NCBI GenBank assembly: GCA_963674755.2
Contig: CAXXVS010000003.1
Span: 800,001 to 864,000 of the forward strand
From: Desulfobacterales bacterium
GTDB lineage: Bacteria; Desulfobacterota; Desulfobacteria; Desulfobacterales; UBA5852
Direction: 5' to 3'
DNA: 64,000 nt
The number at the start of each line of letters is the position of its first letter. Within the stretch, counting starts at the first letter, position 1. This document shows, piece by piece, positions 1 to 64,000 of the stretch. Under the pieces are notes generated by a model. That model searched no databases. It had not been told where the DNA came from and saw only the letters and a program-made list of their open reading frames with translations. Position numbers and translations under genes: made by a program.

Positions 1-1
1 A

Positions 2-502
2 CAGTCCGGCGGAAATATCTGGGTTTACAGCGTACCCGGTCAGGGCACGACCTTCAAGATTTACTTGCCGCGCACAGTCGACGCGCAAATCGCCCGGGAG
101 GCCACCCATACGGAGGCATCGATCAAGGGCCGGGCGGAGAAGATTTTAGTCATCGAGGATGAACCGGCGTTGCGCAAACTTTGTGCGACAATTTTGAAGC
201 GCGCCAATTACCAGGTGACCGTCGCGGCCAACGGAGGGGAGGCTTTGCTATTGGTCGAGGAAAACAAACTGCGTCCGGATCTGGTCATTACCGATATGGT
301 GATGCCCGGCATGAGCGGCAAAGTCCTGGTCGGGCGCCTCAGAAAGAGGCTGCCCGACCTCAAGGTTCTGTACATGTCCGGCTATACGGACAATGCCATT
401 GTGCATCATGGGGGCCTGGACGCAGGGACCCCATTTATTCAAAAGCCCTTTGAAAAGGGCAAATTGGAGCGAAAGACCAGAGAACTTCTAAATGGTCAAT
501 AA
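2..502 (+). CDS. C-terminal part (end of HATPase + receiver domain) of a hybrid sensor histidine kinase, truncated by window start
   Basis: Frame open from position 2 (QSGGNIWVYSVPGQGTTFKIYLPR), then REC motifs ILVIEDE, ITDMVMP, MSGY, IQKPF. Confidence 0.9.
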   Translation, partial: QSGGNIWVYSVPGQGTTFKIYLPRTVDAQIAREATHTEASIKGRAEKILVIEDEPALRKLCATILKRANYQVTVAANGGEALLLVEENKLRPDLVITDMVMPGMSGKVLVGRLRKRLPDLKVLYMSGYTDNAIVHHGGLDAGTPFIQKPFEKGKLERKTRELLNGQ

Positions 503-3428
503 AACCGCCACCGACAACGATGCAACGCCCATTCAAAAGCAGGGCGATGCCGATATCCTAAAGCGTCTCAAGCACCTTGAGAAAGAAAAAACGCTGAAGG
601 GAACGCGTATGAACAGCATAAAGAAAAGCGTTAGCCTTCCCGCTGCAAAATGCCATCGCACTCAGCCAGACAACGGTGGCCGTATCCTTATCGTTGAAGA
701 TTGTAAGGCGCTGGCCAAGCAATATGCACGCACTCTCTCAAAGATGGGATACACGTGTTTGCTTGCGTATGATGCCCTGCAGGCACTGGATTTCATTAAA
801 ACAGAAACGATTGATCTGCATATCGTGGATTTGCGACTGCCGGCCCCAAGCCCCTCCGGTTTAGAGTATATATCGCGACTCCGGGCTATCAAGAAGGACG
901 TAGCGGTCATTATCATCACAGCCCTTGAAGATGATGCAACGATCCAGCAGGCACTGAAATTAGACCTCTATGGTTACATGATAAAACCTATTTCCGACAG
1001 GCAACTGTTGGTTTGCGTGAACAATGCAATGCTGCGCGCCGCTCTTGAAAGAGCACTCAATAAGCAGTTGGACAATACCCAGGCCGTTGTGGTCGAAAGA
1101 ACCAAAGAGCTGTCTATTTTCAAAGCCTTCGCCGATCAATCCGGCCAGGGTTTAATTATGGGGACGCTGGACAATCGGATAAGATATGTCAACCCGGCCT
1201 TCAAGAAGATGGTGGGGGAACCAGCATCTACGCAGATCACCGGCAAATCGATTGTAAACCACTACCCTGCAAAATTAAAAACACGCATCGAGCAGGAAAT
1301 ACTGCCTGAAGTGCTGCAAGCGGGCAACTGGTCCGGCGAACTCTCCTGTAAAAAAACTGACGGCTGCACCTTTCCCACATGGGAAAACCATTTTGTAATC
1401 AAAGATCAAAACGGTGCGCCGTTATACTTCGGCGATATTATCAGCGACATCAGCAGACTAAAGCAAGCCCAAGCCGAAACCAATACGCAGTTAACGCTGT
1501 TGAAGACCATTATCGATACCATTCCCAGCCCGGTTTACTACCAAAACAGGGAGGGCAAAATAGTCAGTGTGAACAAATCGTACCTTGAGTTTAAGGGTTT
1601 TGAACGAATTGACGTCGTGGGCAAAAGCGTTTTCGACATCATGGCGCCGGAAGTAGCGCAAGTCTACGACAAAATCAACCGACAGCTGTTGAAAAAGCTT
1701 GGATCCAAAACATTCGAATCGAGCGCCGCGCGGGCCGACGGCACCCTGAGAAATGTTATTGTCCATAAAGCGTCTTTCCCGGACGCAGACGGCGAGATCG
1801 GCGGTTTGGTCAGCGTCATGATCGATATCACCGAAAGCAAACGTATGACCGAAGCGCTGCAAGCAAGCCGGGCCAGCTTCGAGGCGATTGTGCAGCGCAG
1901 TATCGAAGCGATACTTATCGTCAGCCATGATGGTCGTATCCTGTTTGCCAACCAGGGAGCCGAATTGCTGTTCGGCCGATCTGCAGACCAATTGGTGGGG
2001 TCCGACTTCGGTCATCCGATGAGCTCGGAAAGACCGGTGGAAATTGAAATCCTGCTTCCCCAAGGCAACCTCGGGGTGGGTGAGATGCGAGCGGAGCCGA
2101 CCCGATGGGAGGATCAATCGGTTCTATTGGTATCCATTCGTGACATTACCGATCGAGTTGCCGCCGAGGAAGAATTAAGACAAACGATTGGACAACTTAA
2201 AACAGCAAATCGAACGATCCTAAAGCAGCAGACATCGGCTCTTGAAGAGGAGCGGCTCAAAGTTCTGCTCCAATTGGCCGGCGCCACGGCCCATGAGTTC
2301 AGTCAGCCCTTGATGATCCTGATGGGGTATATCGATATGGTGGCGGATGATATCGGCGACAGCGAACGGGTCAATTCCCACCTGGATGAAATGCGCGAAG
2401 CCGGCCGTCGCCTTTCTGATGTCGTCCAGCGAATCAAAACCATTCGTCCCGAGATTCCTGCCGGTATATCCGGAGATGGTTCGGTGCTGGAAGTGAGCCG
2501 CGACGTCAGGATCCTGTCCATTGATGATTCCGTGGCGGATTATCAGGTATTGGAAAATATTTTTTCGACATCGGGCAACTTTTTTTTATCTCGCAGCGAA
2601 AGTCTTCAGTCGGCCCTGGAACGATTGTCTCATGATGTTTTCGATTTGATATTGCTGGATTATGCACTTCCCGATGGAACCGGCCTGGACTTTTTAAATG
2701 AGTTGACCCGGCGAAATATTCAAATTCCCGTTATCGTCATCACGGGCCTGGGCGATGAAATTATTGCCTCCCAGGTCATCCAGGCCGGGGCGTACGAATA
2801 TATCCCCAAACTTAAAATTTCTCCCAACGCGCTCCATCGGGCGATTGCCAATACGCTTGAAAAAGCCAAACTCAGACAGGCGGTGGCCCTGGCCCAGCAG
2901 AAAATCTCCCGCATGGCTGTCCGAGACGAATTGACAGGGTTGTATAACCGGCGATACTTTACGGAGGCGCTGGAACGGGAGTGTGCGAGGGCTATCCGTT
3001 CCGGGGAGCCATTGTCACTCTGCATTCTGGATTTAGACCATTTCAAGCAGGTCAACGACACCTATGGGCATCCTCAAGGCGATGAAGTCCTAAGAAAATT
3101 TGCCAGTCTGTTGACAAATTCTTCACGTGAAAGCGATCTGGTCTGCCGATATGGCGGTGAGGAATTCGGCATCATCTGTTCCAATGCCAGCAGCTCGCAG
3201 GTCTTGAATGTTGTCTACCAACGTTTGAAAACCGCACTTGGAGAGTGGGTATTTGAGTGCGACGGGCAGGAATTTCACGTGACCGTAAGTGCCGGCGTAG
3301 CAGAATTCAACGTAAACGATATTAACCTGCCTGAAAAACTGATCGCCGCCGCAGATCAAAGCCTTTACGCTGCCAAACTGGCCGGCCGTAACTGCGCGGT
3401 ATGTTCGTCAGTCCCCACCGAGGCATAG
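492..3428 (+). CDS. Diguanylate cyclase, REC-PAS-PAS-PAS-HisKA(DHp)-REC-GGDEF (start may be 609)
   Basis: REC (LIVEDC, IVDLRLP, IKP), three PAS-like segments, H-box ATAHEFSQPL, second REC (LLDYALP), DELTGLYNRR, DLDHFKQVNDTYGH, RESD I-site and GGEEF. Confidence 0.92.
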   Translation: MVNKTATDNDATPIQKQGDADILKRLKHLEKEKTLKGTRMNSIKKSVSLPAAKCHRTQPDNGGRILIVEDCKALAKQYARTLSKMGYTCLLAYDALQALDFIKTETIDLHIVDLRLPAPSPSGLEYISRLRAIKKDVAVIIITALEDDATIQQALKLDLYGYMIKPISDRQLLVCVNNAMLRAALERALNKQLDNTQAVVVERTKELSIFKAFADQSGQGLIMGTLDNRIRYVNPAFKKMVGEPASTQITGKSIVNHYPAKLKTRIEQEILPEVLQAGNWSGELSCKKTDGCTFPTWENHFVIKDQNGAPLYFGDIISDISRLKQAQAETNTQLTLLKTIIDTIPSPVYYQNREGKIVSVNKSYLEFKGFERIDVVGKSVFDIMAPEVAQVYDKINRQLLKKLGSKTFESSAARADGTLRNVIVHKASFPDADGEIGGLVSVMIDITESKRMTEALQASRASFEAIVQRSIEAILIVSHDGRILFANQGAELLFGRSADQLVGSDFGHPMSSERPVEIEILLPQGNLGVGEMRAEPTRWEDQSVLLVSIRDITDRVAAEEELRQTIGQLKTANRTILKQQTSALEEERLKVLLQLAGATAHEFSQPLMILMGYIDMVADDIGDSERVNSHLDEMREAGRRLSDVVQRIKTIRPEIPAGISGDGSVLEVSRDVRILSIDDSVADYQVLENIFSTSGNFFLSRSESLQSALERLSHDVFDLILLDYALPDGTGLDFLNELTRRNIQIPVIVITGLGDEIIASQVIQAGAYEYIPKLKISPNALHRAIANTLEKAKLRQAVALAQQKISRMAVRDELTGLYNRRYFTEALERECARAIRSGEPLSLCILDLDHFKQVNDTYGHPQGDEVLRKFASLLTNSSRESDLVCRYGGEEFGIICSNASSSQVLNVVYQRLKTALGEWVFECDGQEFHVTVSAGVAEFNVNDINLPEKLIAAADQSLYAAKLAGRNCAVCSSVPTEA

Positions 3429-3531
3429 CTGGGGGAGGCCGCCCTTCACATGTCCATATTTACACATCTCTTTTTTTTATTCCCATCAGGCATGCCATGG
3501 CAAAGGTGGACCGATGCATTCCCCCCGAAAC

Positions 3532-4341
3532 TCATTTTGCGATGCAACCGAAAACCAGGCATTTGCCATAGCCATATTTTCGGGCGATTCTTTCAAACGC
3601 CTGGTCTTGTTTCATATCGTTCATTGCCTGATTCATGCGCGCAATCAATTTTTCACGGTTTGGGATGTCGGCCCTTTTGGACACGCAAATATAGATCGGT
3701 TTGGGGCCTGTGATGGGATGCGGCAGCATCACCAAGCGTCCTGTAAGGCGCATATCTTCAATATGGGCCTGGAGCGTTGACGCCACCCCCGCAATCCCGT
3801 CAACCCTTTTCGCATCCAGCATTTTCACCAGACTGGTATAATTCCCGGCTTCGTCCACCGATATCAACCCCTCGCGCATTGCGCGGTCGAATTCCGGGCT
3901 CGTCGTAAATCCCCGTACGATGCCGATCCTTTTGCCATACAGGTCCTCGATTTTCTGAAAAGGGAAGGCTTCCCCTTTTCGGACAAAAATCGATAAAACC
4001 GCCCAACTCATGGGCGTATCTAAAAAAGCAGCAACTGCTTCCCGCTCGGGGGTTTTGTACCCTCCCAAAAAGCCGTCAATCTGGCCCTCTTCCAGTTCCT
4101 TCAGGACTCTTTTCCATGGCAGGGGCACCATCCGTACCCTTATCCCGCTTCGGTCGGCCACTTCCTGCATGACATCAATAAAGGGGCCTACATATTCCCC
4201 ATTCGTTTTCCATTTCCAGGGTTTGGAGATGGTTGCATTAAATGCCATCAGCAGCAATTGATCGGCATGGACAGAAGGCGCAAAAGGGCGTGCCCCCCAA
4301 AGCACAAGGCCTGCCAAACAGGCCGCTATCGTTTTCCCCAT
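3532..4341 (-). CDS. Periplasmic substrate-binding protein (polar amino acid / PBPb family), orphan
   Basis: AAGGAGGA RBS before ATG 4341; signal peptide; PWKRVLKELEEGQIDG, DLYGKRIGIVRG, ERIARKY typical of family 3 SBPs. Confidence 0.8.
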   Translation of the reverse strand: MGKTIAACLAGLVLWGARPFAPSVHADQLLLMAFNATISKPWKWKTNGEYVGPFIDVMQEVADRSGIRVRMVPLPWKRVLKELEEGQIDGFLGGYKTPEREAVAAFLDTPMSWAVLSIFVRKGEAFPFQKIEDLYGKRIGIVRGFTTSPEFDRAMREGLISVDEAGNYTSLVKMLDAKRVDGIAGVASTLQAHIEDMRLTGRLVMLPHPITGPKPIYICVSKRADIPNREKLIARMNQAMNDMKQDQAFERIARKYGYGKCLVFGCIAK

Positions 4342-4564
4342 GCAATCCTCCTTGGCCGCATTCATCTCCTGCCGCGACCCGGCATCGTATCCGCCGCTGC
4401 GCGCGAGCGCAGCCGACTCAGGGACCATGTCATGGCGTCATACCGCCGTCATCGACGAGCCGGCAACCTGTTTCGAAGGTGCTCTGAATTCCGCTTGTGT
4501 CAAGAGAATGGGTATGGGCTGAATCGATTTATGAAGGGGCTATTCGCGCGTCCCCTGACCGCTC

Positions 4565-6730
4565 CTAATCTGCCGCCAGGCTGTTTTCCACCCGCGGCAT
4601 CCCATAGATGGCCCTGATCAATTTAGCAGGGGATACCGTTTTACTGATCAGGGTTTCGGCCCCGGCGGCCTGCATGATGCGTGCGATGTGCTCATCCTCG
4701 TGCATGGAAAGCCCGATGATACGTATGCCCGGCATGGCGGACCGGATGCGGCGGGTGGCTTCGATACCGTCCATCTCCGGCATGGAAACATCCATGACAA
4801 TCACGTCCGGCTGAAGGCTCCGGGCTTTCTCGATGGCTTCCCGGCCGTTGGAGGCTTCACCGACCACCTGGATGCCCGGCTGGTGGCCAATCAACTGGAT
4901 CAGGCCCTGTCGCATGGCCGGGTGGTCGTCCACGAACAGGACGCGCAACCTTCCGGCGTCGGGCGCCATCTCGGGGAGCTGTGCGCTGGTGCGCGGCCGG
5001 ACCCCTGCCGGGTGGTCCAGGCCGGAGGCCTGTCCGTCCGGCAGGATCTCCGGGACTGTCAAGGTGAACCGGCTGCCCTTGCCCGGGGCGCTTTCAATGG
5101 TGAGCCGGCCCCCGATGTAGCTGGCCCGCTCCCTGATGCTCAACAGGCCGAAGCCTGCTTTTTCCCGGCAGGAATCGATGGCCTCGGGTGCAAAGCCCCG
5201 TCCCCGGTCGCTCACGGTAACGGTGAGTTCGTCGGCATTGCTGGAAAGGGCCACATGGGCGCTGCGCACCCCGGCATGTTTGACGATATTGAACAGCAGC
5301 TCCTGTACGGAGCGGAAGAGGAAGCTATTCAACGGGGCGCACTCCAGCGTCTGCTCGGCATGCGCGGTCAGCTCGACATGCAATTCGAACTGCTCCTGCA
5401 TTTGCCGGGCCAGCCATTGCAGGGCGGCGAACAGGCCGGCCTGGTGCAGCACCGCCGGACTCAATTCATGTGACAAGCGGCGGGATTTGGCAATGGATTC
5501 TGCCAGGATCTCCTCCACCCGGGTCAGAATCGGATCGTCATCGTCGCCGTGGATGGCCTGCAACTGCATCTTGGCGGCAGCCAGCATCTGCTGGAGATCG
5601 TCATGGAGCAGCATGGCGAATTGGCGCCGTTCCTTTTCCTCGGCCTCGATCAGGTCGACCGCCAGGGCCTGCAATTGCCGGGTGCGGGCTTCGGCCAGGG
5701 CTGTGCGTTCGGCCACCTGCTCTATCAGGGTGGTATTCAATTGCTGCAGCGCTTTTTCCGTCCGCAGCCGTTGGATCGCCACCGAGACCTGGTCGGCGAT
5801 GGAGCGCATGAGGGCCACTTCATCGGCGGCAAAGGACGGGCGCTTCCACGTCCCGAAGGCCAGCGTGCCGATGAGCTCGTCCTGCACCATCAGCGGATGG
5901 CAGCAGTAGGCATGGACACCGAAGGATTTTACCAGGGCCGTCAGCGGATCGTCGCGCTGATCCACATGATCGAAAATCATGGATTGGTTGTCGCGCGCCA
6001 CCATTCCGCTGACCGTCGTGCCGAAATCCAGCCCGCTGATCTGGGCGGCTTTTTGGGAGGAAATCCCGTCGTATGCGTTGAGGTAAAGCTTCTGACCGGA
6101 GGCATCGACGAGATAGTTGATAAAGACCTGGCAATCCAGATGGGTCATGGTCAGGCGGCAGAGATCCTCCACGATCGCCTGGGGGGCCTCGGAGCGCAGG
6201 AGCCGTTCCGCCACGGTGGCCAGCAGCGTCAAGCGCTCCTGGTTGGTCCGCAGTCTTTCCTCGGCCCACTTGCGGTCGATCAGGTCGGCCGCCTGGCGCG
6301 CCAGAAGATCCAGCGCACGCAATTCATTGGCCGTGGGGGTGTGGATTTCCCGCCAGTGGGTCGAGAGCAGGCCCAGCAACTTCCCGGACCGTGAAACGAG
6401 CGGCGTGGTCTGCACCGCCCGGATGCCGTTCTGGACAAGGACCTGCAGATCCTGGCTGCCCTGCAGGGCGCCGTTGGTCTGGACATCCGGCACAATGATG
6501 CGCTCCTGGATGCCCAAGGCCATGGCATACGAACTAACCGAATCCGGGCCGACCCGTGCCCAGAAACGGGCGGCGCGCTCGTTCAGCCCGCGATGTCCCA
6601 GCAATTGAAGCAGGCGTTTTTCCGGAGACAGGATATGGATGCAGGCGAAGTCGGCCTGCATGATCGACATGGCCGTGTCCAGGATGCGATCGTAGAGCAC
6701 CTGGATGTTGTCGGCTTGAACCATGGCCAT
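4565..6730 (-). CDS. GAF-GAF-HisKA_3-HATPase-REC hybrid kinase; C-terminal piece of a frameshifted MASE3 kinase gene
   Basis: Two GAF segments, ERRQFAMLLHDDLQQ, QELLFNIVKHA, DRGRGF, GFGLLSIRER, NarL-type REC (VDDH, MDVSMP). Confidence 0.85.
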   Translation of the reverse strand: MAMVQADNIQVLYDRILDTAMSIMQADFACIHILSPEKRLLQLLGHRGLNERAARFWARVGPDSVSSYAMALGIQERIIVPDVQTNGALQGSQDLQVLVQNGIRAVQTTPLVSRSGKLLGLLSTHWREIHTPTANELRALDLLARQAADLIDRKWAEERLRTNQERLTLLATVAERLLRSEAPQAIVEDLCRLTMTHLDCQVFINYLVDASGQKLYLNAYDGISSQKAAQISGLDFGTTVSGMVARDNQSMIFDHVDQRDDPLTALVKSFGVHAYCCHPLMVQDELIGTLAFGTWKRPSFAADEVALMRSIADQVSVAIQRLRTEKALQQLNTTLIEQVAERTALAEARTRQLQALAVDLIEAEEKERRQFAMLLHDDLQQMLAAAKMQLQAIHGDDDDPILTRVEEILAESIAKSRRLSHELSPAVLHQAGLFAALQWLARQMQEQFELHVELTAHAEQTLECAPLNSFLFRSVQELLFNIVKHAGVRSAHVALSSNADELTVTVSDRGRGFAPEAIDSCREKAGFGLLSIRERASYIGGRLTIESAPGKGSRFTLTVPEILPDGQASGLDHPAGVRPRTSAQLPEMAPDAGRLRVLFVDDHPAMRQGLIQLIGHQPGIQVVGEASNGREAIEKARSLQPDVIVMDVSMPEMDGIEATRRIRSAMPGIRIIGLSMHEDEHIARIMQAAGAETLISKTVSPAKLIRAIYGMPRVENSLAAD

Positions 6731-7746
6731 GCTGACCTGTTGCAGACGCTGGGCGACATCGAGCTCCAGCGACAGATTTTGAACAGCAGATTGTAGGGCT
6801 TGGCCAGGCCTGTTTCGATGACGGCCTTATACAGGAAGTAGAAGGAGATGATCTTGAGGAAGTGGCCCATGAAATTGGTGAAGGCGAAGGCGCTGGCATA
6901 GGCCGTAAAGGCCAGTTCGGCGAGCACGGTCGCGAAAATGGACAAGAGCAACAGGGCCGCAAATTCAGGATCGAAACGCTTGCGAAGATGGATGACCAGG
7001 CCGCCCGAGGCGAGCAGCAGCAGGCAAATGACGTATTCGCTGATAATTTTGAAGGGGGTCAGTCCACCGGCGTCCGGAAGGTAGCAGGCCGGGAAGATGC
7101 GCCAGTAAAAGATCGCCAGCAGGATCGCGGTGAAAAGGGTGCCGTAAATGAGGAAATAGAGCCAGGAGCGGATCTGGCGATCCAGCATGAAAGGGGCCAC
7201 CAGGAAGGTCAGGGCCTCCAGGTAGCGGGCAGCGATCCAGAGCTCGGCGGCCGTATTGACGCCAGAGCCGATAAACACGTTCATACCCTCGTAAGCCAGC
7301 ATGTGCACGAAGTCGAGGGCGCCGATAAACAGGTAGGCCACGCCGATGAGGAGGAGATAATGGTTATTGGTGTAGCGGCGGGTGTTCCAGGCCACCATGA
7401 AGATGCCGATGGCGATGACGATCGAAAACACTTCGGCCAGGCTGTGAAAAAGGAGGTAGTTGTGCAGGCTGGATGCGTAAAGCACGGCCAGAGTGAGCAG
7501 GGCTACCAGGGTCGGCATAAACTTTTTCAACCCGACGGTCCGGGCCCAGGGCCAGCGGGCAACCGGCAGCGCCTGTGCTGTTCGTGCACGATTGTTGGCG
7601 GTGGTGGACATGAATCCCCCTCGTCTGCGGCGTGAAAATTGATCCTGTTGCCTGCTGCGTAAAAGCAGTTGAAACTTACGCCAAGAATTCCCAGGGGGAA
7701 GGGACCCCTGAAAATCGTAAAATATTAGCACGTCATGCCGGTCCAT
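6583..7746 (-). pseudogene. MASE3 membrane sensor domain; N-terminal piece of the same kinase gene, frameshifted at about 6777-6780 (start 7746 or 7611)
   Basis: NYLLFHSLAEVFSIVIA, DFVHMLAYEGM, LWIAARY, GLTPFKIISEY, GHFLKIISF motifs; adding one A to the A4 run joins it in frame to 4565-6730 (LLFKNLSLELDVAQRLQQVSMAMV). Confidence 0.8.
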
Positions 7747-8058
7747 AGCAAATCCCTCCGGATGGTCCCGAAGGCATCGACCTGGCCATAAGGGCCTGTT
7801 GGGGAGCCGATCGGCAGCCGGCTTTTTCTGACTTTCCGATATTGCTTGATATTATCTCCACCAATCGTTAAGTCATATTGGCATAGAAATAAAATTCCAT
7901 ATTTTCGGTCTCTTGAAAAAAACGGTCAACCATTGCCGCTAAAGAACTCCAGGGACCGACACTTGCGAAGTGAACGCAGCCCTTCGGTTTGACCAGCCGC
8001 GGGATGTACAAAGCGTGATGGCTTTGAGGATCGATCGCTCATAGACAGGACAAGGTTC

Positions 8059-10323
8059 ATGGGAATCAGCAGGGAAGTCGAAACCCAGTATAAGTTGCTC
8101 TGTACGACCATGATGGACGCCTTCGGGGCAGCGGACCTGACGGGCCGCGTCCTGGAAGCCAATCAGGTTCTTCTGGACCTTGTCGGGTATACACGCGAAG
8201 AATTGCTGGCCATGAGCCTTTTTGAGCTCACACCGCAAAAGTGGCATGCCCTCGAGAATCGGATTATCCGCGACCAGGTCCTGGTGCGGGGTTACTCCGA
8301 CGTATTCCGAAAGGAATACCTTCGCAAGGATGGCCGCATCGTGCCCGTTGAGTTGCGCATCGTCCTGACAAGAGACTCCGATGACAACCCGGTCGGCATG
8401 TGGGCCATTGTACGCGACATTACCGAGCGTTTCGCGAAGGAAGAACGCCTCAGGCGGTTTCAGCATTCGGTGGAATCGTCGCCGGACGCGGTGTTCTGGA
8501 TGAACGCGGAAGGCTGCTTCCCCTATGTCAATGCGCAGGCCTGCCGCTCCCTGGGATACAGCCGGGAAGAACTCATGCAGCTCCACCTGTGGGATATCGA
8601 CGCGGATTTTACGTGCGAGCAGTGGGAAACCCACTGGGAGAGGGTGGGCAAGGCCGGCGGTGCCCATCTCGAAAGAAGGCATCGGCGGAAAGACGGAACC
8701 ATATTTCCCGTGGAGATCTCCTCCAACCAGGTCATGCTAAACCGGCAAAGGCACCATGTTGCCTATGTCCGGGATATTACGCGGCGGAAGAAGACAGATG
8801 AAGAGCTCCGTTTTTTTAAACACGCCATTGACAATTCGCCCGAGGGCGTTTTCCTGCTGGCGCGGGACGGCGGCTTTATCTACGTGAATGATCAGGTCTG
8901 CCGCTCCCTGGGATACAGCCGGGAAGAGATCCTGGAGCTGCATTTATGGGACATCAATCCCACCTTCCCGCCTGAACGTTGGTCGGCGCATTGGGAAAAG
9001 ATGCGGACGGTTCCATCGCGCCTGGTCGAAACCGCTCACCATCGCAAGGATGGATCGGTTTTTCCCGTAGAGGTCATGACCTTCCGACTGCCCTTTGGTG
9101 ATGAGGAGCGCATCCTGGCTTTTGTACGTGATACCACGGAACGCTTGAAGGCGGATGCGGAGCGCGACCGGCTGGAAGCCCAGCTGCTGCAATCCCAGAA
9201 GCTGGAATCCGTCGGACGCCTGGCGGGCGGCGTGGCCCACGACTACAACAACATGCTCAGTGTCATTCTCGGGTATTCGGAACTCATGCGCGCCAAAGTG
9301 GGACCGGATGCCCCGTTTTTAAAAGAACTGGACCAGATTCAGCAGGCCGCCCAGCGCTCCAAAAACATTACGCAGCAGCTGCTGGCCTTTTCCCGCAAGC
9401 AGGTTTTCGAGCCTGTCATTCTGGATCTCAACGATCTTGTGCACCGGTTCGAAGGCCACCTGGCGCGACTTATCGGAGAGGATATCGAACTGCAATTTAT
9501 GCCTTGCACGGGTACCAGTAAAATCGAATTCGACCCGACGCAAATCGAGCAGATTCTCATGAACCTGGCGGTGAATGCCCGTGATGCCATGCCCGACGGC
9601 GGGAAGTTGACCATCGAAACAAGCCATATTGTATTGGATGAAGCCTATTGCCGGGAGCATGTGGGCTTCATCCCGGGCCGCTTCGTCAGGCTTTCGATCA
9701 GTGATAACGGTATCGGCATGGGTGCGGAGACCGTCAACCGGATCTTCGAGCCCTTCTTCACCACCAAGGACGTCGGCCAAGGTACCGGGCTCGGGCTGGC
9801 CATGGTCTACGGTATTGTGAAGCAGGGCGGCGGTTTTATCAACGTCTACAGCGAGCCCGGACAGGGAACGACTTTCAAGATCTACCTGCCCCGGACCACG
9901 GGCGAAGAGGGAGCACCGGCCGCAACGAAAGCCCCTCTCCCCGCAAGCGGATCGGAAACCATTTTATTGGTCGAGGACGACAAGATGGTCAGGGGCATGA
10001 CGGAAGCCGTTCTGAAACGGCTCGGCTATAAAGTCATATGCGCAGATGGTCCCGAGGAGGCCATCGAAATATTCAAACAAGCACAGGCCGTCATCGACCT
10101 GCTGGTAACGGATGTGGTCATGCCGAAAATGAACGGCCGGGAACTGCACGTCCGGCTGAAGGCCTTACGCCCGGACCTCAAAGCGCTTTTTATGTCCGGC
10201 TATACGACCAACGTGATCGTCCATCACGGGGTATTGGATAAAGGCGTGCACTTCATTTCCAAACCGTTCAGCATCAGCAAACTGACCGCCAAGATACGGG
10301 AAACCCTGGCGGCCGAGGGGTAA
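8059..10323 (+). CDS. PAS-PAS-PAS hybrid sensor histidine kinase/response regulator
   Basis: Three PAS/PAC units, QSQKLESVGRLAGGVAHDYNN, NARDAM, FEPFFTTK, GTGLGL, C-terminal REC. Confidence 0.95.
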   Translation: MGISREVETQYKLLCTTMMDAFGAADLTGRVLEANQVLLDLVGYTREELLAMSLFELTPQKWHALENRIIRDQVLVRGYSDVFRKEYLRKDGRIVPVELRIVLTRDSDDNPVGMWAIVRDITERFAKEERLRRFQHSVESSPDAVFWMNAEGCFPYVNAQACRSLGYSREELMQLHLWDIDADFTCEQWETHWERVGKAGGAHLERRHRRKDGTIFPVEISSNQVMLNRQRHHVAYVRDITRRKKTDEELRFFKHAIDNSPEGVFLLARDGGFIYVNDQVCRSLGYSREEILELHLWDINPTFPPERWSAHWEKMRTVPSRLVETAHHRKDGSVFPVEVMTFRLPFGDEERILAFVRDTTERLKADAERDRLEAQLLQSQKLESVGRLAGGVAHDYNNMLSVILGYSELMRAKVGPDAPFLKELDQIQQAAQRSKNITQQLLAFSRKQVFEPVILDLNDLVHRFEGHLARLIGEDIELQFMPCTGTSKIEFDPTQIEQILMNLAVNARDAMPDGGKLTIETSHIVLDEAYCREHVGFIPGRFVRLSISDNGIGMGAETVNRIFEPFFTTKDVGQGTGLGLAMVYGIVKQGGGFINVYSEPGQGTTFKIYLPRTTGEEGAPAATKAPLPASGSETILLVEDDKMVRGMTEAVLKRLGYKVICADGPEEAIEIFKQAQAVIDLLVTDVVMPKMNGRELHVRLKALRPDLKALFMSGYTTNVIVHHGVLDKGVHFISKPFSISKLTAKIRETLAAEG
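8541..8927 (+). repeat. 30-bp identical direct repeat between PAS2 and PAS3 coding segments
   Basis: CTGCCGCTCCCTGGGATACAGCCGGGAAGA at 8541-8570 and 8898-8927, 357 bp apart (in frame). Confidence 0.85.
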
Positions 10324-10371
10324 ACGCCCGCCCCAAAGGCCCTGGAGGGGGACTCCTTCCTATATGCAGGT

Positions 10372-11688
10372 TTACAAGTCAGAACGCGACAGATCGGCCG
10401 GTTCCTCTTGGGGGGCCAGCGGCAACCGGATCGTAAATGTGGTGCCCTGGTCCGGCGCACTTCGGACATCGATGCTTCCATCGTGGATTTCGATAATGCG
10501 GTAGGCGATGGACAAACCCAGGCCTGTTCCGTGGCCGACATCCCTGGTGGTGAAAAAGGGATTGAAGATATTGGGGAGGACGTCTTCCGGGATCCCGGCG
10601 CCATCATCGGCAATTTCTATATTGATGCGGTCATTTTCAAGATAGCACTTCACGATGACAGTGCCGCCGCCATCGATGGCCTGGACGGCGTTTATGAGCA
10701 GGCTCAGGAACATCTGAATCAATTGCTGGGAATCGGCGTGTAGCAATGGCACGTCGTCAAAGGCCTTGACGATGTGGCCGTTTTTACGCGCGATCTCGTC
10801 TTGTATCAGATTCAGCGCGGACTCGAGCAGTTCGTTCGGGTCGACCGGGTGCCGGTCGTCGTTGGCGGTATTGGCGAAGGTCATCAGGCTGGAAACGATG
10901 GATTTGATACGCTGCATGCCCTGTAAAGAATCCTCAATGACTTCCGGCAGTTCATTCCTCAGGTAGGCATAGTCCTCGTTTCTGACGACGTTGCAGACCT
11001 CCTCCTCTATGTTTTGGGCGGGGCAATGGTCTCCCGGCGACTCGCAGACGATGAGCTTTTCCAGTGCATCGATGAGGGTGAAGAATTCGAGGACATAGTC
11101 CCGCATGGTGCCCAGATTGCTCAAGACAAATCCGGCGGGGTTGTTGATCTCATGGGCCACACCGGCCGCCAGCTGGCCGATGCCCGCCAGTTTTTCCGCG
11201 CGGACAAGCTGCCCCTGTGTCTGCCTCAGCTGTTCCATCGCGGTCCGCAGGTCGTCAAAGGCCTGCTCGCGGTCCTCTACGTTGCGGCACAATTCGATTC
11301 CTGCGACAATTTCGCCCTGGTCGTTCCGCAATACCGAAGCGATGTTTTCAAAGCGGAAAGGGATTCCCTCTTTGGTGACCCCCACGCGTAAGGCCTTGGT
11401 CGCCTGGCCGGTCCGGTACGCCTCGATGATTGGGCAGCCGTCGCAGGCTGTATCGCGCTTTTCATATATGCTGTAACAATAGTCGCCGATATGTGATCCG
11501 AAATTGTCGATCATAAACTTGTTCTGATAAACGATGCGCATGCTCCGATCCTGTATGCTGAGCCCATCGCCCATTGAGGCCGTAATATTGTCCAGCATGC
11601 CGGGGGTGTTGGTCAGTAATTTCCTGACCGCCTTAAAAGAGTCATCAAATTGGGGTGTACCCGGCGAATTTTCAGTCTTTTTTCCCAT
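10372..11688 (-). CDS. PAS-domain sensor histidine kinase (NtrB-like)
   Basis: YCY...CDGCP PAS variant, [34 protein letters not shown]. Confidence 0.92.
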
Positions 11689-12047
11689 GGTTCTGCCCTC
11701 GGTTTACCGATTATGAAAGGACACGGATTCATATTTCGCGAGCGGTCTATCCCATCTATCGGCCTTCTTTAAAAAACCTCAAGGCATGGTTTTCCGAAAA
11801 TTCCGGGCAGGACCATATTCCGATGGGAGGCTTCCCCCGGATGCTATTGAAAACGCCATATTTCTAGGATGTTATTGTGGTGCGAATAAATGGGGAGGCG
11901 TTTTTGAAAAACGGGGTTATTCAGGCTGTATCATGGTGTTAGCCTCTCATGGGGCAAAGCATCGTCGTGATGCGTTCCACCGAATTGGTTGGCGGGTGGA
12001 ATCCACTTCCTGGCGCACCGCTCGAACGCATCGCCCTCAAGGCCGGG

Positions 12048-13724
12048 TTATGGGAACGGGCGGTTGTGGGTGGCCAGCAGATCGTTGTGGCTTACAATGC
12101 CGACCAGCCGGCGCGGGTTCACTTTATCCACCACCAGCAGGTGGGTTTCCTGGGGATGGTCGGCCAGGGCGCGCACGGCCGTTTTGACGGTATCTTCCGG
12201 GGTCAGGGACAGAAAGGCATCGGTGGCAAGCTCGGCCGCCACCACCAGATCCCGCAGGCAGGGATCGAACACCGTGCCGGTGATATCGGCGTATTTGATG
12301 ACCCCCACCAGCTCGTTGCGATCGTTGACCACCGGCATCCGGTCATAGCGGGAATGGCTGAGGGCCCTCACCACCTCGTTGAAAGGGGCCCGGTGGGAGA
12401 GGGCCGGCACATGGCGCCGCATGATGTGGGCGACGTGAAGATCTTCCGGCAATTGGCCGCCGCCCGCCAGCGGTGAAATGCCCAGCGCTTTCCGGAACTG
12501 GTTGATCACCAGGCGCAACCCGCCTGCGAAGCTGACCGGGCTGCGGTGTTCCAAGAGGTTCAACACGGTCACTTCGCCGGCATTGACCAGGGCCGCCCGG
12601 GTCAGCAGGGGCCCCACCAGTTCGAAAACCACCACCGAGGCCAGAATCACCGTCTGCAGCACCTGTCCCGGACCGGGCCATTGCGCGGCCAGGACATTGG
12701 CCAGCCCGATGGCCAGACCGGCCTGGGCCAGCATGGCCGGCCCGAGCCAGGTCTTCAGGGTGGTGCTCATACCGGCCGCCCGGGCCCCCAGGCGGCATCC
12801 GACCCATTTGCCGGTCGCCCGGGCCGCCACGTAGACCATCCCGATAAGGCCCATCCGGGTCAGGGCTTCGAGATGCAGTTCGGCGCCGGCCATGATGAAG
12901 AAAAACACATAGAACGGGTAATCGATGGCCGTGAGGTCCTGCAGGATCTGGTCCTCCCGGGCCCCGGCATTCACGGCAAGGGTACCGGCCACCAATACCG
13001 CCAGCATGGCGGACAGCTCGAAGTGCGAGGCCAGGCCGGTGGTCAGGGCGACGGCCCCCAGCACGAGCATCTGCCGCTCGACCTTTCGGGTCAGACGCTG
13101 GTCCATGACGGCGATGAAAAGACCTGTGAGCCCTCCCAGACCGAAGGGTGCCAAGATGCGAACCGCGGTTGCCGGCAGGGACGGGGCCCTGGACAGCCCG
13201 TAGTGCTCCAGCAGGATAAAGGCGATGATCGCGATCAGATTGTTGATCCCGATGAGGGGAAGGGCGGTGTCGGTCAGGGCCCCCTCCGAGCGGTACTCCC
13301 GCATCACCATCTGGGTGGCGGCCGGGGCGGTGGTGGTCGCGATTACGGCCAGGAAGCCGGCTTCCAGCGGCGAAGCCCCCATCCAAAAGGTGCCGAAGCC
13401 GGCCAGAAGCGCGCTGGCGCCCATTTCGAGGGCGCTGATGCGAAACAGTTTCGATCCGATTTTACGGATGGCCTGGAACCGGAAACTGCCACCGATGGTA
13501 AAGACGATGAGCCCCAGGATGATATCATGCAGCGCGGTCAGGGAGGCGAGCTGGGTCTGGGTGATGACGGCGGGCAGGTGCAGGAGCCGGCCCATGGATG
13601 GTCCGGCCAGCAGACCGACGACCAAATAGCCGGTCACCCGGGGGATGCCCATGGCGGCGCTCACCCGGCCGGCGCCGATGGCCAGCAAATAGAGAACCCC
13701 TATGGTGAACAGCGTGGGCATCAT
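12048..13724 (-). CDS. Cation:proton antiporter (CPA2/Kef-like) with C-terminal CBS pair
   Basis: Many TM helices, IPRVTGYLVVGLL, TTAPAAT, QAGLAIGLA, ELVGPL; CBS motifs MPVVNDRNELVGVI and RLVGIVSHNDLL. Confidence 0.88.
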   Translation of the reverse strand: MMPTLFTIGVLYLLAIGAGRVSAAMGIPRVTGYLVVGLLAGPSMGRLLHLPAVITQTQLASLTALHDIILGLIVFTIGGSFRFQAIRKIGSKLFRISALEMGASALLAGFGTFWMGASPLEAGFLAVIATTTAPAATQMVMREYRSEGALTDTALPLIGINNLIAIIAFILLEHYGLSRAPSLPATAVRILAPFGLGGLTGLFIAVMDQRLTRKVERQMLVLGAVALTTGLASHFELSAMLAVLVAGTLAVNAGAREDQILQDLTAIDYPFYVFFFIMAGAELHLEALTRMGLIGMVYVAARATGKWVGCRLGARAAGMSTTLKTWLGPAMLAQAGLAIGLANVLAAQWPGPGQVLQTVILASVVVFELVGPLLTRAALVNAGEVTVLNLLEHRSPVSFAGGLRLVINQFRKALGISPLAGGGQLPEDLHVAHIMRRHVPALSHRAPFNEVVRALSHSRYDRMPVVNDRNELVGVIKYADITGTVFDPCLRDLVVAAELATDAFLSLTPEDTVKTAVRALADHPQETHLLVVDKVNPRRLVGIVSHNDLLATHNRPFP

Positions 13725-13965
13725 ATGGATATCCGCCGCGCAAGGAATTAATGCTCAAGCAAAGCCCTGCTGCCGGCTCGATGACGTCTTAAACGGGCCG
13801 GGACGTATAAAAATTAAGTAAATACATCAAATCGATCGATTTTTCCCGCTAAAACCGCTTTTGGAAGGGTGTTTTTCCATAGTTGGGCTTTGCCTACGGG
13901 TAACAAGGGCGGTAAGATACGGGACCTATTGTTATGTGACATGAGAATTCGCTATCCGAAGGAAG

Positions 13966-14262
13966 ATGAGGATGAACGCCGCAATATGCAAAAGCGATCT
14001 TAGAGAGCTGCCGAATATCGGTGCGGAAACCGCCAGGCTGCTTATTGAAGCCGGGATTCGTTCGGCAGAGGAATTGCGGCAGATGGGCGCGGTTGCCGCC
14101 GCGGCCCGGATCGGGGCGATACGACCGGATGATCCGCCCTGCCGCAGCATGCTGGCCGGTCTGGAAGGCGCCATCCGGGGCGTCCGTTGGCATATCATCC
14201 CCCAAGAGGAGCGCGAGGTCCTATGGCAGGCCTACCAGGCCTGTGCGGCAGGGGGCCCTTGA
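13966..14262 (+). CDS. TfoX/Sxy C-terminal domain protein
   Basis: DLRELPNIG...LIEAGIRSAEELRQMGA...LEGAIRGVRWH. Confidence 0.85.
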   Translation: MRMNAAICKSDLRELPNIGAETARLLIEAGIRSAEELRQMGAVAAAARIGAIRPDDPPCRSMLAGLEGAIRGVRWHIIPQEEREVLWQAYQACAAGGP

Positions 14263-14333
14263 CCGCCGAATCGAGCACCGACCTGATAGGCCAGGGCCGC
14301 GGCCGGGCATGCGGTCCATGTGAATGAGGGCCA

Positions 14334-14840
14334 TTGATGAAGATGTTCAGGAGCAGGCGTTTTTCCTATTTTTGCATGGCGCTACCCTTATGGCTGATGT
14401 CCTGTTGCGACGCACCCCTGGAGCAATACACGCCCCGCAATTCCGATGAAAAGCAAATCCTGGCGGTGCTCGTTCAATATCAGGATGCCAAGAACCGGTT
14501 GAACCTTGGAAGCTTGTTGCCCCTGCTGGACGAAAAGGGGGAATTTACGTTTCAATGCGGGATGATGGTGTCCAAAGCCAGATTAGAAGCGATGCTGCCA
14601 GCCTTCTGGGCCGAACTGAAGTCCGGCAATACGGCTGTCATTCCCCTCGTTCACGAATGTATCAACGGAGATTACTACACGACGGGCAGGCTTAATAACC
14701 TCCGCATCGCGATCCATGACGATCAGGCCCGGGCGACAGTTTTGTTTACCAAAGGCGTTTGCCGGGTGATGTTCTACGTGACGATGCGTCGCGCCGGCGC
14801 AGGATGGCTGATCACCCAAACGGAATGGGGCCAAAGCTGA
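14334..14840 (+). CDS. Putative lipoprotein, NTF2-like fold
   Basis: Lipobox-like LMSC after hydrophobic stretch; C-terminal ...MRRAGAGWLITQTEW. Confidence 0.55.
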   Translation: MMKMFRSRRFSYFCMALPLWLMSCCDAPLEQYTPRNSDEKQILAVLVQYQDAKNRLNLGSLLPLLDEKGEFTFQCGMMVSKARLEAMLPAFWAELKSGNTAVIPLVHECINGDYYTTGRLNNLRIAIHDDQARATVLFTKGVCRVMFYVTMRRAGAGWLITQTEWGQS

Positions 14841-14844
14841 ACCG

Positions 14845-15351
14845 ATGCATATGAAGGATCCCAGACTCTACATTCTTTCAGGTCTGCCCGGCACCGGCAA
14901 GACCACGATAGCCCGGCGGATGGCACGGCAGCTCAGGGCCATGCATTTGCGCATCGACACGATCGAACAAGGGCTGCGGGAGCTGTGCCGTTTGGAAGTT
15001 GCAGGCGAGGGCTACCGCCTGGCCTATCGCATTGCAAAGGACAACCTGCGCTTGGGGCTGAGCGTCATTGCGGATTCGGTCAATCCCTGGACGCTGACCC
15101 GGGAGGAGTGGCAGGTGGTGGCCCGCGATGTCGGTGCCGCCTTTGTCAATATCGAAATGATCTGCAGCGACAAGAGCGAACATCGCCGTCGCATCGAGGC
15201 GCGGGAATCCGATATCCCGGGTCTTGAGCTGCCCGCCTGGAAAGACGTCATCGGCAGGGATTACCACGAATGGGAAGCCGAGCGGGTCTGCCTGGATACG
15301 GCCGGCAAGTCCATCGAGGACGCTTTTAGCGAATTGCTGCGATTACTCTAA
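14845..15351 (+). CDS. AAA_33-type P-loop kinase/ATPase
   Basis: Walker A SGLPGTGKTT, LRIDTIEQ, SVIADSVNP. Confidence 0.85.
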   Translation: MHMKDPRLYILSGLPGTGKTTIARRMARQLRAMHLRIDTIEQGLRELCRLEVAGEGYRLAYRIAKDNLRLGLSVIADSVNPWTLTREEWQVVARDVGAAFVNIEMICSDKSEHRRRIEARESDIPGLELPAWKDVIGRDYHEWEAERVCLDTAGKSIEDAFSELLRLL

Positions 15352-15371
15352 CGAAATAGGAACGCATTCTT

Positions 15372-15611
15372 CCATTTTGGGGTAAAGGCATCATGACCCA
15401 AGCGGTTAAGCAGCCAACGGATTATGGAATTCGTGCGTTAAGGCTCCATCGGATTTACGCTGAGCCGTATGCTACCAACCATGCGTCCATGAGGGTATTG
15501 GAGAAAGCGGGTTTTCAATGCGAAGGCACCCTTCGCGCCAATGCGTTTAAGGACGGGCAAGTGTGCGATCAGTATCTTTACAGTACCATTGCAGAAAAGG
15601 GAAACGACTAA
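15372..15611 (+). pseudogene. 5'-truncated RimJ/RimL-type GNAT acetyltransferase remnant
   Basis: Only the C-terminal half is present: PFWGKGIMTQAV...LHRIYAEPYATNHASMRVLEKAGFQCEG; no room for the N-terminal half after the upstream stop at 15351. Confidence 0.75.
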
Positions 15612-17219
15612 TTGGAATCCTCGAACGACAATCATGGATCTTCAAAGGGAACGACGCCTCTCCGCCCCGAGCTGGCGGAATTGCAACAGCGGCTGTCCTT
15701 TGGCATGGACGCCCAACGACCCGAGGCGGTGGCCCGTCGCCGGCGGAAAAGCCAGCGCACGGCACGGGAAAACCTGGCGGATCTTATGGATGAGGGCAGT
15801 TTCATCGAATACGGGGCGCTCACCATCGCGGCCCAGCGCAGCCGGCGGCCCGTGGAGGATCTCATCGCCAAAACGCCGGCGGACGGCCTGATCACGGGCA
15901 TCGGAACCGTCAACGCCTCGCATTTCGAGGAAAACGCGGCCCGCTGCATGGTCATGTCCTACGATTATACGGTGCTGGCCGGCACCCAGGGCTATTTCAA
16001 CCATAAGAAAATGGACCGGCTCCTGGGCCTGGCCAACGAGCAGCGTCTGCCCCTGGTCCTTTTGGCCGAGGGAGGTGGCGGACGGCCCGGGGATATCGAT
16101 GCCGAGGGGGTCGCGATTGCCGGCCTCGATTTGCCGACCTTCGGTCTGTTCGCCCGGCTGAGTGGCCGGGTTCCCCTGGTGGGCGTCGTGTCCGGTTATT
16201 GTTTTGCAGGGAATGCGGCCCTCCTGGGCTGCTGCGACGTGATTATCGCCACCCGCCATACCAACATCGGCATGGGCGGTCCGGTCATGATCGAGGGCGG
16301 GGGGCTGGGCAGCTTTGCACCGGAAGAAATCGGCCCCATCGATGTACAGTCCCACAACGGTGTGGTGGACATCACCGTGGAAGATGAAGCGGCGGCGGTG
16401 GCCGTCGCCAAGCAGTACCTCTCCTATTTCCAGGGGAATACGACGGAATGGAGCGCCGCGGATCAAATCCGGCTGCGCGATCTGATTCCCGAAAACCGGC
16501 GCCGGGCCTATGACGTCCGCCAAATCATCGAAACGATGGCCGACCGGAATTCGTTTCTCGAACTGCGGCCTGAATTCGGCCTGGGGATGATTACGGGACT
16601 GGTGCGGATCGAAGGGGTGCCTTTCGGCCTCATGGCCAACAATTGTCAGCACATGGCGGGCACCATCGAGGCCGACGACGGCGACAAGGCCGCCCATTTC
16701 ATGCAGCTTTGCAACGCCCACGGCCTGCCGCTGATCTCCCTCATCGACACTCCGGGGTTCATGGTTGGCCCGGAGATCGAACAGCAGGCGCAAGTGCGTC
16801 ATGTCTGCCGGATGTTCATCACCGGATCCCATCTGCGGGTGCCGGTGTTCAGCATCGTCCTGCGCCGCGGGTATGGCCTGGGGGCCATGGCCATGGCGCG
16901 CGGCGGGTTCCACGAATCCTTTTTCACCGCCGCCTGGCCGACCGGCGAGTTCGGCGGCATGGGGATCGAGGGCGCCGTCAAGGCGGGGTTCAAAAAGGAA
17001 CTGGCGGCCATCGAAGATCCGGCCGAGCGCGAAAAAGTCTACGAGGACATGGTGGCCCAGGGCTATGAGCGGGGCAAGGCCATCAACATGGCGTCCTACA
17101 TGGAGATCGATGCCGTCATCGATCCGGCCGACACCCGCCAGTGGATCCTGCGCGGCTGGCAAGCGCGTCCGCCCAAATCAGGTGAAGCAACATTTTTGCC
17201 GTTTGTGGACAGTTGGTAA
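15612..17219 (+). CDS. Acyl-CoA carboxylase carboxyltransferase subunit
   Basis: QRTARENL, YDYTVLAGTQG, AEGGGGRPGD, GMGGPVMIEGGG, LIDTPGFMVG, IDAVIDPADTR; TTG start with AAAGGGA RBS. Confidence 0.9.
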   Translation: MESSNDNHGSSKGTTPLRPELAELQQRLSFGMDAQRPEAVARRRRKSQRTARENLADLMDEGSFIEYGALTIAAQRSRRPVEDLIAKTPADGLITGIGTVNASHFEENAARCMVMSYDYTVLAGTQGYFNHKKMDRLLGLANEQRLPLVLLAEGGGGRPGDIDAEGVAIAGLDLPTFGLFARLSGRVPLVGVVSGYCFAGNAALLGCCDVIIATRHTNIGMGGPVMIEGGGLGSFAPEEIGPIDVQSHNGVVDITVEDEAAAVAVAKQYLSYFQGNTTEWSAADQIRLRDLIPENRRRAYDVRQIIETMADRNSFLELRPEFGLGMITGLVRIEGVPFGLMANNCQHMAGTIEADDGDKAAHFMQLCNAHGLPLISLIDTPGFMVGPEIEQQAQVRHVCRMFITGSHLRVPVFSIVLRRGYGLGAMAMARGGFHESFFTAAWPTGEFGGMGIEGAVKAGFKKELAAIEDPAEREKVYEDMVAQGYERGKAINMASYMEIDAVIDPADTRQWILRGWQARPPKSGEATFLPFVDSW

Positions 17220-17220
17220 A

Positions 17221-17248
17221 TAGAAGCTGATCGTATGATCAGCTTCTA
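17221..17248 (+). terminator. 12-bp perfect inverted repeat directly after the carboxyltransferase stop
   Basis: TAGAAGCTGATC-GTAT-GATCAGCTTCTA. Confidence 0.55.
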
Positions 17249-17337
17249 AAACGAATGACCTGCGGATGCTGACCGCGATTCATCGCTGGTTCGGCGCGCA
17301 GCTTTCCGAGCAGGGCGCCGATGCCCGCGCGGAGTAA
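17248..17337 (+). pseudogene. C-terminal remnant of a conserved hypothetical protein
   Basis: Reads KTNDLRMLTAIHRWFGAQLSEQGADARAE-stop, like a recurring 'A(L/I)HxWFxAQLS(D/E)HGxDA' C-terminus (from memory); no N-terminal part present. Confidence 0.45.
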
Positions 17338-17418
17338 CCCGCACATCCCGGCAAGGTATCGCTGTCGCCGCGATTTCTGCAACCCTGATGAAAGGCCCAA
17401 TTTTTAGGAGATCCTTGC

Positions 17419-17835
17419 ATGGCATCGATTGCGCCAAGGCCGGACCAGCTTCAAGCGACGATCGTTAGCGTTCCCAAAGGAGTTCCGGTCGTCATGCTGA
17501 ATATGCTGAGGTTCAGGGAATTGGCAGCCTATCCTGATGGACGGCCAGCCATTTCAGGAAGAGCAGCCTATGCCAAATACAGCACCGAAGCTTCCAAACA
17601 GGTCGCGAAAGTCGGCGGAAGCCTTGTATGGATCGGGGACGCGCAGGGCTCCGTCATCGGGCCGCCGGATGAACAATGGGATCAAATTTTTCTGGTTCGC
17701 TATCCGTCCATCGAAATGTTCATCAGAATGATCAATAGCGCTGCCTATCAGGACATCGTCGTGCACCGCACGGCCGCCTTGAAGGATTCGCGCCTGATCG
17801 CGACCCTTGAAAAAGAAAATCCAAGCCCCCCTTAA
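17419..17835 (+). CDS. DUF1330-family (dimeric alpha/beta barrel) protein
   Basis: PVVMLNMLRFR...SGRAAYAKY...WDQIFLVRYPS...HRTAALKDSRL; AGGAG RBS. Confidence 0.8.
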   Translation: MASIAPRPDQLQATIVSVPKGVPVVMLNMLRFRELAAYPDGRPAISGRAAYAKYSTEASKQVAKVGGSLVWIGDAQGSVIGPPDEQWDQIFLVRYPSIEMFIRMINSAAYQDIVVHRTAALKDSRLIATLEKENPSPP

Positions 17836-17869
17836 TCACGATCGTCTGCAGGTCGCACGGCGGAGGCCG

Positions 17870-18895
17870 TCAGGCACCGGATTGAAAATCGACGACCAGT
17901 TTCCCGATGGTCGCGTGCGACTCCAACTGGGCATGGGCTTTTTTGAAATTGTCCGCAGTCAACCCAGACAAAACCTGGGTCACGGTGGGCTTCAAACGCC
18001 CCTGATCATACAGCTCGGCCAGTTCATTCAGGACATGGTGCTGGCGGATCATGTCCTCGGTTTGGAAGAGGGAGCGGGTATACATGAGCTCCCAGCTGAA
18101 AGAGACGCTTTTCTGGAAGAGCAGCGCCAGATTGACGTTCTTCTCGGACGGCACAATGCTGCAGATCCGGCCCTGGGGGGCGATCACCGCCCCCATGGCC
18201 TCCCAGTACTGATCCGTGCTCACAAAATTCAGGATATAATCCACGAGGGCATGTCCTCCCGCCCGCAGGTTCTCTTCGAGGCGGCGGTGGTCCACCACCC
18301 GGTCGGCGCCCAGTTGACGGCACCAGTCGGAAGATGCGGGGCGCGAGGCCGTGGCCACCACGGTCAGGGCGGTCAATTGTTTCAGCAATTGAATCGCCAT
18401 GGACCCGACGCCCCCGGCGCCGCCGATCACCAGAACGGTTTTGCCCCGCCCCTGCCCGGGCTTCAGCCCCAGCCGATCAAAAATGGCTTCCCAGGCCGTC
18501 AAGCCCGTGAGGGGCGCCGCCGCTGCTTCGGTAAAGGAAAGCGTGCGCGGTTTGCGGCCCACGATCCGGGCGTCGACCACCTGATATTCCGCGTTGCTGC
18601 CGGCGCGGTTGATATCCCCGGCGTAGAAAACCGCGTCGCCGGGACGGAAGAGCGTCACTTCTTCGCCGACCCGGGCCACGACCCCGGCCGCATCCCACCC
18701 CAATATTTTAGGGGATTCCAGTATCGTGTCAGGCGCACTTTGCTGCCGGACCTTGTAATCCACCGGGTTGACGGAGACCGCCTTGACCTGCACCAGGAGG
18801 TCTTGGGGGCCCGGGGTCGGTTGGGCGCATTCAAATTCGATAAAACTTTCCGAATCCTCGATGGGCAAAGAAGTTTTCAATCCAATCGCTTTCAT
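17870..18895 (-). CDS. Zinc-binding alcohol dehydrogenase family protein (quinone-oxidoreductase-like MDR)
   Basis: AVSVNPVDYK, LGWDAAGVV, GSNAEYQ, IGGAGGVGS, SWELMYTRS. Confidence 0.9.
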   Translation of the reverse strand: MKAIGLKTSLPIEDSESFIEFECAQPTPGPQDLLVQVKAVSVNPVDYKVRQQSAPDTILESPKILGWDAAGVVARVGEEVTLFRPGDAVFYAGDINRAGSNAEYQVVDARIVGRKPRTLSFTEAAAAPLTGLTAWEAIFDRLGLKPGQGRGKTVLVIGGAGGVGSMAIQLLKQLTALTVVATASRPASSDWCRQLGADRVVDHRRLEENLRAGGHALVDYILNFVSTDQYWEAMGAVIAPQGRICSIVPSEKNVNLALLFQKSVSFSWELMYTRSLFQTEDMIRQHHVLNELAELYDQGRLKPTVTQVLSGLTADNFKKAHAQLESHATIGKLVVDFQSGA

Positions 18896-19079
18896 CGGTT
18901 TAGTCCTTCTATTATGCTATTACGATAGAAATCATGGGTCATGTCTGGTATCTGAAAGGAATGCTAAACACGCGTTGCACGGAGCGCAATGCATGGACAC
19001 CCCATGCCGTTTGACCCGGACCGCCTGCCATCCGACGGAAACGAAGCGCAGGCCTAATGCGGAACGAGGATATCGGAAA

Positions 19080-19571
19080 TTGAGCGGAACCGAAGGGACC
19101 CTATTCTACCGCCCGCTGAAACCGGACGAGGGCGCCGACCTGGCCGCTTTCGTTCTGAAAGTCTTTACCGAATTCGTGGCGCCCCAATACGCGAGCGAAG
19201 GCGTCGCGGAGTTTAAGAAATTTATCGCACCCGATTTCATGGCGGAGCGTCTGGCGGCCGGGAATGTCGTTTGGATGGCTGTCAGCGGGTCGAAGACCGC
19301 CGGCGTCATCGAGATGCGGGAGAACCGCCATATCGCGCTGCTCTTCGTGGATGCGTCCAACCAGCGCCAGGGCATCGCTCGGGAACTCATCCGGCGGGCG
19401 GTGGCGGTGTGCCGGGAACGGGCCCCCGACCTTCATACCATCACCGTCAATGCCTCCCCCAACGCGGTTGCCGCTTACCGCCAACTGGGCTTCCAACCGG
19501 CCGGTGAAGAACAGACCGTCAACGGAATACGGTTCATCCCCATGGCGCGGATCCTTGACGGTGGCCATTGA
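19080..19571 (+). CDS. GNAT family N-acetyltransferase
   Basis: HIALLFVDASNQRQGIAR, TVNASPNAVAAYRQLGF, NGIRFIPM; TTG start after GAGGA. Confidence 0.85.
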   Translation: MSGTEGTLFYRPLKPDEGADLAAFVLKVFTEFVAPQYASEGVAEFKKFIAPDFMAERLAAGNVVWMAVSGSKTAGVIEMRENRHIALLFVDASNQRQGIARELIRRAVAVCRERAPDLHTITVNASPNAVAAYRQLGFQPAGEEQTVNGIRFIPMARILDGGH

Positions 19572-19674
19572 CGCTCTAACATGCGCACAGCCTGCCCTCT
19601 GAATGCCCCGGTCCAGCCGGGAAGGGCGGCTGGAGGCGGTTTCTATTACACCGACAGGCAAGGGAGCTGATGCC

Positions 19675-20571
19675 ATGTTCGAAGGCTTCGAAATACTGGA
19701 TATCGATACCGGCGGGGCCCGCATCCACGGCCGGCACGGTGGCAGCGGGCCCCCCCTGCTGCTGTTGCACGGCAACCCCATGACGCACGTCACCTGGCAC
19801 AGGCTCGCGCCGGCGCTGGCCCGGCACTTTCATGTGGTGGCCACGGATCTGCGCGGCTACGGGGATTCTTCGGCGCCCCCGGCGGGCGAGAACAACATCC
19901 ATTACGCCTTTCGCGCCATGGCCGAAGATCAGGTCCAAGTGATGCGGACCCTGGGTTATGAGCGCTTTTGTGTGGCGGGCCACGACCGCGGCGCGCGGAC
20001 GGGTCATCGAATGGCGCTGGATTTTCCTGATGCCGTTGAAAAGGTGGCCCTGATCGACATTCTGCCGAATCACTACATCTGGAACCATGTCAGCCGCGAA
20101 TGGGCCCGAAGCTCCTGGCACTGGGTCTTCATGGCCCAGCCCGAGGGCTTTCCGGAGCGCATGATGGGTTCGGTCCCGGCCGAGTGGTTCATGACCCACA
20201 AGCTGTCCAAGCCGGGCATCGGGCTGGATTTCATGGACCCGGCCGCCTTTGCCGAATATGTGCGCTGCTTCAACGAAAAGACCATCCGCGGCTCCTGCGC
20301 CGACTACCGGGCCTGCATTACCTGCGATCTCGAGATGGACACCGCCGATTTCGAGGCCGGCCACAAGGTCGAAGCGCCTGCCCTGGTGATCTGGGGCACC
20401 AAGAGCCATACCGGCAGGGTCTATGGGGATGTCCAGGAGGTATGGCGCCGCTATGCCCGCCAGGTGGAGGGGGGGCCGATCGACTGCGGACACTACGTCC
20501 AGGAGGAGGCGCCCCGGGAAACGCTGCAATGGTTATTGAAATTTTTCCGTAACGCAACGGACATTGATTGA
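19675..20571 (+). CDS. Alpha/beta hydrolase, fluoroacetate/haloacetate dehalogenase-like
   Basis: LLHGNP, DLRGYGDS, nucleophile elbow GHDRGAR, WHW, DYRA, CGHYVQEEAP. Confidence 0.85.
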   Translation: MFEGFEILDIDTGGARIHGRHGGSGPPLLLLHGNPMTHVTWHRLAPALARHFHVVATDLRGYGDSSAPPAGENNIHYAFRAMAEDQVQVMRTLGYERFCVAGHDRGARTGHRMALDFPDAVEKVALIDILPNHYIWNHVSREWARSSWHWVFMAQPEGFPERMMGSVPAEWFMTHKLSKPGIGLDFMDPAAFAEYVRCFNEKTIRGSCADYRACITCDLEMDTADFEAGHKVEAPALVIWGTKSHTGRVYGDVQEVWRRYARQVEGGPIDCGHYVQEEAPRETLQWLLKFFRNATDID

Positions 20572-20596
20572 TAAGATTGCATGATCGGAGGCAACC

Positions 20597-20863
20597 ATGG
20601 CCGTAGGCTGGTCCCGCGACGGGGACGTGCAGGAACAGATCGATGCCAGCGTTCAGGATGCCGTCGCGCAGGCCCGGCGCCGGATGCCGGCCGGCGAGAG
20701 CCGGACCCATTGCGAGATGTGCGACGAACCCATCCCGGAGGCCCGGCGCAAGGCCGTCCCGGGGGTGCGCCTGTGCGTCGATTGCCAAGCGGAGCTGGAA
20801 AAGCAGCAGACGGCCCAAACGCTCTACAACCGGCGGGGCAGCAAGGACAGCCAGCTCAAATAA
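20597..20863 (+). CDS. ybiI: DksA/TraR-family C4 zinc-finger protein (YbiI-like)
   Basis: MAVGWSRDGDVQEQID, CEMC...CVDC, NRRGSKDSQLK. Confidence 0.85.
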   Translation: MAVGWSRDGDVQEQIDASVQDAVAQARRRMPAGESRTHCEMCDEPIPEARRKAVPGVRLCVDCQAELEKQQTAQTLYNRRGSKDSQLK

Positions 20864-20899
20864 GAATCGGCGCGGACAACAGCATTCGAGCGGGGGGCG

Positions 20900-21169
20900 T
20901 CAGGGCTGCGAAAGAACCTGTTTCATTTTGGCGTATTCCGCCGTGGAGATTTCTCCCCGCGCCAGGCGCCGCTTCAGGATGGTCAGGGAATCGTCGCGAT
21001 CCCGGGATGCGCTGACGGCCTGGTTGGTCCCGGGCCGGAAGAGCCGCACGACGATATAAACCAGCAGCACGATCACCAGGCCCCACAGCAGCAAACCCCA
21101 CAAATGCCCCGGGAAGAATCCTCCCCGCCATCCGCCGGCCCATGGCCCGAAATTACAGCTCCACATCAA
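20900..21169 (-). CDS. Small membrane protein with SHOCT domain
   Basis: Gly/Trp-rich N-terminus, one TM helix, ILKRRLARGEISTAEY. Confidence 0.85.
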   Translation of the reverse strand: MMWSCNFGPWAGGWRGGFFPGHLWGLLLWGLVIVLLVYIVVRLFRPGTNQAVSASRDRDDSLTILKRRLARGEISTAEYAKMKQVLSQP

Positions 21170-21301
21170 TGTTTCTCCCTTTTTCGTTTAAGGCCGCGCA
21201 GGCCGATCGAGGGTACCGGCGGTTTCGCCTCGAGGGCTGGTGCCGTTGGATCATCGACCGCCTACAATGGCGGAAAACCCGCCTGCTTGTGTTCCTTGGT
21301 T

Positions 21302-21317
21302 TCCAATTTGCATGCCA
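21302..21317 (-). promoter_or_regulatory. Candidate sigma54 promoter (variant -12) for the SHOCT gene
   Basis: Minus strand TGGCAT-GCAAA-TTGGA, versus consensus TGGCAC-N5-TTGCW. Confidence 0.45.
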
Positions 21318-21415
21318 ATACCATGGACCCATGGGTCAACCAATTGTATTTGCGGGGATTATATCGACCAGCGGCGTGTCGGCGGTTGGCGCCAGTGGTG
21401 AGGTGTATCGCAAGA

Positions 21416-21475
21416 TGGGGCGATATTACCCGTTTTTGACGGGCTGAATGCCGCAAAGTGTTTACAAAATACCCA
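21416..21475. promoter_or_regulatory. Paired candidate ZraR-type activator sites
   Basis: TGGGGCGATATTACCCG (21416-21432) and TGTTTACAAAATACCCA (21459-21475), similar to the sites upstream of zraP. Confidence 0.5.
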
Positions 21476-21520
21476 ACCATGGGCATGTTGGTGCAAGACA
21501 GGTGAATTCCCGGGGGGATT

Positions 21521-23353
21521 ATGACGTCAAATCGATCACGCGGCCGCTGGCGCCTGCACACCTCGCCCTGGATCGTCATCGGATCGGTGGGGATCCTGCT
21601 GGTGGCGGTGGTGGTGCTGGCCTTCCAGAATTACAGCCGTGAAAAAACCTACATGTCCCGCATCCTGAGCGAAAAGGGGGCCGCGATCATCAAGGCCATG
21701 GAGGCCGGCGCCCGGACCGGGATGATGGGCATGGGGTGGGGCGGGCGGCAGGTGCAGACCCTGATCCAGGAGACCGCCCTGCTGCCGGATGTCCTCTACA
21801 TCCGCATCACCGACCGCGACGGGCGGGTGGTGGCCAGCAGCGACCGGGAAGACATTGGCAAAGACCTGGCCGGCGACCGCCTGGCCGGCAATATTGACCC
21901 GTCCGGGAAAACCCAGTGGCGCGTCATCGATATCGGCCAGGGGCGGCGGGCCTTTGAAGTCTACCGGGTTTTTCGGCCGCTCCGGGGCGGCCGGATGGGC
22001 GCGGGCATGGGCCAGATGATGCGCCGGCACGGCATGATGATGGGGGCCGACAGCGATCGGCTGTTCCCGGGGGACGCTGCCGATACAGAGCAGATCATCC
22101 GGGTGGGCCTGGATCCCGCCCCCTTCGAGGAAGGGCGCAAAGAGGACATTCGCAACACGGTCCTCATTTCCGGCATCCTGATCGTGCTGGGGATGGCCGG
22201 TTTCATCTCCATGTTCTGGATGCAAAGCTACCGATCGGCCAAGCAATCGCTGCAGGACACCAGCGCCGTCAAGGACCAAGTCGTGTCGAGCCTGCCGGTG
22301 GGCCTGATCGCAACGGACAAGGACGGCCGGATCGCGTTTTACAACCGCGCGGCCGAGCGCATCACGGGCCTCGACCTGGCTGCGGCCCAGGGGGAGGCTG
22401 CCGATCGGATTCTGCCGCATCATTTCTGTGGACTGAAGGATGCCCTGGACCGGGGCGAGACGATTTCCGAAAAGGAAACGGAGTGCGCCTTTACCGGGGA
22501 TCGGGTGGTCCCCGTCAGCATCAGCGCTTCCCAGATCATCAACGCGGATGGCGTCTTTGTGGGCCAGGTCCTGATCATCCGGGACCTCGGCGAGGTTCGC
22601 CGGCTGCAGGACGAAATCCACCGCAAGGAGAAGCTGGCGGCCATCGGCGGGCTGGCCGCCGGGGTGGCCCACGAAATACGCAATCCCCTGAGTTCCATCA
22701 AGGGCATCGCCTCCTATTACAAGGACAAATTTGCGGACGGCAGCGAGGATTACGAGATGGCCGGGGTCATGATCGAAGAGGTGGATCGTCTGAGCCGGGT
22801 CATCAGCGAGCTGCTGGAGTTTGCCCGGCCGACCAAGCTCAGTTGGCGGACGGCGAACATCAACGATCTGCTGGCGCATTCGACCCGGCTGGTACAGCAG
22901 GAGGCCACGGCTCAAAACGTCCAGATCGGGCTGCATCCCGCCCCCGGGGACCTGGCGGCGGAGGTCGACCCGGATCGGCTGACCCAGTGCCTCCTGAATC
23001 TGTACCTGAACGCCCTGCAGGCCATGGGCGACGGCGGTCAATTGACGGTTGCCGGCACCCGGCAGGGAGAAGATGCCGTGGCCATCACGATCACGGATAC
23101 CGGAACAGGCATTGCCGCCGACGACCTGACGGCCATCTTCGATCCTTATTTCACCACCAAACCCCAGGGCACCGGTTTGGGGCTGGCGATCGTCCACAAG
23201 GTGATCGAGGCCCACCAGGGCCAGATCAAGGTGCGCAGCATCCCGGGGGAAGGCACCACGTTCACCGTCGTCCTGCCCCTTAATAGTGCCCATCCGGAAA
23301 TGGCATCTTTTAGCCCCGGCCGGCGTTCTCGCTCTTTGGAATCCTCGCCGTAG
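21521..23353 (+). CDS. zraS: ZraS/HydH-like sensor histidine kinase with PAS
   Basis: Two TM, EAGARTGMMGM, Met/His-rich periplasmic insert, [29 protein letters not shown]. Confidence 0.85.
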   Translation: MTSNRSRGRWRLHTSPWIVIGSVGILLVAVVVLAFQNYSREKTYMSRILSEKGAAIIKAMEAGARTGMMGMGWGGRQVQTLIQETALLPDVLYIRITDRDGRVVASSDREDIGKDLAGDRLAGNIDPSGKTQWRVIDIGQGRRAFEVYRVFRPLRGGRMGAGMGQMMRRHGMMMGADSDRLFPGDAADTEQIIRVGLDPAPFEEGRKEDIRNTVLISGILIVLGMAGFISMFWMQSYRSAKQSLQDTSAVKDQVVSSLPVGLIATDKDGRIAFYNRAAERITGLDLAAAQGEAADRILPHHFCGLKDALDRGETISEKETECAFTGDRVVPVSISASQIINADGVFVGQVLIIRDLGEVRRLQDEIHRKEKLAAIGGLAAGVAHEIRNPLSSIKGIASYYKDKFADGSEDYEMAGVMIEEVDRLSRVISELLEFARPTKLSWRTANINDLLAHSTRLVQQEATAQNVQIGLHPAPGDLAAEVDPDRLTQCLLNLYLNALQAMGDGGQLTVAGTRQGEDAVAITITDTGTGIAADDLTAIFDPYFTTKPQGTGLGLAIVHKVIEAHQGQIKVRSIPGEGTTFTVVLPLNSAHPEMASFSPGRRSRSLESSP

Positions 23354-23450
23354 CCCCGCTACGCCTCCGGTTCCCAAATCACTGCGGCCTTGGCCGGAAC
23401 CAAAACCTACCATTTCTGGACGGGCACTCATTATGCGAAATGAGGTTGTG

Positions 23451-24824
23451 ATGCCAAACGCAAATCCGGCCCCCATCCTGATCGTCGATGACGATCCGAA
23501 CCATCTCAAAACCCTGCAGACCATTATCAGGAGCTGGGGCTATCGGGTCTCCGCGGCGGATGACGGCGCCCGGGCCGTGGCGCGCGTCAAGGAGACCCCC
23601 TTCGCCCTGATCCTGATGGATGTCCGCATGGCGCAGATGAGCGGGATCGAAGCCCTGCGGCAGATCAAAGCCTACAACCCGTCCATTCCGATCCTCATCA
23701 TGACGGCCTATTCGTCGGTGGATTCGGCGGTGGAGGCCCTCAAGGCCGGTGCTTACGATTACCTGACCAAACCGCTGGATTTCGAAGTCCTCAAGCTCGG
23801 CCTGGCGCGGGCCCTGGAGCACTCCGGGCTGAAATCGGAAAATGCGGTTCTGAAGTCCAAGTTGAGCGCCGATTACGAAATGGCGCACATCATCGGCAAG
23901 AGCCGGCCCATGAAGGAATTGGTGGACATGCTGGCCATGGTCGCCCCTTCGGAGGCCACCGTGCTGATCACGGGCCCCAGCGGCACGGGCAAGGAGCTCA
24001 TCGCCAAATCGATTCATCACAACAGCGGGCGCAAAGACAAGCCCCTGGTGGTGGTCAATTGTGCGGCCCTTACCGAAACGCTCCTGGAGTCCGAGCTCTT
24101 CGGCCATGAAAAGGGTGCCTTTACCGGCGCCGACAAACGGCGCGAAGGGCGTTTCATGCAGGCCAACCAGGGCACCATCTTCCTGGACGAGATCGGCGAA
24201 ACATCCGCGGCCATGCAGGCCAAACTGCTGCGGGTGATCCAGGAGCGGGAAATTCAGCGGGTGGGCGGGGAAGAGACGTTGGATGTGGACGTGCGCATTC
24301 TGGCGGCCACGAACCGCAACCTGGAGGAGGAAGTCCGGCAAGGCCGCTTTCGCGAGGACCTTTACTACCGCCTGAACGTCGTGACCTTGCGCATCCCGCC
24401 GCTTTGCGAACGCCTGGACGACATCCCGCTGCTGGCCCAGCATTTCATGGAACGCTATGCCCGCAAAAACCGCAAGCCGGTCAAGGGCATCTCACCGCTG
24501 GCCATGGACATGCTCCTCAAATATGCCTGGCCCGGCAATGTCCGGGAGCTCGAGAACACCATCGAGCGGGCCGTGATCCTCCTGCCGGGCGAGCATATTA
24601 CCGAAAAAGAGCTGCCCCCCACCATCACCAAGACTTATACGGATAGCTGTGCAGCGCCGGCGTCGTCCGCCGCCCCGGCCAACCGCCCCCTGGAGGAGAT
24701 CGAAAAAGAGGCTATTTTAGCCACCCTCGAAGACAGCGGCGGCAATAAAAGCGAGACCGCCCGCCGGCTGGGCATCAACCGCAAGACTCTGCACAAGAAA
24801 TTGAAAGATTACGGCATCGATTGA
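23451..24824 (+). CDS. zraR: Sigma54-dependent response regulator (ZraR/HydG-like)
   Basis: REC, GPSGTGKE, ESELFGHEKGAFTGA, FLDEIGE, WPGNVREL, Fis-type HTH; GAGG RBS. Confidence 0.9.
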   Translation: MPNANPAPILIVDDDPNHLKTLQTIIRSWGYRVSAADDGARAVARVKETPFALILMDVRMAQMSGIEALRQIKAYNPSIPILIMTAYSSVDSAVEALKAGAYDYLTKPLDFEVLKLGLARALEHSGLKSENAVLKSKLSADYEMAHIIGKSRPMKELVDMLAMVAPSEATVLITGPSGTGKELIAKSIHHNSGRKDKPLVVVNCAALTETLLESELFGHEKGAFTGADKRREGRFMQANQGTIFLDEIGETSAAMQAKLLRVIQEREIQRVGGEETLDVDVRILAATNRNLEEEVRQGRFREDLYYRLNVVTLRIPPLCERLDDIPLLAQHFMERYARKNRKPVKGISPLAMDMLLKYAWPGNVRELENTIERAVILLPGEHITEKELPPTITKTYTDSCAAPASSAAPANRPLEEIEKEAILATLEDSGGNKSETARRLGINRKTLHKKLKDYGID

Positions 24825-24871
24825 GTCCGGTCGCCGCCCGGGGCGTTCGCGCCGGACCCTTCGGTCGGAGT

Positions 24872-24930
24872 TGTCCCGATTGGCCCCACCTTAAACCTAT
24901 CCCACGGCGCATGTGGGTAATTTGACCCCA
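24872..24930. promoter_or_regulatory. Paired candidate ZraR-type activator sites upstream of zraP
   Basis: TGTCCCGATTGGCCCCA (24872-24888) and TGGGTAATTTGACCCCA (24914-24930). Confidence 0.55.
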
Positions 24931-25038
24931 TATTGCCTTCCCTGCATCCGACCTGCAGTTGCCGGCATCACTCCAACGAATATAAATATTCCATAAATAA
25001 TAACCAGTTATATTCATATGGCGATCATTCGCGGGTTT

Positions 25039-25054
25039 TGGCATCCTCCTTGCT
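25039..25054 (+). promoter_or_regulatory. Sigma54 (-24/-12) promoter of zraP-like gene
   Basis: TGGCAT-CCTCC-TTGCT with exact GG-N10-GC spacing, preceded by an AT-rich tract. Confidence 0.85.
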
Positions 25055-25134
25055 TTGTCTCAGGGCCAGGACAGGCGATTTTTCCGAAAACATCAATCAC
25101 CCGCTTTCAAAAAGACATGCAAGGAGGCAACACA

Positions 25135-25668
25135 ATGAAACGCAACATCAATATCACCATGACACTGACTGTTCTGGCTGTTTTCGGGCTGGCGACCCTC
25201 GCCGTGGCCGGTTGGGGACGAGGCTACGGCCATATGGGAGGTTACGGCTACGGTCCGATGGGCGGGCCCGGAATGATGGGGCCCGGTTGGCAGCGGGGCG
25301 GATGCTACTATGGCAATCTCTCTCCCGAAGAGGGCGCCGCCCTGGAGAAGGAGCGCGCGGCCTTTTTCGAAGCCACCGAGGGCCTGCGGCAGCAGCTTTA
25401 TGAAAAGAATCAGGCCCTGCAAAGCGAACTGGCCAAGAAAAACCCCGATAGCGGTGCGGCGTCCAAGCTGCAGGGTGAGATTTCCACGCTGCGCAGCGAG
25501 CTGGACCAGAAGCGTCTGGATTTTCAACTCCAGGCCCGCAAAATCGTGCCCAACTTTAGTCCGAACAATGGCGGCTACGGCCCCATGATGGGCTACGGCC
25601 CGCGCGGCGGCGGTTACGGTACGATGATGGGTTACGGTCCCCGCGGCGGAGGCAACTGCTGGCAGTAA
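25135..25668 (+). CDS. zraP: ZraP/Spy/CpxP-family periplasmic protein
   Basis: AAGGAGG RBS, signal peptide, Gly/Met/Tyr-rich termini, core LRQQLYEKNQALQSELAKKNPD...LRSELDQKR. Confidence 0.8.
   Translation: MKRNINITMTLTVLAVFGLATLAVAGWGRGYGHMGGYGYGPMGGPGMMGPGWQRGGCYYGNLSPEEGAALEKERAAFFEATEGLRQQLYEKNQALQSELAKKNPDSGAASKLQGEISTLRSELDQKRLDFQLQARKIVPNFSPNNGGYGPMMGYGPRGGGYGTMMGYGPRGGGNCWQ
25570..25647 (+). repeat. 2 x 39-bp coding tandem repeat (GGYGxMMGYGPRG)
   Basis: Units 25570-25608 and 25609-25647. Confidence 0.8.
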
Positions 25669-25694
25669 GGCCGGTTGCCGGTCGAAGCAGGGAA

Positions 25695-25727
25695 ACCCGG
25701 GGCGTTTCGAGCCGCCCCGGGTCGTTT
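25695..25727 (+). terminator. Hairpin terminator after zraP
   Basis: ACCCGGGGCG...CGCCCCGGGT 10-bp stem followed by CGTTT. Confidence 0.6.
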
Positions 25728-25850
25728 ATAAAAGGGTGTGTTTTCATACGGGGCGACAAGACCAGGAGAGCCAGATGAAAAGGGGAAGCAGGGCAACAGC
25801 GGCGATGGTGCCAATCCTGCGCCTGGCGGCGAGCGGACGGCGCGCCGACC

Positions 25851-26564
25851 TCAGGTGTTCAGCCGCTCGTCGATGGTCTTCATTTTTTGTTCGAGGGGAT
25901 CGAGTTCTTTTTCCTGGCCGGATCCTTCCAGACCTTTCCGCAGCTCCTCGATTTTTTCCCTTATAAGCGGCAAAATCTCGTTATCGAGCCGCTCTTTCAT
26001 TGCACTGCTCATGTTGCCCAGGTCCGCGATGATGGCATCCAGCTGCCGGGCCAGTTCCTTGACCTGCTCGTTTGCGGGAATGCCCTGCAGTTCGTTCAAA
26101 AAGGCATTGATTCCGGATTCCAGCGTCGCGATGTTTTCGCCGAGCTGGCGGGCAAACTGTTCATAGAGGACCGCATAGCGGGTTTGGCCGTCCACCACGG
26201 CATCCTCGGCGATGGGCTGGCCGCCCGGCTTGAGCTGCACCACCCGGATCACCTTGCGGTCAGCCTGGTGCGGATCGGTATCGATATAAAACCGGCTGGC
26301 ATCGGTGGCCGCCGCGGCGAACGGCTTCCGGATGGCGACGCTGACCAGGAAAATCCCGGCATCCGTGTATTGGATTTCCCGGACCTCTCCGATAACGGCA
26401 TCATCGAAATAAACGGCAGCGCCCTTGCGCAGGCCCTGGACATGGTCGAAGCGAATCTGGAAATCATGGGTACGGCTGAAACAGCCGACCACCAGCAGTG
26501 CCGCCAGGGTCGTCAGACCCCATGATCTTATCCGCTTCGTATAATCCTCATATTGACGTTCCAT
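25851..26564 (-). CDS. MlaD/MCE domain protein (orphan)
   Basis: IRFDHVQGLRKGAAVYFDDAVIGEVREI followed by a helical tail; possible lipobox VVGC. Confidence 0.75.
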   Translation of the reverse strand: MERQYEDYTKRIRSWGLTTLAALLVVGCFSRTHDFQIRFDHVQGLRKGAAVYFDDAVIGEVREIQYTDAGIFLVSVAIRKPFAAAATDASRFYIDTDPHQADRKVIRVVQLKPGGQPIAEDAVVDGQTRYAVLYEQFARQLGENIATLESGINAFLNELQGIPANEQVKELARQLDAIIADLGNMSSAMKERLDNEILPLIREKIEELRKGLEGSGQEKELDPLEQKMKTIDERLNT

Positions 26565-27077
26565 AGAACCGTTCCCTTTCGACAAAGCCGGTGCCGGATG
26601 GGCCTTACCGTGCCAATCGTTGCCGACAACCGGCGGCCAATATCCGCCAGCATATCATATCCCGGAGGGATGGGGTAAGGTCCTCCGATTTCATCGACCA
26701 CCGCTCCGCTGCCGGTATGCCCCCGCTGTCGCCCAAAGCATGACGGCGCCGCAGCGCAGGCCCTTCAAAATACGCTATTTACCCCATACTCAGTATCGAA
26801 TTACAACGATAAATTATGTCGCAAACCCGATTTGACGCCCCAGCGACAGCCCCCGGACCGCTGGTTTGCGGTGCGTCCGTCGGGCCGCCTCAACCCCCGG
26901 TCGCGCAGGCCGCTGTCAGGCATTAAATCCATAAACCTGCCGCACCCGCCGGCACCTGCCGAAGACGTGCCGGACAAGGCCCGGAGCGGCCAAAATGCCT
27001 AAGGGTGGATACGACCCCCGGCGGGGGGGCAACGGCTGGCCGCCGTGATGGAAATTATCTTTTCGAGGGAAGCCGGC

Positions 27078-28142
27078 GTGAATCGAGCTGTTCGCATCCC
27101 AATCGGCTGTACGGTCGCCCTGTGGCTTACCCTTCTTGGCGTTTCCGCCGCCTGTGCGGGGCCGGTCCGTACGGAGAGCGGTACGATCTCTTCCATCGCC
27201 CCCCAGGAGTCCATGGCCGTGGTGAAAATGGCCGCCCGCAGCGGACCGATGACGAAGCCCGTTTTCCCGCCGTCCCCCAGCACGGCATTGCCGGACATGC
27301 CCTGGGACCGCCGCACCCGGACGGTGGTCGGCACCCTCCGGCGCCATGTGGTCAGCGGACGGGAAACCCTTCTGGATATTGCCCGGGCGTATCATCTGGG
27401 CTTCAACGAGATGGAAGATCTCTATCCCGGGATGGATCCCTGGCTGCCGCCGGTGGGGGCGGTCTTGACCATTCCCTCCCGGTGGGTGCTGCCCGAATCG
27501 ACGCGGCCCGAAGTCGTCGTCAACGTCGCGGAGCTCAGGCTCTACCGCTTCCGGCAGGAGGCGGGCGCCACCACGGTGGAGACCTTCCCGGTGGGGATCG
27601 GCGACCTGGACTGGCCGACCCCGACGGGCCAATTCCGGATCCACACCAAGGTGAGGCATCCGGCCTGGGTCATTCCCGCATCCCTGCGCACCAAATACGG
27701 CCGCACCGTGATTCCGCCTGGGCCGGACAATCCTTTGGGAGACTACTGGATGCGGTTGGGGGGCACTTCCTACGGCATCCACGGCACCGACCTCCCGTGG
27801 TCGGTGGGCCGGCTTGTCACCCATGGCTGCATTCGTCTCTATCCGGAAGACATCGCCTATCTGTTCCATTCGCTGGTGCTGCCGGCCGGGGTGCGGCTGA
27901 TTTACGAGCCGGTGAAAATCGGCTTGGCGGACGGGCGGGTCTACGTGGAAGCCCATCGCGATGTTTACGGCCGGATTGCCGATTTCAGGGCCTATGGCTT
28001 CCAGCGCCTGGCGGCCAGCAAATGGCGCCACAGCGTGGACCACGAGGCCTTTGCAAGGGCCCTGGAGGATCGTCGCGGGCTGCCGGTGGACGTGACGGCC
28101 GGGGCCCTCGACCGGTCAGCGCGGGATCCGTCGCCGAAGTGA
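27078..28142 (+). CDS. L,D-transpeptidase (LysM + YkuD; ErfK/YbiS/YcfS/YnhG family)
   Basis: ETLLDIARAY LysM, VNVAELRLY, PPGPDNPLG, YGIHGT...THGCIRL. Confidence 0.92.
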   Translation: MNRAVRIPIGCTVALWLTLLGVSAACAGPVRTESGTISSIAPQESMAVVKMAARSGPMTKPVFPPSPSTALPDMPWDRRTRTVVGTLRRHVVSGRETLLDIARAYHLGFNEMEDLYPGMDPWLPPVGAVLTIPSRWVLPESTRPEVVVNVAELRLYRFRQEAGATTVETFPVGIGDLDWPTPTGQFRIHTKVRHPAWVIPASLRTKYGRTVIPPGPDNPLGDYWMRLGGTSYGIHGTDLPWSVGRLVTHGCIRLYPEDIAYLFHSLVLPAGVRLIYEPVKIGLADGRVYVEAHRDVYGRIADFRAYGFQRLAASKWRHSVDHEAFARALEDRRGLPVDVTAGALDRSARDPSPK

Positions 28143-28231
28143 TACGCCGGAGCGGTTTTGAAGACCATAAGCCCGCCGGACGGCCGAATGGTCGTGCTGT
28201 TTGCAACCTCAACCAAAAAGGAGGCATCAAA

Positions 28232-28552
28232 ATGAAAACCGTCGCAAGGATCAAACACCCGCTTTTTGTCTTAGGCCTGATCGTCTGTGTGGGGTGGCTG
28301 TTTACAGGCTGTGCCACAACCCAGCAGATGACCACCCTCCAGGAACAGGTGCAGGAGGCCATGACGAAGGCCGACCAGGCCCTGCAGGAGGCCGAGGCCG
28401 CCAAAGCCATGGCCGCGGAAGCGGCAAACAAGGCCGATGCCGCCGCCATGCGCGCCGAAGCGGCTGCGGACCGGGCCGATCAGGCCGCCGCCAAAGCGGA
28501 AGCGATGGCGGACAAGAGTGAAAAAGTGTTCATGAAGGGTATGAAAAAATAG
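28232..28552 (+). CDS. Lpp/OprI-like alanine-zipper lipoprotein
   Basis: AAGGAGG RBS, lipobox LFTGC, Ala-rich heptads, C-terminal ...KGMKK. Confidence 0.85.
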   Translation: MKTVARIKHPLFVLGLIVCVGWLFTGCATTQQMTTLQEQVQEAMTKADQALQEAEAAKAMAAEAANKADAAAMRAEAAADRADQAAAKAEAMADKSEKVFMKGMKK

Positions 28553-28564
28553 GATGGAGTGCGT

Positions 28565-28652
28565 CGGTGCCGTTCGAAACCCACTTCGTTGATCGAAGGC
28601 CGGTGGTGCCGCTATCCTTCGACGGTGAGGTTTTGCACGGCACCGTTTTCTT
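28565..28652 (+). terminator. Long imperfect stem-loop plus T-tract after the lipoprotein gene
   Basis: CGGTGCCGT/ACGGCACCG outer arms, TCGAAGG/CCTTCGA inner arms, then TTTTCTT. Confidence 0.55.
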
Positions 28653-28731
28653 GCTGCATCCAAGCGCCAGGCCAGCCATTTGCATTTGGAGCCGAATCGG
28701 CATATGGATATCTCCAGATAAGGAGGTGGCC

Positions 28732-29346
28732 ATGTTCAGCACGGAATTTCTTCTGACATCGCTGGTGGTGGTGCTGATCCCCGGCACCGGGGTCATCTAC
28801 ACGGTTTCCAACGGGCTTTTTCTCGGATGGCGGGCCAGCATCGCGGCGGCCGTGGGCTGCACCGCCGGCATCCTTCCCCACCTGACGGCCAGCATCCTGG
28901 GCCTGGCGGCCATCCTGCACATGAGCGCGGTGGCTTTCCAGGCCGTGAAATATGCCGGCGTGATCTATCTGCTTTACCTGGCCTGGTGCATGTGGCGGGA
29001 GACGGGCGCCTTGCAGTTTGACGCGCCGACCACCCGCCGAGGGATGCGGCAGATCATCATCCGGGGTTTTTTGATCAACATCCTCAACCCCAAGCTGTCC
29101 ATCTTTTTCCTGGCCTTCCTGCCGCTGTTCGTCTCCCCCCAGGCCGTTGCGCCGACTTTGCAGATGCTGATCCTCAGCGGGGTGTTCATGGCCATGACCC
29201 TTGTCATTTTCATCCTCTACGGGCTGCTGGCCGACGGGGTTCGGCGCTATGTGGTGGACTCCCCCAAAGTGGTGACCTGGATGCAGCGTTCCTTCGCGGC
29301 CGTCTTTGCGGCCCTGGGGCTCAAGCTGGCATTGACGGAGCCGTAA
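28732..29346 (+). CDS. LysE/RhtB family translocator
   Basis: AAGGAGG RBS; IPGTG, KYAGVIYLLYLAW, NILNPK, FLAFLPLF. Confidence 0.92.
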   Translation: MFSTEFLLTSLVVVLIPGTGVIYTVSNGLFLGWRASIAAAVGCTAGILPHLTASILGLAAILHMSAVAFQAVKYAGVIYLLYLAWCMWRETGALQFDAPTTRRGMRQIIIRGFLINILNPKLSIFFLAFLPLFVSPQAVAPTLQMLILSGVFMAMTLVIFILYGLLADGVRRYVVDSPKVVTWMQRSFAAVFAALGLKLALTEP

Positions 29347-29358
29347 GGGAATCATCTT

Positions 29359-29793
29359 ATGGGCGGACCGATCAGAGCGACCGTCTCCAGGCGAATCGTG
29401 CTGTATGAAATTCTCATGCTGGGCGGGATCCTCATTTCCATCTGGTGCGACGAGGTGTTTGATATCCCCCATCTGCTCTTCGGAGCGCCGCGATCGCCGT
29501 TGAACTGGCAGGAATCTTTGTTCGAGAGCATTAGTGTCGGCATTTTCGGCGCGGCCCTGATCGGCGTGACCCACAATCTCTTCAAGCGCCTGAAATACCT
29601 GGAGGGCATCCTGCCGGTCTGCGCATCGTGCAAGAAAATCAGAGATGAAGCCGGAAACTGGCAGCACATCGAATCCTATATCCGGGAGCGATCGGCCGCC
29701 GAATTCAGCCATGGCATTTGCCCGGAATGCGCCGAAAAACTCTATCCGGGCTTTAATCCTTACAAAAAACGCGAGCCGAAGCAGCCCTCATAA
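29359..29793 (+). CDS. Two-TM membrane protein with C-terminal Cys/His zinc-ribbon domain
   Basis: LEGILPVCASCKKIRDEAGNW...FSHGICPEC. Confidence 0.8.
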   Translation: MGGPIRATVSRRIVLYEILMLGGILISIWCDEVFDIPHLLFGAPRSPLNWQESLFESISVGIFGAALIGVTHNLFKRLKYLEGILPVCASCKKIRDEAGNWQHIESYIRERSAAEFSHGICPECAEKLYPGFNPYKKREPKQPS

Positions 29794-29847
29794 CGGCCTC
29801 GGCCGGCATCCCATTGACCCCTGCACGGCATCGGACAGGAGAAAGAC

Positions 29848-30915
29848 ATGCGCATTCTCGCCATCAATTCCAGCCCCCGGCCCGGCGGCCAGAGCAAGAC
29901 CGAACTCATGCTGAAGCACCTCACGGACGGCATGCGCGCGGCCGGGGGCGATGTCGACATCGTCCATCTGCGGGAGAAGACCATCAAAAACTGCATCGGC
30001 TGCTTCACCTGCTGGACCAAAACCCCCGGCCGATGCATCCACCAGGATGACATGACTACCGAGATTTTCCCGAAGTGGTGCGAGGCCGACCTGGCCGTTT
30101 ACGCCACCCCGCTTTACTACCACACCATGAACGCCGCCATGAGCACCTTCAAAGAACGCACCCTGCCGGCGGCCCAACCTTTTTTCGAACGCGACGCGCA
30201 CGGCAACACGACTCACCCCCTGCGCTACAAGGTGCCGGCCGCAGTCTGGCTTTCCGTGTGCGGTTTCCCGGAAGCCTCCGAATTCGACGCCTTTTCGGAT
30301 TATTTGAACCGCACCCGCTACGGGGAGGCCTCCATCGTGGCCGAGATCTACCGGCCCGCCGCCGAAGCCATGACCAATTCCTATTTCCAAGTGGCGGCCG
30401 ACGATATCCTGGCGGCCACCGCCCAGGCGGGAAGAGAACTGGTCCGGTCCATGGCAGTCGCTCCCGAAACGCTGGCTCGCATCACCCAGTCCTTCGTGGA
30501 TCCGGAAGCCTTTGCCGAAATGGGCAATATTTTCTGGAAAACCTGCATTACCGAAGGGGTTACCCCCAAAACCTTCCATGAGAAGAACATGGTGCCGCGG
30601 CCCGACTCCATTGCGGCCTTCCTGCGGCTTTTACCGGCTGGGCTGAACGCGGAGGCGGTAGGCGACCGGCAGGTGATCCTGCAGTTCGATTTTTCCGGGG
30701 AGGTGGAAGGGGCCTGCCATTTCATCATCGCGGCCGGCCGAATCGAAGCCCGGGAGGGCGCCGCCGGGAAAGCCGACCTCACGATCGAGACCCCTTTCGA
30801 GGTCTGGATGGATATCATGACCCGCAAAGCGGACGGCCAGCAGATGTTTCTGGATCAGAAGTATAAAATCCGCGGCGAATTGGCGCTGATGGTGGCCTTG
30901 TTCAAAAAGGACTAG
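29848..30915 (+). CDS. Iron-sulfur flavoprotein/NADPH-dependent FMN reductase fused to an SCP2 sterol-carrier domain
   Basis: INSSPR, CIGCFTCWTKTPGRC, ATPLY; C-terminal LQFDFSGEVEG...ADLTIETP...YKIRGE. Confidence 0.85.
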   Translation: MRILAINSSPRPGGQSKTELMLKHLTDGMRAAGGDVDIVHLREKTIKNCIGCFTCWTKTPGRCIHQDDMTTEIFPKWCEADLAVYATPLYYHTMNAAMSTFKERTLPAAQPFFERDAHGNTTHPLRYKVPAAVWLSVCGFPEASEFDAFSDYLNRTRYGEASIVAEIYRPAAEAMTNSYFQVAADDILAATAQAGRELVRSMAVAPETLARITQSFVDPEAFAEMGNIFWKTCITEGVTPKTFHEKNMVPRPDSIAAFLRLLPAGLNAEAVGDRQVILQFDFSGEVEGACHFIIAAGRIEAREGAAGKADLTIETPFEVWMDIMTRKADGQQMFLDQKYKIRGELALMVALFKKD

Positions 30916-30982
30916 CATCTGACCGCCAATGACCGGCGCGATATGCCGGGCAATGCGTTCTGCTGCTGCAAACGAAAGGAAA

Positions 30983-31738
30983 ATGATGCATTTGCAGGAA
31001 CGGATCAAGGCCGCGGCCCTGCCCCTGGCGGAAGGGCGGTGCCTGGCCGATGTGCGCATCGGCCTGGGCTATACGGCCGTGTTGCTGGACAATGGCGGCG
31101 CCGGCGTCGCTTACACTTTTCTGGATGAGGCTGCGGGCGGCTGCTCGGTCTACCGCAATATCCGCCCTCTGGCTGGCCGGCCGGCCGGGGACCTACTCCA
31201 ACTGTTCGCTGCCGGAGGCCGCATCGAGGCGGCCCTGGCGCTGGCCACGGCCAATGCCCTGTTCAACCGCCCGGAAAGACCCTATCAACCGGGCGACATC
31301 CTGGAGCATCTGAAGATCGGTCCCGAAGACCGGGTCGGCATGGTAGGCCATTTCGGCCCGCTGGTGCCGGCCATCCGGAAGCAGGCGGAGACCCTCTACA
31401 TCTTCGAGCAGATCGCGCTGCCCCAGGGCAACCTGCTGCCCGTGGCCGCGGCGGAGGAGCTGCTGCCGCGCTGCCAGGTGGCCCTGCTGACCTCGACCTC
31501 CCTCATCAACGCCACGGCCGATCGTTTGCTGGACTTGGCCGCCGGCTGCCGGGAGATCGTCTTCCTGGGCGCTTCGACACCCCTCTGGCCGGAAATCTAC
31601 GCGGATACGGGGGTGACGCGGCTTGCGGGCATCACGGTGGTCGATCCCGGGGCGATCCTGCAGATCGTGAGCGAAGGGGGCGGCATGCGGTTTTTCAAAC
31701 CGGCCGTCAACAAGGTCAATCTGCCGCTTCCCCGATAG
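30983..31738 (+). CDS. DUF364 (Rossmann-like) protein
   Basis: VRIGLGYTAV, ALALATANA, VGMVGHFGP, TSTSLINAT, GASTPL. Confidence 0.82.
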   Translation: MMHLQERIKAAALPLAEGRCLADVRIGLGYTAVLLDNGGAGVAYTFLDEAAGGCSVYRNIRPLAGRPAGDLLQLFAAGGRIEAALALATANALFNRPERPYQPGDILEHLKIGPEDRVGMVGHFGPLVPAIRKQAETLYIFEQIALPQGNLLPVAAAEELLPRCQVALLTSTSLINATADRLLDLAAGCREIVFLGASTPLWPEIYADTGVTRLAGITVVDPGAILQIVSEGGGMRFFKPAVNKVNLPLPR

Positions 31739-31907
31739 TCGCCATGCACCGTTGTGAGCCAGAGGCTTGCCTGTTCCCCCAGCATACATCTGCTCCCAGG
31801 GGGATCAAGGGAAGCGGTTCGGACCCTGACATCAGCGCGGCATTCCACATGGTTCAGTGTCTGTCCGCCATTGTAACCCGCACCTGTAAAGAGAGAGCAA
31901 GATTTCC

Positions 31908-32255
31908 ATGAGCAGCTTGATGACCCCTCTCGCCTACCTGGGCGGCGCCATCTTTCTGATCGCCTTTATCTGGAAGTCGTATGATTTTTTCAAAGAGGCC
32001 TGGAACGACGCCAAGGCCAACCAATTCCCGCCCCGCAAATGCTTCCAGATCGCCCTGGCCCACACCACCCTGCTCTGGCTGCTGATTCTGGGCAGTTTTG
32101 CCGTATTCGGCATCACGACCATGAAATCCGGCAGTTTCCTGATCGGACTCCTGGTCATGGCCGTGTGGGTGGTGGTCCTGATTCTGCTGATCATGAAGCT
32201 TGGCAACAGCATGCCGGTCAGGGCCAGGGACCGCCAAGACGACCGGCAGACCTGA
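31908..32255 (+). CDS. Hypothetical three-TM membrane protein
   Basis: Three hydrophobic segments, fits between co-oriented genes. Confidence 0.6.
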   Translation: MSSLMTPLAYLGGAIFLIAFIWKSYDFFKEAWNDAKANQFPPRKCFQIALAHTTLLWLLILGSFAVFGITTMKSGSFLIGLLVMAVWVVVLILLIMKLGNSMPVRARDRQDDRQT

Positions 32256-32329
32256 GCCGCTGCCCTCGGCGCCATTGACAGGTCGCGTTTTGCAAAAGAC
32301 GGAAAAGCTGAAAGACCCGGGAGGGAATC

Positions 32330-32698
32330 GTGTCTGATCTAAGCCACCTGAAGATCGATCAAAGCATCAAGGACCGCAAGGCCCTGCACCTGAAATTTCT
32401 GAAGCATGTCAAAACCTACAAACCCTTCCTCGAGGTGGAAGAGAAAGCCTTCCGCAACGGCGCCCTGGACAAGAAGACCAAGGAGCTCATGGCGCTGGCC
32501 ATATCCATCGTGACCAAATGCGAACCTTGCATGGAATGGCATCTGGACCAGGCACTGCAAGGCGGCGCCCGGGACGAGGAAATCTACGAAACCATTGACG
32601 TGGCCATCGAAATGGGCGGCGGCCAGGCCGGTGCCTATGCCCGGTTCGTCTTCAAGGCTATGGAATACTTCAAGGCGGAACACCGGAAGCGCCCCTGA
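32330..32698 (+). CDS. Carboxymuconolactone decarboxylase / AhpD-like protein
   Basis: GALDKKTKELMALAISIVTKCEPCMEWH, AIEMGGG. Confidence 0.9.
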   Translation: MSDLSHLKIDQSIKDRKALHLKFLKHVKTYKPFLEVEEKAFRNGALDKKTKELMALAISIVTKCEPCMEWHLDQALQGGARDEEIYETIDVAIEMGGGQAGAYARFVFKAMEYFKAEHRKRP

Positions 32699-33142
32699 TC
32701 GCTTTGGCCCGCAAGCAATCCTTGACATAGCGCTTCGGGCCATTTAAGCCATAAGGCAAGTTTTTCTTCTGACGGACCGAATCAGTCCCTGCAATCTTCA
32801 CCCCTTGCGCCACCCATGATTCGGCCCCAATATGTGGCATGACAACACTGTTCAGAGCGGCGGCATGAAGGGGTGTGCGCGGTTGGTTCCCGCAGGGGCA
32901 CCGGCTCTCCAGGCGGGTAAATTTCCTGACAGCCGCGGCCCATGCGAATGAGCCTGCCGGGTGGGCTCAATTGACCGAATCGATACACAATTGCGCGGCA
33001 TGCCGGGCGGAGCCGCCGCTGGCACAAAGATTACGGCGCATGGTTCCGAATGCCGTGGTCCCAGGGGCGGCCGGCACGGCGTTCCCCTTGAACCGGGATC
33101 TTCCCACCCGCTGACAAACACCGAACCGGCAGAGCGTTTTCA

Positions 33143-34177
33143 ATGACATCCAAGACATCTGCAGACAGCCGGACCGTTTACGACACCTTCCACATGGGAC
33201 GCTCCTGCATGGACCTCTACAGCAACGACGTGGGGGCGGACTTTGTGGACATCAAAAGCTTTGCTGCCTATGTGGGCGGATCGCCCACCAACATGAGCGT
33301 CGGCTGTCGCCGCCTGGGGCTGCAATCGGCCCTGCTGACCGCGTTCGGCGAAGACCCGGTGGGGGATTTTGTGGTGCATTTCCTCACGGCCGAAGGCGTC
33401 GACGTCCGGTACTGCCCCCGCAAGAGGGGCCACAACACCAGCCTGGTGGTCCTGGGTATCGAACCACCGGACAAATTCCCTTTGGTCTTTTACCGGGACA
33501 ATTGCGCCGACATGGCCCTGGAGATTGCGGATGTCGAGGCGGCACCGCTGGCCGCCTGCCGTGTCTTCCAGTTCGCCGGCACCAATCTGAGCCGCGAACC
33601 CAGCCGCAGCGCCACCCTGCATGCGGCGGAAACGGCCCGCCGGGCCGGCGCGGATGTTATCCTGGATCTCGATTTCCGGCCGGACCAATGGCACGACCCG
33701 TGCGCTTACGGGATCACCATCCGATCCGTGCTGCCGGGGGTGGACATCGTGCTGGGAACCGAGGACGAGATCAATGCGGCCCTACTTACCGATCCCCGGG
33801 CCATGCGGATGACCGACAGCCAGCTGACCGATGTCCGGGTGGCCGGGGACAGCGCGCGGCACGTGCAGGCCATTCTGGATTGCGGTCCCGGCCTGGTGGT
33901 GGAAAAACGCGGCAAACAGGGTTGTCGCCTCCACCGGCGCGGCCAGCCGGCCGAAGACGTGCCGGGCTTCAAGGTGCAGGTCCAGAATATCCTGGGGGCC
34001 GGGGACGCCTTCGGGGCGGGTTTTTTGTACGGACACGCCAAGGGCTGGGAACTTTACAAAGCCGCCCGCCTGGGCAATGCCTGCGGGGCCCTGGTGGCGG
34101 CCCGCCATGGGTGCGCGGTCTCCATGCCCACCCTGGACGAGGTGATGGCCTTTGTGGACGGGCAGGGCGGGCTCTGA
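33143..34177 (+). CDS. iolC: 5-dehydro-2-deoxygluconokinase-like PfkB kinase
   Basis: GRSCMDLY, YVGGSPTN, PLVFYRDNCADMAL, DLDFRPDQW, NILGAGDAF. Confidence 0.82.
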   Translation: MTSKTSADSRTVYDTFHMGRSCMDLYSNDVGADFVDIKSFAAYVGGSPTNMSVGCRRLGLQSALLTAFGEDPVGDFVVHFLTAEGVDVRYCPRKRGHNTSLVVLGIEPPDKFPLVFYRDNCADMALEIADVEAAPLAACRVFQFAGTNLSREPSRSATLHAAETARRAGADVILDLDFRPDQWHDPCAYGITIRSVLPGVDIVLGTEDEINAALLTDPRAMRMTDSQLTDVRVAGDSARHVQAILDCGPGLVVEKRGKQGCRLHRRGQPAEDVPGFKVQVQNILGAGDAFGAGFLYGHAKGWELYKAARLGNACGALVAARHGCAVSMPTLDEVMAFVDGQGGL

Positions 34178-34248
34178 CCACCGGACGCCTCCAACGCCTT
34201 GAACACGAACACCTAAAGATTTCTGATATCACAGGGAGTGACGACACG

Positions 34249-35103
34249 ATGCCGAGTTCCATTGCCGAGCGGTTCGATCTGTCCGGCCGGGTGGCCGCGA
34301 TTACCGGTGCCGGGGGCGCCCTGTGCGGCGCCATGGCGGATGCCCTGGGCGCGGCCGGCGTCAAGGTGGCCGTGATCGACATCGATCCGGACAAAGCCGA
34401 CACCCGGGTGCGGGCGATCGAAGCCGCAGGCGGGACGGCCCAGGCCCTGGCCTGCGACGTGCTGGATGCGGCGGCGCTCAAAGACGGCTGCCGGACGGTT
34501 TGCGAGCGCTGGGGCGCGCCCGATTTTCTGATCAACGGGGCCGGCGGCAACGATCCCCGGGGGAGCACCTCCATCGAGTTCCACCCGGTGGAGGCCGGTC
34601 TGCCGCCGGAGGCGCGCTCCTTCTTCGATCTGGAAGGGCCGGATTTCCAGCGGGTGTTCAACCTCAATTTCATGGGCGCCTTTCTGGCTTCCCAGGCCTT
34701 CGGCCGGGAGATGGTCGCCCGGGGAGGCGGCGCCATCCTCAACATGTCCTCCATGAGCGCCTTTACGCCCCTGACCAAAATACCCGCCTATTCCGCCGCC
34801 AAGGCGGCCCTCAGCAACTTCACCCGGTGGCTGGCGGTCCACTTTGCGCACACTGGCGTGCGGGTCAACGCATTGGCGCCGGGCTTCTTCATGACCGAAC
34901 AGCTCAAATTCCTGCATATCGACCGGGAAACCGGCGAGTTGCTGCCCCGGGCGCAAAAAGTGATCGCCCACACCCCCATGGGGCGCTACGGCCAGCCGGA
35001 CGACCTGATCGGCGCCATGGTCTGGCTGCTCTCGGATGCATCCAGCTTTGTGACAGGCACGGTGGTGCCCATCGACGGCGGGTTTTCATCTTACACGATT
35101 TGA
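34249..35103 (+). CDS. SDR oxidoreductase (D-mannonate oxidoreductase / gluconate 5-dehydrogenase-like)
   Basis: [53 protein letters not shown]. Confidence 0.88.
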
Positions 35104-35155
35104 GCCGCCGCCCTGGGCGGGGGTCGATCGCAACATCGTAAAAGAGGCAGGTGAC

Positions 35156-36259
35156 GTGGCCAGCGTAACCCTGAAGAATATCGTCAAGCGCTTCAAGACG
35201 GTGACGGCCGTCGACGATCTTTCCATCGCCATCCAGGACCGGGAGTTCGCCGTCCTGGTGGGGCCTTCCGGGTGTGGTAAAACCACGGCCTTGCGCATGA
35301 TCGCCGGGCTGGAGAAGGAGACCGCGGGTGAGATTTTCATCGGCGACCGCAGGGTGAACGACGTCTCCCCCAAAGACCGGGACATCGCCATGGTGTTCCA
35401 GAACTATGCGCTCTATCCCCATATGAACGTCCGGGACAATCTGGGTTTCGGCTTGAAGATGCGCAAGTTCGCCCCCGATGAGATCGAGCGGCGGGTTAAG
35501 GAGGCGGCCGATATCCTGGGGATCCACGACCTGCTGGACCGAAAGCCCAAGCAGCTCTCGGGCGGCCAGCGCCAACGGGTGGCGGTGGGGCGGGCCATCG
35601 TGCGCAAGCCCAAAGTCTTCCTCTTCGACGAGCCGCTCTCCAACCTGGACGCCAAACTGCGGGTGGCCATGCGGGCCGAGATCAGCAAGCTCCACCGACG
35701 TCTGGGGGCGACCATCATCTATGTCACCCATGACCAGGTGGAGGCCATGACCATGGCCAGCCGGATCTTCATCATGCACGACGGCGCCCTGCAGCAATCC
35801 GGTATCCCGCTGGAGGTCTACAAACAGCCGGCCAACCGCTTCGTGGCCGGCTTCATTGGATCGCCGGCCATGAACTTCATGGACGCCACCCTGGCGGCGG
35901 AGCAAGACGCCTACTTCGTCCGTTCCGAGCATTTCAACGTTCGTCTCCCGGAGACCTTTCACGACCGGGTGGCGGCCTACGCCGGCCGACCGGTCATCTT
36001 CGGCGTGCGTCCTGAAGATATGGCGGAGCATACGGAAGCCGTGTCCGAGATCGAGGACGACGCCCTTGCGGCGCGTGTCGAGGTGGTGGAGACCCTGGGG
36101 GCGGAAACCCTGGTCCACCTGACCTGCGGTGACCAGACCCTGGTAGCCCGGGTGGCGGTTCCGGACCATCCCCTGACCGTGGGGCAGACAATGCAGGTGC
36201 GCCTGAAAATGGAGAAGACCCATCTGTTCGACCACGAGACGTCCCGGACCATTGTGTGA
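35156..36259 (+). CDS. Sugar ABC transporter ATP-binding protein (MalK/UgpC-like)
   Basis: [30 protein letters not shown]-terminal TOBE. Confidence 0.95.
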
Positions 36260-36393
36260 GACACTGCGGTGCAGGAAAAGATTCGAGAGCGTCGCGGGGG
36301 GCCGCCGCGTAGCAAAGGAACCCATAAGACCCGCCGCGCGCGGTTATCGATAGACCACAACCAACGTTTCTCAATCCTCAAAGGAGGTCGCGC

Positions 36394-37698
36394 ATGCAAA
36401 AGAAAATGCTGTACATCCTGATGGGCGCCCTGTTGTGTGCGGGCATGGTGTCGACGGCGGTGGCCGGCAGTGTCGATTGGATGCAGAGTAAGGGAACGGA
36501 GATCCGCTTCCTGATGAACAAGCATCCTTTCACCACCTATATCGAGCCCAAGGTGGCGGAGTTCGAAAAGATGACCGGCATCAAGGTCAACCTGGAGGTT
36601 TTCCCGGAGGATCAATTCCGCAACAAGCGCATGATCGAACTCAACGCCGGCGGCACGGTGGACGGTTACATGATCATGCCGGGCCAGGCCAAGCTGCACT
36701 ACTGGAAGGCAGGCTGGCTCAAGCCCCTGGATGACTATATCGCCGATCCCGCCTTGACCGAGGCCGGTTGGGATGTGAAGGATTTCTTCGCGGGTCCCAT
36801 GAAGGGGTCCTCCATCGACGGCAAACGGATCGGTATCGTGATCAACGCCGAAGCCTCCCTGCTGTCCTACCGCAAGGATCTCTTCGAGCGCTTCAAGGTC
36901 AAGGTGCCCGAAACCATGGAGGAGCTGGAAGCGGCGGCCAAATTCTTCAACGGCAAGGACGTGGACGGCAAGACCATGGTCGGCATCACCCTGCGCGGCA
37001 AGGGGGCGGCGGCCACCTCCCAATGGGTGGATTTCCTTTACAGTTTTGGCGGTTCCTGGACCAATGCCCAGGGCAAATCCAACCTGGATTCGCCCGCCAG
37101 CATCGCGGCCTTCAAATTCTACGGCGATCTGCTGCGCAACTACGGCCCCAAGGGCGCCACCATGCTGCACTGGTCCGAGAGCACCTCCATCTTCATGGAG
37201 GGCAAGGCCGCCATGATCTTCGATGCCAATGTCTTCAAGTCGCTTTACGAAAATCCGAAGGAGTCCAAGGTGGCCGGCAAGGTCGGCTACACCACGATTC
37301 CTGCCGGACCGGCCGGCAAGGTGCCCCACGTCTCCAACTGGAGTCTGGCTATCAGCGGCACCAGCACCCCCGAACGCCAGAAGGCAGCCTGGCTGTTCGT
37401 CCAGTGGGCCACCAATAAGGAAAACGAGCTGGGGGCGCTCATGGCTGGCGTGCCGGCCGGCCGGGCCTCCGCCTGGAACTCGCCGGAATATAAAGCCCAG
37501 GACAAGAATCCGGACTGGACAGCCGCCTCCCTGAAGTCATTCGAGATCGGCCAGCCCCAGTGGAATCCGCCCGTATTGAACGTTCCTGAAATCCGGGATA
37601 TCACCGGCCTCGTGATCGTGGACGCCATCGAGGGCAAGGACGTGGCGGCGGCCGCCAAGAAAGCGGCGCAGGAAATGAACAAGAAAATGGAACTCTAA
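36394..37698 (+). CDS. Sugar ABC transporter substrate-binding protein
   Basis: AGGAGG RBS, signal peptide, FEKMTGIKV, YRKDLFE, AAWLFVQWAT. Confidence 0.92.
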   Translation: MQKKMLYILMGALLCAGMVSTAVAGSVDWMQSKGTEIRFLMNKHPFTTYIEPKVAEFEKMTGIKVNLEVFPEDQFRNKRMIELNAGGTVDGYMIMPGQAKLHYWKAGWLKPLDDYIADPALTEAGWDVKDFFAGPMKGSSIDGKRIGIVINAEASLLSYRKDLFERFKVKVPETMEELEAAAKFFNGKDVDGKTMVGITLRGKGAAATSQWVDFLYSFGGSWTNAQGKSNLDSPASIAAFKFYGDLLRNYGPKGATMLHWSESTSIFMEGKAAMIFDANVFKSLYENPKESKVAGKVGYTTIPAGPAGKVPHVSNWSLAISGTSTPERQKAAWLFVQWATNKENELGALMAGVPAGRASAWNSPEYKAQDKNPDWTAASLKSFEIGQPQWNPPVLNVPEIRDITGLVIVDAIEGKDVAAAAKKAAQEMNKKMEL

Positions 37699-37756
37699 CC
37701 ATCCTACCTTCCCTGGGCTGCCGGACAATTGGCGGCCCAGGGGGGCAGCGAGGTCT

Positions 37757-38650
37757 ATGAAGACGATCGCCGCCAAATTTTCCGATATCATCGATCGCCG
37801 CCAGGCCCTGTTTTACCCGGCCCCGGCCGTGATCGCGCTGTTTCTGATCGTGGTCATTCCCATCGGGTACAATCTCTATCTGGCCTTTACCAAATGGACC
37901 ATCGGCCTGGGGTCGCCGCGTTTTATCGGCCTGGACAATTTCATCGAGATCTTCCAGGACGACCGCGTCTGGAACGGTCTCATGGTGATGATCTATTTCA
38001 GCGGTCTCAGCCTGACCCTCGAGCTGGTGCTGGGACTGCTCATTGCGCTCTACTTCCACCGCCAGTTCAAAGGCAGTGAAGTCGTGCAGGCCATCTACAT
38101 CTTCCCCTTTGCGGCCACGCCGGTGGCCGTGGCCCTGATCTGGCGCATCATGCTGAACCCCGAGATCGGGGTCATGAACTACCTGCTCAATAGCATCGGC
38201 CTGCCCGGCAGCCTGTGGGTCAGCAGCGCCGCGACGGTCATCCCGTCCCTGGTGCTGGTGGACGTGTGGAAATGGACCCCCATGATCACCCTGATCGTCC
38301 TGGCCGGCCTCAAGTCGCTGCCCCAGGATCCTTACGAGGCGGCCCGCATCGACGGGGCCAATACCCTGCAGATCTTCTGGTACATCACCCTGCCATTGAT
38401 CCGGCCGGTGCTGATCGCGGCCTTGATGCTGCGCTCCCTGGACAATCTCAAAGAATTCGATACGATCTATACCATCACCCAGGGGGGGCCGGGGATCGCC
38501 TCCGAGACGCTCTACCTCTACTCCTACAACGTGGGCTTCAGTTTTTTCAAAGCCGGCTACGGGTCGGCCCTGATGGTGGTGGTCTTCCTGATCGTGCTGG
38601 TGTTCAACGTGGTGATGAATCGCATGCGCCTCAGTGCGCAGGATATCTGA
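37757..38650 (+). CDS. Carbohydrate ABC transporter permease
   Basis: FIGLDNF, DVWKWTP, EAA motif YEAARIDGA. Confidence 0.93.
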   Translation: MKTIAAKFSDIIDRRQALFYPAPAVIALFLIVVIPIGYNLYLAFTKWTIGLGSPRFIGLDNFIEIFQDDRVWNGLMVMIYFSGLSLTLELVLGLLIALYFHRQFKGSEVVQAIYIFPFAATPVAVALIWRIMLNPEIGVMNYLLNSIGLPGSLWVSSAATVIPSLVLVDVWKWTPMITLIVLAGLKSLPQDPYEAARIDGANTLQIFWYITLPLIRPVLIAALMLRSLDNLKEFDTIYTITQGGPGIASETLYLYSYNVGFSFFKAGYGSALMVVVFLIVLVFNVVMNRMRLSAQDI

Positions 38651-38683
38651 CAAGCGCCGGCCGCCGTGGGGTGGCCGGGAAGG

Positions 38684-39520
38684 ATGGCGATGAACGACAA
38701 CCACCGTACGGCCAACTTTCTGAAAACGGCGCTCTTCTATACGGGGGCCATCCTGCTGTGCCTGCCGCCGGTCTTCGTTTTCGTCTGGATGATCCTGACG
38801 GGACTCAAGACCGGGGTCCAGAACATCGCCTATCCGCCCCAGTTCATTTTCTCCCCGACCCTGGAAAATTTCCGGGCGGTTTTTGAGCAGTACAACTTCT
38901 TCCAGTACCTGCTCAACAGCCTGATCGTGGCCGGCCTGGCCACCGGCGTTTCGCTGCTGCTGGGCCTGCCGGCGGCCTATTCCATCGCCAAATACCGCCA
39001 GGGACGGATCGGGATCCTCATCCTGGTGGCGCGCATGACGCCCTTCGTGAGCTATCTGCTGCCCTGGTACATCATCTTCCGCTACCTGAACCTGATCGAC
39101 ACCTATACGGCCCTGACCATCACCCATCTGATCATCACCCTGCCCATGGTGATCTGGCTGATGATTTCCTTTTTTGAAAGTGTGCCGGGAGAGTTGGAGG
39201 ACGCGGCCATGATCGATGGGTGCACGGCCTTCCAAAGCTTCCGGATCATCGTGCTGCCCCTGGTGCGCAACGGCATTGCCACCTCGGCCATCATTTCGTT
39301 TATCTTCTCGTGGAACCAGTTTCTGTTCTCGCTGATTCTCTCCGGCCCCAAAACCAAGACCGTGCCCGTGGCCGTCTACAACTTCATCTCCTACGGCAAG
39401 ATCGACTGGGCCGGTATCGGCGCGGCTGCCACCCTGATCGTCCTGCCGGTTTCGGTGTTCGCCTTTTTCGTGCGCAAGAGCATCGTCCAGGGGTTGACCA
39501 TGGGCGCCTTGAAGGACTAG
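38684..39520 (+). CDS. Carbohydrate ABC transporter permease
   Basis: PTLENF, LEDAAMIDGC, FSWNQFLF, VQGLTMGALK. Confidence 0.93.
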   Translation: MAMNDNHRTANFLKTALFYTGAILLCLPPVFVFVWMILTGLKTGVQNIAYPPQFIFSPTLENFRAVFEQYNFFQYLLNSLIVAGLATGVSLLLGLPAAYSIAKYRQGRIGILILVARMTPFVSYLLPWYIIFRYLNLIDTYTALTITHLIITLPMVIWLMISFFESVPGELEDAAMIDGCTAFQSFRIIVLPLVRNGIATSAIISFIFSWNQFLFSLILSGPKTKTVPVAVYNFISYGKIDWAGIGAAATLIVLPVSVFAFFVRKSIVQGLTMGALKD

Positions 39521-39541
39521 CGGCCAAGCGCATACGATACG

Positions 39542-40126
39542 ATGACCTTGGAACGCGATCCCTCCCAAGACAGGAACTTCACAGCGCTGCTCGGCAAATT
39601 CCAGGCGGCCCTGCCGGGCGTGCGCCAATGGGTGGAAGACACCCTGCACGCCACCCGCGAACAAGCCATTACGGTTGACAGCAGCACATATCCCCGGCTT
39701 GCGCAAGCATTCCCGCCAACGCTGCTGAACCGGGCTCGCTGCATCGTCGTGGCGGGCAATCCCCCCTTTCCGCCCTTGAGCCGCATGGGTCTGCCGGAAT
39801 TCGCCGCCTTTGAAGCCATGCCCATTTCAGGCATTACCTACCGGAATCACTTCTTTGTGAGGGACGGCCGGCAAAGCGAGAGCCTCTATTTTCACGAGAT
39901 GGTCCATGTGGTGCAGTGGGACCGGCTGGGTGTCGAGCGCTTCCTGATGGTCTATGGCGTGGGGCTGATGCAGAGCGGATACCGCGACAGCCCGCTGGAG
40001 GCCATGGCCTATGAACTGCAAAGGCATTTCGATGACGACCGGCTCCCCGGGGACCTCGTGGCCCTGATCGAAAAGGAGTCGGACCGGATCTGGGCGCACG
40101 TGGCCTCCCTGCTAACCTCCTTATAG
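39542..40126 (+). CDS. Hypothetical protein with HExxH zincin-like motif
   Basis: GITY...YFHEMVHVVQW...SPLEAMAY. Confidence 0.7.
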   Translation: MTLERDPSQDRNFTALLGKFQAALPGVRQWVEDTLHATREQAITVDSSTYPRLAQAFPPTLLNRARCIVVAGNPPFPPLSRMGLPEFAAFEAMPISGITYRNHFFVRDGRQSESLYFHEMVHVVQWDRLGVERFLMVYGVGLMQSGYRDSPLEAMAYELQRHFDDDRLPGDLVALIEKESDRIWAHVASLLTSL

Positions 40127-40174
40127 CGTCCCGGCCGCAGCTATTGCGTTCCGGGAAAACACGGGAACCAACCG

Positions 40175-40540
40175 ATGGAATACAAGGCTGTCAATCTAAG
40201 GGAAAAATTCGCCGCGTTTTCCGACCAATGGGCACCGAAGATCATCGCCCGCATGAACGACTACCATTTCAAGCTCGTCAAATTCGAGGGAGACTTTATC
40301 TGGCATCGTCATGAGGATACGGACGAAGTATTTGTGGTCATCGAAGGTGAGATGTCCATCGTTTTCCGCGACGGTGCCGTGCTCCTGAAAGCCGGCGAAT
40401 TATTCGTGGTTCCGCAGGGGGTCGAGCACAAACCCTGTGCAGCGCAGGAATGCAAGGCCCTGCTGGTCGAACCCGCCGGAACACGGAACACGGGGAGCGC
40501 CGGCGGACAAAGGACGGCGGATGACAATGTCTGGGTGTGA
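40175..40540 (+). CDS. Cupin domain protein
   Basis: WAPKIIARMNDY, FIWHRHEDTDE, VPQGVEHKP, EPAGTRNTG. Confidence 0.9.
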   Translation: MEYKAVNLREKFAAFSDQWAPKIIARMNDYHFKLVKFEGDFIWHRHEDTDEVFVVIEGEMSIVFRDGAVLLKAGELFVVPQGVEHKPCAAQECKALLVEPAGTRNTGSAGGQRTADDNVWV

Positions 40541-40945
40541 CCCGCAGGCGCCCTTCCCATCCCGCAGAAATCCTCCGCCATTAAGGTCCGATCCTGCCGT
40601 TCAACAGACGTGAGGCAGAGCAGCAACCCGGCCCTTCCTCCATGCCGGGTCGATATTTATACGATGTGCCCACTACCGGCGCTCGAGCCCCTGCTGTTTC
40701 CGTATCACTTCCTCCAAAACAGATACCCCGTCAGGCAAGCCAAACCGCGCGCGCGAACTCTTCCCAAGCCGCCGTTCCGGACAGGGATCCGACCCGAACC
40801 GGACGGTCAGTCACCCTGTCATTCAGCCTCACAGGGGAGGGCGAAATTCAATGGTGACAGGGCCGCTAATCGTGATCACATTGCTTCCATGGGTTTTTCA
40901 GACAAGGACCCTGTCTAACCACCGGAGACGTGGAAAGGATTTGCA

Positions 40946-41038
40946 ATGGACCGCAACACCCTGCAGGATCGTGCGGCAGGTGCCCTCATGGGGGCTTTCA
41001 CCGGCGATGCTCTGGGGATGGGACCTCACTGGTACTAG
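40946..41038 (+). pseudogene. N-terminal remnant of an ADP-ribosylglycohydrolase (DraG/ARH family)
   Basis: GGAAAGGA RBS, then MDRNTLQDRAAGALMGAFTGDALGMGPHWY-stop (GxxxGDALG motif); not in the ORF track. Confidence 0.7.
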
Positions 41039-41053
41039 GAAAGGAGAGCATGA

Positions 41054-42076
41054 ATGGATATCCAAGCACTCAGATCGACCGCCCGCCGCCTGGTGGCCAA
41101 AGGCAAAGGGATTCTGGCGGCTGACGAAAGCAGCCCCACCATCAAGAAGCGCTTCGACACCATCCAGGTGGCCTCCACGGAAGACAATCGGCGCGCCTAT
41201 CGCGAGCTGCTCTTTACGGCCGAAGGGGTGGAGGAGGCCATCAGCGGCGTCATCCTGTTTGACGAAACGCTTCGCCAGAAGGCCTCCGACGGCCGGCCGT
41301 TCCCCGAAGTACTCGCCGGACGCGGCATCATCCCGGGCATCAAGGTGGACAAGGGGGCCAAGCCCATGGCCGGTTTCCCGGGGGAGAAGATCACCGAGGG
41401 GCTCGACGGGCTGCGGGAGCGGCTCAACGAATACCGGGAACTGGGGGCGCGCTTTGCCAAGTGGCGGGCGGTCATCACCATTGCCCATGCCCTGCCCAGC
41501 CCGACGAACCTCCAGGCCAATGCCCACGCCCTGGCGCGCTATGCGGCCCTTTGCCAGGAGGCCGGCCTGGTGCCCATCGTGGAGCCGGAGGTGCTCATGG
41601 ATGGGGATCACGACATCGCGCGCTGCGAAGTCGTCACGGCCCGCACCCTGCGGGCGGTGTTCGATGAACTGTTCCATCAGGGGGTGGATCTGGAAGGGAT
41701 GCTGCTCAAGCCCAACATGGTGATCTCGGGCCTGGCCTGCCCGGAGCAGGCCCCCGTGGAAACCGTGGCGCAGCGTACTGTCGATTGCTTTCGGCGGGTG
41801 GTGCCGGCGGCCGTGCCCGGTATCGTGTTTCTTTCGGGCGGCCAGAGCTCACAGGTCGCCACCGCCCATCTCAACGCCATGAACGCCCTGGGCGGCCATC
41901 CCTGGGAGCTTTCCTTCTCTTACGGCCGGGCCCTCCAGGAAGATACCCTCAAGACCTGGCAGGGGAAACCCGACCGGGTCGGCCAGGCCCAAAACGTCTT
42001 CCACCACCGGGCCCGCTGCAACTCCGCCGCCCGTTACGGGGAATACCGGGAAGCCATGGAAGCCGAGGCCGTCTGA
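41054..42076 (+). CDS. Class I fructose-bisphosphate aldolase (eukaryote-like family)
   Basis: KGILAADES, GIKVDKG, FAKWR, VPIVEPE, LLKPNMV (Schiff-base Lys), FLSGGQ, FSYGRALQ. Confidence 0.95.
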   Translation: MDIQALRSTARRLVAKGKGILAADESSPTIKKRFDTIQVASTEDNRRAYRELLFTAEGVEEAISGVILFDETLRQKASDGRPFPEVLAGRGIIPGIKVDKGAKPMAGFPGEKITEGLDGLRERLNEYRELGARFAKWRAVITIAHALPSPTNLQANAHALARYAALCQEAGLVPIVEPEVLMDGDHDIARCEVVTARTLRAVFDELFHQGVDLEGMLLKPNMVISGLACPEQAPVETVAQRTVDCFRRVVPAAVPGIVFLSGGQSSQVATAHLNAMNALGGHPWELSFSYGRALQEDTLKTWQGKPDRVGQAQNVFHHRARCNSAARYGEYREAMEAEAV

Positions 42077-42239
42077 AGCGCTCCGGAGAGGGACGCGGCA
42101 ACGTGGCGCAGGCCGCTGCTTCTAAAACGGGCGGCAGAACAGGACCCACGGCGGCCTTGAACGTAATCCGCCGCCCGGCAGCTTTCTTGCAGCCGGGCGG
42201 CGGCATTGACGTTTGCCTTCTGGTACTTCCCTAGGCGGT

Positions 42240-42890
42240 TTACTCCAGCTTCCGGTGGCAGAACCACCAGTCGTAGTTTTCATACTGGCCCAGGCGCTCC
42301 TTGGCGCTCTTCACATCGGTGGGCGGCGGCACGATGACCCGGTCTTTGATCAGCTCGTTGTCAGGCCAGCCGGCAGGCATGGCGACCCCGTTGGTATCGG
42401 AGATCTGAAGGGCTTTGACGGCGCGGACGATTTCGTCCATGTTGCGGCCGACTTCCTGGGGATAGTAGAGGATGAGGCGGATCGTGCCTTCCGGATCCCC
42501 CACGAAGACGGCTCGCACGGTGTTGCTGCCCTTGGCCGGGTGCAGCATGCCGAGACGGGCGGCGACTGTATCGTTACCGGCGATGATGGGATAGGTGATC
42601 TCCACATCGAGTTTTTCCTTGATCCACTCCACCCATTTGATGTGGGAGAAGACCTGGTCCACGGACATGCCGATCAGCTTGCAGTTGAGTTTGTCGAATT
42701 CCGCGATGCGCTTCTGGAAAGCCACGAACTCGGTGGTGCAGACCGGGGTGTAGTCGGCCGGGTGGCTGAAGAGCACGAACCAGGATCCCTTCAGGTCAGC
42801 GGGGATGTTCATGGGGCCGTGGGTGGTCTGAACGCTCAGTTCAGGAAACTCTTCCCCCAAAAGGGGCATGCTGTTTTTTTTCTCTTCCAT
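42240..42890 (-). CDS. Peroxiredoxin (Prx6/TDXH-type)
   Basis: [32 protein letters not shown]. Confidence 0.93.
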
Positions 42891-42950
42891 GATTGCCATT
42901 CCTTTCCTTGTGTTTGGTTGTGGATTGCGTATTGGTGGATGCGGCTGCAT

Positions 42951-44327
42951 TTAGAGGATGACCTCATAGCCCCCGTTCAACCAGGCCTTCATGCCGCCGG
43001 CCAGGCTGTGAACGTGGGAAAATCCCTGACCCTGAAGAAAACTGGCGGCAATGTTGCCCCGGTAGCCGACGCCGCACATGGCAATAACTTCCTCGTCTTT
43101 GGGAAAATCGAGATGGCCTTTGAGGAGTTCCGTGAGCGGGAAGTGCTGGGCGCCTTTAACATGGCCTGTTTCCCATTCTGCCGGGGTGCGGACATCGATG
43201 AGGCGGAAATGGTTGGCACGGATCTTCTTTTGGAGGGCATCGGTGGAAATCTGCCATAGCTGGCGAATGGGATAGCCGGCTTCCTGCCAGGCCGCGATGC
43301 CCCCGTAAAGAAAGCCGGCAATATTGTCGTACCCGATGCGGTGGAGATGGGTGGACATGGCATTGTAGGCCTCTTCGTCGGGGACCACCAAAACGAGTTC
43401 GGCGGCCGGCTCGATGACCATGCCAATCCAGTTGGCGGTCTGTTTGGCCAAACCGATGTTGATGCTCCCGGGGATGTGGACACCGCCGAAGGCGGCCGTG
43501 TCCCGGGCATCGAGCACGGTGGCGCCGGCTTCGATACGGGTGTGGACCTGGGCCGGGGAGAGGTCCCGGCTGATGGGGCAGCGTTCCAGCAGGGGCGCGC
43601 CCGATTTATTCGTGTTGATGATATGGCTGAAGCTTTTGGGGCGCTCCGGGAAGCTGGACGCAAAGGTCTGTTTGAAAGTAGTTTCATCCAGATTCAGGAT
43701 GGGGTTGTTGTGCTTTTCAAATCCGATGGTGGAGCTCGATTTGGCGCTCATTCCCTTGCCGCAGAGGGACCCTTCCCCATGGGCAGGAAAGATTTCCAGG
43801 CTTTCGGGCAGTTTTCCCAGTTTCTGGTAGAGCGAGTGGTAGAGGTTGTCCACCTGTTCCCCGATCAACTCTTGGCCGGCCAGATCCGGCCGGCCGACAT
43901 CGCCGACAAACATGCAGTCGCCGGTGAGCACCAGCCAGGGATCTTCCCCCCGAGAGCGGTCGGTGACCAGGATGGACAGGGAATGCGGCGTGTGCCCGGG
44001 TGTTTTGAGGATTTCGAGCTTGGCGTTGCCAAATTCAAATATGTCGCCCTCCTTCACTTCGACGTGGTCGAAGGTGACGGGTGATCCCTCCATGAAATGG
44101 ATTTGGGCACCGGTCCGGGACTTGAGCTCCATGTTGCCGCTGACATGATCGGCATGAACGTGGGTTTCGAAAATATGGGTGATTTGCATATCGTTCTTGC
44201 GGGCCAGATCGATATAGTCCTGGACATCCCGTTTGGGATCCACCACACACGCCACCTTGGCCATGGGGCAGCCGACCAGATAGGATAAGCAGCCCATTCC
44301 TTCTACCGCAATTTGCTTGAAATACAT
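42951..44327 (-). CDS. MBL-fold persulfide dioxygenase-like protein fused to two rhodanese domains
   Basis: ETHVHADHVSG, TPGHTP, TGDCMFVGDVGRPDL, PAHGEGSLCG, GVHIPGS, MCGVGYRG, LAGGMKAW. Confidence 0.9.
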   Translation of the reverse strand: MYFKQIAVEGMGCLSYLVGCPMAKVACVVDPKRDVQDYIDLARKNDMQITHIFETHVHADHVSGNMELKSRTGAQIHFMEGSPVTFDHVEVKEGDIFEFGNAKLEILKTPGHTPHSLSILVTDRSRGEDPWLVLTGDCMFVGDVGRPDLAGQELIGEQVDNLYHSLYQKLGKLPESLEIFPAHGEGSLCGKGMSAKSSSTIGFEKHNNPILNLDETTFKQTFASSFPERPKSFSHIINTNKSGAPLLERCPISRDLSPAQVHTRIEAGATVLDARDTAAFGGVHIPGSINIGLAKQTANWIGMVIEPAAELVLVVPDEEAYNAMSTHLHRIGYDNIAGFLYGGIAAWQEAGYPIRQLWQISTDALQKKIRANHFRLIDVRTPAEWETGHVKGAQHFPLTELLKGHLDFPKDEEVIAMCGVGYRGNIAASFLQGQGFSHVHSLAGGMKAWLNGGYEVIL

Positions 44328-44401
44328 GTTGCAGCCTCCTGAAGTAGTATTTTGACGAACACCAAACCCCTCATGACGGATGTAATTTTATAGGTTATCA
44401 A

Positions 44402-44418
44402 TTGAGAACGTTTCTCAT
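44402..44418. promoter_or_regulatory. Fur/PerR-family-like palindromic operator
   Basis: TTGAGAACGTTTCTCAT (TGAGAA-N3-TTCTCA) about 75 bp upstream of the MBL-rhodanese start. Confidence 0.6.
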
Positions 44419-44713
44419 TAAGAGATCATTTCGTTCGCGGGGTTACAGATATAAAAGAGGAATAGCGGCCTGTTCAAAATGAGCATATGCTTTAAACTAA
44501 GGCCGTAGGAAAGCGTCGTCAAGGTGGTGCGAGGGGGGCATCGAGGGGGCGTAAAGGCCTGTTTCAATCCAGAGCGAAGCAGCTCAAGATGGAATTATCA
44601 TTGGGTATGGTCGAGTGTGCGACGATCAGGCGCAACTCCGGAAAGGCATGCCCGGATTGAGCGGCGTGTTCAGCCGTCTCCCGGTTTTCCCCCATAATTC
44701 ATTCCATACCGAA

Positions 44714-46705
44714 TTACTCCAGCGGGATATCCGCTTCCGGCGAGGGTTCCCCGGTGGCACCGTTGGCCGCCCGATAAATCAGACGATAGGCCACCCTGGG
44801 CTGCTGCGGCGGATTGAGGTCCACGGCGGCCTCGGCGTCGCGGATGCCGCCGGTCAAAGGACGCCAGGCGCCGTCCGCCTCGTGCCGCTGGACAATGACG
44901 TCCAGGCCTTCGGGCGGGGCTTTGAACGCGATCCGCACATGGCGAAAGGGCTTCTCTTCGACATGGAGGGAAGGTTCCGGCGGGGTGGGTACGGGCGGGT
45001 TGGAAACCGTCACCCGGCGGGCCCAGCTCGGATCGCTGCGGTTGCCGGATGCGTCGACCGCCACCAGCCGGTACCAGTATTGCTTTCCGACCATCACAAA
45101 GGGATCCTCGAAGCGGTCTTTGTTAGCCTGAACCGGGTCGCCGATGACCAGCCCCGGATCCGCCTCGCTCACCGAGCGGACGACCAGAAAAGCGTCCACA
45201 TCCCCTTCCGGGGGCGCGGCCGCAAAGGTCAGCACGACTTTGCCGTCCCGGCCGTCGATGCCGGTAATGCGGGGCGGATTGGGGGAAACGGTATCCAGCA
45301 GCACCGCCTCGACTTCCCGGCTGGGCTTGCTGCGCTGGTTGTCGAAGGCCACGGCCGTCACCCGGTAGCGAAAGGTTCCCTGGGTGTGCAAGCCGACGTT
45401 ATCGTCAAAGCGCGGCTCCGGAACCACCTGCGGGGTGAGATAGGTCCAGCGCGGGGCATCGTCGGCCCTGCGCTCCACCAGGTAGCCGGCCACGGGAAAC
45501 GGCACCGCCTCCCAGGTGAGCCGTACCCGGGTGCGTCCCACCGCGGCGGCCAGCTCGTCGGGACGGGGGGGCGCTTCGCGGTTCCGGGGCGTCGCCGTCC
45601 TGACCAGGGAAGGCTCCCCCAGGTTGCCGCGCGGATCCATGGCGCGGACGCGGTAGAAATAGCTGGTGCCGCCCACCACCCGGGTATCTTCCCATTGGGT
45701 TTGATCGGCGTCGAGACCCTCGGGGGTCGCTGCACTATAGGGGCCGTTGCGCAACAAGGCGCGTTCGACCACGTAGCCGGCGGTAAAGGGGCTGGGGTTG
45801 GCTTCCCAGGCCAGGGTGACCCGGTTCTCCCCCGCGTCGGCGCTGAACCGGGCCGGCGGCACCAGGGCCGCAAGATCCGGAATGAAAAGGGTTGTGCTGC
45901 TGGGGCGGCTGCGGCGGTCGAACAAATCGAGACTGAACAGACGATAGGTGGCCTCCGACTCCTTGGGCGGCGCCAGATCGATAAACTGGGCGTCTGACGG
46001 CGGGGATCCGGCGGTGGTGATCAACAGGGGCTGCTCCGTAAGCAGGATGTCCCCGCCGCGTTTATCTTCCCGCATCACGGTGAAGGCATAGACCGGAACA
46101 GCAGGGTTTGGCTTCGGGTTCTCCCAGCTCAATTCAACGCCGGCCTCCACGGGGACGGCCATGAAAGAAAGCGGCGCCTCCGGCAAGGGGGTGGCCTGCA
46201 GGGGGTCTACGGCCGCGCTTTGCAGCACCGCCTGCTTTTTCCCCTTGCTGTTGAGGGCGGTCAGACGATAGGTGCGCTTCCCCCCCTGGGGATCGCTATC
46301 CTGGTAGCGCAGGCCGACGGCCAGACCGAAATCGGCGTCGGCGGCCGCGGAAAGCCCCATGACGGTCACCGCCATTTCCCTGTCCGTCTTAGGGATGGCA
46401 CCGGCCTGCAGATCGGCCTGAAAGGCGTCGATGGCGCTCCGGTCCGCCGGCCGCAGCCTCTCCATGGCGGCCTGATTCCGGCCCGGCCCGAGCTTGTCCG
46501 CCACCGTCTGTGCTTTGCCCTGGACGACTTTTTCCAGACGCCAACCGCCTTGGGGCCAGATGAGATCCTTGGGAATCCAGAAGAGGGAAATACCTCCCCG
46601 GCCGTCGGAAGCTGCCCACAAGGCGCCGCGGGGTTGATCGGCCGCCGTGGCAAGTCCGGCCGTAAGGAGGAGCAGCAGCAGTACAAGAATGGTCGCTTTT
46701 TTCAC
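44714..46705 (-). CDS. Secreted protein with multiple fibronectin type III repeats
   Basis: Signal peptide; repeated VxLxW...GYxVER...YxYRVxAxD...SxPS FN3 patterns. Confidence 0.85.
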   Translation of the reverse strand: MKKATILVLLLLLLTAGLATAADQPRGALWAASDGRGGISLFWIPKDLIWPQGGWRLEKVVQGKAQTVADKLGPGRNQAAMERLRPADRSAIDAFQADLQAGAIPKTDREMAVTVMGLSAAADADFGLAVGLRYQDSDPQGGKRTYRLTALNSKGKKQAVLQSAAVDPLQATPLPEAPLSFMAVPVEAGVELSWENPKPNPAVPVYAFTVMREDKRGGDILLTEQPLLITTAGSPPSDAQFIDLAPPKESEATYRLFSLDLFDRRSRPSSTTLFIPDLAALVPPARFSADAGENRVTLAWEANPSPFTAGYVVERALLRNGPYSAATPEGLDADQTQWEDTRVVGGTSYFYRVRAMDPRGNLGEPSLVRTATPRNREAPPRPDELAAAVGRTRVRLTWEAVPFPVAGYLVERRADDAPRWTYLTPQVVPEPRFDDNVGLHTQGTFRYRVTAVAFDNQRSKPSREVEAVLLDTVSPNPPRITGIDGRDGKVVLTFAAAPPEGDVDAFLVVRSVSEADPGLVIGDPVQANKDRFEDPFVMVGKQYWYRLVAVDASGNRSDPSWARRVTVSNPPVPTPPEPSLHVEEKPFRHVRIAFKAPPEGLDVIVQRHEADGAWRPLTGGIRDAEAAVDLNPPQQPRVAYRLIYRAANGATGEPSPEADIPLE

Positions 46706-46715
46706 GGTCGGTCTC

Positions 46716-49700
46716 CTATAGACTGAAGGTGCGGCAAATCTTGGGGTTCCAGAACGGAATCGGGATGGTCACGCAGCCCCGGGCCGAGGCGGCCACCGGC
46801 AGGGCGCTGACATCGACCCGCACGGAGATGCCGGCGCTGATGCACTTTTTATAGCACACTTCGGCGCGCACCCCGCCTTCACCGTATCCGGCTACATGGG
46901 GCTGGGAGGTGACGGTCAGACCTGTTTTAAGTTCGCCGGAAATGTGCCCGATGGAGGCGCCCAGGTAATAATAGACCCCGCCGCCGAGGCGCAAGGCATC
47001 CTCGTCCAGCATCATATAGCCGTCCGCGTCGCGAATCAGGAGATGCATGCGCACTTTGGGTCCGGCCTCCTGCCCGACATAGATATGCCAGGGCTGGCTT
47101 CCGCCGAAGTGCAGCGTACAGGCGTTTTCCGGGATGTCGAAATAGATGTTGTCGTCCAGGAGGCTGAAATGCCCGGCCAGGGCACCGTCGAACCCCCCGG
47201 CCGCATACTGGAAATAGCCCTGGAAGTTGCCGTTGCCGGCATGCTGGGCGTCGAGCAGCCAGGCCCGGAAGTCCATGCGCGCGCCCTCGCCGGGCTTGAC
47301 GGTGAGATCGCCGTCCATGGTGCAGACAAAGCCGTCCGAGGAGCCTACCCGCATGCCGGCCATGAAGAGATAGGAGCTGTCCGCCACCGGGGTCACGGCC
47401 GTGATGGGCGTGGTGCTCTTGAAGGCGTCCAGGGGAAAGTTGTGACCCAGGCCGCCGCGCATTTGATAGAGTTTGAGGAAGGGCGGCGCGAAGGGCATCC
47501 CGGCGGGTCCCAGATCCAGAGTCGACCGCATCAGCCAGTAGTCATGGCCGCCCATATAGCCCAGACGAAACTCGGCCTGAACCGGCGGGCCATTGAACAT
47601 GGCCATATTCACCGTACCGGCGAAACGGTCCTGGGGGCCCGAGGCCGCATAGGCGCTGGCCACCCCGAAAGACCATCCGCCTTGGCCGGAGGCATCCGCG
47701 CTCGCGGCGGACATGCCCGCGCCGGTGTAGGCGATGTGGACGGTGGCCGCCACCCGGGGCTGTCCGGCCGGGAAGGCGACTTCCAGGTCAAAGGGCTCGA
47801 CCTGCGGCCCAGAGCCTTCGTAGGAATTGCCGTCCTGGCGCAGACCGTAGTTCACCGGCACCTCGACCGCCGAAAGGACCTCGGAGATGGAAAAGGTGGT
47901 GGTAAAATCGAAGCCGAGGAGATCGGCCCCGCTGCTATAGCAGCCGATGCGGACGGACACCAGATCCACCGGGGTGAACCCCAGGGTCGATTGCCCGCCC
48001 AGGGGAACCTCAATGCTGGTGCCGTTCTCCAGAACAGGCCGCCCGTCCATGGAATAGATGATGCCGGGCACCACCACGTTGTCGGCGAAGACCACCTCTT
48101 CGGCCTCGAAACGGAAGAGGGTACTCTCGCTCCGGGCGGCCCAGCCGGTTTGGGGGAAGTTGCCGAAGAGCAGATTGCGGACGGTCATGGTAAAGGCCCG
48201 GTAATCTTTGTGCACCTCGGACTGGGTGATAGCGGCGAAGTCGAAGTAGGCCTCCTGGCCGGGGGCTCCGTAAATGAGGCGGGCGTCACCCTGCAGGTGG
48301 GCGTCGAGCCAGGGGAGGTGCACGTCCATGTCGCGGTAGGTCGCCAGGCTGCTTTGGGTGGTGTCAACGCTGATGGCGGCCACGCTGATGGTGCCCTTCT
48401 TGTAGGTCGTGGCGAAGGGGGTGGTGATGTCCGTCTGGCCGACTAGCCGGGTGCCGACCACGCCCCAGTCGCTGACGTGCCCCTTGTTGGCCTCCGGCAC
48501 CTGGAAGTCGAAGAGATTGGGGGCCAGGAGCGCATCTTCGCCGAAGTGCAGTCCGGCCCATTCCGGGCCGGCCCCGCCGGGGTTGGCCGGCATGCCGTCC
48601 TGGGCGCTGAGATCGAAAATGACTTCCCGGGGTGCGATGGAAAAGCCGCTGTTGCCGATCTCCAGCTCCATGCCGCCGGCATCCCGGCCGTACCAGTCGC
48701 CCGCTTCGGAAAGGGGCGCGGTGACGGTCCACTCCGGTGCCTGGGGGGTGCCCGTAAGATGCAGATCGGTATCCGCCGGTTTCGCCGCCAGGGTCAGGTT
48801 CATGGGGGTCTGGCCGGCCCGGGCGGCAAGCTTCTGTAGCTGGAGGCGCATACCGGCCCCGTTGATGCTGTAGGTCAGGGAAATATCAAGGTTGCCGTTT
48901 GTGACCGTCAGGCCGTCGTCCGCCACGCGCCAGCCGCCGATGGCCACCGGCAGGATGAAGCGCTCCGCGCTGCCGCCCGCCCCGGTATAGAGGTGCATGT
49001 CGAGAACGCCGCTTCCCTTGAACCGGCCGCCCGTATTCACGACATCGAGATTGCCGATGGCAAAGGTGTCCCCGGTGGCGGTGGGGAACAAAAACCGGCA
49101 GGGTTTGTCAGGGGCGCTGGCCTTGACCCGATAGCGGAAGGGATCGGATTGCACATAGTAGGGCTTTTCCTTTTTGACCGATAGCTCGGGAAAGCGCTTG
49201 GCCTCGGTCAATTGGTTGAGGCTTGCTGTCACGGGCCTCCCGGAGATGCCTTCCCTGGAGGGGGCCAGGACGCCCAGTTTGAGGCCGCTTTTTTGGAAAA
49301 GGGCCAATTGGGCGTTTCCGGCGGGGCCTGCCCCAGCGGCCCGGGCTTCGGGCACCAGCCAGGAGAGCACCTTGTGTGCCATGCTTCTGTCAGCGGCAGA
49401 AAAGGAGGACCGTCCGGCGGATGCCAGGAGGTGGACGAAGGTGACCTGGTCGAGGGGCAACAATTCGGGCAGCACCTCCGCCTCCACCACCAGGGCATAG
49501 GCCTGGTTGATCATGGTGTCGTTCATCTCCACCACCGGGGATGGCAGAGCGGCGGTGGCAAAGGATTCGGGCGTGGGGGTGCTCTGGGTGTTTTCGGTCA
49601 GGACCATGCCGCCTGCGGTGCGCGGCGGCGAGGCCAGGTTCTCTTCCAGCGAACCGATCACCATGCGGGTGTTCCCCTGATAGAGGCTCCAGGTGATTTT

Positions 49701-52274
49701 GGCGCGCCCCTCGCCGTAGTAGCGCAATCCGGCATTGCCCTGGAGGAGGCCGCAACTGCTGATTTCCGCATCGACCAGCGTGCCCAGGACGCCCTGAACC
49801 GTCTGGCTTATTGCCGGTGAGGGCGGGGTCAGGACAAGACCGGTGGCCTGACCGGCCGTGCCGGCAGCGGCCTGGGGTTTGGGGATGGTTTTTTTCTTGT
49901 TGGGCAAGCCCTTGGGCGCGCTCTTTTTCGTGGGCAGCTGGCCGGCGCCGGTGGATCCGGAACCATTGTGGCCGGTGATGGCGATGGATTCCAGATGGAG
50001 CGGCCCTTGAGCCACCAGATCCTCGCGCACCGCGATCTTTTTAGTCTCGCAATGGATCAGGTAGGCGCGGCCCGCCTTGGCGAACAACGAATTTTCATCC
50101 AAATGAAATTGGCGCTCGTTCGGGCCGGAAAATTGGAATCCCGGTCCCTGGGCGGTTTGAATCCCTTTGATAACCTTGAGATATGGATGATAGCCCGAAG
50201 CGGAGGCCGCCACGGGTTCCACGGCGGACTGGGCATTGTTCATGACCTCGTCGTAGGCGGCGGCCAGAGCATCGGGGGGCCCCTGCTGGATGTCCTCCTC
50301 GGGGAGGGCATAAATGCGTACCGTGTAGTTGCCGCTGTAAGGGTAGCGATGATGATAGACGCGGCCCAGGGGCCGCAATTCCTGATAACCCGGCTGGCTC
50401 AGGTCGATTTCCAGCGGAATCGCGCCGCTGCCGTCGCCCCAGTCGAGAAAGAGGTTGGGCACGTAGGTGGCGATCTGGCCCCCGGCACTGACCTTGGCGT
50501 TGATGTGGGTGGCATAGGGGATCGACTGGATATTGAGTTTGCCGGTGAGTTTCCACTGGTCGTTGGGATAGTTGGCGGTCCGGTTGCCCTTGTCGGGGTT
50601 GTTGATGACAATGGCCGAGGCGCTTGCCGCGCTGCCGCCGCAGGCCAGACCGGTGGGTTTGTCCGGCATGAGCAGGGACCAGCGGTCTGAAATTTCCACC
50701 TCCACGTCTTTGGATTCGACGGTTTTATGCGTCTGGGCGATATCCGTCGGGCTGCTCCCCGGCACCGTTTCCGTTTTGATCGTGGTGGTGGTCCGGTAAC
50801 CGGCGACCTCCCACCAGACATAGAGGTTGCTCAGCCCGTGGGTGACCGTGTTCTGATGCGTCTTCCAGTCTTCGGTCAACAGTTTGAGCAGATAGGCCGT
50901 ATCCATCTGGAAGAAATTCGTGGGGGCGTTGATCTGGAGCCCGTTGACCTCGAACTGGACGGGATCGATGCGCTTTTTATCGATGACAAAGCCGTTTTCA
51001 GTCACGATGCGGAATTCGTACCATTCCGCCAGGCCGGGATTTTCCTCCCGCCAGGAAAAAAGCGTCTGCTCGTTGACGGCCGTGATGAATTGGTTGGATG
51101 TCAGCGTATCTTCAGGGCTGACAAGGGTGATGCGGCCGAGCAGCATGCCCTTCAGGTCCGGAGGGATCAGTTTGGGCGTGGGCTTGGCCACCGCCAGGTC
51201 TTTTTTCGCCAAAACCCAGGCCTTGGCCGGAAAAGCATGCCAGGCCTGGGAGGCGTCGGCCCGCAGGCTCAGGGGGCGCAGACCCGCCGAAGCCCCGCGG
51301 GAGACCGTGACTTTCATGGTAAACCGGGTGGGGGAGAGGACCGCCAGATCTTCGACCGTTATGCCGTCGCCCAGATCCACCGCCAAGCCGCTTTTGAATC
51401 GGGTGCCGGTCACATTGACGTCGTAGGTTCGGCCCTGCACCCACTGATTGGGGGTCAGGGCCGCGACGGACAGGTTGATGCGGGCGGGCCGGGCAGCGGT
51501 TTTTTCGGGCGCCGTCTTTTTCTGTAAGGGCGCCGCAGGCGTCGGGCCGGTCACGGTCAGGGCCGGGGAGGCGATCACCAGGACGGGAACGGCGGCAGGG
51601 GTGTTACCCCCGGCATCGGTCAGGGTGACCTGGCGCGGACCGGGTGCGGCATCGGCGGCTACGTCCAGACTGACCCGCAGGTGGCCACCTTCGGCGACCG
51701 GCGCGGCAGCGGTGATGCCGGCACCGAAGCTGACCGCCGTGACGCCTTCCAGATGGGCGCCTGCCAGGGTCAGGGTGTAGGATCGGCCCCGGCTCAACCG
51801 GTTGGGGGTAATGGATCGGATATGGGGACGCGCCTGGACGGCGACCACGTTGATGCGTGCCGGGCTCTGGTGCGTCTGGTTGTTGTATTGAACCTGGACG
51901 GTGCGCGCCCCGGCCGGCGCGTCGGCCGCGACGTGGAAGGCGACCGTCGCCAGGGAAGCGGCCTCGTTTAGAATGGTGGGATTGCCGGTGGTAATGCCAA
52001 CCCCTAGCGTGACGCGCATATTGTGATGGAGATGCTGCCCGGTGAGGGTCAGCACACCCTCCTGACCTTGAGTGAGCGCCGCAGGGTTGACGGCCTGGAT
52101 CATCGGAAAGGTTGATGGTCTTGCCGGCTGGAGACTGCCGGGGCGATTCGTGACGGTGGGGGCCGGGCGGCGATTTTGAAGCTGGGGTTGGCTTACAGGA
52201 TTGCCTGCTTGGGCCGACTGGACGAAGAGAAGAAACAGTGCAAGCAGCGCAGCAAATAAGGGGTGATGTTTCAT
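46716..52274 (-). CDS. Giant (1852 aa) secreted protein: three IPT/TIG-like Ig repeats, PKD-like domain, long beta-strand-rich C-terminal region
   Basis: Signal peptide ending AQA; repeats IxxxxPxxxxxG...LTGxxL...GxGIT...VAADAxxGxR; DWGDG...HRYPYSGNYTVRI; GAGG RBS. Confidence 0.85.
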   Translation of the reverse strand: MKHHPLFAALLALFLLFVQSAQAGNPVSQPQLQNRRPAPTVTNRPGSLQPARPSTFPMIQAVNPAALTQGQEGVLTLTGQHLHHNMRVTLGVGITTGNPTILNEAASLATVAFHVAADAPAGARTVQVQYNNQTHQSPARINVVAVQARPHIRSITPNRLSRGRSYTLTLAGAHLEGVTAVSFGAGITAAAPVAEGGHLRVSLDVAADAAPGPRQVTLTDAGGNTPAAVPVLVIASPALTVTGPTPAAPLQKKTAPEKTAARPARINLSVAALTPNQWVQGRTYDVNVTGTRFKSGLAVDLGDGITVEDLAVLSPTRFTMKVTVSRGASAGLRPLSLRADASQAWHAFPAKAWVLAKKDLAVAKPTPKLIPPDLKGMLLGRITLVSPEDTLTSNQFITAVNEQTLFSWREENPGLAEWYEFRIVTENGFVIDKKRIDPVQFEVNGLQINAPTNFFQMDTAYLLKLLTEDWKTHQNTVTHGLSNLYVWWEVAGYRTTTTIKTETVPGSSPTDIAQTHKTVESKDVEVEISDRWSLLMPDKPTGLACGGSAASASAIVINNPDKGNRTANYPNDQWKLTGKLNIQSIPYATHINAKVSAGGQIATYVPNLFLDWGDGSGAIPLEIDLSQPGYQELRPLGRVYHHRYPYSGNYTVRIYALPEEDIQQGPPDALAAAYDEVMNNAQSAVEPVAASASGYHPYLKVIKGIQTAQGPGFQFSGPNERQFHLDENSLFAKAGRAYLIHCETKKIAVREDLVAQGPLHLESIAITGHNGSGSTGAGQLPTKKSAPKGLPNKKKTIPKPQAAAGTAGQATGLVLTPPSPAISQTVQGVLGTLVDAEISSCGLLQGNAGLRYYGEGRAKITWSLYQGNTRMVIGSLEENLASPPRTAGGMVLTENTQSTPTPESFATAALPSPVVEMNDTMINQAYALVVEAEVLPELLPLDQVTFVHLLASAGRSSFSAADRSMAHKVLSWLVPEARAAGAGPAGNAQLALFQKSGLKLGVLAPSREGISGRPVTASLNQLTEAKRFPELSVKKEKPYYVQSDPFRYRVKASAPDKPCRFLFPTATGDTFAIGNLDVVNTGGRFKGSGVLDMHLYTGAGGSAERFILPVAIGGWRVADDGLTVTNGNLDISLTYSINGAGMRLQLQKLAARAGQTPMNLTLAAKPADTDLHLTGTPQAPEWTVTAPLSEAGDWYGRDAGGMELEIGNSGFSIAPREVIFDLSAQDGMPANPGGAGPEWAGLHFGEDALLAPNLFDFQVPEANKGHVSDWGVVGTRLVGQTDITTPFATTYKKGTISVAAISVDTTQSSLATYRDMDVHLPWLDAHLQGDARLIYGAPGQEAYFDFAAITQSEVHKDYRAFTMTVRNLLFGNFPQTGWAARSESTLFRFEAEEVVFADNVVVPGIIYSMDGRPVLENGTSIEVPLGGQSTLGFTPVDLVSVRIGCYSSGADLLGFDFTTTFSISEVLSAVEVPVNYGLRQDGNSYEGSGPQVEPFDLEVAFPAGQPRVAATVHIAYTGAGMSAASADASGQGGWSFGVASAYAASGPQDRFAGTVNMAMFNGPPVQAEFRLGYMGGHDYWLMRSTLDLGPAGMPFAPPFLKLYQMRGGLGHNFPLDAFKSTTPITAVTPVADSSYLFMAGMRVGSSDGFVCTMDGDLTVKPGEGARMDFRAWLLDAQHAGNGNFQGYFQYAAGGFDGALAGHFSLLDDNIYFDIPENACTLHFGGSQPWHIYVGQEAGPKVRMHLLIRDADGYMMLDEDALRLGGGVYYYLGASIGHISGELKTGLTVTSQPHVAGYGEGGVRAEVCYKKCISAGISVRVDVSALPVAASARGCVTIPIPFWNPKICRTFSL

Positions 52275-52532
52275 TCATGCACCTCGCTGGAAAGGTTCGT
52301 ACCAGGCAGATCCAACGCCGTTTGAGCAGATTGTTGCCGGCCGCTTAAGACGGCCTTTCTCAACGCATAGGTGTTCTCGAGGCGAACAAAGGTTCAAATC
52401 CGTTTCTTCACAAGTGCCTTTCCCGTTGGAAGGCAGCCCTTTGCTGAGGGACCAAATCCGTGGCGGCCATCATCTCGGGCAGAAGAGATCCACGCTTTTT
52501 AAAAGAGGTTATGGGCGTGCAGGTTTCCCACT

Positions 52533-52548
52533 TGTTATGGGGATAACA
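52533..52548. promoter_or_regulatory. Palindromic candidate operator upstream of the giant-protein operon
   Basis: TGTTAT-GGGG-ATAACA; an extra GTTATGGG copy at 52508-52515. Confidence 0.4.
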
Positions 52549-52905
52549 GCGGATTTTATCGGAATCAGCAGCCATTGCGAGGATGCCCGGGTTGGCGGCG
52601 ATCCCGGCAGGGCGGATATTGGGTGGGGGAGAGAATTTCAATAGGCGGAATGTTCAGGAAAAGGGTTGTCTTCTCTGATGAAAGACTATGTCAGAAAAAC
52701 GATAACCCGTCAACTTGCGGTGTTATTCGGCAAGGGGTGCCGCAGATGTAAAGCGAAATGGGGCGGCCTATCGCGTTTTCCGTGGCGGCTTTCAGCTAGG
52801 GCGCGATCGTCAGCGCCCCGATTTATAGGAAGCCCGCAGGGGCTTTCTGCCGCTGCCTTAAACCGGAGGCACATCATGGCGCCGGCATCCGAAGGTTGAT
52901 GGCCG

Positions 52906-53067
52906 CTAATCGTCGACCAGTTTGGAGATGGCCAGTGCGCAGGCGGCAACCGCATCGTCGGGGCCGTCCAGATTGATGACGTGGTTTTGGAGATCCACAT
53001 CCACAATGGTGCAGCCATGATTCTCAACCGTCATCTTAAGCACGTTGAGGAAGAGCGTATCGTCCAT
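52906..53067 (-). CDS. Small acidic hypothetical protein (53 aa), absent from the ORF track
   Basis: AAGGA RBS; MDDTLFLNVLKMTVENHGCTIVDVDLQNHVINLDGPDDAVAACALAISKLVDD; protein-like alpha-beta-beta-alpha pattern. Confidence 0.75.
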   Translation of the reverse strand: MDDTLFLNVLKMTVENHGCTIVDVDLQNHVINLDGPDDAVAACALAISKLVDD

Positions 53068-53454
53068 GTCAATAAGGGGTTCCTTCTACCGGGTGTCAGC
53101 GGTTGCGTTCGGTCGCCATACCGGCCTTGAATTTCTGGTTGCAGCGGTATGCCTATCGACCTCCGGTCGCGTTTTTTTATCGAACCAAATTGCGCCTACC
53201 CTAGATTCAACCGCCCGGTCTGTCAAGGTCGGTTCTCCCCTAGTCGATCGCCATCCATCGCTTCGGGGTTTTCGAGGCGGGGTTCGTTGGCCTGGATGAG
53301 CGGTCTGACATGGTGTCGGGCCCGATGTCCACAGGCGGCCCGGTCATTTCATGGTCCGCTTGGGCACAGACGACACGACCGCGGCCGTCAAGAGGACGCT
53401 GATGGCTGAAAATGCCATGATGGGCTTGCATTTGCCTGGCAGACCGGCCATTGT

Positions 53455-54318
53455 ATGGGGCAACAGGGGGTAAGGCCGGAGCGCTTTCCCGGGCCGGGAT
53501 ACAACATCATCAACTGCAACCAGACGACATCACCCATGAGCCAACTGCCGGACAAATACAGCCGCAGCGCAATTCTAAATCCCGTCAAGCTGCGCAAAGG
53601 ACAAACCCGCTGGAACCAGTGCGCGGCCGCGGTCCGCGACATCGACGCCGCGCTGCTGGAAGGACCGATGCTCGACTTGGGCAGCGGTGTGGGCTATTTC
53701 GTGCGGGAAGGCCTGCAGCGCGGCCTGAATATCTGGGGCGTGGATGCCAGCGCCGGCAAGCTGGTGCGCTTCTGCAAGCTCGTTCACTACACGGGCGGCC
53801 CTGCAAGGTGGCAGCAGCGCTGCCTGCAGGCGGATGCCGAGGACCTGCCCTTCGGATCCGATTCTTTTGCTCTCGTGAGCTCCTGGTATGTGCTGGAGCA
53901 CCAGCGCAATCCCGGGGTCTCCCTGCGGGAGCTGGTGCGGGTGACCCGTCCCGGCGGGGTGCTGGCCATCAAGGCCCAGGATGCCCGGCGCGGCTGGGAA
54001 GGCCACTGCAAGATCCCCTGGATTCCCTTTCTCTCCCGACGCATGGCCCGGGTCTGGGCGGAAGAATTCGGCGCCGCCATCGAACGGCGGGACGATGTGT
54101 ATGATGTTACCCAGCCCCAGGTCGTTGCCATCCTGGAGAACCTGGGCTGCGAGGTGGTGGTGCGGGCCGCCCCTCCCCAAGCCGTTTTGCCGGACCACTG
54201 GCGAATCGGCACTGAAGACGACGTCCGCCGGGCGGCACGCCACATCCGGGAGCTGCAGGAGACAGGGCGCTGGCGGCCGCCGCCGGAGAATCTCTACCTC
54301 TATGCCGTCAAGCGCTAA
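53455..54318 (+). CDS. Class I SAM-dependent methyltransferase (start may be 53537)
   Basis: MLDLGSGVG, WGVD, ADAEDLPFGSDSF, VLEH, RVTRPGG. Confidence 0.85.
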   Translation: MGQQGVRPERFPGPGYNIINCNQTTSPMSQLPDKYSRSAILNPVKLRKGQTRWNQCAAAVRDIDAALLEGPMLDLGSGVGYFVREGLQRGLNIWGVDASAGKLVRFCKLVHYTGGPARWQQRCLQADAEDLPFGSDSFALVSSWYVLEHQRNPGVSLRELVRVTRPGGVLAIKAQDARRGWEGHCKIPWIPFLSRRMARVWAEEFGAAIERRDDVYDVTQPQVVAILENLGCEVVVRAAPPQAVLPDHWRIGTEDDVRRAARHIRELQETGRWRPPPENLYLYAVKR

Positions 54319-54512
54319 AGCCGCCCCGTCGGCCTGCCGTCGCACCATTCGGGGGTGTTCAGCCGCTATCCGGCGGCGCCTTTCAGGCCGTCCGATGCCC
54401 CGCTTTTTATTCGATTCCTCAAAAAATGAGATGGCGTCATGCAACGTGTGAAATGGCCCGCGGATGTCGAAGCGCCTCAATGCCGTCCAGGCTTTCAACA
54501 TGGTTGTCAAAA

Positions 54513-55361
54513 TCAAAATTCGGTCACTGGCTCCAGGGGCACCTCGGGGTAGATCTGGCCGTGGGCCGGAGGCATGGAATTGTAGACCCACGCGATATCC
54601 ACCGTTCCCAGGGAAATGGCGCGGTAGCGCCGCAGGCCGCGGAAGGTGCCCCGGACCAGCACGTCTTCCATGCCCATGGTGAGACAGAACACGGCCACTT
54701 CCGTCCCGGGCGGGATGCAACGCAGCTCCCGGCCGAAGGCCAGGGGGGCAAAAGCCAGCCGCCGGCTGTCGGCCGCCTGGCACTGGACCACGGGCACCAG
54801 TTCGGGGAAGCCCTCCGGTCCTATGTAGCTGAGGAATTTCAGCGATCCCATCTGATTGAAGAGACCCTCGGCAAAGGGCTTTAAAATGCGCGTCGCATGG
54901 CCGGTGGCGGCGGCCCCCTTTCCCAGGCGCGTGAGCAGCGCTCCGACCACGATGGGGGTCATGGGCAGGGGGGCCGGGGTCGAGGCTTCCACCAGGTCCA
55001 GGTAGTGTACCGTGTTGATGCCGAAATAGCTATTGTAGCGGAACATGGGGATGTCGTTGTAGCGCTGGTATTCGGGCCCCTCCCGGCGCAGGTGGGTCCA
55101 GTGGGCCCGGCCCCGCCAGAAGCGGCGGTCCATGGTCATGATCAGAAAGGCCACCCGGGGATTTCGCTGGATGTACTGCTTGCTCAACCCCTGGCAGAAT
55201 TCACCCAGGGTAATCTGGTCGGGCCGGGGGGCCATGATGGAGGTGATCAGGGAAACATGGGGCCGTCCTTCGGGATTGACGGAGGCGACGATGCCGATCT
55301 TCTCGGCCGGTTCGAAGGCCTTCTGTTCTTCGGCGGTAAAAGCGGTGCGGTTGGCGGTCAT
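54513..55361 (-). CDS. Tandem pyridoxamine 5'-phosphate oxidase-like (FMN-binding split barrel) protein
   Basis: Two related halves: IGIVASVNPEGRPHVSLI and LKFLSYIGPEGFPELVP; ATGA overlap with the activase stop. Confidence 0.75.
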   Translation of the reverse strand: MTANRTAFTAEEQKAFEPAEKIGIVASVNPEGRPHVSLITSIMAPRPDQITLGEFCQGLSKQYIQRNPRVAFLIMTMDRRFWRGRAHWTHLRREGPEYQRYNDIPMFRYNSYFGINTVHYLDLVEASTPAPLPMTPIVVGALLTRLGKGAAATGHATRILKPFAEGLFNQMGSLKFLSYIGPEGFPELVPVVQCQAADSRRLAFAPLAFGRELRCIPPGTEVAVFCLTMGMEDVLVRGTFRGLRRYRAISLGTVDIAWVYNSMPPAHGQIYPEVPLEPVTEF

Positions 55362-56377
55362 GAGGGGATTCCTTCCGAGGTGGTCATCTCAGGCAGGCGG
55401 GTCGATCCGCTCCAATGGACGATCGCCGGATCAACGCCGGAGCGACGGGCCGTGTCGGCCAGGCGTTCCATTACGTCCCGGGGAAGCAGGGGGTGGTCCT
55501 TGAAGGCCCAGTCGCGGTCTATCCGTTGGTACTTGTCCCGGCAGAGGTTGTTGAAGGCGCACAATTCCCAGCGTTCCACAAAGCCGGACAAGTGCTCGGC
55601 CAGCCACTGCCCGATCCCGGCGATGACGGCGGCATCGGCCGTGGCCTCCGGAATCACCGGGGTGCGGATCCACAGCGTGTGCGGCGGATCACCGCCGGCC
55701 ATGCGGTCCCGTATGGCCAGGAGGTTTTCCAGGATCTGGGAGTTGGCGCGCCCTGTCCAGGTGCGGTGGCGGTCCGGGTCGATGGTTTTAAGATCATAGA
55801 GCACCAGGTCGGTGAAGGGCAGAAAGGCGTCCCGCATCGGCCCGGGATAGCAGCCGCAGGTGTCCACGGCCGTGTGGAGGCCTTCCCTTTTCAAAGCCCT
55901 GAGAAAAGCAGCCAGAAAAGGGGCCTGCAAGCCGGGTTCACCCCCGCCGGCGGTCACCCCGCCCCCGTTGGTGAAATAGGCCCGGTCTTTAAGGACTTCG
56001 TGCACCAGATCGCCAAGACGCCAGCGGGTGCCGATCAGCTCCAGGGCCGTGGACGGGCATTCGGCGGCACAGCGCCCGCAGACCGTGCAGCGCGCCCGGT
56101 CGATGGCCAGGCCCGCCGGCGTGACACGCAGCGCGTCTTCCGGGCAGACGGCGGCACAGGTGCCGCAGCCGATGCAGCGGGCGGCAAGCCAATGCAGATC
56201 AGGGCGGGCGGCAATGCTTTCCGGGTTGTGGCACCAGCGGCAGGCCAGGCTGCAGCCCTTGAAAAAGACCGTGGTGCGGATACCCGGTCCGTCCTCGGTG
56301 GACAGCCGCTGGATCTCGAAGAGCAGGGCTTCCTGTTCCTGGTCGGCTTCTGGCAAGGCGGGTGGTTTATTCGGCAT
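55358..56377 (-). CDS. Glycyl-radical enzyme activating enzyme (radical SAM) with ferredoxin insert
   Basis: EDGPGIRTTVFFKGCSLACRWCHNPES; CIGCGTCAAVCP and CTVCGRCAAECP; GGGEP; LYDLK. Confidence 0.95.
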   Translation of the reverse strand: MPNKPPALPEADQEQEALLFEIQRLSTEDGPGIRTTVFFKGCSLACRWCHNPESIAARPDLHWLAARCIGCGTCAAVCPEDALRVTPAGLAIDRARCTVCGRCAAECPSTALELIGTRWRLGDLVHEVLKDRAYFTNGGGVTAGGGEPGLQAPFLAAFLRALKREGLHTAVDTCGCYPGPMRDAFLPFTDLVLYDLKTIDPDRHRTWTGRANSQILENLLAIRDRMAGGDPPHTLWIRTPVIPEATADAAVIAGIGQWLAEHLSGFVERWELCAFNNLCRDKYQRIDRDWAFKDHPLLPRDVMERLADTARRSGVDPAIVHWSGSTRLPEMTTSEGIPS

Positions 56378-56392
56378 GGGGTTGCGGTTTCC

Positions 56393-58909
56393 TTAATAGC
56401 CCTGGTGGCTCACCCGTTCGATGACTTCATTCTGCAGCTCCTTGCCGATGGACGTGAAATAGGCGTTGTAGCCGGTGATCCGGACCAGCAGGTGGGGGTA
56501 GTCCTCCGGATGCTGCTGGGCATCGCGCAGCATGTCCGGGTCCAGCATGTTGACCTGGAGGCAGGTGCCGCCGTTTTCCGCATATCCCCTGAGGAAAGCC
56601 ATGAACTTGCCGCGGTGCTCGGGGTCGCGGATGATGGAGGGGTGAAAGGTGATGGTGTGGCTGGCGCCGTTGGGCAGGCAGTTGCGATAGCCCCCCCAAT
56701 CGCCATATCCGTCCGCAGCCCGTCCTCCCAGGACCTTGCCCACCGAGTTGGCGTTGGCCGTGGGCCCCTTGCTGTCGGCGCCGTTGGAGGGGCAGATGGC
56801 GTTGGAGAGGAACTTGCCCCGGGGCCGTCCGTCCGCGCTGGCCGCCATGACGAAGCCGTCGCCGGCCCAGTAGTTCCAGCTCAGCATGCCCGGCCGGAAC
56901 TGGCGTTGGGTGGAACGGGTGCGGTGCTGCCAGGTGAGGTCGCACCACAGATCCATGACCTGCCGGGCCATGGTGTCGGCCCCCTCGTCGTCCCGGCCGT
57001 ATTTGGGGGCCTTGTTGCGGGCCAGGGCCTGGAGGATATCGAAGCCCTGCCAGTTGGCTTTAAGCGCCGCGATCAGCTCGGCCATGGTGCATTTCTTCTG
57101 ATCGAACACCAGGTATTTAATGGCCAGCAGGGAATCCACGGTGGTGGCGTAGGTGACCGCTTCCAGGGTGGTGAAGTTCAGCTCGGCCCCGCCCCGGGTG
57201 ACGTCCAGCCCCTTTGCGGCACAGCCGCGCACCAGGCAGGAGAGGTAGGGGGTGGGGAAAAACCGGGCCCGAACCGACTCCGAGGCCTCGTAAGTGTCGA
57301 CGCATTTACGGATGATGTAGGCGGTCTGGGCCGTATAGGCCTCCCAGAATTCTTCCCAGCGTTCAAAGGTGGTTGCATCGCCGGTGGCGGGCCCGTCCTG
57401 GGCGATGGGTTCGGTCTTGCCGGTCATGGGGTTGTGGAAGGGCAGCAGGTCCCGGCCGCCGGTCAGAGCCAGCTCAACCGCCTTGAGCAGGTTGAGGTTG
57501 TTGTCCACCGTGCCGGAGCGGTCGTTGCCCGCCATGGTGTTCTCCAGGCAGCCCACCGGGGCGTAGTCGTGGACGTTGTCCGGGTGGATCAGGTGCTGGC
57601 AGCCGGCCCGTTCGGCCTCGCGCATCATGCCGGCCATGGCGCGTTCGTCGAAATTGATCAGGAAGGGAGCGCCCTGGCTGCCGGATATCATGGCCACGAC
57701 TTTGTCCAGCAGGGCCGGCGGGCTGCCCCGGTGCAGCCGCACGTTGGGCTTGGGCTCCAGGATGGGGGACATCTCATCGATGACTTCCAGGATGGCGAAG
57801 GTCAAATCGTTGGTCATGTCCCGGCCGCCGGGTCCCAGGCCGGAAAGGGTGATGAGCTGGCCGAAGCCCGAGGTGATGCCCTGGCGACCGTTGCGGATCA
57901 TGGCGTCGTAGACCGTGTTGCAGTGGATCCAGAAGCATTTCAGGATTTCCTTGCCGAACGCCCGGTCCATGCCCGCCTCGATGGAAGCCCGCCAGTAGGG
58001 CCAGAGGTACTGGTCCATGCGGCCGAAGGAGACCCCGGGGCCCGGATAGTTCTCGTCGCTCATGATAAGCATGTGGTTGAGCCACAAGGCCTGGACCGCC
58101 TCCCAGAAATTGCGCGGCGGCTCCCAGGGGACGCGCGCCAGATTGCCGGCCATGGTTTGCAGTTCCTGCCGGCGCCGGGGGTTTTCTTCCGAGTCGGCCA
58201 TTTTGAGGCACAGGTCGCGGTAGCCCGCCGCCAGCTCCCGGGGCAGGGTGGCGGCCGTCATCATGGCCCGCAGCTGGGCGCCCCGGGGGCCGGCCTGGTC
58301 GGCCGGGCTCAATTTATCGTAGCGGTCTTTCAGGTCGGCGTGGATGCCCTGCCAGCCCTTCTCCAGGGCCATGGGATGATCCGGAATGAGATGTCCGCTG
58401 GTGGCGCCGCTATTGCCGTAGCCGTGGTCGTGGAACCATTTCATGCGGGCCCGGGCCCCGTCTTTTCCCAGCAGGGCCTGGTCGAAGGACTTCTGCTCTT
58501 CTTCAGTGAGGCAGAGGGAGGTCTGGAGGTTGAAGCGGGCGCCGGCCAGCAAATCGCCGGGCAGGAGTTCCCGGGGTACGTGGTGCACCATGACCTCCTT
58601 GACAAACCAGGCCCGGCGCTCGGGCAGCGACCGGGACCAGAAATCACCAGGCAGATCGACGTTGCGGGCGGCCTGGCGAAACGAGCCCCGCAGGGTCTGC
58701 AGCAGGGCATAGGTCTCCGGCACGATATAGAAGGTCATCTCGTTGAACTGGACGTCCCAGGGGGTGCCCGTGGACCAGGCCAGGAACTGGTTGTTCCAGC
58801 GGCGGTTGGTCCCCTCAAAATAATAGTCCCGCAGCCATTGAATGCGGGGGGACAGGTTGGCGGGGGTTTTCAGGGGTGCTTCTTCCGGTTGGGCGACGGC
58901 GGTTGTCAT
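56393..58909 (-). CDS. Glycyl radical enzyme of unassigned class (non-PFL)
   Basis: Gly loop LLVRITGYNAYF, single-Cys loop PVGCLE, SFGRMDQYLWPY, APKYGRDD, LQVNMLD. Confidence 0.93.
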   Translation of the reverse strand: MTTAVAQPEEAPLKTPANLSPRIQWLRDYYFEGTNRRWNNQFLAWSTGTPWDVQFNEMTFYIVPETYALLQTLRGSFRQAARNVDLPGDFWSRSLPERRAWFVKEVMVHHVPRELLPGDLLAGARFNLQTSLCLTEEEQKSFDQALLGKDGARARMKWFHDHGYGNSGATSGHLIPDHPMALEKGWQGIHADLKDRYDKLSPADQAGPRGAQLRAMMTAATLPRELAAGYRDLCLKMADSEENPRRRQELQTMAGNLARVPWEPPRNFWEAVQALWLNHMLIMSDENYPGPGVSFGRMDQYLWPYWRASIEAGMDRAFGKEILKCFWIHCNTVYDAMIRNGRQGITSGFGQLITLSGLGPGGRDMTNDLTFAILEVIDEMSPILEPKPNVRLHRGSPPALLDKVVAMISGSQGAPFLINFDERAMAGMMREAERAGCQHLIHPDNVHDYAPVGCLENTMAGNDRSGTVDNNLNLLKAVELALTGGRDLLPFHNPMTGKTEPIAQDGPATGDATTFERWEEFWEAYTAQTAYIIRKCVDTYEASESVRARFFPTPYLSCLVRGCAAKGLDVTRGGAELNFTTLEAVTYATTVDSLLAIKYLVFDQKKCTMAELIAALKANWQGFDILQALARNKAPKYGRDDEGADTMARQVMDLWCDLTWQHRTRSTQRQFRPGMLSWNYWAGDGFVMAASADGRPRGKFLSNAICPSNGADSKGPTANANSVGKVLGGRAADGYGDWGGYRNCLPNGASHTITFHPSIIRDPEHRGKFMAFLRGYAENGGTCLQVNMLDPDMLRDAQQHPEDYPHLLVRITGYNAYFTSIGKELQNEVIERVSHQGY

Positions 58910-58979
58910 GGATCACCTCCCTGCCGGTCTTCGGCAGCAACGGACCGGGATTGCGACCCGACCCGGATTGAACGCGATA

Positions 58980-59705
58980 TCATCTTGTTTGACACATCTT
59001 TCGCAGATGCTCGGCCCCGTGGGTCAGCAGGCGTTCCATCACCGCCATGGCGGCGGCCGGATCGCGGTTCCTGATATTGGAGAGCATTTCCCGGTGGAAG
59101 GTGTGTACGGTTTTTACCACGGCCGGTTCTTCGAAAAACTGGGCGGCCAGATTGATGTAGACCTGTTTAAAAGAATTGAGCAGCAGCGGATAGATACGGT
59201 TGCCGGAAGCCAGGGCCAGCAGGTGGTGGAACTCGAAATCGAGGGCGGTCAGGCGGGTGACGTCGTGTCCGGGGGCCCGGGCTTCCCGGGCGATGACCTC
59301 CTCAAGGGCGTTCAGGTGCTCGGTTTCCCGATGGAGGGCGGCCAGCCGGGCATTTTCCACCTCGAAGAGCCGGCGGGTATCCAGCAGGCTTTCCTGGAGA
59401 TCCGTCTCCAGGCGCCCCTGCTGGTAGGCCACCAGTGAGTTCAAGAGAGCCAGGGAGCCCTCCCTCCGGTAGTCGTTGACCACCGCGCCCACCCGCGGCA
59501 TCAGGGTGATCAGGCCCTTGGCCTCCAGGTCCACCAGCCCGTTGTGCACCACCGGTCGGCTGACGCCCAGCCGGAGGGCCAGCTCCCGCTCGGAGGGCAG
59601 CTTCTGGCCGATCTTGAACTGCCCAGACAGGATGAGTTTTTCGAATCGTTCAATGAAGACATCTTTAAGGCTAGGACTCTGAAGGGGGGCTAGCAGTTCC
59701 TGCAT
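58980..59705 (-). CDS. GntR/FadR-family transcriptional regulator
   Basis: LPSERELALRLGVSRPVV HTH; FCD motifs RRLFE, DFEFHHLLALASGN. Confidence 0.93.
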   Translation of the reverse strand: MQELLAPLQSPSLKDVFIERFEKLILSGQFKIGQKLPSERELALRLGVSRPVVHNGLVDLEAKGLITLMPRVGAVVNDYRREGSLALLNSLVAYQQGRLETDLQESLLDTRRLFEVENARLAALHRETEHLNALEEVIAREARAPGHDVTRLTALDFEFHHLLALASGNRIYPLLLNSFKQVYINLAAQFFEEPAVVKTVHTFHREMLSNIRNRDPAAAMAVMERLLTHGAEHLRKMCQTR

Positions 59706-59726
59706 ATATAAACCTCATTTGGCTGG

Positions 59727-59737
59727 TGGTAATACCA
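59727..59737. promoter_or_regulatory. FadR-subfamily operator (PdhR/LldR/GlcC-type)
   Basis: TGGT-AAT-ACCA palindrome 22-32 bp upstream of the regulator start. Confidence 0.7.
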
Positions 59738-59860
59738 GTTGCCACTATGGCGCAAGTTAGATTCGTTTGTCAAGCCTTTACCTGACGGACTGTATTGAAA
59801 GCCGGTGCCTCAATTGATATGCCATTAATACGTGATGGGGGCGGAAAAAGTCCCTGGGGC

Positions 59861-59929
59861 GTCACGCCTGCAAAGGCAGGCGTCCGGAACAAGATGAAAT
59901 AGCGGGACCCTGGCCTTCGCAAGGATGAC
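59861..59929. repeat. Degenerate REP/MITE-like palindromic element
   Basis: GTCA...TGAC ends with internal hairpin ACGCCTGC-AAAG-GCAGGCGT; single copy in window. Confidence 0.4.
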
Positions 59930-60015
59930 CAAACAACGCCGATCGGTACGCCTTGCCAAGCCCTTATATTTGACGGTATCTCAAAGAATCGGGATTCGGC
60001 CGGAAAGGAGCGCCG

Positions 60016-60852
60016 ATGATGGAAGACGGTTTGAAGATCGAAAAAAAGGATGCCCTGGCGATTGTGACCCTCTGCCGCCCCGAACGGTTGAATGTTTTCA
60101 ATGCCGCCATGTTCGCGGCCCTGGAGGCGGCGGCCGATGATTTGGCCGCTGATCCCCGGCTCAGGGCGGTGATCGTTACCGGCGCCGGCCAAAAGGCCTT
60201 CAGCGCCGGGTTCGATGTCAATCCCGACAATCCCATGGTGGCGGAAATGGCCCAGGCCATCGAGCAGCGGGACAAAGGGCCGATTGCGCGCGCCATCGGC
60301 GCCATGCGGACGGCGGTGGACCGCTTCGTCGCCCTGCCCGTGCCGGTCATTGCGGCTGTCAACGGAAGGGCTTTCGGCGGTGGGGCCGAGCTGGCCGTGC
60401 GCTGCGACCTGCGGGTAATGGATCCGGCGGCCGAAATCTGCTTTTCCGAAGTCCGGTTGGGCCTGATGCCGGATTGGGGCGGGGGCGCGGCCCTGGTGCA
60501 TCTGCTGGGCGCGTCGGCAGCGTCGGATCTCATCCTGACGGCCCGCCGGGTACCGGCTGATGAAGCCCTGCGCATGGGGTTGGCCAATCGCATCAGCCCC
60601 CCGGGCCAGGCCCTGGAAACCGCGCTGGCGATCGCTGAAACCATCATGGCCAACGGGCCGCAGGCCGTGCGCCGAGCCCTGGAAGTGATCCGGGACGGCC
60701 GCAACCTTTCCCTCCAGGCCACCCTCGATCTGGAGCGGCAGACCGCGATCGAGCTGATCGCTTCCAGTGAGTGTATACATGGTATCGGGGCCTTTCTGAC
60801 CGGCCAGGTGCCGGTATTCCCGGATCCGCCTGAAGACGATCCGGCGTCCTGA
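60016..60852 (+). CDS. Enoyl-CoA hydratase/isomerase (crotonase) family protein
   Basis: RPERLN, AFSAGFD, AVNGRAFGGGAEL, FSEVRLGLMPDWGG. Confidence 0.93.
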   Translation: MMEDGLKIEKKDALAIVTLCRPERLNVFNAAMFAALEAAADDLAADPRLRAVIVTGAGQKAFSAGFDVNPDNPMVAEMAQAIEQRDKGPIARAIGAMRTAVDRFVALPVPVIAAVNGRAFGGGAELAVRCDLRVMDPAAEICFSEVRLGLMPDWGGGAALVHLLGASAASDLILTARRVPADEALRMGLANRISPPGQALETALAIAETIMANGPQAVRRALEVIRDGRNLSLQATLDLERQTAIELIASSECIHGIGAFLTGQVPVFPDPPEDDPAS

Positions 60853-61075
60853 TCCTGCGCCGGGGTCCTGCCTTTTAAGGACCCCCCAGCCCCCCCCCGT
60901 CCCCCGTGCCCAATTGCCCGAAAAGCACGTCCCCAACGAAAGATCTTTCGAACCCCATCCGATTTGCCTTACCAGAGCCAGGTGATATAACGCTAATGAA
61001 AGCGGGACGTAACAAGACAACAGGCGGTGGACGAAGGGCGCCTGTTGAAAAGCAAGGAAGAACGAGAGGTACCCC

Positions 61076-62356
61076 ATGACTGATCAGACCTATCAGGTTG
61101 TATTTCGGGGACAGATTGCCCCCGATGCATCTATTGAAACGGTAAAAGCCAATCTGGCGAAACTGTTCAAGACGGATGAAGCTAAAATCGACCGCCTGTT
61201 TGCGGGCCGCGAGGTGGTTCTCAAAAAGGGGCTTGGTCAGGAGGAGGGGGATCGCTATCGCGCGCTTCTGGCAAAAGCCGGCGCCCTGTGCGATCTGGTG
61301 CCGGCCCCGACCGATAGGCCGTCGATGCCGTCTCCAGCGGGAGAAAGGCCTTCCGCCGGCCCTCAGAAGACCGGGGGCACGGACGCCGCTGCGCCCAAAG
61401 AGACTGGCGCTGCAAAATCCACCGCCCAAGCGCCGAAATTAAAACAACGGGCGGCGGCTATGAAAGAAAAAGTACAGGCTGTGCGGCCGGGCGATCTTCA
61501 GCAAACCCTGGGCGCTATCCGGGATAAGGTCCAGAACCTGGATGCCGAAGAGGCCGGCAAGCAGGTGTCTTTGTTTATCGAGGGCATGTCGGCCCGGGTG
61601 AAAGCGGAGGTAAAGAAGGGCGGGTTGGCCGGTTTCAAAAAAAGCAAGGTCGTCTGGGGACTGGGAGCGGCGGTTCTGGGCGGCATCATCGCCCTTGTGA
61701 TCATGCTGGGCGGCAGCCCGCGACCCATGCCGATTGAAAGCCGCGTGTTCGACCGGTTCGCCAAACAGTATTATCGCGAAGTCCGCCAGACCGATCTGGC
61801 CAGCCTCGGTACGAGCGTGCTCGTCGGACGAGCCAAGGAAGTCCTGGACGACATGGGATTCGACTTTGACCGTACTCTTCTCTTGTGGCTGTTTCACAAA
61901 GACCGGGTGGAACGCCAGGGGGGTGGGGGCATTTACCGGACGATCCTGGTGGAACCGGTGGCGGTGGGTGTCGCGGCCGGGCTCTCCGGCATCGACACCC
62001 TGATCGCGCCTGAAACCAAGCGGATTTTCGAGATGGTGGCGACGATGCCCCCCGGGGTGGATCTAAAGGCCATTCAGATGGTGAAAGCCTGCCCTTCAGA
62101 AGGCGATCTTCTGCGGCATGACGATCTCCTCCGGGTCCTGCAGGAAAATGCAGTGGCCATCGAGACCAGCCCGGACCTGGCCATTGCCGACGCCTTTTTC
62201 GGACTGGAGCAGGCCGGTTTCGTCAAAATCCAACGCCGCTGGGAAAATGACGTGCAGTTTTGCGATCTGGAACTGCTGGATATGAACGCCATGACGGCCG
62301 TGGAAGCCAAACTTCGCCATCTCGATGAGATCAAAAGGCAGTTCAGCGAAGACTGA
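61076..62356 (+). CDS. Hypothetical single-TM protein with conserved small N-terminal domain
   Basis: YQVVFRGQI...VKANLAKLFK...Y..LLAKAGA, Pro/Ala linker, TM VWGLGAAVLGGIIALVIML; GAGG RBS. Confidence 0.75.
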   Translation: MTDQTYQVVFRGQIAPDASIETVKANLAKLFKTDEAKIDRLFAGREVVLKKGLGQEEGDRYRALLAKAGALCDLVPAPTDRPSMPSPAGERPSAGPQKTGGTDAAAPKETGAAKSTAQAPKLKQRAAAMKEKVQAVRPGDLQQTLGAIRDKVQNLDAEEAGKQVSLFIEGMSARVKAEVKKGGLAGFKKSKVVWGLGAAVLGGIIALVIMLGGSPRPMPIESRVFDRFAKQYYREVRQTDLASLGTSVLVGRAKEVLDDMGFDFDRTLLLWLFHKDRVERQGGGGIYRTILVEPVAVGVAAGLSGIDTLIAPETKRIFEMVATMPPGVDLKAIQMVKACPSEGDLLRHDDLLRVLQENAVAIETSPDLAIADAFFGLEQAGFVKIQRRWENDVQFCDLELLDMNAMTAVEAKLRHLDEIKRQFSED

Positions 62357-62371
62357 GGGATCGAGGCGGTC

Positions 62372-62908
62372 ATGACATTTGTCGGTCACAGTCTGGTGGG
62401 GGCCTCCCTGGCCCAGGCCGCCATCCCGGCCGGTGCTTCCCGGAAACAATGGTGGTTTATCGTCCATCTCTTCGTGCTGCTGGCCTACCTTCCTGACCTG
62501 CCCTTCCCGGGGTGGGGGCACAACCGCTATTTTTTCAGTCACAGCCTGTTTGTCAATTTGCTTCTGATGATCCCCATGGCGGCCCTGGCCTGCTATGCCG
62601 TGTTCCGCCAAGGGAGACCCGGTTATGCTTTAGTGGCCTGGGCGGCAGTGGCCTGGCTCAGTCATTTTCCCCTGGATGCCCTCTACAACCACGGTCGGGG
62701 CATTGCCATCTACTGGCCCTTTTCAGACGCGGTTTTAAACTTGCCCCTGCCCTGGTTTGCCACCCTGGATATGCGCCAACCGCTGACCGCCGCCCATAAC
62801 GTCAGGGTCTTTCGGGTGGAAGCCCTGGCTTACCTGCCGTTGTTCGGCGCGGCCCTGCTGGGGCGCATGGCGTGGCTGCGATGGCGCAAGCCGTTCGGTA
62901 CCCCCTGA
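62372..62908 (+). CDS. YdjM-like inner-membrane metal-dependent hydrolase
   Basis: FVGHSL, LPDL, HNRYFFSHSL, SHFPLD, YWPF. Confidence 0.85.
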   Translation: MTFVGHSLVGASLAQAAIPAGASRKQWWFIVHLFVLLAYLPDLPFPGWGHNRYFFSHSLFVNLLLMIPMAALACYAVFRQGRPGYALVAWAAVAWLSHFPLDALYNHGRGIAIYWPFSDAVLNLPLPWFATLDMRQPLTAAHNVRVFRVEALAYLPLFGAALLGRMAWLRWRKPFGTP

Positions 62909-63086
62909 AGCCAGACCGCCGGACTTCGGTATCTGAGATCCGAATCGAAGCAGGCCCCGCATCCAATCCTGGCATTGCATCCCTTAAGCAGGCCATGATA
63001 GGAAAAACGTTTGCCGGGAAAAGACACGCCTAACAGATGACACGCCAATTCGACACTGACGACTGCGGAGTGAAAGGGGACTGGAT

Positions 63087-64000
63087 ATGAGAATGCGCGT
63101 GCAGGACCGGGTTCTGATGTTGATTTGTGTATGCCTGTTGGCGGCAACAAGCGTCCATGCGGAAGACGCGGCCGTGGGTGAAAAGGGCTTCGTGCGGTTA
63201 GATGCGGGCAAAGCCTATGTGAACCTGCCTTCGGAAAAGGCGGTCATCACCGTCTTGGGGCAGCCGTACGGGGAAAGCGCCCATCGCTTCTGGGGAGATA
63301 CCATCGAGGCCGCCGGTGGGTTTTGGCTGCCCGGTCCCGACGGAACGCGCAAGGATGGTCTACGCATCGAGGCGGCCTTCAACTACCTCGCGGTCGACGG
63401 TTCGACCCGCTATTCCTCATCCCTCCCGCTGGGCTTTTTCGCCATCGACGGGTATGGCGACGCCAACGGGACCCTGGGGTTGCTGAACACGGCGGTCATC
63501 GATACACGTTACAAAAAATGGGGCATCGATTTAACGCTGGGCAGGGAAATGGCGATTTCCGAAACGGCATCCCTGTCGGTTTACACGGGGCTTACCTATT
63601 CCAATACGGATCTTTCCAATGACTTCAATCTGCTGGAAGATGGGGTGCCGTTTCCCGTTTATCTTGAGGACGATATCGAGACCGATTACTACGGGGTGCT
63701 GGTCGGGGCGGATGCCATGGTGCCCTTAACCCCCAAACTGCGCCTTGATATTGGCGGACGGGTGGACCTGCTGTATGCGGATGCCGCCATGACCGCATAC
63801 CAGGATCTCTATCCCCCCGTGCTAAGCCTGCGGGTAAGCGACAGCGAAGATAAAATGGCCGGCCGGTTGGAAGCCCACCTTGGCCTCAGTTATGACATGA
63901 CCCCCGTGGTCCTCGCAATGGGCGCCTCGGCCAGCTACCTATCCGACCAACCCTATGCCGAGCATGCCACAACCGATGCCGAGGCCTATAAGCCTTCCCA
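63087..64000 (+). CDS. Probable outer-membrane beta-barrel protein, truncated by window end (absent from ORF track)
   Basis: AAAGGGGA RBS; signal peptide ...SVHA; frame open to window end with amphipathic strands (WGIDLTLG, VYTGLTY, YYGVLVGAD, LRLDIGGRVDLLY, LEAHLGLSY). Confidence 0.75.
   Translation, partial: MRMRVQDRVLMLICVCLLAATSVHAEDAAVGEKGFVRLDAGKAYVNLPSEKAVITVLGQPYGESAHRFWGDTIEAAGGFWLPGPDGTRKDGLRIEAAFNYLAVDGSTRYSSSLPLGFFAIDGYGDANGTLGLLNTAVIDTRYKKWGIDLTLGREMAISETASLSVYTGLTYSNTDLSNDFNLLEDGVPFPVYLEDDIETDYYGVLVGADAMVPLTPKLRLDIGGRVDLLYADAAMTAYQDLYPPVLSLRVSDSEDKMAGRLEAHLGLSYDMTPVVLAMGASASYLSDQPYAEHATTDAEAYKPS

Follow-up and report, generated by a model that had tools for sequence, protein, structure and literature searches.

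The window analyzed here, a stretch of 64,000 nucleotides from a Desulfobacterales bacterium, contains four co-oriented genes on the minus strand in the order regulator, glycyl radical enzyme (GRE), activase and split-barrel gene, with the spacings and motifs described in the original prediction. The genes and associated features were as follows.

59768..59773, minus strand: predicted -35 box TTGACA, which recurs upstream in most regulator-led relatives
59744..59749, minus strand: predicted -10 box CATAGT; with TTGACA it gives 10/12 consensus matches, a score that chance alone should produce once as well
59720..59744, minus strand: extended operator TGGC-N3-TGGT-N3-ACCA-N3-GCCA, core at 59727-59737, overlapping the presumed transcription start
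58980-59705, minus strand: regulator gene, 241 aa, GntR/FadR family
56393-58909, minus strand: GRE gene, 838 aa
57542..57550, minus strand: Cys loop C454-L455-E456 (CxE, in PVGCLE) of the GRE, with C454 and E456 invariant (185/185)
56471..56473, minus strand: radical-bearing glycine G813 in RITGY of the GRE, invariant (185/185)
55358-56377, minus strand: activase gene, 339 aa, radical-SAM with a two-cluster ferredoxin insert
54513-55361, minus strand: tandem split-barrel (PNPOx-like) gene, 282 aa, barrels at about 8-132 and 158-262 with a helix between them
55026..55040, minus strand: RYNxY loop in the split-barrel protein (residues 108-112), invariant (174/174)

The intergenic gaps within the operon are 70, 15 and -4 nt: the activase gene starts 15 nt past the GRE stop, and the split-barrel gene overlaps the activase stop through ATGA. 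These gaps leave no space for a small Fe-S subunit gene, in agreement with the predicted absence of one. A divergent enoyl-CoA hydratase gene was found in 4 close relatives (70-87% identity) and a convergent methyltransferase gene was kept at 1 of 80 loci, so both were placed outside the unit; a terminator scan 3' of the split-barrel gene found none. Short contigs covering the promoter, GRE and partner, mostly from relatives, were encountered in one metatranscriptome with a small word share, which is not proof of this operon's transcription. The activase carries CxxxCxxC at 42-49 and CxxCxxCxxxC at 68-78 and 97-107, and the two-cluster ferredoxin insert that had been read from the sequence is present. 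Such an insert is ordinary for GRE activases. Of the models listed, TIGR02494, the generic one for GRE activases, is the only one whose cut-off the protein reaches.

Directly after the TTGACA/CATAGT promoter match lies the operator core TGGTATTACCA (59727-59737), the predicted TGGT-N3-ACCA element, which was found to be above chance by comparison across loci. TGGY-N3-RCCA was present at most 120 nt from the regulator start at 47 of 48 regulator-led loci compared to 0 of 24 loci without the regulator (8 of the 80 loci in this set, too near a contig end, were left out), with a background of 95/8906 windows. A second set, with a few genomes common to both, gave 36/39 loci with the regulator and 0/62 without it. 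With both sets summed, the operator tracks the regulator (83/87 loci with it, 0/86 without). When the genome was searched with the operator profile, this site scored best (34.9, next 17.6) and no second strong site was found, which indicates a local regulator.

The TGGT-N3-ACCA core is shared with E. coli FadR, NanR, GlcC, PdhR and LldR; however, the regulator falls below all of their NCBIfam cut-offs, possesses D156/H160/H204 and has a single strong site. It reached 80.8 bits against the acyl-CoA-responsive FadR equivalog (cut-off 189), and its nearest solved structures are acyl-CoA-sensing FadRs. D156, H160 and H204 are invariant and H229 is mostly kept, an Asp/His set that we take to be typical of carboxylate-sensing FCD domains. 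The regulator gene was found at 49/80 of the closest loci and 1/35 distant loci. The claimed FadR regulation would apply to the regulator-led loci, where the operator is conserved; the regulator is accessory to one subclade and absent at many loci. At this locus, the four genes form a genuine unit with its own regulator, built around an oxygen-sensitive radical enzyme.

Active site and genomic neighborhood of the GRE

All features of the GRE superfamily (PFL-like) are present, including the PFL-like barrel, the Cys loop, the C-terminal Gly loop and a cognate radical-SAM activase. C454 (codon 57548-57550) is the sole cysteine of the PVGCLE loop. H173, C454 and E456 were invariant in 185/185 full-length relatives, down to 44% identity, and in sequence alignments at about 30% identity they correspond to H164/C433/E435 of glycerol dehydratase and H165/C441/E443 of YbiW. 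H173 fills the His164 general-acid position of glycerol/propanediol dehydratase, which is Asp in CutC and Gln in IseG. The roles of CxE in glycerol dehydratase and the YbiW/PflD isomerases, and of His164 in glycerol dehydratase, have been described (PMC13450708, sections 5.6-5.7). The sequence feature taken to mark GRE 1,2-eliminases and isomerases as a chemistry was found in 185 of 185 relatives, and His173, Cys454 and Glu456 would point to C-O-cleaving eliminase or isomerase chemistry.

Where glycerol dehydratase has the cap-helix aromatics F333 and Y339, the GRE has G344 and G350; H281 of the dehydratase aligns with an ENYPGPG insertion, and the GRE model has no helix at 338-351. The channel loops are the least confident core parts of that model (pLDDT 56 at 341-350 and 65 at 681-690). 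It has been reported that the substrate channel of GREs lies at these three elements (the H281 region, the cap helix and the 681-690 region) and that BSS-beta plugs the channel (PMC13450708). With the cap helix and its aromatics gone, a bulky substrate seems likely. The pocket appears roomier and less enclosed than those of the solved GREs, so the enzyme probably acts on a vicinal hydroxy unit that carries a bulky substituent. R464 and R672 are invariant in the family, and E583 and W678 are near-invariant.

Sugar, amino-compound and lipid neighbors were found in separate lineages, with no convergence. PTS, aldolase and Zn-dehydrogenase genes lie at locus L062, and amylase was found at 3 loci. 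Aldehyde ferredoxin oxidoreductase was encountered at 17/257 loci, mostly in one block with SCP2 and Fe-alcohol dehydrogenase genes that belongs largely to one lineage. The absence of aldehyde or alcohol dehydrogenases noted in the original prediction is correct for this operon, but a few lineages carry such genes beside the cassette. A glycerol kinase-family gene lies directly 3' of the partner at L241 (above the GlpK cut-off) and L106 (same cluster). Acyl-CoA ligase adjacency (20/257 loci) was discarded as near background, with 23 copies in this genome. The aldehyde-oxidoreductase block, the glycerol kinase genes and the FadR-like regulator structures are weak hints of lipid or glycerol metabolism. 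A glyceryl ether or glycerol-type ether, or a lipid-derived diol, is our leading guess for the substrate, a weak one of low probability.

The same GRE-partner unit could instead act on an amino alcohol or a substituted amine and break its C-N bond, in the manner of CutC or HplG, with the split barrel reducing or oxidizing the imine or carbonyl. The amino-compound neighbors comprise class III aminotransferase, C69 peptidase and branched-chain-type ABC transporter genes: operons of the Anaerolineae class contain a C69 peptidase (4 loci), a kinase-looking DUF6206 (4 loci; no meaningful match to PDB sequences) and a class III aminotransferase (2 loci), DUF6206 and class III aminotransferase genes also occur near L119 in the other clade, and L202 lies inside a branched-chain-amino-acid-type ABC transporter cluster. 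W678 and the invariant Y288 could, moreover, bind a cation. However, the CutC aspartate position is His in 185/185 relatives, and amino-compound neighbors were found at no more than 6 of 257 loci with no conserved transporter. We regard C-N cleavage as improbable.

The split-barrel partner and its linkage to the GRE

The partner had been described as a tandem PNPOx-like flavoprotein. Its tandem split-barrel fold was confirmed by HHalign and AlphaFold2: the two halves match each other with a probability of 98% (E 3e-13), the second barrel being assigned by profile comparison with the first, and the model has a pLDDT of 91.5. The term flavoprotein is drawn from the fold and not from observation, and a split-barrel fold does not entail flavin binding (PMC11602992). 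Profile matches to known split barrels ranged from E 6e-8 to 6e-7, and fold matches of the N-terminal barrel gave Z 14.3 (rmsd 3.0, 120 aligned) and Z 13.7 (rmsd 2.9, 123 aligned). This barrel fold is shared with HupZ (7kpz), the FMN-binding protein Swol_0183 (3in6), LDB0262 (2htd) and the D. vulgaris FMN-binding protein, which are single barrels of 120-150 aa, whereas the partner joins two barrels in one chain through a linker helix and also has the RYNxY loop and the invariant basic residues K21, K175 and R/K237. The RYNxY loop is poorly ordered in the lone-chain model (pLDDT <50 at 108-111). K-[ST]-x-x-N, as in Swol_0183, was found in 39/39 distant members, and its Lys in 21/135 members of this window's clade. 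The linker helix has little amphipathic character (mean moment 0.18), which gives no support to anchoring in a membrane. An F420-dependent split-barrel oxidoreductase was rejected, as the F420 synthesis gene cofD was above cut-off in 0/5 carrier genomes and the partner scored 21.4 bits against 79.05 for TIGR03618.

As predicted, the neighborhood is conserved: the split-barrel gene follows the GRE gene in 67/67 relatives with enough DNA, and in the reverse direction a GRE lies beside the split-barrel gene in 47/48 cases. Both genes co-occur in 39 of the 301 sampled genomes (41 partner-positive, 40 GRE-positive), with three explicable discordances. At 15 loci the cassette has lost its activase gene but kept the partner; these loci belong to Firmicutes and to clades A and B of Desulfobacterota, and a family-type activase was found elsewhere in 5/5 genomes checked. 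Retention of the partner with the GRE at these loci indicates that the GRE, and not the activase, is most likely what it serves. Four genomes combine a clade A GRE and partner with a detached activase that is closest to clade B. Pairwise distances across 161 loci correlated at 0.97 for GRE and partner compared to 0.84 for GRE and activase, values dominated by clade structure and shared ancestry; inter-protein mutual information for the 161 paired loci gave noise dominated by variable termini. In many anaerobic bacteria the GRE is inherited with the double-barrel protein more faithfully than with its own activase.

The original prediction had also offered that the split barrel feeds electrons to the activase, as an FMN electron carrier reducing the activase Fe-S clusters, with the GRE chemistry independent of it. 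The ATGA coupling of partner to activase here, the D. vulgaris FMN-binding protein among the nearest folds and one 624-aa in-frame activase-partner fusion are in its favor. The activase-free loci argue against this role, none of the 5 detached activases checked has a partner gene within 1.5 kb, and a generic carrier would give little reason for an RYNxY loop that never varies; the fusion was met only once and has an internal Met where the partner normally starts. An electron-carrier role is thus disfavored and appears quite unlikely.

Comparison with known GRE classes

The GRE scored below every characterised-class model cut-off tested. In a tree built without BSS, MASS, HPAD, IAD, PAD, AAD, IslA, HplG and PFL2, it formed its own clade with support of 1.0, outside the characterised classes tested. 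Its structural identity was 20-26% to all listed classes alike, and the N-terminal region (residues 16-160 or so) is family-specific. The predicted unassigned subclass with a dedicated split-barrel partner was thereby borne out: none of the characterised classes tested takes in the enzyme, and its partner is conserved.

The B12-independent glycerol dehydratase DhaB1 and propanediol dehydratase (1r8w, 5i2g) share the GRE barrel (TM 0.78), the CxE loop, the His at H164 and the activase ferredoxin insert, but the structural identity is 23%, the N-terminal region is another one, and H281, F333, Y339, D447 and Y640, which we take to be their pocket residues, are P291, G344, G350, V468 and L676 here. 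The present system also differs in having no microcompartment (no shell genes were found among the neighbors scanned), no conserved alcohol dehydrogenase and an obligatory split-barrel partner. The isomerases YbiW and PflD (8id7, 8id0) have CxE and the N-terminal His in common with it and set a precedent for ether C-O cleavage next to a carbinol. They were rejected on the PflD model (250.8 bits vs 1109), on the YbiW H281 and R453 positions (P and G), on their separate clade and on a PTS and aldolase context in one scanned locus only (L062). HypD (6vxc) is the top Foldseek match (TM 0.79), shares CxE and the His, and likewise pairs a GRE with a second enzyme, P5C reductase. It was rejected on NF043068 (342.1 bits vs 1100) and on the Asp, Asp-Phe, Tyr and Thr positions, presumably its site positions, which are P291, F349-G350, N471 and W678; no proC was found among the cassette neighbors scanned, and a true HypD is encoded elsewhere in this genome. 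CutC was rejected on His173 in place of Asp and on TIGR04394 (300.8 bits vs 1050). The C-S lyases IslA/IseG/HpsG were rejected, as Gln191 and Arg676, the sulfonate anchors of IseG, align with H173 and G674 (5ymr alignment, chain numbering offset 20) and the HpsG model gave 341.2 vs 1000. By overall similarity only, AAD, HplG, HpyG and HpzG rank level with or below other classes. The X-succinate synthases BSS and MASS were rejected, as the operon gaps exclude small beta/gamma Fe-S genes and both rank near the bottom by similarity and structure.

A CxE-type decarboxylase of an aromatic or other carboxylic acid (HPAD/IAD/AAD-like), in which the split barrel takes the place of the Fe-S gamma subunit, would be consistent with the CxE of HPAD and IAD, with R464, R672, E583 and W678 as possible acid-binding residues and with the regulator's Asp/His set, presumably carboxylate-sensing. 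However, the HPAD and IAD models gave the lowest scores among the non-PFL class models (163.9 bits vs 1150 and 213.5 vs 1100), decarboxylase structures fall below eliminases in the profile search, H173 matches the dehydratases and isomerases, and there is no space for a gamma-subunit gene; we see little prospect of a decarboxylase.

The hallmark of pyruvate formate-lyase/TdcE is two adjacent Cys on the Cys loop (PMC13450708). The GRE has G453-C454-L455-E456 with no adjacent Cys pair, and TIGR01255 gave 76.6 bits vs 994.2. Exact-cluster look-ups returned automatic names only, and ESM Atlas clusters carried generic GRE and PNPOx names only. A divergent member of a characterised class (HypD, glycerol/propanediol dehydratase, PflD/YbiW or PFL), as the database names 'formate C-acetyltransferase' and 'trans-4-hydroxy-L-proline dehydratase' and the HypD structural match would have it, appears already largely refuted by the class scores, the uniform structural identity, the separate clade, the differing substrate-binding positions and the second, true HypD, and is very improbable.

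Proposed mechanism and significance

On balance, we lean slightly toward reading the locus as a self-contained radical lyase module with C-O chemistry, in which the split barrel is the partner of the GRE. The regulator would repress the operon from the palindrome over the transcription start, a site recognized by its conservation, and a pathway metabolite would release it. The activase would install the glycyl radical at G813, which would pass to a thiyl radical at C454, as is established GRE chemistry. By residue correspondence, the C454 thiyl would remove H from the carbinol carbon of the bulky vicinal substrate while E456 deprotonates that hydroxyl, and H173 would protonate the oxygen leaving the neighboring carbon, leaving a ketone or an aldehyde together with water or alcohol; the reaction would be of the kind run by glycerol dehydratase or, alternatively, by YbiW/PflD, isomerases that open an ether. 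The tandem split barrel, the GRE's own obligatory partner by linkage, would most likely act as an accessory subunit docked where the substrate channel is open, or handle the carbonyl product via one bound flavin, or do both.

BSS, MASS and HPAD set a precedent for accessory subunits of a GRE's own, which shield hydrophobic patches or control entry to the substrate channel. Those subunits are small HiPIP- or rubredoxin-like iron proteins, whereas the partner here is a 282-aa tandem split barrel with no conserved Cys set. To our knowledge, every GRE accessory subunit described so far is a small iron protein, and no description of a GRE and split-barrel pairing was found in the literature searched, which took in a GRE review of 2026. 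A split-barrel protein as obligatory partner would add a new GRE architecture and might link radical elimination with flavin chemistry. It is a long shot that the GRE in complex with a flavin-bearing split-barrel subunit cleaves the glyceryl-ether bond of ether lipids without oxygen, freeing a long-chain alcohol for oxidation to fatty acid; if true, no GRE before it would have had a flavoprotein subunit, and ether lipids in sediments and digesters would have an anaerobic route of turnover.

The clade, whose active site is fixed across 44% identity, was found in 41/301 genomes sampled from this phylum, 73/122 of one Spirochaetota class, 40/301 of the Anaerolineae class and 30/149 of one Firmicutes class. 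Its routine misnaming as pyruvate formate-lyase or hydroxyproline dehydratase distorts metabolic reconstructions. The regulator and its single conserved operator offer a direct handle on the substrate, and every newly assigned GRE class has exposed an unrecognized anaerobic pathway.

Gene layout and linkage of the cassette

The four-gene minus-strand layout of the original prediction was borne out by the coordinates, by the ATGA overlap between the activase and the partner gene, and by the Pfam domains of the products.

Cassette and flanking genes (positions in the window)
58980-59705, minus strand: regulator gene (Pfam GntR with FadR_C/FCD)
56393-58909, minus strand: glycyl radical enzyme (GRE) gene (Pfam PFL-like with Gly_radical)
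55358-56377, minus strand: activase gene (Pfam Radical_SAM with Fer4)
54513-55361, minus strand: partner gene, 282 aa (Pfam PNPOx_N), ATGA overlap with the activase stop
60016-60852, plus strand: divergent enoyl-CoA hydratase-family gene, at high identity in 4 of 80 related loci (close relatives)
53455-54318, plus strand: convergent SAM methyltransferase gene, at high identity in 1 of 80 related loci

The GRE carries the Cys loop G453-C454-L455-E456 and has G813 in its Gly loop, and the activase contains the radical-SAM triad and two ferredoxin-type motifs. Given their retention in so few related loci, the two flanking genes were rejected as cassette members. At 44714-52274 (minus strand) there is an 1852-aa repeat-containing, probably secreted protein and then a 663-aa protein of fibronectin-type appearance.

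The predicted conservation of the partner beside GRE homologues also held. Among the 80 closest loci, 67 have the partner downstream of the GRE and the remaining 13 stop short of its position; in a search begun from the partner, 47 of the 48 metagenome loci that reach far enough have a GRE upstream. Among 97 genome regions around partner matches, 73 held both GRE and activase, 16 were scored as GRE only, 6 were too short and 2 had neither; both genomes of the last group encode a family GRE elsewhere. One of the 16 (locus L167) does contain an activase, merged by a frameshift, leaving 15 activase-free loci, which come from Firmicutes and from Desulfobacterota of clades A (near relatives of the window's GRE) and B (distant ones). 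In 5 of 5 genomes checked among those with such loci, a family-type activase was encoded elsewhere, and neither a GRE nor a partner gene lay within 1.5 kb of it; in four of these genomes, the GRE and partner are of clade A and the detached activase is nearest clade B.

Across 301 genomes of the window's phylum (Desulfobacterota), 40 had the family GRE, 41 the partner and 39 both, the exceptions being a GRE near a contig end (G091), a fragmented GRE beside the partner (G211) and a weak single-barrel match (G264). Correlations of pairwise distances over 161 loci were 0.97 (GRE and partner), 0.84 (GRE and activase) and 0.87 (activase and partner), all inflated by shared ancestry. Counting against the partner-GRE tie is P0491, a singleton 624-aa protein in which activase and partner are fused in frame, an internal Met marking the point where other partners begin; it may reflect stop-codon loss or an assembly error, and no such fusion occurred among the 257 loci compared. 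By gene linkage, the partner is tied to the GRE as an obligatory tandem split-barrel partner of the family.

Stand-alone clade-B-like activases were noted at loci L210-L214 (genomes G083, G297, G241, G045 and G181). In these genomes GREs are numerous (5 to about 20 matches) and activases few, suggesting that activases are shared between GREs there.

Relation of the GRE to known classes and its active site

As had been predicted, the GRE fell outside the characterised classes. It scored far short of all NCBIfam class cut-offs tried (bits/cut-off: HpfG 349.9/1000, HypD 342.1/1100, HpsG 341.2/1000, CutC 300.8/1050, PflD 250.8/1109, IAD 213.5/1100, HPAD 163.9/1150, PFL 76.6/994.2). By FastTree (88 sequences, 742 columns), the family formed a single clade with support 1.0, separate from HypD, CutC, YbiW, glycerol dehydratase and microcompartment diol dehydratase, in a sample that left out alternate distant representatives and did not include BSS, HPAD, IslA or PFL. 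The tree landmarks were annotated plasmid genes, with those for glycerol dehydratase and diol dehydratase labelled here from gene context and sequence. The AlphaFold2 model (pLDDT 88.3) matched the listed GRE structures nearly equally (TM 0.70-0.79, identity 20-26%), and solved GREs align with the window's GRE only from about residue 160 on. The family lies outside every class tested, and the window's genome encodes a true HypD at another site.

Beyond HypD and the studied GRE, this genome has three more GREs (C1:1081907-1085317, locus L084; C2:266690-269143; C3:205124-207553); one has an open frame of about 1137 aa, and that on C3 is under all class cut-offs. A second, unrelated and likewise unassigned GRE adjoins the cassette at L016:12461-14935, L173:11150-13591 and L225:10285-12675. 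Five proteins within the family clade (P0242, P0245, P0247, P0252, P0260; clusters of 1-2) lack an intact CxE motif and the glycine of the Gly loop and are possible pseudo-enzymes or decaying genes.

Invariant in all 185 full-length GREs were H173, Y288, Y334, D335, G344, G350, Q351, C454, E456, R464, T467, V468, D469, N471, R672, G674 and L676, with W678 (184/185) and E583 (183/185) near-invariant. Given this invariance, the clades probably act on a common kind of substrate. H173 aligns with H164 of glycerol dehydratase and H165 of YbiW, whereas CutC has Asp and IseG Gln at this position. The glycerol dehydratase pocket residues H281, F333, Y339, D447 and Y640 align with P291, G344, G350, V468 and L676; apart from H173 and CxE, that pocket appears from the alignment to be lost. 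In the accessible text of a 2026 GRE review (PMC13450708), CxE is described as acting as base in both eliminases and isomerases, and H164 as the acid that serves the leaving hydroxyl. From its residues, the GRE is most likely a C-O-cleaving eliminase or isomerase. The model misses the cap helix and has its lowest confidence in the channel loops, where the same text places the substrate channel of GREs, plugged by BSS-beta. We infer from sequence and model that the pocket is open and larger than known ones, and by analogy the partner may close it.

The partner protein and the regulator

Of the predicted tandem split-barrel flavoprotein, the PNPOx-like fold and the repeat stood, and a bound flavin is plausible. 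The partner model is confident (pLDDT 91.5); its N-terminal half matches HupZ, FMN-binding Swol_0183, LDB0262 and the D. vulgaris FMN-binding protein, and its C-terminal half is a diverged repeat of the N-terminal one (HHalign 98%, E 3e-13, from a half-versus-half comparison only). RYNxY (residues 108-112) is invariant (174/174) and poorly ordered in the lone-chain model, as expected of a loop that would order upon ligand or partner. Conservation between clades extends to the basic residues K21, K175 and R/K237. At the position of Swol_0183 KTYAN, K-[ST]-x-x-N was found in 39 of 39 distant members, its Lys in only 21 of 135 clade A partners; a single retained flavin site is plausible. The split-barrel fold is often misread as FMN-binding, according to the accessible part of PMC11602992. 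F420 is an unlikely cofactor because none of 5 carrier genomes had a cofD match above cut-off.

The previously noted operator, TGGTATTACCA at 59727-59737, lies downstream of a TTGACA/CATAGT promoter match and was confirmed, the pattern following the regulator. Of 48 loci that begin with the regulator, 47 have TGGY-N3-RCCA no more than 120 nt from its start; of 24 regulator-free loci none has it (8 of the 80 were left out as too close to a contig end), and the background rate is 95 in 8906 windows. A second locus set, sharing a few genomes with the first, gave 36/39 regulator-led versus 0/62 without a regulator. The conserved site is part of a longer palindrome. Under a 46-site profile the window site scored 34.9 and the genome's next-best site 17.6; from this single strong site, the regulator looks local.

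The nearest solved structures to the regulator are acyl-CoA-sensing FadRs, and it scores under the NCBIfam FadR cut-off. D156, H160 and H204, which make up the metal site in FCD regulators that sense carboxylates, are kept in 49 of 49 aligned sequences. The predicted FadR-type regulation stood as a gene and operator pairing at the window; across the family, the regulator is an accessory of the cassette, accompanying the other genes in 49 of the 80 nearest loci and in 1 of 35 distant ones.

Distribution, neighbours and candidate substrates

Close relatives are encoded in 465 stretches of a species-level genome collection (80 fetched), including Smithella, Syntrophaceae, Desulfobacterales, Anaerolineales, Spirochaetota and Firmicutes. 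Partner-profile matches were found in 41/301 genomes of the window's phylum and in 40/301, 30/149 and 73/122 genomes of the classes of loci L062 (Anaerolineae), L075 (Firmicutes) and L037 (Spirochaetota), respectively. About half of the partner's Atlas cluster is non-bacterial, with Promethearchaeota the most frequent phylum. Identity to the window's GRE is at least 61% in clade A and 44-49% in clades B and C.

No transporter or dehydrogenase was conserved throughout the 257 loci. Pfam scans of 93 + 85 hand-picked neighbours, a subset of all, split the lineage-specific neighbours three ways. Lipids or glycerol are hinted at by aldehyde ferredoxin oxidoreductase genes, which occur in 17 loci and usually together with genes for SCP2 and Fe-alcohol dehydrogenase, by glycerol kinase-family genes directly 3' of the partner in L241 and in L106, and by a kinase and an FAD-binding oxidase gene in L075. 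Sugars are hinted at by the neighbours in L062 and by amylase, present in 3 loci, and amino compounds by C69 peptidase, DUF6206 and class III aminotransferase. Genes for these last three are inserted in the operon among L246:9061-14259, L251, L253 and L260; DUF6206 and the aminotransferase also occur as a pair near the clade A locus L119 (12910-15167), and the DUF6206 protein looks kinase-like by eye (GYGEIS, AFKR, DGQISN and DTS motifs). The block of aldehyde ferredoxin oxidoreductase, SCP2-type and Fe-alcohol dehydrogenase genes lies downstream at L004:10184-14683, L047, L048, L059, L071, L076 and L104, often with a second small protein and in some cases preceded by a 185-aa protein (no Pfam match) and a sulfatase.

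A glyceryl ether would be a chemically sound, weakly supported candidate substrate, because YbiW/PflD provide a precedent for ether cleavage next to a carbinol (accessible text of PMC13450708). That text gives only HiPIP- and rubredoxin-like small GRE subunits, and 'pyridox' and 'FMN' are absent from it. The accessible part of PMC12583861 describes LssP, a putative PNPOx protein of unclear function, in the operon of limonenylsuccinate synthase, which is of another GRE class than the window's. PMC6849830, as far as accessible, concerns an unrelated cluster. No description of a GRE paired with a tandem split-barrel protein was found in the literature searched, and supplementary network clusters could still list the clade. 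A cassette with no fixed neighbours fits a substrate arriving by general entry routes and products joining general metabolism. The GRE family with its tandem split-barrel partner is real, widespread and uncharacterised.
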